Virus record (IMG/VR): IMGVR_UViG_2534681912_000004
Reading direction: 5' to 3' (one strand)
From: a virus
Lineage: Duplodnaviria > Heunggongvirae > Uroviricota > Caudoviricetes
Length of the DNA stretch: 7,188 nt
Shown here: piece after piece, positions 1 to 7,188 of the stretch
Layout of the letters: each line of letters opens with the position of its first letter
Position numbering within the stretch: the first letter of the stretch is position 1
Translations under genes and position numbers: made by a program
The notes under the pieces: generated by a model
What the model was told of the DNA's origin: nothing
What the model saw: the letters and a program-made list of their open reading frames with translations, nothing else
The model's database searches: none

Positions 1-165
1 CTCAACATCCATGCTGTAACGCCCGGCTTCATCCGGATTTTCAGAGGCCACCGTGTTCACCAGTACCGTGGTGCTGTTACGCTTTGCCTTCAGTTGAATA
101 GTGCAGTTCTGTATTGGTTTTCCCGCACCATCTTTCAGCACACCTGAGATTTTTACTGCTGCCAT
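1..165 (-). CDS. stf: Side tail fiber protein, N-terminal 55 codons (5' partial; gene continues past the left edge of the window)
   Basis: ATG at 165-163 preceded by GGAG (174-171, 5-nt spacer). The frame is open to the window edge and translates MAAVKISGVLKDGAGKPIQNCTIQLKAKRNSTTVLVNTVASENPDEAGRYSMDVE, which closely matches my recollection of the lambda Stf N-terminus. Absent from the ORF track because the fragment is under 60 aa. Confidence 0.8.
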   Translation of the reverse strand, partial: MAAVKISGVLKDGAGKPIQNCTIQLKAKRNSTTVLVNTVASENPDEAGRYSMDVE

Positions 166-175
166 ATCCACTCCA

Positions 176-203
176 CAAAAAAGCCCGCCTGAACCGGCGG
201 GCT
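176..203 (-). terminator. Rho-independent terminator candidate between lom and stf (minus-strand orientation)
   Basis: Inverted repeat agcccgcc (182-189) / ggcgggct (196-203) with 6-nt loop. On the minus strand the 8-bp GC-rich stem is followed directly by a T-run (reverse complement of the A-run at 177-181). Lies 27 nt downstream of the lom stop and directly abuts the stf RBS. Confidence 0.6.
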
Positions 204-229
204 GTCATAACACTGTGTTACCTGGCTAA

Positions 230-829
230 TCAGAATTTATAACCGACACCCACGATGAAACCGTCAGTGCGCCAGTCACCACTGCCGGAACCTTCATAAG
301 CAAGGTCAATGGCCACGGATTCGGTCGGGTTAAACTGCACGCCAGCCCCCCACGCCAGAGACGTGTTGCTGTGGCGACCGTCATCACTTCCAGTCAGCAC
401 ATCGTGCGTTTTCCCCTTGCTGTCAGTTACGCGGAGATAATCCCCGGAGAACGTCGAAACACGGCTGTAAGCCACACCCGCCATCGCATAAGCACTGAAC
501 CATTCATTCACGCGTACAGACGGCCCCGCCATCATGCTGAACCAGCGGTTACGCACTGAATCTTCATGCCAGCGGGTATCGCTGTAATGCGTTTTTTGCT
601 CATCTTTGGCATTGGCATAACTGAATGACGTCACCAGCCCCAGCGTGTCCGTAAATTCATAACGGTATTTCACGTTAATGCCCTTCAGGTCATCGTTGCC
701 GGGCATATCAGTATGGGTCTGAAGATACCCGGCGCTTAGTGTGGACTGATGCTCTGCTGCGCTCGCTGGCGTACCAGCAGCAACCAGCCAGACTACTGCG
801 GACAGAATAACAGCACATAATTTACGCAT
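230..829 (-). CDS. lom: Outer membrane protein Lom (Ail/Lom/OmpX/PagC family beta-barrel), moron-type lysogenic conversion gene
   Basis: 199-aa ORF with N-terminal signal peptide (MRKLCAVILSAVVWLVAAGTPASA, AXA-type cleavage site) and C-terminus ...DLAYEGSGSGDWRTDGFIVGVGYKF ending in an aromatic residue as in OMP beta-barrels. Internal blocks (KGINVKYRYE, SAYAMAGVA, YEGSGSGDWRTDGFIVGVGYKF) match lambda Lom as I recall it. RBS GAGAGG upstream of ATG at 829; TGA stop at 232-230. Confidence 0.9.
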   Translation of the reverse strand: MRKLCAVILSAVVWLVAAGTPASAAEHQSTLSAGYLQTHTDMPGNDDLKGINVKYRYEFTDTLGLVTSFSYANAKDEQKTHYSDTRWHEDSVRNRWFSMMAGPSVRVNEWFSAYAMAGVAYSRVSTFSGDYLRVTDSKGKTHDVLTGSDDGRHSNTSLAWGAGVQFNPTESVAIDLAYEGSGSGDWRTDGFIVGVGYKF

Positions 830-850
830 AATTACCTCTCGCTTTTCTGC

Positions 851-877
851 AATAAAAAAGGCGTCATTTCTGACGCC
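851..877 (-). terminator. Rho-independent terminator candidate between J and lom (minus-strand orientation)
   Basis: Stem ggcgtca (860-866) / tgacgcc (871-877) with 4-nt loop. On the minus strand this reads GGCGTCA-GAAA-TGACGCC followed by TTTTTTATT (reverse complement of 851-859). Sits 20 nt downstream of the J stop (TGA at 899-897). Confidence 0.65.
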
Positions 878-896
878 CGTATTGGGGTTATAAAAT

Positions 897-3800
897 TCAG
901 CTGATACTGATGCCTGCGGTGGCTTTCTTCATCACCACAACCAGCAAATCGCTGATACTTGCTGTGGGATACCAGTCATTTACCAGCCATGCTGACACCG
1001 AAAACTCCAGCGTCATGTGACCGTGACCGGCAGGCATATCAATAACGCCACTGTAAATCAGCGTATTATCCAGCGCGGTACGGTTATAAATTTCAGCACC
1101 GTTTTTCCGCACTATCAGACGGCATGAGGAGTAAATATCAGTATGCTCTCTCTCATGTTTAGCGCCGCTGAATGCCACCGCCGGAATAACAATCTGCCGG
1201 TCAAACGGCTGATCGTCATAAATCCTGACGGTAATGGTCCCTGATGGCCACCGTTCCGGTGCACGGGAGTCCCGGGGGAAAGCTTTGCCCACTGTTTTAA
1301 CGAGATCGCCTTCAATCTGGTTCGCGGACAGTTTTCCCAGAACCCGGCAGTTCTCGTTAATCGTGACGTTGTTGAGCGTCCCGGAGTTCGCATTCACGTT
1401 ACCGCTGATATCGGCATTTTTCGCCGTCAGCCGCCCGTCCGGTGTCAGGGAAAATGCCGGAGGATTACCGCCGCTGGTAATGGTGGGAGCCGTCAGATAT
1501 TTCAGGAACACTTCATTCATAAATATCTGATCGCCCTGACCAACAAACATCGGCTTTGTGTTGCCATTCGCAGGATTAACCATCGCAATCCTGTCCGCCG
1601 CCAGCAGCACCTGACTCTGCATGCCGTCAGGGGTGTTCTCAATACCGGCACCAATACCCGCGATATAAAGGCGTCCGTCCTGCATCTGCTGCAGCTTCAC
1701 AGCCCACATGCTGTTCAGGTTATTATTTGTATCAACCTGAACCTTCTGTATCTGCTGGATCGCTGCACTCTGGTCTTCCAGTTTCTTATTGACGGTCTGC
1801 GTGATTTCATTACTGACATCCGTGATGGACGTTCTGATTTCCGCCAGGTCAGGCGCAAGCTGACCGTTATCAATCTGCGTCCACAACTCCTGAGCCAGAT
1901 GGGTTTTCCCTATCTCTCCTTTGAAAAAATCCAGATAGCCGGATGCATCATCACTCGGCTGGCCAACAGCCTCCACGAATGCCGATTTGCCAACGGTGTT
2001 CACACTGCGGATGTAAAAATAATAATCATGGCCCGGCTTGATATTGATACTGGCAGCTATCCAGTACAGCGCCGTGCCAAGATAGCGGGCTGTGGTTTCA
2101 ACCTGCCTGATATCCGCAATCCGCTTTTCCGAGAACCAGAACTCAAACTGTACCGTCGGATCATAAACGGCAAGATACGGCGTGGCGGTTATCTGAAAAT
2201 AGCCCGGCGTCAGCTCAATCCGCGACGGCGCTGCCGGTGCGGCAATCCGGAACGATACCGATGCCGGATCGCCCTGCTGCCCCCAGGCATTTGCCGCCCG
2301 GACTGTCAGCCTGTAGTTTCCCAGCGCCAGTTGCGTGAAGCGGTATGTGGTTTCCGTCGTCCTGGCCGTGCTGACCAGCCGCTCACTGCCGTCATCCGCT
2401 GCCACGGTCAGACGAAGCATAAAGCTCACGCCCTTCACCACCTTCGGCGTGTCCCATCGCGCCAGCACCTGATATTCCCCGCTGTCTGCGGTGACTTCGG
2501 CGGTCAGGTGCTGCACCGCTGGCGGCGTGACACCATTCACCGTGCCGCTCTGGTCGCCGTCAAAGTGCGCCCCGTTATCCACGATGGCCTCTTTCTCCGG
2601 CACATGCTGCACGGCGGTGATGGCATACGTGCCGTCGTCGTTCTCACGGATACTCACGCAGCGGAACAGTCGCTGGCGCAGCGTCGGCAGCTTCAGCCCC
2701 CATACGCTGTATTCAGCAACACCGCCAGGAACACGGCTCACTTTTACCTTCACGCCGTCGGTGACGGACTGAACCTCCACGCTGACCGGACTCCCCTGCC
2801 CGTCAACCAGGCTTATCAGCGTGATGCCGGAGGATGGCAGCGTGATTTCACGGTCGAGCGTCAGCGTCCGCGTCTGGCTGTTCACCGCCAGCACCCCCCC
2901 GCCGATGCTGATACCCGCATAGTCATCATCACAGATTTCAATGACATCGCCCGGTACATGGCGAAGCCCTTCGGCACCCACGCTGAAGTCCACGGTCTGC
3001 GTTTCCAGCAGCTCCGTTTTAATCAGCCACAGCCCGGCGCGGTGTGCCTGCCCCCGGCTGGTACAGCCAAAGGCATCCATCTTCGTGACGTTACGACCGT
3101 AACGGGCAATGGCCTGCGTATCCTCAACAAGCTCTGTCGCCGTCTCCCAGCCGTTATCCGGGTCAATCCAGTTCACCTCAACGGCATTATGGCGGTCCTT
3201 CAGGGCGCTGAAGCTGTAGCGGAACGGCGCGCCATCATCCGGCATCACCACATTACTGCGGTTATAGGTCCACACCTTATCCGACGGTCGGTCCTGCACG
3301 AACGTCAGCGTCTGCCCGTTCCATACCGGCATACAGCGCATCGCCGAGCAGAAATCACTGAGCACATCCCACGCCTTGCGCTGTGTGGTCAGGTACGCAT
3401 TACAGGTGATGCGCGGCTCCGTGCCGCCAAAGCCGTCCGGCACTGACTGGTCGCAGTACTGGCCGATGACATACAGCGCCCATTTGTCCACATCCGCCGC
3501 ACCAAGACGTTTCCCCATGCCGTAGCGTGGATGGGTCAGCATATCCCACAGACACCAGGCCATGTTATTGCTGTATGCTGGCTTAAACGTTCCGTCCCAG
3601 ATACCGCTGTATTGCCGAGTCTGCGGGTTATAGTTCGACGGCACCTGCAGAATACGCCCGCGCAGATGATAATTACGGCTCACCTGCTGGCTGCCGAACT
3701 GCTCCGAATCCACCTGTACGCCGACCAGTGCCGTGTTCGGGTAGCACTGTTTCACATCGATGATTTCGGTGTATGACGACCAGAGCGTTTTGTTCTGCAG

Positions 3801-4376
3801 CTGGTCTGTGGTGCTGTCCGGCGTCATCCTGCGCATCCGGATATTGAACGGACGCGGCGGCAGGTCACCCACCACCACCGATGCCAGATACTGTGAGGTG
3901 GTTTTGCCTTTAATGGTGATGTCTTTTTCCGTCACCCAGCCACCATTACGCTGTATCTGAACCAGCAGGCGGACTTCCGACGGATTCCGGTCCCCCTTTG
4001 AGGTGGTTTCCACCAGTGCCTGCACACCGAAGGTAAAGCGCAGACGGTCGATGTTTGCCGACGTGATGGTCCGGGTAATCGGCGTGTCGTACTTCACTTC
4101 CGTACCCAGCACCGTCTCGGAGCCGGAGGATTCAAATCCCTCCGGCGGTGTCTGCTCCTGCTCACCGGCCCGGAACACCACCGTGACGCCGGATATATTG
4201 GTATTCCCCTCACTGTCCAGCACCGGCGTACTGTTCAGCAGCACGCTTTTTAATCCATCCACCGGACCTTCAACCGGCCCTTCGCTGATGGCATCAATCA
4301 CACTCAGCAGCTGCGTGGACTTCAGGTTGTCCTTCGCTTCGCGCGGGGTATGCCCCTTACTGCTGCCTTTACCCAT
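897..4376 (-). CDS. J: Tail tip central fibre / host specificity protein J (1159 aa)
   Basis: Single 3480-nt ORF. N-terminus [34 protein letters not shown]... and long internal stretches match lambda gpJ as I recall it (about 1132 aa). ATG at 4376 preceded by GGAG. Position between I and lom is syntenic with lambda. The C-terminal third differs in composition (see findings). Confidence 0.95.
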
Positions 4377-4398
4377 TCGTCATGCTCCATAAACGATA

Positions 4399-4418
4399 AA
4401 ACCGCCCGGAGGCGGTTT
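4399..4418 (-). other. Short GC-rich hairpin in the 60-nt I-J intergenic spacer, function unknown
   Basis: Inverted repeat aaaccgcc (4399-4406) / ggcggttt (4411-4418) with 4-nt loop. Not followed by a clean T-run on the minus strand, so not a classic terminator. Lies about 20 nt upstream of the J RBS. Confidence 0.3.
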
Positions 4419-4436
4419 CACATAAAACATTTTGCA

Positions 4437-5078
4437 TCAGCGACCAATCACCACAACCTGACCACCATCACCTTCATCTGCCGTGCTGATCTCCTGAGAA
4501 ACCACACGTGACCCCACGCGCATTTCACCGTACAGAACCGGCAGAACATTGCCCTGGGCAACCATGTTATCCAGTGAAGAAAAATAGGTGTTCTGTTTGC
4601 CGTTATCCGTTGTCTGTGTGCGGGGGGTTTTGGGTTTAGGGGCCAGCATCTGTGCAACACCGCCAAGCGTCATACTGGCACCGAGAGAAAACAGCAGATT
4701 ACTCGCCATAATTCCTACCCCCGGCATCCATATAGCAACCGCCATAACAGCCGCCCCCAGCACAGCCTGAAACACACCGCCACTTTTGGCTCCTGCCAGA
4801 CGCGGCACGATATGGATCACGGCACCATTTGCCAGCGGCTCATTAAGACGGGCAGACAATTCGGTTTCACCTGCATCACGCCCGGCAATGCGTACCTGGT
4901 ACCAGCCGTCGCTCAGTTTCTGACGAAATGCCGGGATCTGCATGGCCAGCGCCCGGATGGCTTCGGACCCCGTTTTCACTCGAAGGTCGATGCGGCGGCC
5001 AAATCGTTGTAAATCCCCGTAAAGGCAGATGCGTGCCATGCCCGGTGACGCCAGAGGGAGTGTGTGCGTCGCTGCCAT
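4437..5078 (-). CDS. I: Tail tip assembly protein I (213 aa): N-terminal ubiquitin-like domain plus hydrophobic segment
   Basis: ORF translation MAATHTLPLASPGMARICLYGDLQRFGRRIDLRVKTG... and C-terminus ...NTYFSSLDNMVAQGNVLPVLYGEMRVGSRVVSQEISTADEGDGGQVVVIGR match lambda gpI as I recall it. Start is 103 nt inside the 3' end of K in another frame, which I recall is also the lambda arrangement. RBS-like GAGAGAGG upstream, with a rather long spacer of about 11 nt. Confidence 0.9.
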   Translation of the reverse strand: MAATHTLPLASPGMARICLYGDLQRFGRRIDLRVKTGSEAIRALAMQIPAFRQKLSDGWYQVRIAGRDAGETELSARLNEPLANGAVIHIVPRLAGAKSGGVFQAVLGAAVMAVAIWMPGVGIMASNLLFSLGASMTLGGVAQMLAPKPKTPRTQTTDNGKQNTYFSSLDNMVAQGNVLPVLYGEMRVGSRVVSQEISTADEGDGGQVVVIGR

Positions 5079-5719
5079 TTGTCGGTGTACCTCTCTCGTT
5101 TGCTCAGTTGTTCAGGAATATGGTGCAGCAGCTCGCTGTCACCACAGTAAATGGCGGCATGATTCGGCACCGATGAACCAAAACAGCACAGCAGCACATC
5201 GCCCGGCTGCGCCGCTGACAACGGCACCTGATACAGCCCTGTGGCCTCCAGATTATCCAGATAGAGATTCTGACCGTTACGCCACCAGTCATCCCCGCGA
5301 TGAAAATCCGGCATCTCAATTCCCGCCAGATGGTAAGCGTCCCGGAACAGCGTGTAACAGTCCGTTACCCCGTGCTCAAAGCGCCGCCCGGTGAGATGCG
5401 GCACACAGCGGAATTTATGAATCGCCCCCCGGCAGACCAGCCACCACGGCAAATCACTCTGTACCTGCAGCCGCCGGTCGGCCTCACTCAGCCAGGGCAG
5501 ACCACCGGGGTGGCTGTGGACCAGCGCCACAATCTCTCCCTGCATTTCTGCACTCAGCCAGTCCTCCGGCGACATCCGGAAATACTCCTCCGGCTCACCG
5601 GAGATATTCACGCAGGGAAAATATCTTTCCTCCTCCGGCGTTCTCACCACGAAGCCGCACGACTCCGCTGGCGCACATCGCCGGGCGTGCGCCAGAATCG
5701 CTGATTCTGTCTCTGTCAT
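4976..5719 (-). CDS. K: Tail tip assembly protein K (JAMM/MPN metalloprotease-like domain plus NlpC/P60-like domain). Longest ORF is 247 aa; alternative internal start at 5575 would give 199 aa
   Basis: Translation contains an exact JAMM motif HSHPGGLPWLSEAD (H-x-H-x7-S-x2-D) and an NlpC/P60-like Cys-His region (GVTDCYTLF ... NHAAIYCGD ... LLHH). Position between L and I is syntenic with lambda. The start at 5719 lies 5 nt after the L stop but has no obvious SD. The internal ATG at 5575 has a strong GGAGGAG SD 9 nt upstream. Confidence 0.85.
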   Translation of the reverse strand: MTETESAILAHARRCAPAESCGFVVRTPEEERYFPCVNISGEPEEYFRMSPEDWLSAEMQGEIVALVHSHPGGLPWLSEADRRLQVQSDLPWWLVCRGAIHKFRCVPHLTGRRFEHGVTDCYTLFRDAYHLAGIEMPDFHRGDDWWRNGQNLYLDNLEATGLYQVPLSAAQPGDVLLCCFGSSVPNHAAIYCGDSELLHHIPEQLSKRERYTDKWQRRTHSLWRHRAWHASAFTGIYNDLAAASTFE

Positions 5720-5724
5720 GGGAT

Positions 5725-6423
5725 TTACTGCGAAAGTTTGTTAATGGAAAGGAAGCTGCCAAAGTTGCCGACATTATTGCGAAACTTACAGCCACTCAGG
5801 CATTTGCTGCATTTATCCTTCGTGATATCGGACGTCGGCTGGTCATATTCATCCGCGACCGCCGGACCGTGATAACCGCACTCATCGCCGCGATAGGTCC
5901 AGGTGCAGGTGTTGGCCAGCATGATACGTCCCGGAAAAACAGCGCCATCCGTTTCAGTCGGCGTGGACAGTACAAAAGAGGCACTGACCGCGCTCAGTTC
6001 GCTGCACTGCTCGATGCGCCAGCGGCTGATCACCTCCTGCTCCGGATCGGCTTCGCTGTTTCCGTTGACGAAGTTCACCGCATCCAGAAAGCGGGCGTAA
6101 ACCTTACGCCGGACCACCGTTCCGCCGACCAGACTCTGCAGATCTTCCGCCATCCCGGTGATCATGCCGTGCAGGTTAGAGACCGCCAGTGTCGGACGGG
6201 CAGCACTGCCCTTGCCGTTCATCTCAAATCCACTCCCCTGAATGGGATAGGCCTGATACTGCCGACTCTGCCAGGTGACAGACTCACCTTTTTCGTTCTG
6301 CTCATTACAGAAAAAGTAGCGATCCCCGCCTACCTCGGTCAGGTCGATTTCCCAGAGCACCACGCTGGCCGACTGCTCCGCACGAATGCATTCATTCAGC
6401 GTTTCCTGTTGTATGTCCTGCAT
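5725..6423 (-). CDS. L: Minor tail / tail tip protein L (232 aa) with C-terminal cysteine cluster
   Basis: Translation MQDIQQETLNECIRAEQSASVVLWEIDLTEVGG... through ...CSKCLSGCKFRNNVGNFGSFLSINKLSQ is near-identical to lambda gpL as I recall it. Its ATG overlaps the M stop (TGATG at 6425-6421). Confidence 0.95.
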   Translation of the reverse strand: MQDIQQETLNECIRAEQSASVVLWEIDLTEVGGDRYFFCNEQNEKGESVTWQSRQYQAYPIQGSGFEMNGKGSAARPTLAVSNLHGMITGMAEDLQSLVGGTVVRRKVYARFLDAVNFVNGNSEADPEQEVISRWRIEQCSELSAVSASFVLSTPTETDGAVFPGRIMLANTCTWTYRGDECGYHGPAVADEYDQPTSDITKDKCSKCLSGCKFRNNVGNFGSFLSINKLSQ

Positions 6424-6761
6424 CAGATCACCACTTCGTCAAACTGACACGAAAAATCGGTATAGGTGATATGTTCTGTCGCTGACCACGTTCGACACAC
6501 CACTCTGATTTTTCTGTTAATACCCGGCGGGCGCCAAAAAAAAGATTTATAGCCTTCATGCCGGGCTAAAAATTTTTCAAATGAATCACGTTCATTCGCC
6601 TCAACTTTGAAATCACAGGTGAAAACGCGCAGAGAATGATTAAGTCCATTTGGACTTCGTTGCTCATAACCATCGCCAAATCTTACAGTTTTTATCGATG
6701 GTTTATTTTCTGTTTTCATTCCATCCTCTGGTAACCAGTGAAATTCTTCCGTATTAGCCAC
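6423..6761 (-). CDS. M: Minor tail protein M (112 aa, GTG start)
   Basis: ORF with conserved core TVRFGDGYEQRSPNGLN...KSFFWRPP...FDEVVI resembling lambda gpM (KVRFGDGYSQRAPAGLN...KSFLWTPP...FEQVVN, from memory). The N-terminal F-x-W...PEDGM aligns with lambda F-R-W...KPGM, supporting the GTG at 6761. Alternative ATG at 6719 (Met15). Stop overlaps the L start. Confidence 0.85.
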   Translation of the reverse strand: MANTEEFHWLPEDGMKTENKPSIKTVRFGDGYEQRSPNGLNHSLRVFTCDFKVEANERDSFEKFLARHEGYKSFFWRPPGINRKIRVVCRTWSATEHITYTDFSCQFDEVVI

Positions 6762-7095
6762 TTAACATTCCCCCATCACGTCGCATATTTAACAGATTGC
6801 CCTGCACCCGCTGATCAACCATCCCCATAAGTGCTTTTATTGCCTGAGGGCCAATCTCTCCATTCTGGCCGTCATTTTGAATAGTGATTTGGTATACAGG
6901 GGCATAGGTAATATCTCCGCCTCCATTACCACTTTTACTATTAACAGCTCTGACACCAAGAGAACCATCGGAAGTTCGTGTTAATGGCATAATGGCTTCC
7001 GGACCAGCCTCACCAAAAACACCAGCCCCTCTTGCAAAAGCAAAAAATTGCGGGGAATCATAAATTGAACCGCCCCGGGTTTCCTGGAGAGTATT
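6754..7095 (-). CDS. H: Tail tape measure protein H, C-terminal segment (114 codons open; frame blocked upstream by in-frame TAA at 7098-7096 and TGA at 7110-7108)
   Basis: Translation ...GGSIYDSPQFFAFARGAGVFGEAGPEAIMPLTRTSDGSLGVRAVN...ITIQNDGQNGEIGPQAIKALMGMVDQRVQGNLLNMRRDGGMLSG resembles the C-terminal end of lambda gpH (...VVINNDGTNGQIGPAALKAV...MRDGGLFSGGGR, from memory) and the widespread FxxGG...GExGPEAI tape-measure motif. The ORF track reports only the last 78 aa from an internal ATG at 6990. Stop TAA at 6756-6754 overlaps the M start region by 8 nt. Confidence 0.7.
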   Translation of the reverse strand, partial: NTLQETRGGSIYDSPQFFAFARGAGVFGEAGPEAIMPLTRTSDGSLGVRAVNSKSGNGGGDITYAPVYQITIQNDGQNGEIGPQAIKALMGMVDQRVQGNLLNMRRDGGMLSG

Positions 7096-7188
7096 TTATC
7101 TGTGAACTCAGGCTGCCAGATCATCGTTTCCGATGGAAGCATAATAAGCTTTTTCTGCTTCTGCCGGAGGAGTATGGCCCAGCCTTTC

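Follow-up and report, generated by a model that had tools for sequence, protein, structure and literature searches.

Hairpins on both sides of lom in a lambda-like prophage: putative terminators of J and of a promoter-less accessory cassette

How, and whether, a gene can be expressed on its own when it lies in the tail operon of a prophage between two apparent transcription terminators is the question raised by lom in a 7,188-nt stretch of DNA from a tailed virus (Caudoviricetes; IMG/VR record IMGVR_UViG_2534681912_000004). This whole stretch is referred to here as the window and is numbered from its first letter. A sequence-only reading of the window had proposed that lom is an insulated and independently expressed moron, bracketed by terminators in the classic manner, and that the gene beyond it, stf, must depend on read-through. 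Morons are said to have been defined by Juhala et al. in 2000 for the phages HK97 and HK022. The lom gene of lambda has since been labelled a moron and described as a prophage-expressed adhesion factor (PMC3594210). The arrangement itself is already known, as lambda has the same layout and terminators are annotated in phage mEp460, and it is nearly ubiquitous in E. coli, occurring in 4710 of the 5426 complete genomes at a median of two copies.

The genes of the window, read along the minus strand, follow the lambda order M, L, K, I, J, lom, stf (Table 1). The product of lom matches PF06316 (Ail_Lom) over its full length (residues 1-199 of 199, E = 7.6e-127) and also PF13505, and its earlier placement in the Ail/Rck/PagC/OmpX family holds on the strength of the full-length match. 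Translation by eye gives the N-terminus MRKLCAVILSAVVWLVAAGTPASA, which was judged, also by eye, to be a signal peptide; Lom is accordingly predicted to be an eight-stranded outer-membrane beta-barrel of the Ail/Lom family with an N-terminal signal peptide. The beginning of stf is identified by PF08400 (E = 3.8e-26). Among complete phages the closest is 2G7b, with 97% identity to window positions 1-1200; its genome is laid out like that of lambda, a gene for a Q-like antiterminator preceding those for lysis, head and tail. Within J there is also an antisense open reading frame (ORF) of 515 aa (1899-3446, plus strand), which is probably a by-product of the codon composition of J, comparable to orf206b in lambda stf.

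Table 1. Positions in the window of the genes and of the sequence elements around lom
Feature	Description	Position	Strand	Basis
M		6423-6761	minus	ORF listing and Pfam
L		5725-6423	minus	ORF listing and Pfam
K		4976-5719	minus	ORF listing and Pfam
I		4437-5078	minus	ORF listing and Pfam
I/J hairpin	third hairpin with T-rich tail, in the I/J gap ahead of the J Shine-Dalgarno (SD) sequence	~4388-4418	minus	score and folding
J	tail-tip/host-specificity gene, 1159 aa	897-4376	minus	ORF listing and Pfam domains
Putative J terminator	J/lom gap; stem 878-871 : 866-859, GAAA loop 870-867, T6 859-854, then ATT to 851	851-878	minus	
lom leader	GCAGAAAAGCGAGAGGTAATT, 21 nt, 5' end of the cassette; SD GAGAGG 840-835	830-850	minus	
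lom coding sequence	199 aa; ATG 829-827	230-829	minus	ORF listing and Pfam
lom 3'UTR and putative lom terminator	stem 203-196 : 189-182, loop GGTTCA, T6 182-177	177-229	minus	
lom cassette	extent relative to lom-less relatives, ~673 bp	~850-178	minus	junction comparison
stf start	SD GGAG 174-171, ATG 165-163, N-terminal 55 codons (coding sequence 1-165)	1-176	minus	Pfam

On either side of lom a hairpin followed by a T-run is present on the minus strand where the sequence-only reading had placed it, and both are far above chance. The J/lom element reads GGGCGTCA-GAAA-TGACGCC(T) and is followed by TTTTTTATT (859-851); its stem consists of seven Watson-Crick pairs and one G-U pair, and the 21 nt between its T-tract and the lom ATG contain the SD of lom. 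The lom/stf element, AGCCCGCC-GGTTCA-GGCGGGCT, has a stem of eight pairs, seven of them G-C, closed by a 6-nt loop and followed by T6 and then by GTGGAG, the SD of stf starting 3 nt past the T-run. The minimal elements fold with free energies of -13.6 kcal/mol (J/lom; z = -4.46) and -18.2 kcal/mol (lom/stf; z = -4.50), and in neither case does any of 200 shuffled sequences fold as well. Folding energies too weak for termination, which would have counted against the original proposal, are thus not what is found. The third hairpin, GAAACCGCC-TCCG-GGCGGTTTT followed by ATCGTTTAT, lies in the I/J gap and has a dG of -23.2 (z = -3.6).

On a terminator score d in the style of d'Aubenton-Carafa, calibrated on lambda, the J/lom element reaches 30.8 and the lom/stf element 42.8, the maximum of the window; when both strands are scanned the only other site above zero is the one in the I/J gap, at 19.3. 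All three sites are on the coding strand and in intergenic gaps, and every intergenic gap of the window longer than 20 nt (three of three) holds a hairpin and T-run. Sixty dinucleotide shuffles of the window, scanned on both strands, gave 0.33 sites with d > 0 per shuffle and none with d >= 30. In a scan of the whole of lambda the lom/stf hairpin ranks first, with d of 40, and the known terminators to, tR2, tL1 and tI score 16-30. By fold and score, therefore, the J/lom and lom/stf hairpins look like canonical intrinsic (Rho-independent) terminators. A match to the Rfam family Trp_leader at 175-257 (minus strand; the 3' end of lom and its terminator) was rejected, its 21.7 bits lying below the gathering threshold of 41 (E = 0.77), and is most likely a generic match to the terminator hairpin.

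The conservation of the hairpins was followed in lom loci fetched from collections of viruses and genomes, 113 in all, which were collapsed to distinct flanks. The J/lom stem is 100% paired in 22 distinct variants although three of its eight pairs have been altered on both sides, from G-C to A-U, from C-G to U-A with G-U intermediates, and from A-U to U-A. None of 500 shuffles reaches the observed covariation, and the signal collapses in shifted-register controls. The lom/stf stem is 96.9% paired and conserved, with variants of the G-U type only and no double compensatory change. The 21-nt leader of lom is nearly invariant in the 22 variants, and one locus with a divergent Lom protein (L110) has it in common with the window too.

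These observations bear first on the possibility that the hairpins are chance inverted repeats, or a conserved recombination 'linker' between modules, with no function at the level of RNA. Such a linker would suit the finding that the lom cassette varies far less at its ends than in its coding body, as Lom proteins only 40-54% identical (L110, L091, L090 and the lambda copies L092-L104) are encoded next to a 3'UTR and terminator nearly identical to window positions 177-229. It would also suit the mosaic joints seen in three loci (L018, L027 and L007), in which other DNA takes the place of stf right after the lom T-run TTTTTTGTG, so that the joint and the end of the cassette coincide exactly. 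The shuffle controls on folding and on d, the compensatory substitutions with their wobble intermediates, and the placement of every site with d > 0 on the coding strand, one in each of the three gaps between genes, speak against it, as do the mosaic boundaries relative to lambda (~1380 and ~330), which are away from the hairpins. Covariation, d scores and shuffles largely refute this explanation, and it is now scarcely credible.

Selection on an RNA structure does not specify the function selected, and the hairpins might instead be mainly elements of RNA stability or processing rather than terminators: by blocking 3' exonucleases they would divide the long late mRNA into segments and determine the relative abundance of upstream cistrons. 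The late operon of lambda has comparable hairpins after D, E, I, J and lom, and if nothing terminates there under antitermination by Q, some other selected role is plausible. Exonuclease barriers, however, need no U-tract, and the T-rich tail directly 3' of the stem is retained in lambda, L090 and Gifsy-1 despite the differing sequence there; furthermore, the d scores equal or exceed those of proven lambda terminators. Termination fits better than a pure exonuclease barrier because the tail has been kept where the sequences differ, and we think it distinctly improbable that stability is the main role of these hairpins.

Which of the two putative terminators belongs to lom can be read from relatives in which the gene is absent. 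In Escherichia phage Tritos (OV696610.1) J is followed directly by stf, the gap consisting of a J/lom-type hairpin, TTTTTTATT and TGTGGAGTGAGT-ATG(stf). An exact-pattern scan of IMG/VR found at least 86 viral contigs in which the J terminator is joined to the ribosome-binding site (RBS) of stf; among the 80 of these that were fetched, the C-terminus of J lies upstream in 79 and stf downstream in all 80, and lom is present in none. Two lom-less contigs (L198 and L177) match the window at 97% identity across 350 nt made up of the end of J and the terminator. With a slash marking the joint, the lom-less junction reads ...TTTTTTATT/TGTGGAG, and the window has ...TTTTTTATT/GCAGAAAAG (which begins GCAG) on the left and ...GGGCTTTTT/TGTGGAG on the right, the latter being ambiguous by a few T. 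These empty-site alleles therefore agree with the window at the 3' end of J, in the terminator that follows and at the start of stf, but lack lom and have only one terminator separating J from stf. As lom-less relatives keep the J/lom hairpin abutting the SD of stf, the upstream terminator belongs to J and not to the lom unit. The lom/stf terminator, as the junctions show, belongs to the lom cassette, which is made up of the 21-nt leader with its RBS, lom, the 3'UTR and its own terminator. With or without lom, stf starts 3 nt beyond the T-run of a terminator. That lom is an accessory gene inserted between late genes is confirmed in so far as it is present or absent at the J/stf position in relatives; the ancestral event may have been either insertion or deletion of lom.

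Other phages carry other cargo at the same spot, namely an 81-aa ORF in Gifsy-1, a 163-aa ORF in PhiR12_2 and a reverse-strand lipoprotein gene in CAjan, which makes the J/stf position a slot for accessory genes in general. The arrangement in Gifsy-1 parallels that of lom in its parts: a hairpin with a T-rich tail, an SD, a small ORF for a secreted protein, a terminator (AGCCTGCCTGCGGGCGGGCT TTTTT), a further SD and stf. It differs in that the upstream hairpin has another sequence and the ORF (L120, 1199-1441), whose product begins with the signal-peptide-like MTMSRVISLAAGVSLSVLFSTAAVA, is unrelated to lom.

Several further arrangements were seen among the lom loci. Fifteen of them (the L064, L051, L050 and L085 group) have the same J terminator and lom with a different 3' flank and no start of stf; in this flank lies a long hairpin, ACGCAGGTTCA...TGAACTGCGT, whose T-tail is no more than weak. 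The DNA that replaces stf in L018, L027 and L007 opens with a terminator-like hairpin in the opposite orientation, CCCCCAGC-TAG-GCTGGGGG. Lambda-type lom was also found on short contigs of ~1x coverage (L092-L104 and L108-L114) from assemblies labelled Neobacillus, Kitasatospora, Pseudomonas, Bradyrhizobium, Shewanella and others, and such contigs look like contamination with, or a spike-in of, lambda DNA.

Lambda itself has the same gene order, J-lom-stf (orf-401), a hairpin and T-run in the J/lom gap (CGTCCGGGAACGGGCG TTTTATTAT), a nearly identical lom/stf terminator (AGCCCGCCGGAACCGGTGGGCT TTTTTT) running into the SD of stf, and the same I/J hairpin (L116, ~2466-2490). Its Lom is only ~45% identical, the C-terminal, receptor-binding part of J and the J/lom spacer are divergent, and its J/lom hairpin is weaker, with d of 9 against 30.8 in the window. 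Aligned with lambda (L001), the window shows one divergent block, from ~1380 to ~330, of 50-65% identity, which takes in the receptor-binding part of J, the spacer and the first five-sixths of lom, with 85-93% identity on either side. The hairpins were considered as the boundaries of a block mobile relative to lambda and rejected as such, given the extent of this block. Along lom the identity to lambda rises and falls periodically, as expected for conserved barrel strands and variable surface loops. The GenBank and RefSeq records of lambda contain no terminator features in the J-lom-stf region. The record of mEp460 (NC_019716.1) labels both of its hairpins 'rho-independent terminator' (18380-18406 and 19055-19080); the lom/stf hairpin there is identical to that of the window and the J/lom hairpin nearly so. 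There are minor sequence variants, a GGAA loop and AAAGGGCG in place of ACGGGCG, and J has a different 3' end.

A cassette with its own terminator might still be expected to have its own promoter. A consensus scan of the whole window found no promoter on the minus strand. A sigma-70 position weight matrix (PWM) scan of ~470 nt upstream of lom gave a best score of 6.1, below the tenth-best match in shuffled sequence (7.7), and the same scan upstream of stf, and at the equivalent places for lom and stf in lambda, found nothing over the shuffle background; scans of this kind leave room for weak or activator-dependent promoters. Candidates overlapping the T-tract (TTTATT / AATTAT) were rejected, as transcription would start inside the ORF. 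No promoter fits between the upstream terminator and lom because there are only 21 nt there, and transcription from any promoter inside the end of J would run into the J terminator before it reached lom.

This is a difficulty for the view that lom is a self-contained, insulated moron, transcribed in lysogens as a discrete monocistronic mRNA. On that view its promoter would be located within the last part of J or overlap the J terminator, the upstream hairpin would serve as insulator or attenuator, and the lom mRNA would end at the downstream hairpin. There is experimental reason to entertain it, since lom has been reported to be expressed from repressed lambda prophages (PMC7067206, PMC1151598), and in lysogens of Phi24B its expression is uncoupled from induction (PMC3342100). 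Its presence/absence polymorphism and its own 3' terminator fit the definition of a moron, and the other cargo found in the slot in Gifsy-1, PhiR12_2 and CAjan is likewise in keeping. Against this, lom went undetected in the lysogens of a different microarray study, which comments that little is known of its promoter (PMC2147009). The 21-nt spacing, the PWM and consensus scans, the strong terminator that any transcript starting in J would meet, and the presence of the upstream hairpin where there is no lom all weigh in the same direction. Nor is lom compositionally distinct: its GC content is ~0.53 against ~0.50 in its neighbours, and a scan across lom gives 0.50-0.58 against 0.45-0.55 for the 3' end of J and stf, so that a horizontal origin of lom finds no evidence in composition. 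The description of lom as an insulated, independently expressed unit was consequently not borne out for want of space and of a promoter within ~470 nt upstream, and we regard a self-contained moron of this kind as unlikely.

The comparison with the morons of HK97 and HK022 (e.g. HK97 gene 15, and lambda bor; reviewed in PMC3594210) is instructive here. Like them, lom is an extra gene between conserved late genes, at a junction of syntenic relatives that lack it; it has its own factor-independent terminator after the gene (203-177), inside the boundaries of the cassette; and its product is of a kind that affects host fitness. Unlike them, it has no recognisable promoter immediately upstream, its GC content does not deviate, and the terminator in front of it is a resident one. 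The bracketing by terminators, which had been put forward as the classic architecture of a moron, does not discriminate, as the essential gene J is likewise bracketed, by the I/J and J/lom hairpins. The late operon of lambda has a hairpin and T-run also at D/E, E/FI and I/J (L208, ~6101-6121, ~7164-7186 and ~15466-15486, respectively), and such elements follow most of the lambda late genes that do not overlap their neighbour. Flanking by terminators is not specific to morons. The moron interpretation thus survives in part: the terminators, the status of lom as an accessory cassette and the need for read-through into stf stand, and the insulation, the independent expression and the diagnostic value of the bracketing do not.

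The explanation that we prefer, and consider to be quite probable as a whole, is that both hairpins act as Rho-independent terminators within the late operon (its tail part) of a lambda-like prophage. The J/lom hairpin would be the resident terminator of J, which in lom-less relatives adjoins the RBS of stf; the lom cassette would sit right after the T-tract of J and, through its own terminator, recreate the sequence of terminator, T-run, GTGGAG and stf. In lambda, Q-modified polymerase that starts at PR' reads through terminators across the whole of the late operon. During lytic growth such polymerase would, by analogy with lambda, ignore these terminators and yield a single late mRNA of I-J-lom-stf. 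In the repressed prophage the terminators would halt unmodified polymerase before lom, stf and the genes beyond. In Stx phages transcripts from PR' terminate unless antiterminated, according to PMC7547250. The window contains neither Q nor PR', and we infer both the efficiency of termination and read-through under Q for this phage. As for stf, its SD lies 3 nt beyond the T-run and it has no recognisable promoter, as had been pointed out; read-through by antiterminated polymerase is therefore a reasonable conclusion.

The reported expression of lom in lysogens sits uneasily with these hairpins, given a strong terminator just 21 nt ahead of the gene and the lack of any visible promoter. In the preferred explanation it would be due to partial read-through by transcription from a weak or activator-dependent start that overlaps the J terminator or lies upstream of it; the remaining option is that the signal stems from spontaneously induced cells. 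In the literature that was searched, no mapped promoter, start site or 3' end for lom was found. Two more specific readings can be put forward, which even taken together we think very unlikely. One would make the J terminator a conditional attenuator, with a weak constitutive start in the end of J and regulated read-through setting the level of lom in lysogens; if true, it would explain the inconsistent reports of lom expression. The other would have the almost invariant 3'UTR and terminator of lom released as a 3'UTR-derived RNA, acting as a small RNA of the Hfq type. The microRNA-size RNA 24B_1 of Phi24B, from the 'lom-vb_24B_43 region', was considered and set aside: that region is a 428-bp flank, absent from lambda according to the authors (PMC4426718), and the window has the lambda-type flank instead.

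What has been added here to a familiar arrangement is the assignment of the upstream terminator to J by means of the empty-site allele, and the definition of a promoter-less cassette of RBS, ORF and terminator. Beyond a tidier annotation this matters little. It does carry a caution, that 'flanked by terminators' is no diagnostic of a moron inside antiterminated late operons, where such elements are common punctuation, and a promoter-less cassette sharpens an old question about these prophages, namely whether stable lysogens transcribe lom, and by what means.

Follow-up and report, generated by a model that had tools for sequence, protein, structure and literature searches.

[quoted passage not shown] The modules number at least three, not two. 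The explanation that best accounts for the data as a whole, and which we consider very probable, is that of a lambda-family mosaic J with an exchanged and probably OmpC-directed RBD and a GC seam common to its entire clade, residing in an apparently defective prophage. Textbooks already describe the exchange of modules at the distal end of J, and the RBD module described here is a very common one that has already been characterised.

The complete gene (tip attachment / host specificity protein) occupies positions 897..4376 on the minus strand and comprises 1159 codons and a stop at 899-897, according to the ORF list and its translation; the first-pass annotation had placed it correctly. Positions 897-2200 hold the codons for the C-terminal ~434 residues. 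A Pfam search recovered all six gpJ domains in their canonical order (FNIII-A_GpJ, Phage-tail_3 hub, Ig_J, Ig_J_second, Phage_Tail_Tip and Ig_GpJ_C) with E-values of 6e-32 to 3e-42, and lambda gpJ in the PDB (8iyk_J) matched with E = 0 over aa 1-836 and aa 866-1158. The tail genes around J are arranged in the order H'-M-L-K-I-J-lom-stf; M, L, K, I and Lom all gave Pfam matches, followed by the N-terminus of Stf, and the region is colinear with lambda, phage 21 and PhiR55_1. Directly after the J stop, on the same strand, a pattern scan identified a terminator-like hairpin followed by a T-run (859..878; a consensus match only), at a position equal to that of the terminator annotated after J in phage 21. 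Judged from its sequence, the ORF at 897-4376 would encode a full-length and apparently functional tail-tip protein J of the lambda family. A long antisense ORF (1899..3446, plus strand, 515 aa) was taken to be a by-product of GC-rich coding on the opposite strand.

The mosaic structure was examined by sliding-window DNA identity against seven J genes, by max-chi-square mapping of junctions, and by amino acid identity within each module. The nearest relative was seen to switch abruptly along J, with statistical support, as is characteristic of a mosaic gene. Against lambda the max-chi-square junction fell at gene nt 2409 (aa 804, position 1968; chi2 651), against phage 21 at nt 3096 (aa 1033, position 1281; chi2 608), and against Stx2a_WGPS2 at nt 2958 (aa 987, position 1419; chi2 127), where mismatches drop from 28% to 2%. 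A further junction, against the J of prophage PPompW, was located by the same method at nt 2125 (position 2252; chi2 232), 50 nt from a step in GC content that is described below.

The identities of the individual modules, all encoded on the minus strand, follow the same pattern. The hub domains (2550..4376, aa 1-609, GC about 60%; Pfam FNIII-A_GpJ at 86-207 and Phage-tail_3 at 330-485) share 97.5% of their residues with lambda J and 75% with J of the Stx-phage lineage, and the first FNIII/Ig domain (Ig_J, PF24421; 2235..2549, aa 610-714) shares 97.1% with lambda and 57-61% with WGPS2 and PPompW. The second FNIII/Ig domain (1968..2234, aa 715-803; Pfam Ig_J_second at 716-818) is likewise of the lambda type (95.5%) yet low in GC. 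[quoted passage not shown] From this point on the affinities change: the linker and alpha-helical shaft (1764..1967, aa 804-871), which exceeds that of lambda by 28 residues, is 97.1% identical to phage 21 as against 33.8% to lambda and 434, and the central straight fibre, a beta-prism (1407..1763, aa 872-990; Pfam Phage_Tail_Tip at 872-1000), is 96.6% identical to phage 21, 98.3% to PPompW and 63.9% to lambda. Shaft and prism of the phage 21 type are together 27 residues longer than those of lambda. The last ~50 residues of the prism are conserved across all types, and gene nt ~2820-2990 are 83-89% identical in DNA to lambda and 434. The exchanged RBD (900..1419, aa ~987-1159; Pfam Ig_GpJ_C at 1029-1159) belongs to a type, named here after the engineered module 1A2 and the Stx phages, for which OmpC binding is inferred; it shares 98.2% of its residues with WGPS2, 97.6% with PPompW, 66.7% with phage 21, 63.2% with A8 and 46.5% with lambda. 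The receptor-binding part that was exchanged thus amounts, from the junction at nt 2958, to the last ~170 residues and not to the ~430 proposed in the first-pass annotation.

In comparison with lambda gpJ (P03749; PDB 8iyk, 8xck and 8xcj), the gene position, the six-domain architecture and the GC step at nt 2175 are alike and aa 1-803 are 95.5-97.5% identical; from aa 804 onwards, the two proteins differ by the 28-residue shaft insertion, by a prism of 64% and an RBD of 46.5% identity, and in that lambda binds LamB, whereas the 1A2-type class of RBD needs OmpC. The J of phage 21 (OL657228) is about 97-98% identical in amino acids over hub, FNIII domains, long shaft and prism; the RBDs of phage 21 and A8 share a loop insertion of 6 residues that is missing here, while the present RBD carries 4 inserted residues that those two lack. 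The hubs of WGPS2 and PPompW, in turn, are only 75% identical to the present one. An equal three-module mosaic is found in the J of PhiR55_1 (PV340571), with 97.6% nucleotide identity over the full length: only 2 nucleotide differences follow gene nt 2566, as compared to a divergence of 3.2% in the proximal 2.5 kb. PhiR55_1, which was obtained by induction of an ECOR strain and has E. coli C given as its host in GenBank, is a complete and viable temperate phage, whereas in the present window the tape-measure gene is truncated. No published receptor was found for PhiR55_1, which appears in a paper on defence systems that holds no data on outer-membrane receptors.

It had been proposed earlier that J is chimeric and that the point of exchange is marked by a drop in GC content near position 2200. 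The GC contrast is real (51.4% in 897-2200 and 60.2% in 2201-4376), but the ranges initially given for the two parts, 60-70% and 42-52%, were too far apart: in 120-nt windows, the proximal part varies between 53 and 67% and the distal part between 44 and 61%. An unbiased search for a single change point in J placed the step at gene nt 2175 (position 2202, within 2196..2208; aa ~725), ~10 residues inside the second FNIII domain, with GC falling from 60.3% to 51.3% and a chi2 of 26.6 compared to a maximum of 13.6 across 300 shuffles. A change point at nt 2169-2175 is, however, also present in the J genes of lambda, 434, 21, PhiR55_1, Stx2a_WGPS2, PPompW and an Stx2c phage; in lambda it lies at the identical nucleotide, 2175, and all eight members of the lambda/Stx J clade that were compared carry the step at the homologous position. 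As the step is present in lambda and in the whole clade, it is not the scar of an exchange in this J. The drop in GC at ~2200 is a compositional seam of the lambda/Stx J clade as a whole; the exchanges by which the present J came to differ from lambda did not leave it behind. The junction with lambda is found 234 nt downstream of the step, and no GC discontinuity was found that both coincides with this junction and is missing from the putative parent. In full-length alignments, two distant homologues (gp39 of Serratia Ulliraptor and the J of mEp234) do not display the step, and its interpretation as a universal trait of J architecture was rejected on their account.

A model in which a single, GC-marked exchange at about aa 725 replaced the C-terminal ~430 residues of this J with foreign DNA of lower GC content does agree with a change point exactly there (2202), and with a true junction against PPompW only 50 nt from the step. 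We nevertheless consider it extremely unlikely: lambda J carries the same step, the DNA remains 92-97% identical to lambda, 434 and 21 for ~230 nt beyond it (to gene nt ~2400), and divergence from lambda begins only at nt 2409, with the RBD swap at nt ~2958. The first-pass reading of J was therefore partly right, for the wrong reason: with respect to lambda, J is chimeric and has an exchanged receptor-binding end, but the mark by which the exchange had been recognised is found in lambda itself.

The step could also be devoid of historical meaning, and reflect no more than the different amino acid make-up of fibre and hub together with structural constraints. Applying the codon choice of the proximal part to the distal one gave an expected GC content of 56.3%, between the 60.2% of the proximal part and the 51.7% observed in the distal part, so that amino acid composition accounts for ~45% of the drop, and both GC1 and GC2 fall as well. 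The remainder is due to codon choice; GC3 declines by 14 points, from 73.4% to 59.7%, which amino acid content cannot explain. Furthermore, the step starts inside FNIII-2, the fold of which is the same as that of the GC-rich FNIII-1, and it is missing from Ulliraptor gp39 and mEp234 J. An explanation by composition and structure alone is in our view unlikely, if less so than the single exchange. A further scenario, which we put forward as possible but on balance doubtful, is that every J of the lambda/Stx clade contains an old seam at the border of FNIII-1 and FNIII-2, and that FNIII-2, shaft, prism and RBD form a cassette of separate origin, or drawn from a separate and wider gene pool, so that host-range exchange would involve a unit more extensive than the RBD by itself. 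When looked at in terms of such a cassette, GC3 is about 73% proximally, similar to the lambda head-tail arm, and about 57-60% distally, which is host-like; an example of such an exchange would then be seen in the junction with PPompW, 50 nt away from the seam.

The preferred reading, that of an exchanged RBD probably directed at OmpC, draws on a study in which natural J C-termini were grafted onto lambda J at aa 964, corresponding to aa ~991 here (Brodel et al. 2024, Nature 632:877, PMC11338833). In a lamB-deleted recipient, the 1A2 and A8 grafts delivered in an OmpC-dependent manner; 1A2 delivered to the EDL933 variant of OmpC and not to that of MG1655, and its delivery to wild-type MG1655 was 5%, compared to 98% for wild-type lambda (PMC11338833). 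In the source-data sheet of Extended Data Fig. 2 of that study, panel C repeats the numbers of panel B, without delivery of 1A2 to OmpC of EDL933; the data of 8a do show such delivery (PMC11338833). The site chosen for grafting coincides with the junction that occurs naturally at aa 987. Being an engineered fusion to lambda J, 1A2 retains the shaft and prism of lambda, whereas the present J has those of the phage 21 type; natural counterparts of 1A2 are found in prophage PPompW and in Stx2a phages, WGPS2 among them.

The DNA sequence of 1A2 was taken from the machine-recognised text of the supplement to PMC11338833, which contains frameshifts, and was translated by frameshift-tolerant alignment. 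Compared with the last 169 residues of J, 154 of the 164 readable residues were identical; for PPompW the figure was 158 of 164, with agreement at every residue that could be read reliably. The six mismatches common to all three natural sequences, which include a stop codon, were for this reason taken to be errors of text recognition. The real differences between the present RBD and 1A2 would then number four (I to V, R to K, D to N and S to T), or 165/169 identical residues (97.6%), a near-identity that is inferred from a text-recognised reference. Two of the four are situated where indels are frequent and the classes of RBD diverge most, and the four substitutions could shift the preference among OmpC variants.

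By virtue of this near-identity to an experimentally characterised, OmpC-dependent gpJ module, the receptor of the present J is predicted to be OmpC, in EDL933-like and many other variants, rather than LamB or the K-12 variant of OmpC. An RBD sequence of the LamB-binding lambda type, such as would carry the four bottom loops L1-L4 that insert into LamB, was not found in J: identity to lambda is 46.5%, with indels in the variable segments. Continued use of LamB in spite of the exchanged RBD, as in lambda and reportedly in phage 21, would be compatible with an RBD of the same fold family (Pfam Ig_GpJ_C), with the 67% identity to the RBD of phage 21, a reported LamB user, and with single substitutions that switch porin use within the J family. 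We regard it as very unlikely, given the mere 46.5% identity to the lambda RBD and the behaviour of the almost identical 1A2: selected in a recipient without lamB, it depends on OmpC, and its delivery is poor to wild-type MG1655, a strain that wild-type lambda enters via LamB. The receptor most likely does differ from the LamB of lambda, in line with the earlier suggestion that specificity may not be what the conserved N-terminus suggests; the accompanying view that no receptor could be assigned from the sequence was too cautious, since likeness to 1A2 points to OmpC. Receptor use is labile in this protein family, a point that speaks against the OmpC assignment: phage 21 reportedly uses LamB natively and gains OmpC by one substitution, I1025T, although its RBD is 82% identical to that of the OmpC-using A8.

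By homology to the lambda gpJ structures, the tail tip would be sealed by three copies of J, which would also form the extension of the central fibre; the loops of the RBD would bind a trimeric outer-membrane porin, and binding would be relayed up prism and shaft, leading to opening of the tip and ejection of the DNA. The part of J that would form the shaft (aa 804-871) corresponds in position to the AHS helix bundle of lambda gpJ (PMC11101478). A Q/N-rich, heptad-like stretch had been noted in the distal part of J. It starts within aa 804-871 and reaches to about aa 897; its richness in Q and N is evident (23% compared to 10% in J as a whole) and a hydrophobic periodicity of 3.5 residues is raised over aa ~833-888, but a heptad in a single register over aa 841-892 was not significant (0.60 compared to 0.51 +/- 0.06 in shuffles, p = 0.15). 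Consequently, the coiled-coil reading rests on the positional match to the helical shaft of lambda. A single-sequence AF2 model covering aa 801-1159 reached a pLDDT of 40.5, with helices at aa 812-878 at low confidence; the model being poor, the fold is backed solely by homology to solved structures. The best PDB match of the C-terminal 294 residues was A8 gpJ (9wca/9wcb; E = 5e-126).

The frame of the tape-measure gene is cut at 7065/7066 by sequence that agrees with the end of an IS3-family element at 100% identity, leaving only ~104 C-terminal codons, and the prophage therefore looks tail-defective. In the closest genome, the region belongs to a Rac-like prophage that is inserted at ttcA and has decayed. 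The reading frames of J, I, K, L, M and lom are nevertheless intact throughout, and each is matched by Pfam over its full length. These data bear on the possibility that J is an inert relic of a defective prophage, never assembled into a tail and of a specificity that has no consequence in this host, to which we assign roughly an even chance. The interrupted tape measure and the decayed surroundings speak for it; the intact state of J and the five other tail genes, and the 100% identity of distal J to that of a viable phage and to many other copies, with no sign of decay, speak against it. Superinfecting lambdoid phages can, in general, recruit through recombination the tail genes that have stayed intact in a defective prophage, a further argument against inertness, and the present J would probably act as a reservoir allele for such recombination rather than as part of a self-sufficient virion. 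The relic scenario is an addition to the main explanation, that of a mosaic J with an exchanged RBD, and does not exclude it.

The RBD of this J is widespread. Its DNA was present in 3365 of 5426 complete E. coli genomes, distal J proteins of 100% identity occur in many assemblies, and a protein search with the distal 359 residues yielded, among the 120 matches listed, only E. coli and Shigella copies of 96-100% identity. Few J alleles are as common in E. coli, and current understanding of J is unchanged by it. A GC step within a gene can serve as evidence of a recent swap only where close relatives are devoid of the step. The conserved N-terminus of a lambda-like J is uninformative as to the receptor, whereas its last ~170 residues are informative; here they point to OmpC rather than LamB, through near-identity to the 1A2 module, which has already been used for the therapeutic retargeting of lambda particles from LamB to OmpC.

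The feature lies wholly within a single ORF on the minus strand (window 897..4376, 1159 codons), and this ORF is the J gene, which encodes the lambda-family tip attachment protein. The assumption of a J gene in the first-pass annotation was upheld by the six Pfam domains of lambda gpJ, all present in canonical order (FNIII-A_GpJ, aa 86-207; Phage-tail_3, aa 330-485; Ig_J, aa 610-714; Ig_J_second, aa 716-818; Phage_Tail_Tip, aa 872-1000; Ig_GpJ_C, aa 1029-1159), by a match to the solved lambda gpJ (8iyk) at E = 0, and by the order of the surrounding genes (tape-measure remnant, M, L, K, I, J, lom and the start of stf), a tail cluster colinear with those of lambda, phage 21 and PhiR55_1. The K homologue (window 4976-5719, minus strand), with JAB and NlpC/P60 domains, is a 247-aa ORF that overlaps the start of I and is longer than the 199-aa K of the lambda reference record. 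GC-rich terminator-like hairpins followed by T-runs were seen on the minus strand directly after the J stop (878-859), at a position matching an annotated terminator of phage 21, and after lom (203-182); over the whole window, the total count of such sites was no higher than expected from shuffling.

Sliding identity, max-chi-square tests and per-module protein identity divide J into three modules. The first, comprising the hub, FNIII-1 (Ig_J) and FNIII-2 (Ig_J_second) (aa 1-803, window 4376-1968), is 95.5-97.5% identical to lambda, per module, and 96-98% identical to 434 and 21. The match to lambda breaks down at gene nt 2409 (chi2 651), beyond which the shaft is 34% and the prism 64% identical to lambda; this second module (window 1967 to ~1407, aa 804 to ~990), made up of linker, helical shaft and beta-prism, is 97% identical to phage 21, and in the alignment phage 21 and window J share 28 shaft residues that are extra relative to lambda. 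The third module is the C-terminal receptor-binding domain (RBD; aa ~987-1159, window 1419-900), where identity to phage 21 drops in turn (nt ~2900-3096), to 67% in protein. It matches J of Stx2a_WGPS2, an otherwise distant gene whose DNA identity to the window jumps from 72% to 98% at nt 2958. J of PhiR55_1 has this three-part allele too; its mismatches to window J amount to 3.2% before gene nt 2566 and 0.2% after it, which suggests that the distal ~900 nt (window 897-1811) were recently shared, in a further, separate transfer, between J genes that are otherwise slightly diverged. The proposal that J is chimeric was thus borne out in outline, the receptor end having been exchanged, but neither the location given for the exchange nor the GC argument for it was right.

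That argument had taken a GC drop near window 2200 as the mark of an exchanged C-terminal region of ~430 aa. The drop itself is real: GC is 60.2% in window 2201-4376 and 51.4% in 897-2200, and a blind single change-point search placed the step at gene nt 2175 (window 2202; 60.3% to 51.3%), with a chi2 of 26.6 against a maximum of 13.6 among 300 shuffles. The ranges reported for it were exaggerated, as 120-nt windows span 53-67% in proximal and 44-61% in distal J. Amino-acid content accounts for ~45% of the drop and the remainder is synonymous (GC3 73.4% to 59.7%). When window J was aligned with the J genes of lambda, 434, 21, PhiR55_1, Stx2a_WGPS2 and PPompW (PPompW_EH2246), the best change point fell at homologous nt 2169-2175 in all six, and J of an Stx2c phage has it at the homologous position too. 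Lambda J thus has its own step (59.2% to 53.5%), J of the Stx-phage lineage keeps it with a hub of just 75% protein identity, and window-lambda DNA identity remains 92-97% for ~230 nt beyond it; an exchange scar in window J was therefore rejected. An automatic consequence of the fold was also rejected, as the step is missing from two more distant homologues examined, mEp234 J and gp39 of Serratia phage Ulliraptor. Being common to the lambda/Stx J genes and absent from these two, the step is a trait of that clade. The GC-rich proximal part resembles the head-tail arm of lambda, which is GC-rich too, and the distal part lies near the composition of E. coli itself. The sole junction seen at this seam, which the whole clade shares in GC3 at the FNIII-1/FNIII-2 border, is that of PPompW J, whose DNA divergence from the window falls there from 27% to about 5% (gene nt ~2125, window 2252), at most 50 nt from the clade-wide step.

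In lambda gpJ, the FNIII domains are followed by an alpha-helical shaft (a three-helix bundle), a beta-sheet prism and an Ig-like RBD (PMC11101478). The stretch described earlier as heptad-like and Q/N-rich aligns with this shaft and the prism top. Its enrichment was confirmed (Q+N 23%, against 10% overall), 3.5-residue periodicity is raised over aa ~833-888, and helices are predicted at aa 812-878 (AF2 model, low confidence), but a single-register heptad test on the stretch was not significant. We interpret the stretch as the helical shaft in its longer, 21-type form, with a structural role in the fibre and not a receptor-binding one.

Evidence on the receptor comes from Brodel et al. 2024 (PMC11338833), who joined the C-termini of natural J proteins to lambda J at aa 964 and screened the resulting chimeras in a recipient deleted for lamB. 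Two chimeras, A8 and 1A2, required OmpC; 1A2 functioned with the EDL933 OmpC variant and not with that of MG1655, and delivered to 5% of wild-type MG1655 cells compared to 98% for wild-type lambda (PMC11338833). The source-data sheet for panel C of Extended Data Fig. 2, on OmpC-EDL933, gives the same 1A2 and A8 values as panel B (OmpC-MG1655), probably a copy error; delivery by 1A2 to OmpC-EDL933 is seen in the 8a data. The 1A2 DNA in the supplement is recoded and carries text-recognition errors, and a frameshift-tolerant alignment was used: 154/164 readable residues are identical to the last 169 aa of the window protein, and 158/164 to PPompW. The six residual mismatches were taken as recognition errors, because every natural sequence shares them and a stop codon is among them; with these set aside, 1A2 agrees with the PPompW-type RBD wherever it can be read. 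The window RBD differs from it by four substitutions (I to V, R to K, D to N and S to T), two of which fall where the RBD is most variable, and the lambda aa 964 graft point corresponds to window aa ~991, adjoining the natural junction at aa 987. What this near-match best supports is that the window RBD would be OmpC-dependent and LamB-independent, and we consider OmpC its likely receptor. Porin choice in the J family can shift by one substitution, as in phage 21, which moves from LamB to OmpC via I1025T. The suggestion that the receptor may differ from lambda's is thus probably correct.

At its right end the window carries the terminus of an IS3-family element (7066-7188; 100% identical, last 27 transposase codons plus ~42 nt), which adjoins the tape-measure (H) frame at 7065, leaving ~104 C-terminal codons (6754-7065). 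Most E. coli genome matches end at 7065, and in the closest genome the region sits in a decayed Rac-like prophage at ttcA. Given the cut frame and this decay, the prophage looks tail-defective and the element probably cannot build tails unaided. J and its neighbours are intact, and could be acquired by lambdoid phages through recombination. The L/M border (~6426-6445) is another mosaic junction in the cluster: beyond it, up to 7065, the DNA no longer resembles that of lambda, 21 and PhiR55_1, M (6423-6761) and the H remnant being of another lineage with low GC (40-47%).

Of 5426 complete E. coli genomes, 3365 contain the RBD DNA at 80% coverage or above, with about 2300 records at 95% identity or above; the whole window matched 3363 genomes at 80% coverage or above, and many of the database matches listed are 100% identical to the distal 359 aa. 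One Shigella sonnei 'host specificity protein J' (608 aa) scores 1107 bits at 96% identity to the 359-aa query, exact copies scoring 802 bits, and may hold a duplicated distal segment. Taken together, the original observation was real yet overstated, and its interpretation correct in outline but wrong on the place of the exchange and the reason given for it. The window J allele is very common, with no rarity in any respect; J itself is a mosaic of a known kind with an RBD of a known class.

What the first reader, a model, noticed from the sequence alone, without database searches (positions are those of the whole stretch)
4437..5719. Ubiquitin-like / JAMM / NlpC-P60 triad in the I-K pair
K combines an exact JAMM metalloprotease motif (deubiquitinase-like) with an NlpC/P60 papain-like Cys-His domain (DCYTL...H...HH). 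The overlapping downstream gene I encodes a small N-terminal domain ending in ...IHIVPRLAGAKSGG (Gly-Gly at about residues 100-101), followed by a hydrophobic stretch (VFQAVLGAAVMAVAIWMPGVGIMASNLLFSLGASMTLGGVAQMLAP). This matches the published proposal that lambda I is a ubiquitin-like protein processed or conjugated by K. Despite being in every lambda-like tail, the biochemistry is still poorly characterised, so this locus is a tractable example of a prokaryotic ubiquitin-like system.
Basis: partly seen in the sequence, partly recalled or inferred. Interest (0 to 1): 0.4.

Follow-up and report, generated by a model that had tools for sequence, protein, structure and literature searches.

The report
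Lambda tail-tip K–I processing pair
These are the ordinary tail-tip assembly genes K and I of a lambda-like prophage: K is a double peptidase and I is a tail-plug protein with a removable ubiquitin-like cap, an arrangement proposed in 2006 and recently reported to be confirmed experimentally.

The parts
4976..5719 (-). Gene K homologue, 247 aa: tail tip assembly protein with an N-terminal JAB/MPN+ metalloprotease domain and a C-terminal NlpC/P60 cysteine peptidase domain
   Evidence: ORF. Pfam Prok-JAB residues 4-98 and NLPC_P60 residues 111-224. phrog_30 'minor tail protein' E=2e-162. 96.5% identical to lambda K over the 199 annotated residues.
5426..5710 (-). JAB (JAMM/MPN+) domain of K, residues 4-98. 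Catalytic Glu19 is at 5663-5665 and H68-S-H70-x7-S78-x2-D81 at 5477-5518.
5048..5389 (-). NlpC/P60 (C40) domain of K, residues 111-224. Cys121 is at 5357-5359, His187 at 5159-5161 and His199-His200 at 5120-5125.
4437..5078 (-). Gene I homologue, 213 aa from Met1, or 200 aa if translation starts at Met14 (ATG 5037-5039). Tail tip 'plug' protein precursor.
   Evidence: ORF. Pfam Lambda_tail_I residues 14-97. 84% identical to lambda gpI. Matches PDB chains 8iyk_I, 8iyl, 8k35, 8xcg and 9e7m.
4788..5042 (-). Ubiquitin-like beta-grasp domain of I, residues 13-97
4776..4793 (-). Linker G96-A-K-S-G100-G101, the probable scissile region between the ubiquitin-like domain and the retained part of I
   Evidence: G96 is kept in 79/82, G101 in 67/82 and G100 in 39/82. 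hhalign places G96-A97 on the MoaD G80-G81 C-terminus (weak). This is the lowest-pLDDT segment between the two ordered parts.
4638..4775 (-). Two hydrophobic helices (H1 about 100-117, H2 about 123-145), residues 102-147
   Evidence: Kyte-Doolittle means up to 1.78. AF2 helices. In lambda these helices are predicted transmembrane and vanish on tube opening (PMC11101478). In the F-pyocin homologue the N-terminal helices of the visible part encircle the tape-measure C-terminus.
4440..4637 (-). C-terminal plug/insertion domain of I, residues 148-213. This part is resolved inside the tail tip lumen of lambda.
   Evidence: 63/66 residues identical to lambda gpI. Lambda residues 135-223 form a trimeric tripod bound to gpJ by beta-sheet augmentation (PMC10721106). 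PDB 9e7m chains hold only this part.
4976..5078 (-). K/I overlap, 103 nt, with I in the -1 frame relative to K. It encodes a K C-terminal tail found in the lambda, ES18 and Stoker lineages.
   Evidence: Other phages overlap by only 4-26 nt or not at all. No slippery heptamer was seen. Database K-I fusion proteins have different junctions.
5725..6423 (-). Context: gene L homologue (hub protein)
   Evidence: Pfam Phage_tail_L E=2.4e-97
897..4376 (-). Context: gene J homologue (central tail fibre), the protein that the I plug domain binds
   Evidence: Pfam Phage-tail_3, FNIII-A_GpJ, Ig_J and Ig_GpJ_C

Best explanation
This is the K-I pair of a lambda-type siphophage tail-tip assembly module, in an E. 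coli prophage. I is made as a three-part precursor. Its parts are an N-terminal ThiS/MoaD/SAMP-like beta-grasp domain (about residues 13-97), two hydrophobic helices (about 100-145) and a C-terminal insertion domain (148-213). The C-terminal part is built into the tail tip as a trimer. There it plugs the lumen, binds J and holds the C-terminus of the tape measure protein. K is an assembly enzyme that is not kept in the particle. Its JAB (JAMM) zinc-metalloprotease domain acts like a deubiquitinase. It recognises the ubiquitin-like domain of I and cuts the linker after it, in the G96-G101 segment and most probably at or next to G96. The cut happens only once I sits in the growing tip complex. 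Removal of the cap acts as a checkpoint that allows the next assembly steps (tape measure and tube docking). Shown here: gene identities, motifs, folds, conservation and gene order. Taken from the literature: presence of I's C-terminal part in virions, absence of K, loss of the N-terminal domain in a homologous tailocin, and the reported cleavage by gpK. Inferred: the exact scissile bond, and that the JAB domain rather than the NlpC/P60 domain does the cutting. The NlpC/P60 domain is clearly an active enzyme, but its substrate is not known.
Against: The direct experimental claim reached me only as a one-paragraph conference summary. No paper or preprint with data was found. The F-pyocin authors say the protease is unidentified. 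They also found that the N-terminal region is lost to unknown host proteases when the protein is expressed alone in E. coli. My tethered K-I model gave no sign that the Ubl tail docks on K: linker residues 311-313 had pLDDT <50, pTM was 0.54, and no coordinates were available to inspect. Neither candidate glycine is universal. ES18 lacks the G101 equivalent and Klebsiella phage Roth44 lacks the G96 equivalent (sequence printed). This window's prophage has an IS-disrupted tape measure gene, so here the genes may not currently serve a working tail.
Confidence: 0.85

Rival explanations
1. The N-terminal ubiquitin-like domain of I is never removed. It stays attached in the particle and is merely too flexible to be seen by cryo-EM, and K has another job.
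For: The cryo-EM papers on lambda describe it only as an 'unresolved' N-terminal domain. One even speculates that it could be the missing cell-wall hydrolase.
Against: F-pyocin mass spectrometry finds the N-terminal region in stalled precursors but not in mature particles. The only gpI peptide reported from lambda virions is the C-terminal one, although the N-terminal domain has several good tryptic peptides. The conference report describes cleavage. The domain is a beta-grasp, not a hydrolase fold.
Confidence: 0.05
2. The ubiquitin-like domain is removed, but by the NlpC/P60 cysteine peptidase domain of K or by a host protease. The JAB domain would serve only to bind the ubiquitin-like domain, or would have another substrate.
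For: The NlpC/P60 triad is as strictly conserved as the JAMM site. Papain-fold enzymes include most eukaryotic deubiquitinases, and Iyer et al. raised this possibility. PA0640 expressed alone in E. coli loses its N-terminal region to unknown host proteases.
Against: The JAB catalytic residues, not only binding surfaces, are invariant. JAB's nearest structural relatives are Ubl-specific isopeptidases, whereas the NlpC/P60 domain's nearest relatives are peptidoglycan DL-endopeptidases. The conference report attributes the cut to gpK and highlights its deubiquitinating domain.
Confidence: 0.1
3. K's JAB domain is mainly a counter-defence deubiquitinase. It would strip host Bil-type ubiquitin-like modifiers from the central tail fibre J.
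Against: JAB is present and catalytically intact in every K examined, always beside an I gene with its own ubiquitin-like domain. That fits a housekeeping assembly role. A Dhillonvirus (SECphi4) is sensitive to Bil, although a Dhillonvirus K has an intact JAB. There are no PADLOC matches.
Confidence: 0.04
4. K is a cell-wall hydrolase used at infection. Its NlpC/P60 domain would cut peptidoglycan, and the K-I pairing would be incidental.
For: The NlpC/P60 domain is closest to CwlO, LytE and MepS, and to hydrolases built into other tail machines: the diffocin hub-hydrolase and the phi812 baseplate protein. The lambda enzyme that opens the cell wall is unidentified.
Against: K was not detected in lambda virions or in F-pyocin particles, so it cannot act at the next infection. 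K mutants are blocked in tail-tip assembly, not entry: the F-pyocin deletion gives tip-less tubes.
Confidence: 0.05
5. A true conjugation system: the ubiquitin-like domain of I, once released, is attached covalently to another protein.
For: The fold is that of SAMP/Urm1-type modifiers, with a conserved glycine at the domain's end.
Against: No E1- or E2-like domain occurs in the module or in the ten related loci. K has only peptidase domains. No report of a conjugate was found in the papers read.
Confidence: 0.01

Closest known systems
Bacteriophage lambda gpK / gpI (tail tip assembly proteins K and I)
   Same: Same genes in the same order (M-L-K-I-J-lom). K is 96.5% identical over the 199 residues annotated in lambda and I is 84% identical. 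The 103-nt K/I overlap is the same. The I C-terminal plug domain is 63/66 identical.
   Different: The hydrophobic linker of I is 10 residues shorter and more divergent (34/50 identical). The prophage here has an IS element in its tape measure gene.
F-type pyocin PA0639 / PA0640 (tailocin tip maturation factor and tip plug protein)
   Same: Same architecture: a JAB+NlpC/P60 protein directly upstream of a Ubl-helices-plug protein. Only the C-terminal part is seen in the particle, and the N-terminal region is removed on maturation.
   Different: The sequences are distant: PA0640 is not caught by Pfam Lambda_tail_I at E<=0.01. It is a tailocin, not a phage. The genes do not overlap.
Archaeal/bacterial JAMM-Ubl pairs (PfJAMM1-SAMP2, HvJAMM1-SAMP, Mec+-CysO, QbsD-QbsE)
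   Same: A small JAMM metalloprotease acts on a ThiS/MoaD-type beta-grasp protein at the glycine that ends the fold. These are the best structural matches for both partners.
   Different: In those systems the Ubl is a sulphur carrier or conjugated modifier with E1 partners (established knowledge of these systems). Here the Ubl is the disposable N-terminal cap of a structural protein, with no E1, and the JAMM is fused to an NlpC/P60 peptidase.
Bil and CBASS (BilC, Cap3) bacterial deubiquitinase-like JAB proteins
   Different: Those are host defence components with E1/E2 partners. K and I match no PADLOC model and are phage structural-module genes.
Phage T5 pb3 plug domain
   Same: A trimeric plug closing the tail tip lumen at the same position as the gpI tripod (PMC10721106).
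   Different: In T5 the plug is an insertion within the hub protein itself, with no separate I-type protein and no K-type peptidase described.

Membership tests
Lambda-type tail tip assembly pair K/I | Sequence membership of both proteins in the K and I families | tested here: met
   Pfam Lambda_tail_I E=1.5e-23; Prok-JAB + NLPC_P60. phrog_30 and phrog_32. 84-96% identity to lambda gpI/gpK.
Lambda-type tail tip assembly pair K/I | Position in the module: tape measure, M, L, K, I, J | tested here: met
   ORFs and Pfam for M, L, K, I, J and lom. The same order is found in 10 diverse phages.
Lambda-type tail tip assembly pair K/I | C-terminal part of I built into the tip; K absent from the particle | not testable with these tools
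   Known for lambda from cryo-EM and MS and for F-pyocin. Inferred for this prophage from 63/66 identity in the plug domain.
JAMM/MPN+ metalloproteases (Prok-JAB, PF14464) | Catalytic motif E ... H-x-H-x7-S-x2-D | tested here: met
   E19, H68, H70, S78 and D81, invariant or 85/86 in diverse K proteins.
JAMM/MPN+ metalloproteases (Prok-JAB, PF14464) | MPN fold | tested here: met
JAMM/MPN+ metalloproteases (Prok-JAB, PF14464) | Zinc-dependent (iso)peptidase activity on a Ubl C-terminus | not testable with these tools
   Reported for gpK on gpI only in a conference summary.
NlpC/P60 (MEROPS C40) cysteine peptidases | Cys-His-His/polar catalytic triad in a papain-like fold | tested here: met
NlpC/P60 (MEROPS C40) cysteine peptidases | Peptidoglycan (gamma-D-Glu-mDAP) endopeptidase activity | not testable with these tools
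   No data for K in the papers read. The substrate is unknown.
ThiS/MoaD/SAMP/Urm1-type ubiquitin-like beta-grasp proteins | Beta-grasp fold | tested here: met
ThiS/MoaD/SAMP/Urm1-type ubiquitin-like beta-grasp proteins | Gly-Gly (or Gly) at the free C-terminus of the fold | tested here: inconclusive
It is internal, so a free end would exist only after cleavage. The G100-G101 pair is not conserved as a pair.
ThiS/MoaD/SAMP/Urm1-type ubiquitin-like beta-grasp proteins | Partner E1-like adenylating enzyme (ThiF/MoeB/UbaA) | tested here: not met
   None among the window's ORFs or in the annotated neighbours of ten related loci. So this is not a sulphur-carrier or conjugation system, although the fold is the same.
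Bacterial ubiquitin-like conjugation defence systems (Bil, CBASS Cap2/Cap3) | E1/E2 enzymes with a Ubl and a JAB deubiquitinase in one host operon | tested here: not met
   No E1/E2, no PADLOC hit for K or I, and the genes lie in a phage tail module.

The most novel reading that the evidence does not exclude
The strictly conserved NlpC/P60 active site of K has its own, still unknown substrate, distinct from the JAB-Ubl cut. Its nearest structural relatives are peptidoglycan DL-endopeptidases, yet K is absent from particles. One possibility is a second maturation cleavage in the tail. The protease that converts the tape measure protein gpH to gpH* is unidentified according to PMC12617516. Another is removal of host-attached modifiers from the tail fibre.
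Probability: 0.15. Interest if true: 0.55.

Novelty: already known. Interest (0 to 1): 0.2.

Why it matters
The K-I pair shows a ubiquitin-like domain and a deubiquitinase-type protease used as a one-shot assembly checkpoint in a virus. That is of interest for the prokaryotic origins of ubiquitin signalling and for engineering phage tails and tailocins. But the idea dates from 2006 and the key experiment has reportedly been done on lambda itself, and this window adds only another copy of the genes. The practical value here lies in annotation. K should be 247 aa with a complete JAB domain. I should start at Met1 or Met14, not at the 190-aa GTG start. The conserved glycine is G96.

Tried and rejected
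- **Programmed -1 frameshift making a K-I fusion.** I lies in the -1 frame of K across a 103-nt overlap. I rejected this reading. No X XXY YYZ heptamer was visible in the overlap. The K-I fusion proteins in the databases are singletons that switch frame at different positions, as indels or assembly errors would. Other phages overlap by only 4-26 nt or not at all.
- **Tethered pseudo-complex.** I predicted the natural fusion P0159 (K 1-219 + I) to see whether the Ubl tail docks on JAB. The domains were confident, but the linker stayed at low confidence and no coordinates or PAE could be inspected, so the test was uninformative.
- A larger mixed alignment misaligned the NlpC/P60 part and was discarded.
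- **Locus retrieval.** The search for related loci with two diverse I alignments found no stretch conserved enough to search with. I used tblastn on annotated phages instead.
- **Profile search against PDB sequences.** The I profile did not reach MoaD or SAMP.
- **Literature.** No paper or preprint with the gpK-gpI cleavage data was found.
- **Not done.** K proteins lacking JAB were not sampled systematically. All 120 best hits and all 10 loci had both domains, but Iyer et al. report NlpC-only versions in some prophages.

Full report
**What is in the window.** All substantial genes lie on the minus strand and form a lambda-type tail-tip module.
- The C-terminal remnant of a tape measure gene is at 6754 to about 7066.
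- M is at 6423-6761 (Phage_min_tail).
- L is at 5725-6423 (Phage_tail_L, E=2.4e-97).
- K is at 4976-5719.
- I is at 4437-5078.
- J is at 897-4376, with six gpJ-specific Pfam domains.
- lom is at 230-829.

The K-I stretch is 99.7% identical to Escherichia phage PhiR49_1, where the genes are annotated as tail tip assembly proteins K and I. The coordinates given in the finding run exactly from the stop of I to the start of K.

**Check of the observation.** Every element is present. K (247 aa) has Glu19 in ESCG and the JAMM motif H68-S-H70-x7-S78-x2-D81 (window 5477-5518). It also has the NlpC/P60 residues Cys121 (DCYTL), His187 and His199-His200. Pfam places Prok-JAB at residues 4-98 (E=4e-14) and NLPC_P60 at 111-224 (E=5.4e-12). 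I (213 aa) matches Lambda_tail_I at residues 14-97 (E=1.5e-23). It contains ...IHIVPRLAGAKSGG with G100-G101, then the hydrophobic stretch 102-147. K and I overlap by 103 nt, as in lambda.

**Are the K active sites real?**
- In ten phages from different genera, the gene upstream of I always has both Pfam domains. These are HK97, a T1-like phage, Pseudomonas D14Q, Burkholderia E174, Vibrio NF, Serratia Stoker, ES18, Cyrano, Klebsiella Roth44 and a Dhillonvirus. All catalytic residues align.
- In 85 further K proteins found with a profile (26-45% identical to this K, median 30%), E19, H68, H70, D81, C121, H187, H199 and H200 are invariant. S78 is kept in 85 of 86.
- Both domains are therefore under selection as enzymes.

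**What is already known.**
They found the ubiquitin-like domain in tail assembly protein I and the JAB plus NlpC/P60 domains in K. They proposed that JAB releases the ubiquitin-like domain by cutting at its C-terminal glycine (PMC1779556). At that time I was thought not to be in the tail.
- Cryo-EM has since shown that the C-terminal part of gpI is a trimeric plug in the tip lumen. It is modelled as residues 135-223, 134-222 or 'from position 101 onward'. [quoted passage not shown]
- In the lambda virion mass-spectrometry table gpI has one peptide and 9.87% coverage. By my calculation this can only be the C-terminal tryptic peptide 202-223.
[quoted passage not shown] Deleting the gpK homologue gives tip-less tubes, and the protease is unidentified.
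- I fetched that locus. Its K homologue has Prok-JAB and NLPC_P60 with all motifs intact.
- A report of an October 2025 conference states that A. [quoted passage not shown] I found no paper with the data.

**Most likely mechanism.** I is a precursor. Its ubiquitin-like cap is recognised and removed by K's JAB domain once I is in the J-I-L complex. This frees the hydrophobic helices and plug to receive the tape measure protein and permits the later steps. K then leaves. Gene identity, folds, conservation and linkage are shown here. Particle composition and cleavage come from the literature. The exact bond and the division of labour between K's two domains are inferred.

1. The 'Gly-Gly' is not the conserved feature. 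Across 82 diverse I proteins P92 is kept in 81, G96 in 79, G108 in 79, G101 in 67 and G100 in only 39.
   - A profile alignment puts G96-A97 on the C-terminal G80-G81 of E. coli MoaD.
   - G100-G101 are predicted to start helix H1.
   - Lambda gpI is said to be modelled from residue 101, which a cut after G101 would not allow.
   - ES18 has the G96 equivalent but no G101. Klebsiella phage Roth44 has the reverse. So the site cannot be fixed from sequence. I favour G96/A97.
2. Nothing supports conjugation. There is no E1/E2 in this or ten related modules, and no match to defence-system models.
3. The system is no longer poorly characterised.

**Rivals.**
- The cap might stay attached and merely be flexible. 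This is contradicted by the mass-spectrometry data.
- The NlpC/P60 domain or a host protease might make the cut. This is possible and needs separate active-site mutants.
- JAB might be a counter-defence enzyme against Bil. That is unlikely as its main role, given its universal pairing with I and the Bil sensitivity of a Dhillonvirus whose relatives have an intact JAB.
- K might be an infection-stage cell-wall hydrolase. That does not fit its absence from particles.
- The open question is what the NlpC/P60 domain does.

**Overlap and start codons.** I is in the -1 frame of K, but I saw no slippery heptamer. Database K-I fusions have scattered junctions, so programmed frameshifting is not supported. 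The long overlap exists because lambda-like, ES18 and Stoker K proteins carry a C-terminal tail of about 20 residues. Three I starts are in circulation.
- Met1 has a GAGAGAGG sequence 11 nt upstream.
- Met14 is used by PGAP and aligns with residues 1-3 of more than 40 diverse homologues.
- A GTG at Val34 gives a 190-aa protein. It would delete the first two strands of the beta-grasp and is very probably wrong.

**Verdict.** Interest is low.

Noticed in passing
window 7067-7188 (and tape-measure remnant 6754 to about 7066, minus strand): The window's right end is the terminus of an IS3-family element (IS1203/IS629-like; inverted repeat TGAACCGCCCCGGGTTTCCTGGAGAG starts at 7067) inserted in the tape measure gene. 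Only the C-terminal part of that gene remains here, and the upstream frame runs into stops. E. coli chromosomes show tape-measure pseudogene halves flanking an IS1203 transposase. So the window comes from a disrupted, probably tail-defective prophage, although K and I are intact.
   Followed up: yes
L011 (lambda NC_001416) about 14,255-14,275, compared with window about 5575-5590: The lambda reference sequence (J02459/NC_001416) lacks one base in K relative to this window and to independently sequenced lambdas (KT232076, LC730321, PV340536, lambda hybrids, DE3, HK629/630). The first 44 codons of K, including the JAMM Glu, therefore fall in another frame and K is annotated as 199 aa. PV340536.1 annotates 247 aa. 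This probably explains why a 2020 review saw only one peptidase domain in gpK.
   Followed up: yes
window 4977-5078 (start of I): Three different start codons for I are used in public annotations: Met1 (213/223 aa), Met14 (200 aa) and GTG at Val34, overlapping K's TGA stop (190 aa). The 190-aa version removes strands 1-2 of the confidently predicted beta-grasp. Most diverse homologues begin at the Met14 equivalent.
   Followed up: partly
window about 6250-7000 and about 6375-6445: GC content drops from about 57% to 42-45% across M and the tape-measure end. Most lambda-like phages stop matching the window near 6375-6445. This points to a mosaic recombination joint near the L/M boundary, and M here is a divergent allele.
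   Followed up: no
window 4437-5719 compared with the PHROGs library: Two PHROG families have profiles that span K and I together (phrog_28576 with 399 positions, phrog_35166 with 322). I residues 82-199 also match positions 157-276 of the central tail fibre family phrog_31. So K-I, JAB-I and I-J fusions may exist as recurrent forms, as Iyer et al. noted. I did not check whether these families are real fusions or mis-called genes.
   Followed up: no
P0358: A 2783-aa representative protein matches the N-terminal part of I in 20 separate stretches (best stretch I 10-45). It may be a protein with many tandem copies of a Ubl-like segment, or a repetitive artefact. It was not examined.
   Followed up: no
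L001 (HK97) 2167-2489: In HK97, K and I are separated by a 321-nt gap that contains an annotated terminator. Almost all other phages examined have K and I overlapping or abutting.
   Followed up: no

Follow-up and report, generated by a model that had tools for sequence, protein, structure and literature searches.

The 7,188-nucleotide stretch of DNA analyzed here (the window) carries the section of a lambdoid late operon that encodes the tail tip. It is read from the minus strand and begins, in transcription order, with the end of H (Table 1). The order L-K-I-J that is typical of the siphovirus tail-tip module is present, with K lying between L and I as it does in lambda. Across L-K-I, the window matches Escherichia phage PhiR49_1 at 100% identity, and its K is ~96% identical to lambda TAPK over the region that the two share. 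The product of the downstream gene I combines a ubiquitin-like domain with a tail-tip plug, with the Pfam family Lambda_tail_I covering residues 14–97. The open reading frame (ORF) of K is 744 nt long including the stop codon, and a public record that is identical to the K of the window (PV340568) carries this same 744-nt annotation.

Table 1. Genes, signals, and domains at the K locus; positions are those of the window.
Feature	Position	Strand	Evidence or remark
Tail-tip part of lambdoid late operon	7,188-base window	minus	ORF list
H, end of gene		minus	ORF list; first of the window's operon genes in transcription order
M	6423-6761	minus	ORF list
L, 232 aa, immediately upstream of K	5725..6423	minus	ORF list
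K, full CDS, 247 aa plus stop	4976..5719	minus	Predicted JAMM/MPN+ domain fused to predicted NlpC/P60 (C40) domain
I, 213 aa from ATG 5078	4437..5078	minus	ORF list; overlaps the 3' end of K
J	897-4376	minus	ORF list
lom	230-829	minus	ORF list
L stop codon TAA (5727-5725) and 5-nt spacer ATCCC	5720..5727	minus	Sequence
K start codon ATG, without Shine-Dalgarno	5717..5719	minus	ATG in 151/151 unique lambda-clade sequences
Disputed 144 nt, K codons 1-48	5576..5719	minus	Pfam, conservation, pLDDT, substitution pattern
E19 codon	5663..5665	minus	Upstream Glu of the JAMM motif E-x(n)-H-S-H-x7-S-x2-D
JAMM metal-binding motif HSHPGGLPWLSEAD, residues 68-81	5477..5518	minus	H68, S69, H70, S78, D81
Prok-JAB domain (PF14464), residues 4-98	5426..5710	minus	Pfam, Foldseek
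NlpC/P60 domain (PF00877), residues 111-224	5048..5389	minus	Pfam, conservation, Foldseek; C121, H187, H199
Internal Shine-Dalgarno-like GGAGGAG, codons P43-E44-E45	5585..5591	minus	Sequence
Internal ATG, Met49, start of the 199-aa form	5573..5575	minus	Sequence

Two in-frame start codons compete for K. The first-pass annotation had drawn attention to the longest K ORF, which opens at ATG 5719, encodes 247 aa and has no obvious Shine-Dalgarno (SD) sequence, and to GGAGGAG placed 9 nt before the ATG at 5575 (Met49), from which a 199-aa product would result. Both descriptions are accurate: the predicted anti-SD duplex energy is +0.7 kcal/mol for the 19 nt upstream of the first ATG and −9.5 kcal/mol for the site at Met49. 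The length of 199 aa that was given for annotated lambda K is also correct (NC_001416, 14276..14875). A start at Met49 would leave 149 nt between L and K, which would be the longest gap of an operon whose other junctions are overlaps or gaps of ~60–67 nt, in keeping with the earlier remark that the 144 nt in question would make an odd noncoding interval.

The junction between L and K—i.e. a 5-nt gap with no SD sequence—is conserved in layout among lambda-clade phages and in distant ones. Among 151 unique lambda-clade sequences, 85–100% identical, the first ATG is invariant, and in 150 of them a spacer of 4–5 nt separates it from the L stop codon. An uninterrupted ORF through codon 247 is present in 144 of these sequences; 3 run off the end of a contig and 4 are interrupted. 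Similarly, T1, HK75, one Mannheimia phage, and one Klebsiella phage have an annotated K start that is offset from the L stop by −4 to +3 nt; in mEp021, K homology begins at the L stop and the annotated start is 7 codons downstream. Across the six phages examined, the K product measures 236–250 aa. One junction earlier, M and L overlap by 1 nt, and L likewise has a weak SD sequence.

Based on this layout, the K ATG is most likely reached by termination–reinitiation from L, with ribosomes that terminate at the L stop, 5 nt upstream, initiating K at ATG 5719. Closeness of stop and start codons and the absence of an SD sequence of its own are features that K shares with the coupled gene pairs of phage late operons. 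Taken with the evidence presented below, K is very probably translated from ATG 5719 as a 247-residue protein, and some internal initiation at Met49 may possibly occur in addition.

The domain content of the two versions differs markedly. Searches of the 247-aa protein against Pfam recover Prok-JAB with 52.9 bits over positions 4–103 of the 114 in the profile, compared with 22.8 bits for the 199-aa version, which aligns to profile positions 64–103 only and falls below the gathering cut-off of 25 bits. The 48-residue extension by itself scores 25 bits against the same profile. In the C-terminal half of K, NLPC_P60 is recovered with 46.1 bits (cut-off 23 bits). The JAMM motif is complete only in the longer form (E19, H68-S69-H70, S78, and D81), as the shorter form lacks E19. 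This residue belongs to APAESCGFVV (residues 16–25), 49 residues before H68, and it is indeed the upstream Glu that the first-pass annotation had placed within the extension and had expected a Met49 start to remove.

Structure prediction points in the same direction. An AF2 model of the 247-aa protein, built on an alignment of 40 homologues, has a mean pLDDT of 95.8 and a pTM of 0.91, and its residues 1–48 form a helix (3–15) and two strands (21–26 and 31–36) with pLDDT values of 96–98. Foldseek searches of the PDB match the N-terminal half of the model to PfJAMM1 (5ld9, target-normalized TM 0.62), Rpn11, AMSH, and CSN5, all with a probability of 1.0, and the C-terminal half to MepS and other NlpC/P60 enzymes (target-normalized TM 0.55–0.68). 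When the 40-homologue profile is compared with PDB sequences, a P-E-x-C-G motif in the extension aligns with the N-terminal motif of the JAMM proteins 2kks, 2kcq, and 5lda. By sequence and predicted fold, residues 1–105 are thus a complete JAMM/MPN+ metalloprotease domain with E19, H68, H70, S78, and D81 as its motif residues, and residues 111–224 are a predicted NlpC/P60 cysteine peptidase domain (C121, H187, and H199). On the same fold and motif evidence, a start at Met49 would cost the protein its catalytic Glu and three core secondary-structure elements (helix 1 and strands 1–2).

The extension is also conserved well beyond the lambda clade. A scan of 1.84 billion representative proteins recovers full-length relatives of ~230–260 aa and 34–59% identity whose own first residues match query residues 1–20; a scan of viral contigs with the 59%-identical homologue (P0127) returned no match. 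In a tblastn search of 50,697 phage records, which is independent of how these records were annotated, the match extends over 80% or more of the query in 1,722 of 1,761 matching records and begins at residues 1–8. Within the 40-homologue alignment, G22 and N38 of the extension are invariant and conservation reaches at least 90% for P17, E19, C21, and F47; homologues of 32–58% identity keep all six positions. Further downstream, H68, S69, D81, and, in the NlpC/P60 domain, H187 are invariant, and H70, S78, C121, and H199 are conserved in at least 90% of homologues.

Substitutions among the lambda-clade sequences carry a signature of purifying selection in the K frame. Specifically, variable sites in codons 1–48 number 13, 6, and 28 at the first, second, and third codon positions (chi-square P = 3e-4), with a pN/pS of 0.24; for codons 49–247 the figures are 64, 37, and 126, and 0.16. 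Neither of the remaining frames is free of stop codons over the 144 nt. The Pfam comparison of both versions, the alignment of homologues, and the test for a synonymous bias had all been suggested by the first-pass annotation as ways to probe its view that the extension is real, and all three favor the 247-aa ORF.

If the long form is the real one, the 199 aa annotated for lambda call for an explanation, and we find it in a single base. In the reference genome (NC_001416/J02459) the long K ORF is closed, and an ORF listing returns the 199-aa ORF alone. At the site concerned, the sequence is GGAGGC-TATTTCCGTATG in reference lambda and GGAGGCGTATTTCCGTATG in LC730321, a resequenced lambda. The G is missing after C14266, at codon 45/46, which puts codons 1–45 out of frame in the reference, such that the ATG adjoining L opens an ORF of 76 codons and the frame changes just before Met49. 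Programmed frameshifting that would rejoin the two reference frames was considered and rejected, as there is no slippery run at GAG GCT ATT TCC GTA TG. In the window, by contrast, the K frame runs uninterrupted from the L-adjacent ATG, other lambda stocks match it in this respect, and the extra base seen in LC730321 is carried by all other lambdoid phages that we compared.

The deletion is restricted to four phage records: J02459, NC_001416, OR474059 (an "UNVERIFIED" engineered strain), and OR974322. The last of these, labeled "Lambda", is an assembly from chicken swabs. Every other lambda-derived record has the additional G, including KT232076, PV340536, LC730321, DE3, lambda imm21, imm434, h434 imm21, HK629, and HK630. 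Among 5,426 complete Escherichia coli genomes, 4,264 records match the K site (the best of them at 99.4% over 162 nt), and in none is the deletion version the best-matching place. The 38-mer of the deletion version, searched for as an exact match, is absent from IMG/VR and from the contigs of JGI metagenomes and GTDB genomes, and the version with the G occurs in at least 120 IMG/VR contigs. Judging from the records compared, the 199-residue lambda K exists only through the G that the reference lacks after 14266. The first-pass annotation had proposed that short annotations in this family may be N-terminally truncated, and this is very probably the case; in lambda, however, the cause is the missing G that puts the extension out of frame, and not an annotator's preference for the better ribosome-binding site (RBS).

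Whether the reference lost this base through a reading error or carries a real mutation has consequences for K. A whole-genome comparison reveals that PV340536 and LC730321 share the same differences from reference lambda, as does DE3 wherever it aligns. These comprise the loss of G138, the G added after 14266, and substitutions at 20661, 22444, 25662, 31016, 34934, and 45618, and the reference is the outlier to these three other lambda stocks at every one of them, genome-wide. Each of the six substitutions runs from GC to AT in the direction of the reference, which looks like real, chemical mutagenesis in the lineage of the sequenced cI857 ind1 Sam7 phage rather than a set of reading errors. 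Of the Sam7-bearing records, OR474059, with ind1, cI857, Sam7, and nin5, matches the reference in every other respect, and OR974322 carries Sam7 together with the reference alleles. The stocks also vary in stf, which is frameshifted in PV340536 as it is in the reference, and in LC730321 an extra C joins the two stf ORFs.

The GC-to-AT pattern, along with two Sam7-bearing records that share all reference alleles, speaks for a real mutation, private to the sequenced lambda cI857 ind1 Sam7 stock, as the origin of the missing G rather than a reading error made in 1982. We regard this as somewhat unlikely, though a reading to be kept in mind. If it were correct, a widely used infectious phage would lack an intact 247-aa K and would survive on a 199-aa product initiated from the RBS at Met49 (K'), possibly along with a separate N-terminal fragment of 76 codons. 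As such, an intact JAMM domain would be either dispensable for plaque formation or reconstituted from two chains, and the covalent 247-aa form would not be strictly essential.

The same scenario bears on a reading under which the locus makes two products—i.e. the 247-aa K coupled to L and, from in-frame initiation at Met49, K', whose NlpC/P60 domain would be intact and whose JAMM domain would be crippled—as the infectious reference stock would have to rely on the Met49 start if its frameshift is real. The site itself is a near-ideal RBS, combining −9.5 kcal/mol and a 9-nt spacer with an ATG, and codon 49 is ATG in 148 of the 151 unique lambda-clade sequences. Lambda also offers precedents for in-frame internal starts in C/Nu3 and S107/S105, both of which are annotated as pairs in NC_001416. 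Yet conservation among sequences that are just 85–100% identical weighs little, and it fades outside the clade: codon 49 is ATT or ATA (Ile) in relatives of 73–93% identity, and the position is mostly Ile across the 40-homologue alignment of distant proteins. In the Salmonella clade, GAACCCAC takes the place of GGAGG and the SD-like motif has disappeared, while the ATG 4–6 nt after the L stop is retained. The GGAGG arises from codons of a conserved Glu-Pro-Glu stretch, and the short form would be without helix 1 and strands 1–2 of the fold. From these comparisons, GGAGGAG and the ATG of Met49 are best seen as a by-product of the conserved Glu-Pro-Glu codons and of a hydrophobic core position, and not as a conserved start; that K' is a second product of the gene is, in our view, unlikely.

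Readings that dispense with the first ATG altogether fare far worse. That K consists solely of the 199-aa ORF beginning at Met49, with the upstream 144 nt being noncoding or an unrelated leader, would agree with the length given by the lambda reference and by UniProt-style annotation, with the strong SD sequence at Met49, and with the short K annotated in DE3 and lambda imm434. We find it highly improbable, given that the family's best-conserved N-terminal residues lie in the extension, which matches Prok-JAB unaided, that the 144 nt evolve under purifying selection in the K frame, that close relatives lack a start codon at position 49, and that the short annotation goes back to a one-base frameshift peculiar to one reference sequence. 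Equally hard to credit are two other internal starts that occur in public records, at GTG codon 25 (223 aa; NC_049955) and GTG codon 37 (211 aa; KT232076). Both are preceded by SD-like sequences (−6.1 and −9.3 kcal/mol, respectively), but either would remove E19, C21, and G22 together with the first helix and strand, and homologues align from residue ~4–10 onward. Initiation at the L-adjacent ATG 5719 is the reading that we carry forward.

It should be noted that the 247-aa K is already known. It is the standard PGAP call (WP_000194780), as for example in E. coli J53, and 744-nt versions are also annotated in many GenBank records, including PV340536, PhiR49_1, phage 434, and phage 1W. The architecture has been published as well, with K described as a JAB plus NlpC/P60 protein between 2003 and 2006 (PMC1779556 for 2006). 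What is new here is the cause of the short annotation—i.e. the G missing from the reference; in the searchable literature we found no paper that states the additional G after 14266 or a sequencing error in K, and an earlier report may exist.

Meanwhile, the short model has spread by homology to genomes in which the long ORF is intact. For example, it is annotated in DE3 and in lambda imm434 (OM418626), in the latter case with an annotated RBS. RefSeq NP_040598 is 199 aa long, and in a collection of 5.8 billion proteins the large K clusters are of 247 aa, with several 199-aa clusters that contain thousands of members each. The short model has also reached the literature, as a 2020 review treated K as a protein of "199 residues" in which the peptidase domain alone was recognized (PMC7291167), and an expression library from 2025 lists NP_040598 for gpK (bioRxiv 10.1101/2025.07.02.662641). 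Any construct of K derived from the 199-aa annotation would be without the catalytic Glu and one third of the JAMM fold. Because such a construct is incomplete, negative results obtained with it on K activity, K interactions, or the processing of gpI would be uninformative. The value of our finding is practical, as a single-base cause in the lambda reference allows for a simple correction.

K is needed for tail assembly (PMC12617516), and it goes undetected by mass spectrometry of lambda virions (PMC10721106). Its absence from virions makes a role in the cell wall doubtful, even though the C-terminal domain shares the conserved Cys-His-His positions of NlpC/P60 (C40) peptidases such as E. coli MepS/Spr. 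It differs from MepS/Spr in having no signal peptide or lipobox context, and K would be cytoplasmic during assembly. Based on this literature, K is a putative non-virion peptidase of tail-tip assembly.

The N-terminal domain, in turn, resembles prokaryotic JAMM/MPN+ proteins (PfJAMM1 5ld9/5lda, 2kks, 2kcq, and the archaeal HvJAMM1) in its E...HxH...S..D and P-E-x-C-G motifs and in its predicted fold. It differs from them in being fused to NlpC/P60 and in acting in phage tail assembly, its peptidase role being predicted. PfJAMM1 and HvJAMM1 cleave ubiquitin-like SAMPs, and K adjoins the gene for a ubiquitin-like protein, I (PMC1779556). Iyer et al. (PMC1779556) predicted a proteolytic step in which the JAB domain of K removes the ubiquitin-like N-terminal domain from I, and the tail tip shows only C-terminal gpI, comprising residues 135–223 or residue 101 onward in the two literature sources. 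The predicted cleavage of I by K is consistent with the present data.

We find that the lambda reference genome is missing a single G, a deletion shared by the phage records OR474059 and OR974322; every other lambda-derived record has this base, as does every other lambdoid K gene. Its absence splits the tail assembly gene K of the reference in two, i.e. an upstream open reading frame (ORF) of 76 codons and the annotated ORF of 199 aa. Across 5,426 E. coli genomes, no record had the deletion version as its best match, and this version was likewise absent from IMG/VR, JGI metagenome contigs, and GTDB genomes. The record OR974322.1 describes a "Lambda isolate" from chicken cloacal swabs; over its whole length, it differs from the laboratory reference by the Sam7 mutation (45352 G>A), a cluster of 4 bases at 45037–45041, and one deletion. 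OR974322.1 probably represents lambda DNA of laboratory or control origin, and not an environmental phage.

Comparisons with other lambda stocks also reveal differences from NC_001416. Specifically, PV340536 and LC730321 (Lambda_AGU) share eight of these, and DE3 has them too wherever it aligns. All six substitutions compared are A/T in the reference and G/C in the other stocks, which suggests that they are genuine changes, produced by mutagenesis, of the cI857 ind1 Sam7 lineage that was sequenced. In the stf gene of Lambda_AGU (LC730321.1), an extra C relative to the reference is present near reference position 20832; this is the Ur-lambda state, with the side tail fibre gene restored. The stf gene of PV340536 is split, as in the reference.

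Near-identical K DNA is annotated with four different starts across public records (see table), and a GGAG or GGAGG derived from Glu codons precedes every internal start in use. Among lambda-clade sequences, synonymous divergence (pS) is lower in K codons 1–48 (0.078; window 5576–5719) than in the rest of the gene (0.123; 4979–5575), for which a recombination boundary or constraint on the coupled initiation region are possible causes.

The phage of the window is not lambda itself. Its M sequence differs from that of lambda, and the listed ORF begins with GTG and encodes 112 aa, compared with 109 aa in lambda. J is longer in this phage (1159 vs 1132 aa) and Lom is shorter (199 vs 206 aa).

Features of the K region and neighboring genes (window coordinates unless stated)
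Feature	Position	Strand	Detail
Missing G in lambda reference K	NC_001416 14266-14267 (L002 967-968)		Equivalent window position about 5583-5586
K start, public records	ATG adjoining L		247 aa
K start, public records	GTG codon 25		223 aa
K start, public records	GTG codon 37		211 aa
K start, public records	Met49		199 aa
M	6423-6761		Sequence different from lambda M
J	897-4376		1159 aa
lom	230-829		Lom 199 aa
Gene I	4437-5078	-	Alternative starts ATG 5078, ATG 5039, GTG 4979

The start-site problem of gene I is the mirror image of that of K. In the phage PhiR49_1, I is annotated from a GTG start that overlaps the K stop, and PGAP likewise begins I on the final 4 nt of K in E. coli J53; with such late starts, I is 180–190 aa long. 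Positions 2–83 of the Pfam Lambda_tail_I profile are covered only with a start at or before Met14, and the GTG start loses positions 1–25, including an ICLYG stretch that we read as the putative first strand of the ubiquitin-like domain. A strong Shine-Dalgarno sequence (−9.3 kcal/mol) is found at ATG 5078, the start that matches the old 223-aa lambda annotation.

Follow-up and report, generated by a model that had tools for sequence, protein, structure and literature searches.

A base-composition step at the M/L gene boundary of a lambdoid prophage very probably marks an old recombination joint

The base composition of the 7,188 nt stretch of phage DNA analysed here (hereafter the window) changes abruptly at the boundary between the minor tail protein genes M and L, and very probably marks the right-hand border left by an old recombination event that gave rise to a hybrid lambdoid prophage. 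To its left is a lambda-type tail-tip region, recovered as a single blastn block on the minus strand (positions 1880–6445; approximately 830 codons from the start of J, all of I, K and L, and the final 22 nt of M), and this block forms a GC-rich island of 4.6 kb embedded in a prophage of lower GC content. To its right are M and what remains of the tape-measure gene H, both of them AT-rich. The junction zone, across which GC3 and DNA identity to lambda-type phages both change, is placed at 6424–6465 by sliding identity, alignments and change-point support.

All of the genes called in the window are on the minus strand. From right to left there is the right end of an IS3-family element (7066–7188), a remnant of H (6754–7065; the last 103 codons and the stop codon, collinear with intact tape-measure genes), M (6423–6761; 112 aa, with a GTG start), L (5725–6423; 232 aa), K (4976–5719), I (4437–5078), J (897–4376) and a lom-like gene (230–829). 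The H remnant, M and L thus follow in that order, with the H stop codon overlapped by the start of M, and the sequence TGATG at 6425–6421 forms the overlap between the M stop codon and the L start codon. The M product matches Pfam family PF05939 (109.8 bits against a cut-off of 39, covering profile positions 1–108 of 108) and is predicted to be the distal ring protein, in the form of an AT-rich allele of a Rac-type prophage lineage. The L product matches PF05100 (324.6 bits against a cut-off of 25), and its C-terminal cysteine motifs CTWTYRGDECGY and CSKCLSGC are the same as those of lambda L. In lambda, gpL has a 4Fe-4S domain (PMC11101478), and the window's L is likewise predicted to be a hub protein with such a domain. 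K begins 5 nt after L (window 4976–5719, compared with positions 5129–5876 of the record L004) and is a 247 aa open reading frame with JAB and NlpC/P60 domains in Pfam; the lambda reference annotates K as only 199 aa, and the homologous 5′ region of lambda K has a 1 nt gap relative to all five other aligned sequences (at about alignment column 1549).

There are several aspects to the composition step. First, maximum-likelihood segmentation divides the window into parts with GC fractions of 0.515 (1–2201), 0.588 (2202–6384) and 0.442 (6385–7188), such that GC content falls from 58.8% in the middle part to about 43–44% in 6385–7065; in 200 nt windows it is 0.55–0.665 across 2200–6300 and 0.39–0.46 across 6400–7100. 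Second, the main change point is supported by a log-likelihood ratio of 21.1 nats, with positions 6368–6451 falling within 2 nats of the optimum; this ratio was reached in none of 2000 mononucleotide shuffles and none of 2000 shuffles of 60 nt blocks (the largest was 16.2). Third, the difference is concentrated at third codon positions: L (GC 55.9%, GC3 0.674), K (59.3%, 0.673) and J (56.9%, 0.681) are closely similar, while M is 41.0% GC with a GC3 of 0.345, so that GC3 differs two-fold between L and M but GC1 and GC2 differ little. Third positions are G or C in 157 of 233 codons of L versus 72 of 215 in M and the H remnant combined (Fisher p = 8e-13), and a change point estimated from GC3 alone has support at 6432–6543. 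Finally, lambda itself, used as a control, has no such step, its H, M and L genes being 0.56–0.59 GC with a GC3 of about 0.65. Taken together, these estimates put the step no further than about 40 nt from the M/L boundary and just within the 3′ terminus of M. The initial annotation had described a GC break at the L/M junction coinciding with the TGATG at about 6423, and the segmentation, GC3 test, shuffles and GC profile all bear this out. Its figure of 58–70% for the GC-rich side is slightly high given the mean of 58.8%, although that side is indeed GC-rich, and its range for the AT-rich side (6423–7100) is too long, as homology to H ends at 7065 and 7066–7188 is the end of the IS3-family element.

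A step in homology accompanies the step in composition. By blastn the window and lambda share one 4.6 kb block (1880–6445) with 91.9% identity, and there is no match over M and H. In 50 nt windows identity to lambda is 30–60% upstream of about 6465 and 82–98% downstream of 6440. At the protein level L is 93% identical to lambda L, whereas M is 42% identical to lambda M over 105 aa and the C-terminal 51 aa of H are 39% identical to the C terminus of lambda H, in keeping with the earlier observation that M is the more diverged of the two minor tail proteins. L itself contains a short hypervariable patch within an otherwise conserved gene (6190–6265, approximately codons 53–78), where identity in 50 nt windows is 68–78% to phage 689R7 and 72% to lambda, and phages share alleles of this patch as a patchwork.

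The two flanks of the joint also differ in the company they keep among phages. A separate blastn search with L returns 175 phage records, among them lambda and its relatives (identity of about 92.6%), whereas megablast with 6424–7065 recovers just 10 records, all with at least 99% identity and consisting of induced E. coli prophages (the vB_EcoS-...R.. series) and Salmonella phage SPF_0923. A sensitive blastn search against phages reveals no further DNA relative of the M part; the M/H stretch yields only weak matches (66–82%), confined to the region of the H C-terminal motif. By protein comparison the nearest other phage M lineages are 49–51% identical (those of Stx phages and 813R8). Many of the phage records that match the window have matches ending at about 6445. 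More directly, phages 689R7, 606R9, 611R4 and 683R6 carry an M/H stretch 99.4% identical to that of the window next to an L gene that is just 94.4–94.7% identical, the 689R7 L departing from the window's about 80 nt into the gene. Reciprocally, PhiR49_1 has lambda-type H and M genes beside the window's L allele; its L is 98.6% identical over the whole gene, being lambda-like for the first ~90 nt and window-like from about 6336 apart from a single 2 nt patch. These pairings show that each flank of the joint occurs with other partners. The initial annotation had proposed separate BLASTN searches of the two segments, and had named a shared best-hit phage at similar identity as grounds for refutation. 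Taken literally this applies, the best four phages being the same for both segments (99.3–99.8%), but as these belong to the same hybrid prophage family their sharing does not refute mosaicism, and it is the partner swaps that are informative.

The joint is widespread in bacterial genomes. Among 5,426 complete E. coli genomes the M/H stretch is present in 721 (with at least 99% identity in 670), and a 300 nt probe spanning the joint is matched contiguously in 718. The L half of this probe is matched in 4,155 genomes, and 3,421 records (80–90% identity) match the L half alone, ending at about 6445 in those sampled. The same joint is found in E. ruysiae and S. flexneri. Being common to 718 genomes and to other species, it represents an old and successful architecture rather than a private event.

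How the two parental sequences came to be joined at this particular place bears on the junction zone itself, which contains a conserved M 3′ end (AGTTTGA..A.GTGGTGA.CTGA) with a GGTG-rich stretch just upstream of TGATG that is likely to be the ribosome-binding site of L. We compared five M lineages (those of the window, lambda, Stx1_EH1992, 813R8 and 569R4), which are 45–67% identical to each other in pairwise nucleotide comparisons. All five meet L at the same boundary, their L genes are 74–94% identical, and only the window's M and, more weakly, that of 813R8 (GC3 of 0.474) are AT-rich. The 42 nt around the boundary are 69–88% identical among the five despite the divergence of the M genes otherwise, and this, together with the ending of matches from about 3,400 genomes at about 6445, 22 nt within M, suggests a homologous crossover in the last ~25 nt of M and the start of L. 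That mosaics can form by way of short conserved flanks is accepted (PMC2327257). However, we regard this as possible but on balance unlikely, the alternative being one illegitimate event followed by selection. First, 718 of the 721 carriers of the window's M have the same joint, which a single old event fits equally well. Second, the conserved patch overlaps both the likely ribosome-binding site of L and the C terminus of M (F-D/E-x-V-V), such that its conservation may be functional. Third, 569R4 has a 10 nt insertion at the boundary and yet switches there all the same. Fourth, there is no Chi site in the window that might have served as a recombination hot-spot. Because the conserved 3′ patch of M could reflect functional constraint, the breakpoint is fixed to about 40 nt at best. 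A broader proposal, that the M 3′ end and L start constitute a linker of ~25–40 nt in repeated use and that the L-K-I-J(N) hub is a promiscuous cassette, seems to us a little more doubtful still. If true, it would mean that the hub block has been homogenised over at least five otherwise unrelated E. coli prophage tail-shaft lineages, and that the M ring is a universal adaptor that can fit any shaft to a lambda-type hub.

The window contains no known RNA families, and promoter-like sites are not enriched in 6200–7188 (1 versus 1.4 expected). The same region has four terminator-like sites, each a hairpin with a T-run, versus 0.8 expected from shuffles; three of the four are on the plus strand, antisense to the genes, and they may mirror the T-rich composition.

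The right-hand end of the AT-rich stretch has a different explanation. Homology between the H frame and intact tape-measure genes ceases at 7065, and the frame has stop codons upstream of about 7092; as far as 7065 the remnant is 99–100% identical to, and collinear with, the intact H genes of E. coli TUM14771 and phage 666R9. Positions 7066–7188 (50.4% GC) match without difference the end of an element that is annotated in E. coli SW070919 as an IS3-family transposase with a programmed frameshift, and include the transposase C terminus, a stop codon at 7108–7110 and the terminal ...GGTTCA at 7066; the assignment to the IS3 family relies on the 123 nt of the element within the window. The same 123 nt are 97% identical to a sequence found twice in many Stx2a phage records. 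The element has cut H to its last 103 codons, which indicates that the prophage in the source genome is defective and accounts for the many database matches that end at 7065. In SW070919 (record L001, 14068–15775) the same IS adjoins another IS fragment and an H remnant that is longer than the window's, and head, lysis and replication genes are absent between H and a recE-like gene. Position 7065 was also considered as a second mosaic border, that of a small cassette, and was rejected upon recognition of the IS end there.

Intact relatives show how far the AT-rich side extends. In these it makes up most of the morphogenesis region, a module of roughly 46% GC: low GC continues for about 15 kb, beginning at M and reaching the terminase genes, with GC3 values of 0.29–0.52 for every gene from M to terS and 0.54 beyond terS, while those of L, K, I and J are 0.57–0.67. 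Upstream of M both TUM14771 and 666R9 have a 1077 aa tape-measure gene, ydaY and a Big2-type tube gene, and further carry a P22-like coat gene and portal and terminase genes. The prophage in the relatives adjoins ttcA and carries intR, xisR, rcbA, ralR and recT, as well as ydaY and ynaK, with trkG adjacent. These Rac-type features are seen in the closest relatives, SW070919 (99.7% identity) and TUM14771, whereas the window ends in the IS and is without those genes; its assignment as a probable Rac-type prophage is thus made through near-identical relatives, and its attachment site would lie beyond the window. In a species-level genome scan based on peptide patterns, and thus non-exhaustive, M is found with at least 97% identity only in Shigella and E. 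ruysiae, the next relatives being 33–44% identical and located in Providencia, Morganella, Pantoea and others. The scan found no donor of the AT-rich module outside Escherichia and Shigella.

These relatives bear on the size of the AT-rich piece. The initial annotation had regarded M and the H 3′ end as an import from a more AT-rich lineage, and a related reading would have a small AT-rich cassette of ~640 bp (M and the 3′ end of H) newly inserted into a lambda-like tail operon. In the window the AT-rich stretch is indeed just 6385–7065, and matches do end at 7065. We nonetheless consider such an insertion very improbable. First, 7065 is the end point of an IS insertion or deletion and not a mosaic border. 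Second, the intact relatives maintain both the lineage and the low GC through a 3234 nt H gene and ~12 kb beyond. Third, a joint common to 718 genomes and two other species does not fit a new insertion. Likewise, among the records examined there is none in which the M/H 3′ stretch is flanked upstream by a lambda-type, GC-rich H. What stands of the earlier proposal is that the two sides are of different lineages; what does not is the small size of the AT-rich piece.

An account without recombination, which would explain the step by faster evolution of M and H together with a drift towards AT, or by expression-related codon use, is highly improbable. M is small and less constrained, and across phages L is the more conserved of the two, as such an account would have it. 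However, the difference is at silent sites: four-fold synonymous sites are the same as in lambda at a frequency of 0.35 in M (n=20, near saturation) and 0.79 in L (n=102), which argues for different ages of the two sides rather than different constraint. The wide gap in GC3 beside small gaps in GC1 and GC2, the lack of a step in lambda, and the presence of both flanks with other partners also count against it. The different origins proposed earlier for M/H and for L-K-I-J are thus supported by the homology step, the four-fold sites and the partner swaps alike. Finally, the chance that the joint is an assembly chimera or a by-product of the nearby IS is negligible, for although the IS3-family end is only 640 bp away, an identical joint recurs in 718 complete genomes, induced phages and two other species, does not need the IS, and leaves the M and L reading frames intact.

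Returning to the hybrid prophage that we favour, its lambda-like block has a second, left-hand border within J at about 1880–2200. GC content drops there from 0.588 to 0.515 (at about 2201), and the 91.9% identity block shared with lambda ends at 1880. Beyond it, similarity to lambda is reduced to patches of 76–83% identity over the C-terminal third of J and the lom-like gene. This break in J is probably a host-range domain swap. Downstream of lom in the relatives (L003 5700–9403; L001 2123–6165) are low-GC (~0.44) side-tail-fibre genes, which differ from one of these genomes to another and form a further variable module at the opposite end of the GC-rich block.

We propose that a lambda-type parent gave the hub block of L, K, I and the N-terminal two-thirds of J (~59% GC, GC3 ~0.67), and that a Rac-type Escherichia parent gave M and H and, in the intact copies, all of the tail-shaft, head and terminase genes (42–51% GC). 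The joint would have been produced by recombination between co-resident lambdoid phages or prophages, somewhere in the last 20–40 nt of M. The difference in base composition between the parental lineages is what makes it visible as a GC step. Afterwards the L-K-I-J DNA may have exchanged with other lambdoid prophages by homologous or homeologous recombination, as has been shown for lambda and defective prophages (PMC3945230; PMC2327257). Such continuing exchange would keep L close to lambda, and M and H may have stayed distinct because they had no close recombination partner. The position of the joint may also make structural sense. In lambda a hexameric gpM ring lies beneath the tube, and the hub below it is made of three gpL and three gpJ (PMC11101478), such that a cut between M and L would separate neither the ring from its own tube and tape measure nor the hub genes from each other.

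Several implications follow from this arrangement. A lambda-type hub (L, K, I and J) is able to function with shaft components (tube, tape measure and M ring) of quite different lineage, and the M/L boundary is a natural cut point that could be useful in the design of hybrid tails or host-range swaps. For prophage annotation, the window is best described as part of a defective, probably Rac-type prophage with its tape-measure gene cut by an IS. There is also a caution for the reading of GC steps in prophages, as such steps need not signal recent import: the odd composition is here that of the resident lineage.

Comparison with lambda shows both what is shared and what is not. The gene order M-L-K-I-J is the same, as is the 1 nt overlap of the M stop and L start codons; the two M products share a Pfam family, as do the two L products, and the DNA of L, K, I and the N-terminal part of J is about 92% identical. 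The differences are in the AT-rich and diverged M, the C terminus of H, the C-terminal third of J and the lom gene. With respect to the Rac prophage, the near-identical relatives of the window sit at the ttcA locus with Rac genes; the K-12 copy of Rac is not known to carry these tail-tip genes. Host-range swaps are known in the C-terminal part of J, and the break in the window's J bounds the other side of the lambda-like block, but it lies inside a gene at a domain boundary whereas the M/L joint is at a gene boundary.

A literature search found treatments of lambdoid mosaicism in general and no paper describing the M/L joint of the window. Mosaicism of this kind, the genes concerned and the sequence, which occurs in hundreds of annotated genomes, are all already known, and the joint is an ordinary, textbook-type example of lambdoid mosaicism (see PMC2327257, PMC3945230 and PMC9836094 for background). 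As in other lambdoid phages, identity switches abruptly at a gene boundary, from about 92% to unalignable within tens of bases, the flanks occur with different partners, and a functional module has been exchanged. There is no difference in kind between this and other lambdoid mosaics; what sets it apart is that the parents are strongly different in base composition and that the joint has become fixed in a very common family.

Follow-up and report, generated by a model that had tools for sequence, protein, structure and literature searches.

The window, by which is meant the whole stretch of 7,188 nucleotides that was analysed, carries on its minus strand a tail-tip module of the lambda type, next to which lies the 3′ end of a tape measure gene. 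Taken 5′ to 3′ on that strand, i.e. from right to left, the module comprises an intact gene for the minor tail protein M (6423–6761; 112 aa, GTG start, Pfam Phage_min_tail with E 1.2e-31, the product being WP_000024051.1 in loci L001, L002 and L014), followed by L (5725–6423), K (4976–5719), I (4437–5039/5078), J (897–4376; 1159 aa) and Lom (230–829), all of which appear in the ORF list as open minus-strand frames, and finally by the first part of a tail fibre gene of the prophage (minus strand, 1–165; MAAVKISGVLKDGAGKPIQNCTIQLKAKRNSTT...), which is cut by the left edge and has its counterpart in the “prophage tail fiber N-terminal domain” entry at L014 45683. The labels L, K, I, J and Lom are taken from Pfam matches of the neighbour gene calls together with the annotation of the comparator, an intact Rac-type prophage located at ttcA in E. 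coli TUM14771 (locus L014). Over 7,065 aligned bases the window differs from this prophage by 153 substitutions and no gaps (97.8% identity); M, L, K, I, J and Lom are all open, and the alignment reveals no premature stops in the retained tail genes. Antisense to J there is also a 515-aa ORF (plus strand, 1899–3446) that is rich in Arg, Pro, Ala and Gly, has no family match on record and, in one public assembly (L008 3736–5283), was even taken for a gene; it looks like a spurious frame.

What is present of the tape measure gene, which is of the lambda H type, occupies 6754–7065 on the minus strand and comprises codons 975–1077 of 1077, that is 103 amino acids and the stop codon TAA at 6756–6754. 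It lies upstream of M and overlaps it, as expected for the order H-M-L-K-I-J (checked against L014), and the overlap of 8 nt between its stop codon and the GTG start of M at 6761 is the same as in the intact prophage. The remnant has neither a start codon nor a ribosome-binding context of its own, and the gene caller takes an internal ATG at 6990 instead (78 aa). At the DNA level, window positions 7065–6754 are collinear with L014 38783–39094 with 0 mismatches, and many E. coli genomes contain an intact tape measure gene that matches the remnant at 100% identity. In the intact 1077-aa relative the Pfam families TMP_2, TMP_4 and Tape_meas_lam_C are all found upstream of the point where the remnant begins, while the 103-aa remnant on its own matched no Pfam family; its identity is therefore drawn from DNA collinearity and from tblastn, which gave matches of 98–99% to the “tail length tape-measure protein H” of E. 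coli phages (siphophages), 66% to the tape measures of Stx phages and about 50% to those of the lambda-like HK106/HK633. These matches bear out the label “H-like C-terminus” given to the region in the original prediction. A functional gene of this type is one long reading frame that carries the tape measure domains and whose length scales with that of the tail; only codons 975–1077 are found here, and the remnant cannot act as a length ruler.

Two stop codons and the end of an insertion sequence

Attention had been drawn to this region by the appearance of a tape measure gene broken by two in-frame stops. Translated on the minus strand from 7188 to 6754, the frame in question reads ERLGHTPPAEAEKAYYASIGNDDLAA, stop, VHR, stop, NTLQETRGGSIYDSPQFFAFARGAGVFGEAGPEAIMPL...RRDGGMLSG, stop; the two internal stops, TGA at 7110–7108 and TAA at 7098–7096, lie 12 nt apart (start to start), and the frame is open on either side of both. 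A second minus-strand frame, rich in Lys, Leu and Arg, is open from the edge to about 6983. In all these respects, both as to the stops with their two open frames and as to the K/L/R-rich frame, translation agrees with what was originally described. What was not recognised is the origin of the sequence to the right of the remnant.

When window positions 7188–6400 were used as a megablast query against 5,426 complete E. coli genomes, the match fell into two parts that meet at query positions 123/124. Query bases 1–123 (window 7188–7066) matched IS3-family transposase genes at thousands of places, and query bases 124–789 (window 7065–6400) matched uninterrupted genes annotated “phage tail tape measure protein”, together with M, at up to 100% identity. 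On the minus strand, window positions 7188–7066 are the terminal 123 bp of an IS629/IS1203-type member of the IS3 family: they hold the 3′ end of orfB, which encodes a DDE/rve transposase (7108–7188, cut by the window edge), consisting of its last 26 codons (ERLGHTPPAEAEKAYYASIGNDDLAA) and the stop codon TGA at 7110–7108, followed by the non-coding right end of the element with its terminal inverted repeat (IRR; 7066–7107), which contains the TAA at 7098–7096 and ends ...CCCGGGGCGGTTCA at 7066. The last bases of the element in the window are thus ...GGTTCA, and position 7066 is followed directly by the first tape measure base at 7065, which maps to L014 38783. Written across the junction, AACCCGGGGCGGTTCA runs straight into ATTTATGATTCC; in the alignment the window tracks the IS as far as 7066 and the intact tape measure gene from ATTTATGATTCC (7065) onwards.

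A complete copy of the element is available in locus L004, a 725-kb metagenome-assembled ENA contig that does not contain a single N and has 18 substitutions relative to the window. The IS in this contig is 1,310 bp long, is bounded by TG...CA inverted repeats and lies in the same orientation as the tail genes; its orfA (108 aa) matches Pfam HTH_Tnp_1 (6e-13), and its orfB (295 aa) matches rve (5e-28), HTH_21 and rve_3 and ends in exactly the 26 residues ERLGHTPPAEAEKAYYASIGNDDLAA. It is 96–97% identical to the copies in L001 and L003, for which the RefSeq annotation records a programmed frameshift and an AL1L pseudoknot, and the coding organisation and length of an IS3-family element are in evidence (an orfA with HTH and an orfB with DDE/rve domain, joined by −1 programmed frameshifting, in a total of ~1.3 kb), of which the window itself holds the last 123 bp only. 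The inverted repeats, of the form 5′-TG...CA-3′, can be seen by combining the two sources: the IRR of the window, read on the plus strand at 7066, is TGAACCGCCCCGGGTTTCCTGGAGAG, and it pairs with the IRL of L004, TGAACCGCCCCGGGAATCCTGGAGAC, at 23 of the first 26 positions. The same end as in the window also bounds the IS in L001, L003 and L015. In L001, the element annotated “IS3-like element IS1203 family transposase” ends ...GGCAGCCTGAGTTCACAGATAAAACACTCTCCAGGAAACCCGGGGCGGTTCA and then gives way to an unrelated flank; there is one difference from the window within the GGCAGCCTGAGTTCACAGATAAAACACTCTCCAGGAAACCCGGGGCGGTTCA stretch, and the IS1203 right end of L001 as a whole differs from the window at only a couple of positions.

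The first “in-frame stop” is thus nothing other than the stop codon of the transposase orfB itself, and the second is part of the non-coding end of the IS. The stop pattern is fixed IS-end sequence and not a chance feature, all 123 bases being identical to the complete IS of L004; that the frame of orfB happens to coincide with that of the tape measure gene is a 1-in-3 coincidence. It follows that the open stretch 7095–6754 is not H-like throughout, as had been supposed, positions 7095–7066 being IS terminal inverted repeat and H starting only at 7065, and equally that the frame upstream of the stops does not belong to H but is the C-terminus of an IS3-family OrfB transposase.

The junction itself is not confined to the window. 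Ten loci (L004–L013) were found through the internal 78-aa ORF of the remnant, which public assemblies list as a gene, and an exact 40-mer spanning the junction is present in 10/10 of them. Searches elsewhere gave a different picture, in that the exact junction is absent from the 5,426 complete E. coli genomes, where there were only two-piece matches at other insertion sites, and an exact 32-mer of the junction had 0 matches in GTDB species representatives. A promoter/terminator scan of the junction yielded nothing above shuffle expectation on the coding (minus) strand.

These results bear on several explanations for the stops that do not involve an IS. The arrangement of an open frame, two stops and a further open frame, all in a single register, does have the superficial appearance of a continuous tape measure gene interrupted by point mutations or a frameshift, or by sequencing errors. 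However, what lies upstream of 7065 bears no resemblance to the corresponding part of the intact tape measure gene, being base for base the right end of IS1203/IS629 with the C-terminus of its transposase, and the identical junction recurs in ten assemblies, produced independently, so that this explanation has next to no probability left. The original view that a simple +1/−1 frameshift would be insufficient has thus proved correct, given that what lies upstream of 7065 is not tape measure sequence at all.

A second suggestion, that an AT-rich H-3′/M cassette was grafted in from another phage by mosaicism, takes its cue from base composition, as the GC content of H-3′ and M in the window (0.40–0.46) is lower than that of L-K (0.52–0.63); with it may be considered the suggestion that the tape measure gene is naturally split. 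In the intact relative, however, the entire 3.2-kb tape measure gene and M are of low GC (0.38–0.52), L-K being at ~0.56–0.63, and the jump to about 0.58 falls at the M/L boundary (~6423 in the window, ~39425 in L014), some 640 bp away from the stops. Moreover, the remnant is collinear, without mismatch, with the 3′ end of intact single-ORF genes, and no relative with a two-ORF tape measure was seen. Both a graft and a split gene are therefore very improbable, and the GC step, which the intact prophage also shows, is an old mosaic boundary between tail modules that has nothing to do with the IS. Frameshift, split gene, sequence error and AT-rich graft were all rejected on the grounds just given, namely the IS end upstream of 7065, the ten assemblies, the GC profile of L014 and collinearity. 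Of the four options originally put forward, a pseudogenised H in a defective prophage gives the right outcome, while its premise, a gene broken by two stops, does not hold: the first 974 codons are absent and the IS end abuts codon 975, a cause that was not on the list.

The flanks of the element and the missing 33 kb

The window is 100% identical over 6,435 bases to locus L005 (GCA_000261405.1, scaffold JH768587.1), in which a run of 1,130 Ns (4673–5802) lies inside the IS. Window base 7188 corresponds to L005 5803, the first base past this gap. The right edge of the window was thus evidently set by an assembly gap, and it is because the N-gap of L005 ends there that no more than 123 bp of the IS are included. 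The linkage of recE, IS and tape measure gene rests on scaffolding in L005 and is gap-free within the single contig of L004. In both of these loci the order is a PF01171 gene, integrase, DUF1233, DUF1187, RecT, DUF3799, IS, remnant and M-L-K-I-J-Lom.

In L004 the 5′ part of the tape measure gene is not found to the left of the IS, where genes for RecT and a DUF3799 protein lie instead. The left flank (L004 bases 1–4615) corresponds to L014 735–5349 (99.76% identity) and ends within recE, while the right flank corresponds to L014 38783–45094 (97.8%, ungapped). For comparison, the intact prophage of L014 runs from ttcA through intR, xisR, rcbA, ralR, recT, recE, racC, ydaE, kilR, sieB, the regulators and ydaT-U-V in its left part, and then through lysis genes, trkG, terminase, head, tail tube, ydaY, the tape measure gene, M-L-K-I-J-Lom and the tail fibre in its right part. 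The left end that is typical of a Rac-type prophage, intR-xisR-rcbA-ralR-recT-recE next to ttcA (the Rac integration site; PMC4632033), is thus found outside the window, in L004, which shares the junction.

Between the L004/L005 flanks, the counterpart of L014 5350–38782 is absent, 33,433 bp having been replaced by one IS, a size that is measured against the single intact relative L014 and not against the true ancestor. Relative to L014, the segment that is missing takes in 974 of the 1077 tape measure codons and the 5′ part of recE, along with racC, kilR, sieB, the repressor region, the genes for replication and lysis, trkG, terminase, head, tail tube and ydaY. An inducible, complete lambdoid prophage has genes for immunity, replication, lysis, terminase, head and tail shaft, and these are not found between the flanks. 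At the left breakpoint, recE (L004 3232–4615) keeps its C-terminal 461 codons (1,384 of 2,601 nt), and the recT gene downstream of it is intact. The longest reading frame left in the truncated gene is one of 409 aa, from a TTG start 154 bp from the IS, and a scan found no promoter-like site between the IS and the truncated recE in L004; together with the scan at the junction, this lends no support to the idea of IS-driven expression on either side.

The IS in L004 is flanked by ...GGTTCC on its left and ATTTATG... on its right, so that there is no target-site duplication (TCC vs ATT). A simple insertion of an IS3-family element generates a duplication of 3–4 bp, as in L001, which has AGG on both sides. 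The missing duplication is no argument against the identity of the IS; it shows instead that the two flanks did not start out as neighbours, and it is the signature of deletion or of recombination between IS copies. Another small feature of the flanks is that the trinucleotide ATT comes just after the recE and the tape measure breakpoints alike (L014 5350–5352 and 38783–38785, the latter being window 7065–7063); this may be mere chance (1 in 64), or it may point to a preferred target or to microhomology in the deletion.

One could still suppose that the element is a simple IS629/IS1203 insertion, with the 974 5′ codons lying intact beyond it, and that the linkage to recE is a mis-join across a multi-copy IS. 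Just such an insertion in the same gene exists in L001 (239–4785), where IS1203 sits in the tape measure gene with an AGG duplication and a 663-nt 3′ remnant, both halves of the gene being annotated; the interior of the IS in L005 is an N-gap, and 8 of the 10 junction loci begin inside the IS and are uninformative as to the left flank. Against this, the L005 scaffold and the gap-free L004 contig, which were produced independently, give the same order of recE, IS and tape measure gene, the lack of a duplication (TCC vs ATT) argues against simple insertion, and no complete E. coli genome pairs the junction with the tape measure 5′ half on the left. On balance a mis-join seems unlikely.

A probable IS-associated deletion and what it implies

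With a probability of roughly 0.9, the window can be read as the distal, tail-tip portion of a lambdoid E. coli prophage of the Rac type, integrated at ttcA, in which an IS-associated internal deletion has occurred. One IS629/IS1203-type element of 1,310 bp now stands between a recE truncated at its 5′ end and tape measure codon 975, the ~33.4 kb that separate these two points in intact relatives having been lost. There are two routes by which such a deletion may have arisen: homologous recombination between two IS copies in the same orientation, one of which would have been in recE (target TCC) and the other in the tape measure gene (target ATT), or an adjacent deletion of transposase/IEE type that extended from a single IS copy. 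The identity of the IS end, the position of the junction, both flanks with their lack of a target-site duplication, and the size of the missing segment in comparison with L014 have been shown directly; the route is something that we can only infer, as the sequence cannot tell the one from the other. Both are established behaviours of insertion sequences; in E. coli O157, IS629 is behind many gene inactivations and genomic deletions, and IEE-dependent events include deletions, adjoining the IS, that range from a few nt to >40 kb (PMC9943667). Among the complete genomes no precursor allele or intermediate of the two-copy route was found, nor was there an identical recE–IS left junction, although independent IS insertions or deletions occur nearby in DLI.6n and O145 strains. 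Whichever route was taken, the expected outcome would be a prophage incapable of virion production, in which a promoter-less and start-less pseudogene of 103 codons is followed by intact M-L-K-I-J-lom.

Other insertions have occurred in the same prophage type. Apart from the L001 insertion, L003 (2133–4595) has an IS with a 474-nt tape measure remnant and a foreign left flank, and L015 (strain DLI.6n, NZ_CP103974.1, 10687–20097) has a truncated recE, an IS and a truncated tail terminator, with a second IS inside the tape measure gene. Overall, the Rac-type prophage and its tape measure gene show independent IS3-family hits at at least 4 positions in different E. coli lineages, and one independent truncation of recE lies only 62 bp from the recE breakpoint that is linked to the window; such repeated hits suggest a local hot spot or repeated adjacent deletions.

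The retained genes vary somewhat among the loci that share the junction (L004, L006–L013), with up to ~4% synonymous-site differences that lie in patches within J and K (window 897–5719); the ~800 bp adjoining the junction are invariant, pN/pS is 0.07–0.15, and there are no premature stops, frameshifts or indels. The patchiness suggests gene conversion with other lambdoid prophages, or else chimeric metagenome contigs, and selection acting on the remnant would explain it no better than recombination or a mixed metagenome consensus. The low pN/pS of the retained genes is thus not taken as evidence of function.

A more speculative reading is that recE′-recT and M-L-K-I-J-lom-stf are being kept as a unit for RecET-mediated swapping of host-range genes by the host or by co-resident lambdoid phages. 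The C-terminal 461 codons of RecE that are present here presumably include the nuclease domain that is sufficient for RecE activity, and the patchy variation in J and K, the pN/pS of 0.07–0.15 and the lack of frameshifts and stops are compatible with ongoing exchange. A low pN/pS can equally reflect import from functional phages or a mixed-metagenome artefact, and such a role is to be regarded as unlikely. That an IS3-family element marks the site of a large deletion in a cryptic prophage of the Rac type is already known, and amounts to ordinary prophage decay.

No new biology is implied, and the practical consequences of the preferred reading, an IS-associated deletion, concern annotation above all. 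What gene callers present as a 78-aa ORF is a fragment of a tape measure pseudogene, and the peptide upstream of it is a piece of transposase; the prophage should be described as a defective Rac-type remnant that cannot form particles. More generally, where a window is bounded by an assembly gap inside a repeat, the end of an IS can mimic a puzzling gene break. The repeated strikes of IS629/IS1203 on the Rac-type prophage and its tape measure gene add to prophage domestication and decay.

Comparison with known systems

In relation to tape measure proteins of the lambda gpH type, the remnant corresponds to the C-terminal 103 residues of such a protein and overlaps M just downstream; it differs in encoding only 9.6% of the protein and in having no start codon of its own.

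The prophage resembles the cryptic Rac prophage of K-12, a defective prophage at ttcA that retains int-xis-ralR-recT-recE and tail-distal genes, in its ttcA neighbourhood and its early-left genes, the DNA of which is 99.8% identical to that of the Rac-type prophage L014, and also in being a remnant without morphogenesis genes. Rac of K-12 likewise keeps only a fragment of the tape measure gene (tmpR/ynaA), adjoining lomR and stfR; its immunity, kilR and trkG region, which is absent from the prophage described here, has presumably been kept. The two would differ in the end points and the cause of the deletion, which here is marked by a single IS3-family element and leaves recE truncated at its 5′ end.

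The closest parallel as regards the element is provided by IS629/IS1203 in the lambdoid prophages of, for example, O157, O145 and O111 strains, with which it shares the length of 1,310 bp, the orfA and orfB joined by programmed frameshifting, and the TGAACCGCCCCGG... inverted repeats, as well as the choice of prophage genes as targets, their inactivation and the occurrence of a multi-kb deletion beside the IS. It is set apart from these known cases by the particular junction between recE (L014 5349) and tape measure codon 975, which none of the 5,426 complete E. coli genomes contains; the junction is a specific allele, and no new phenomenon.
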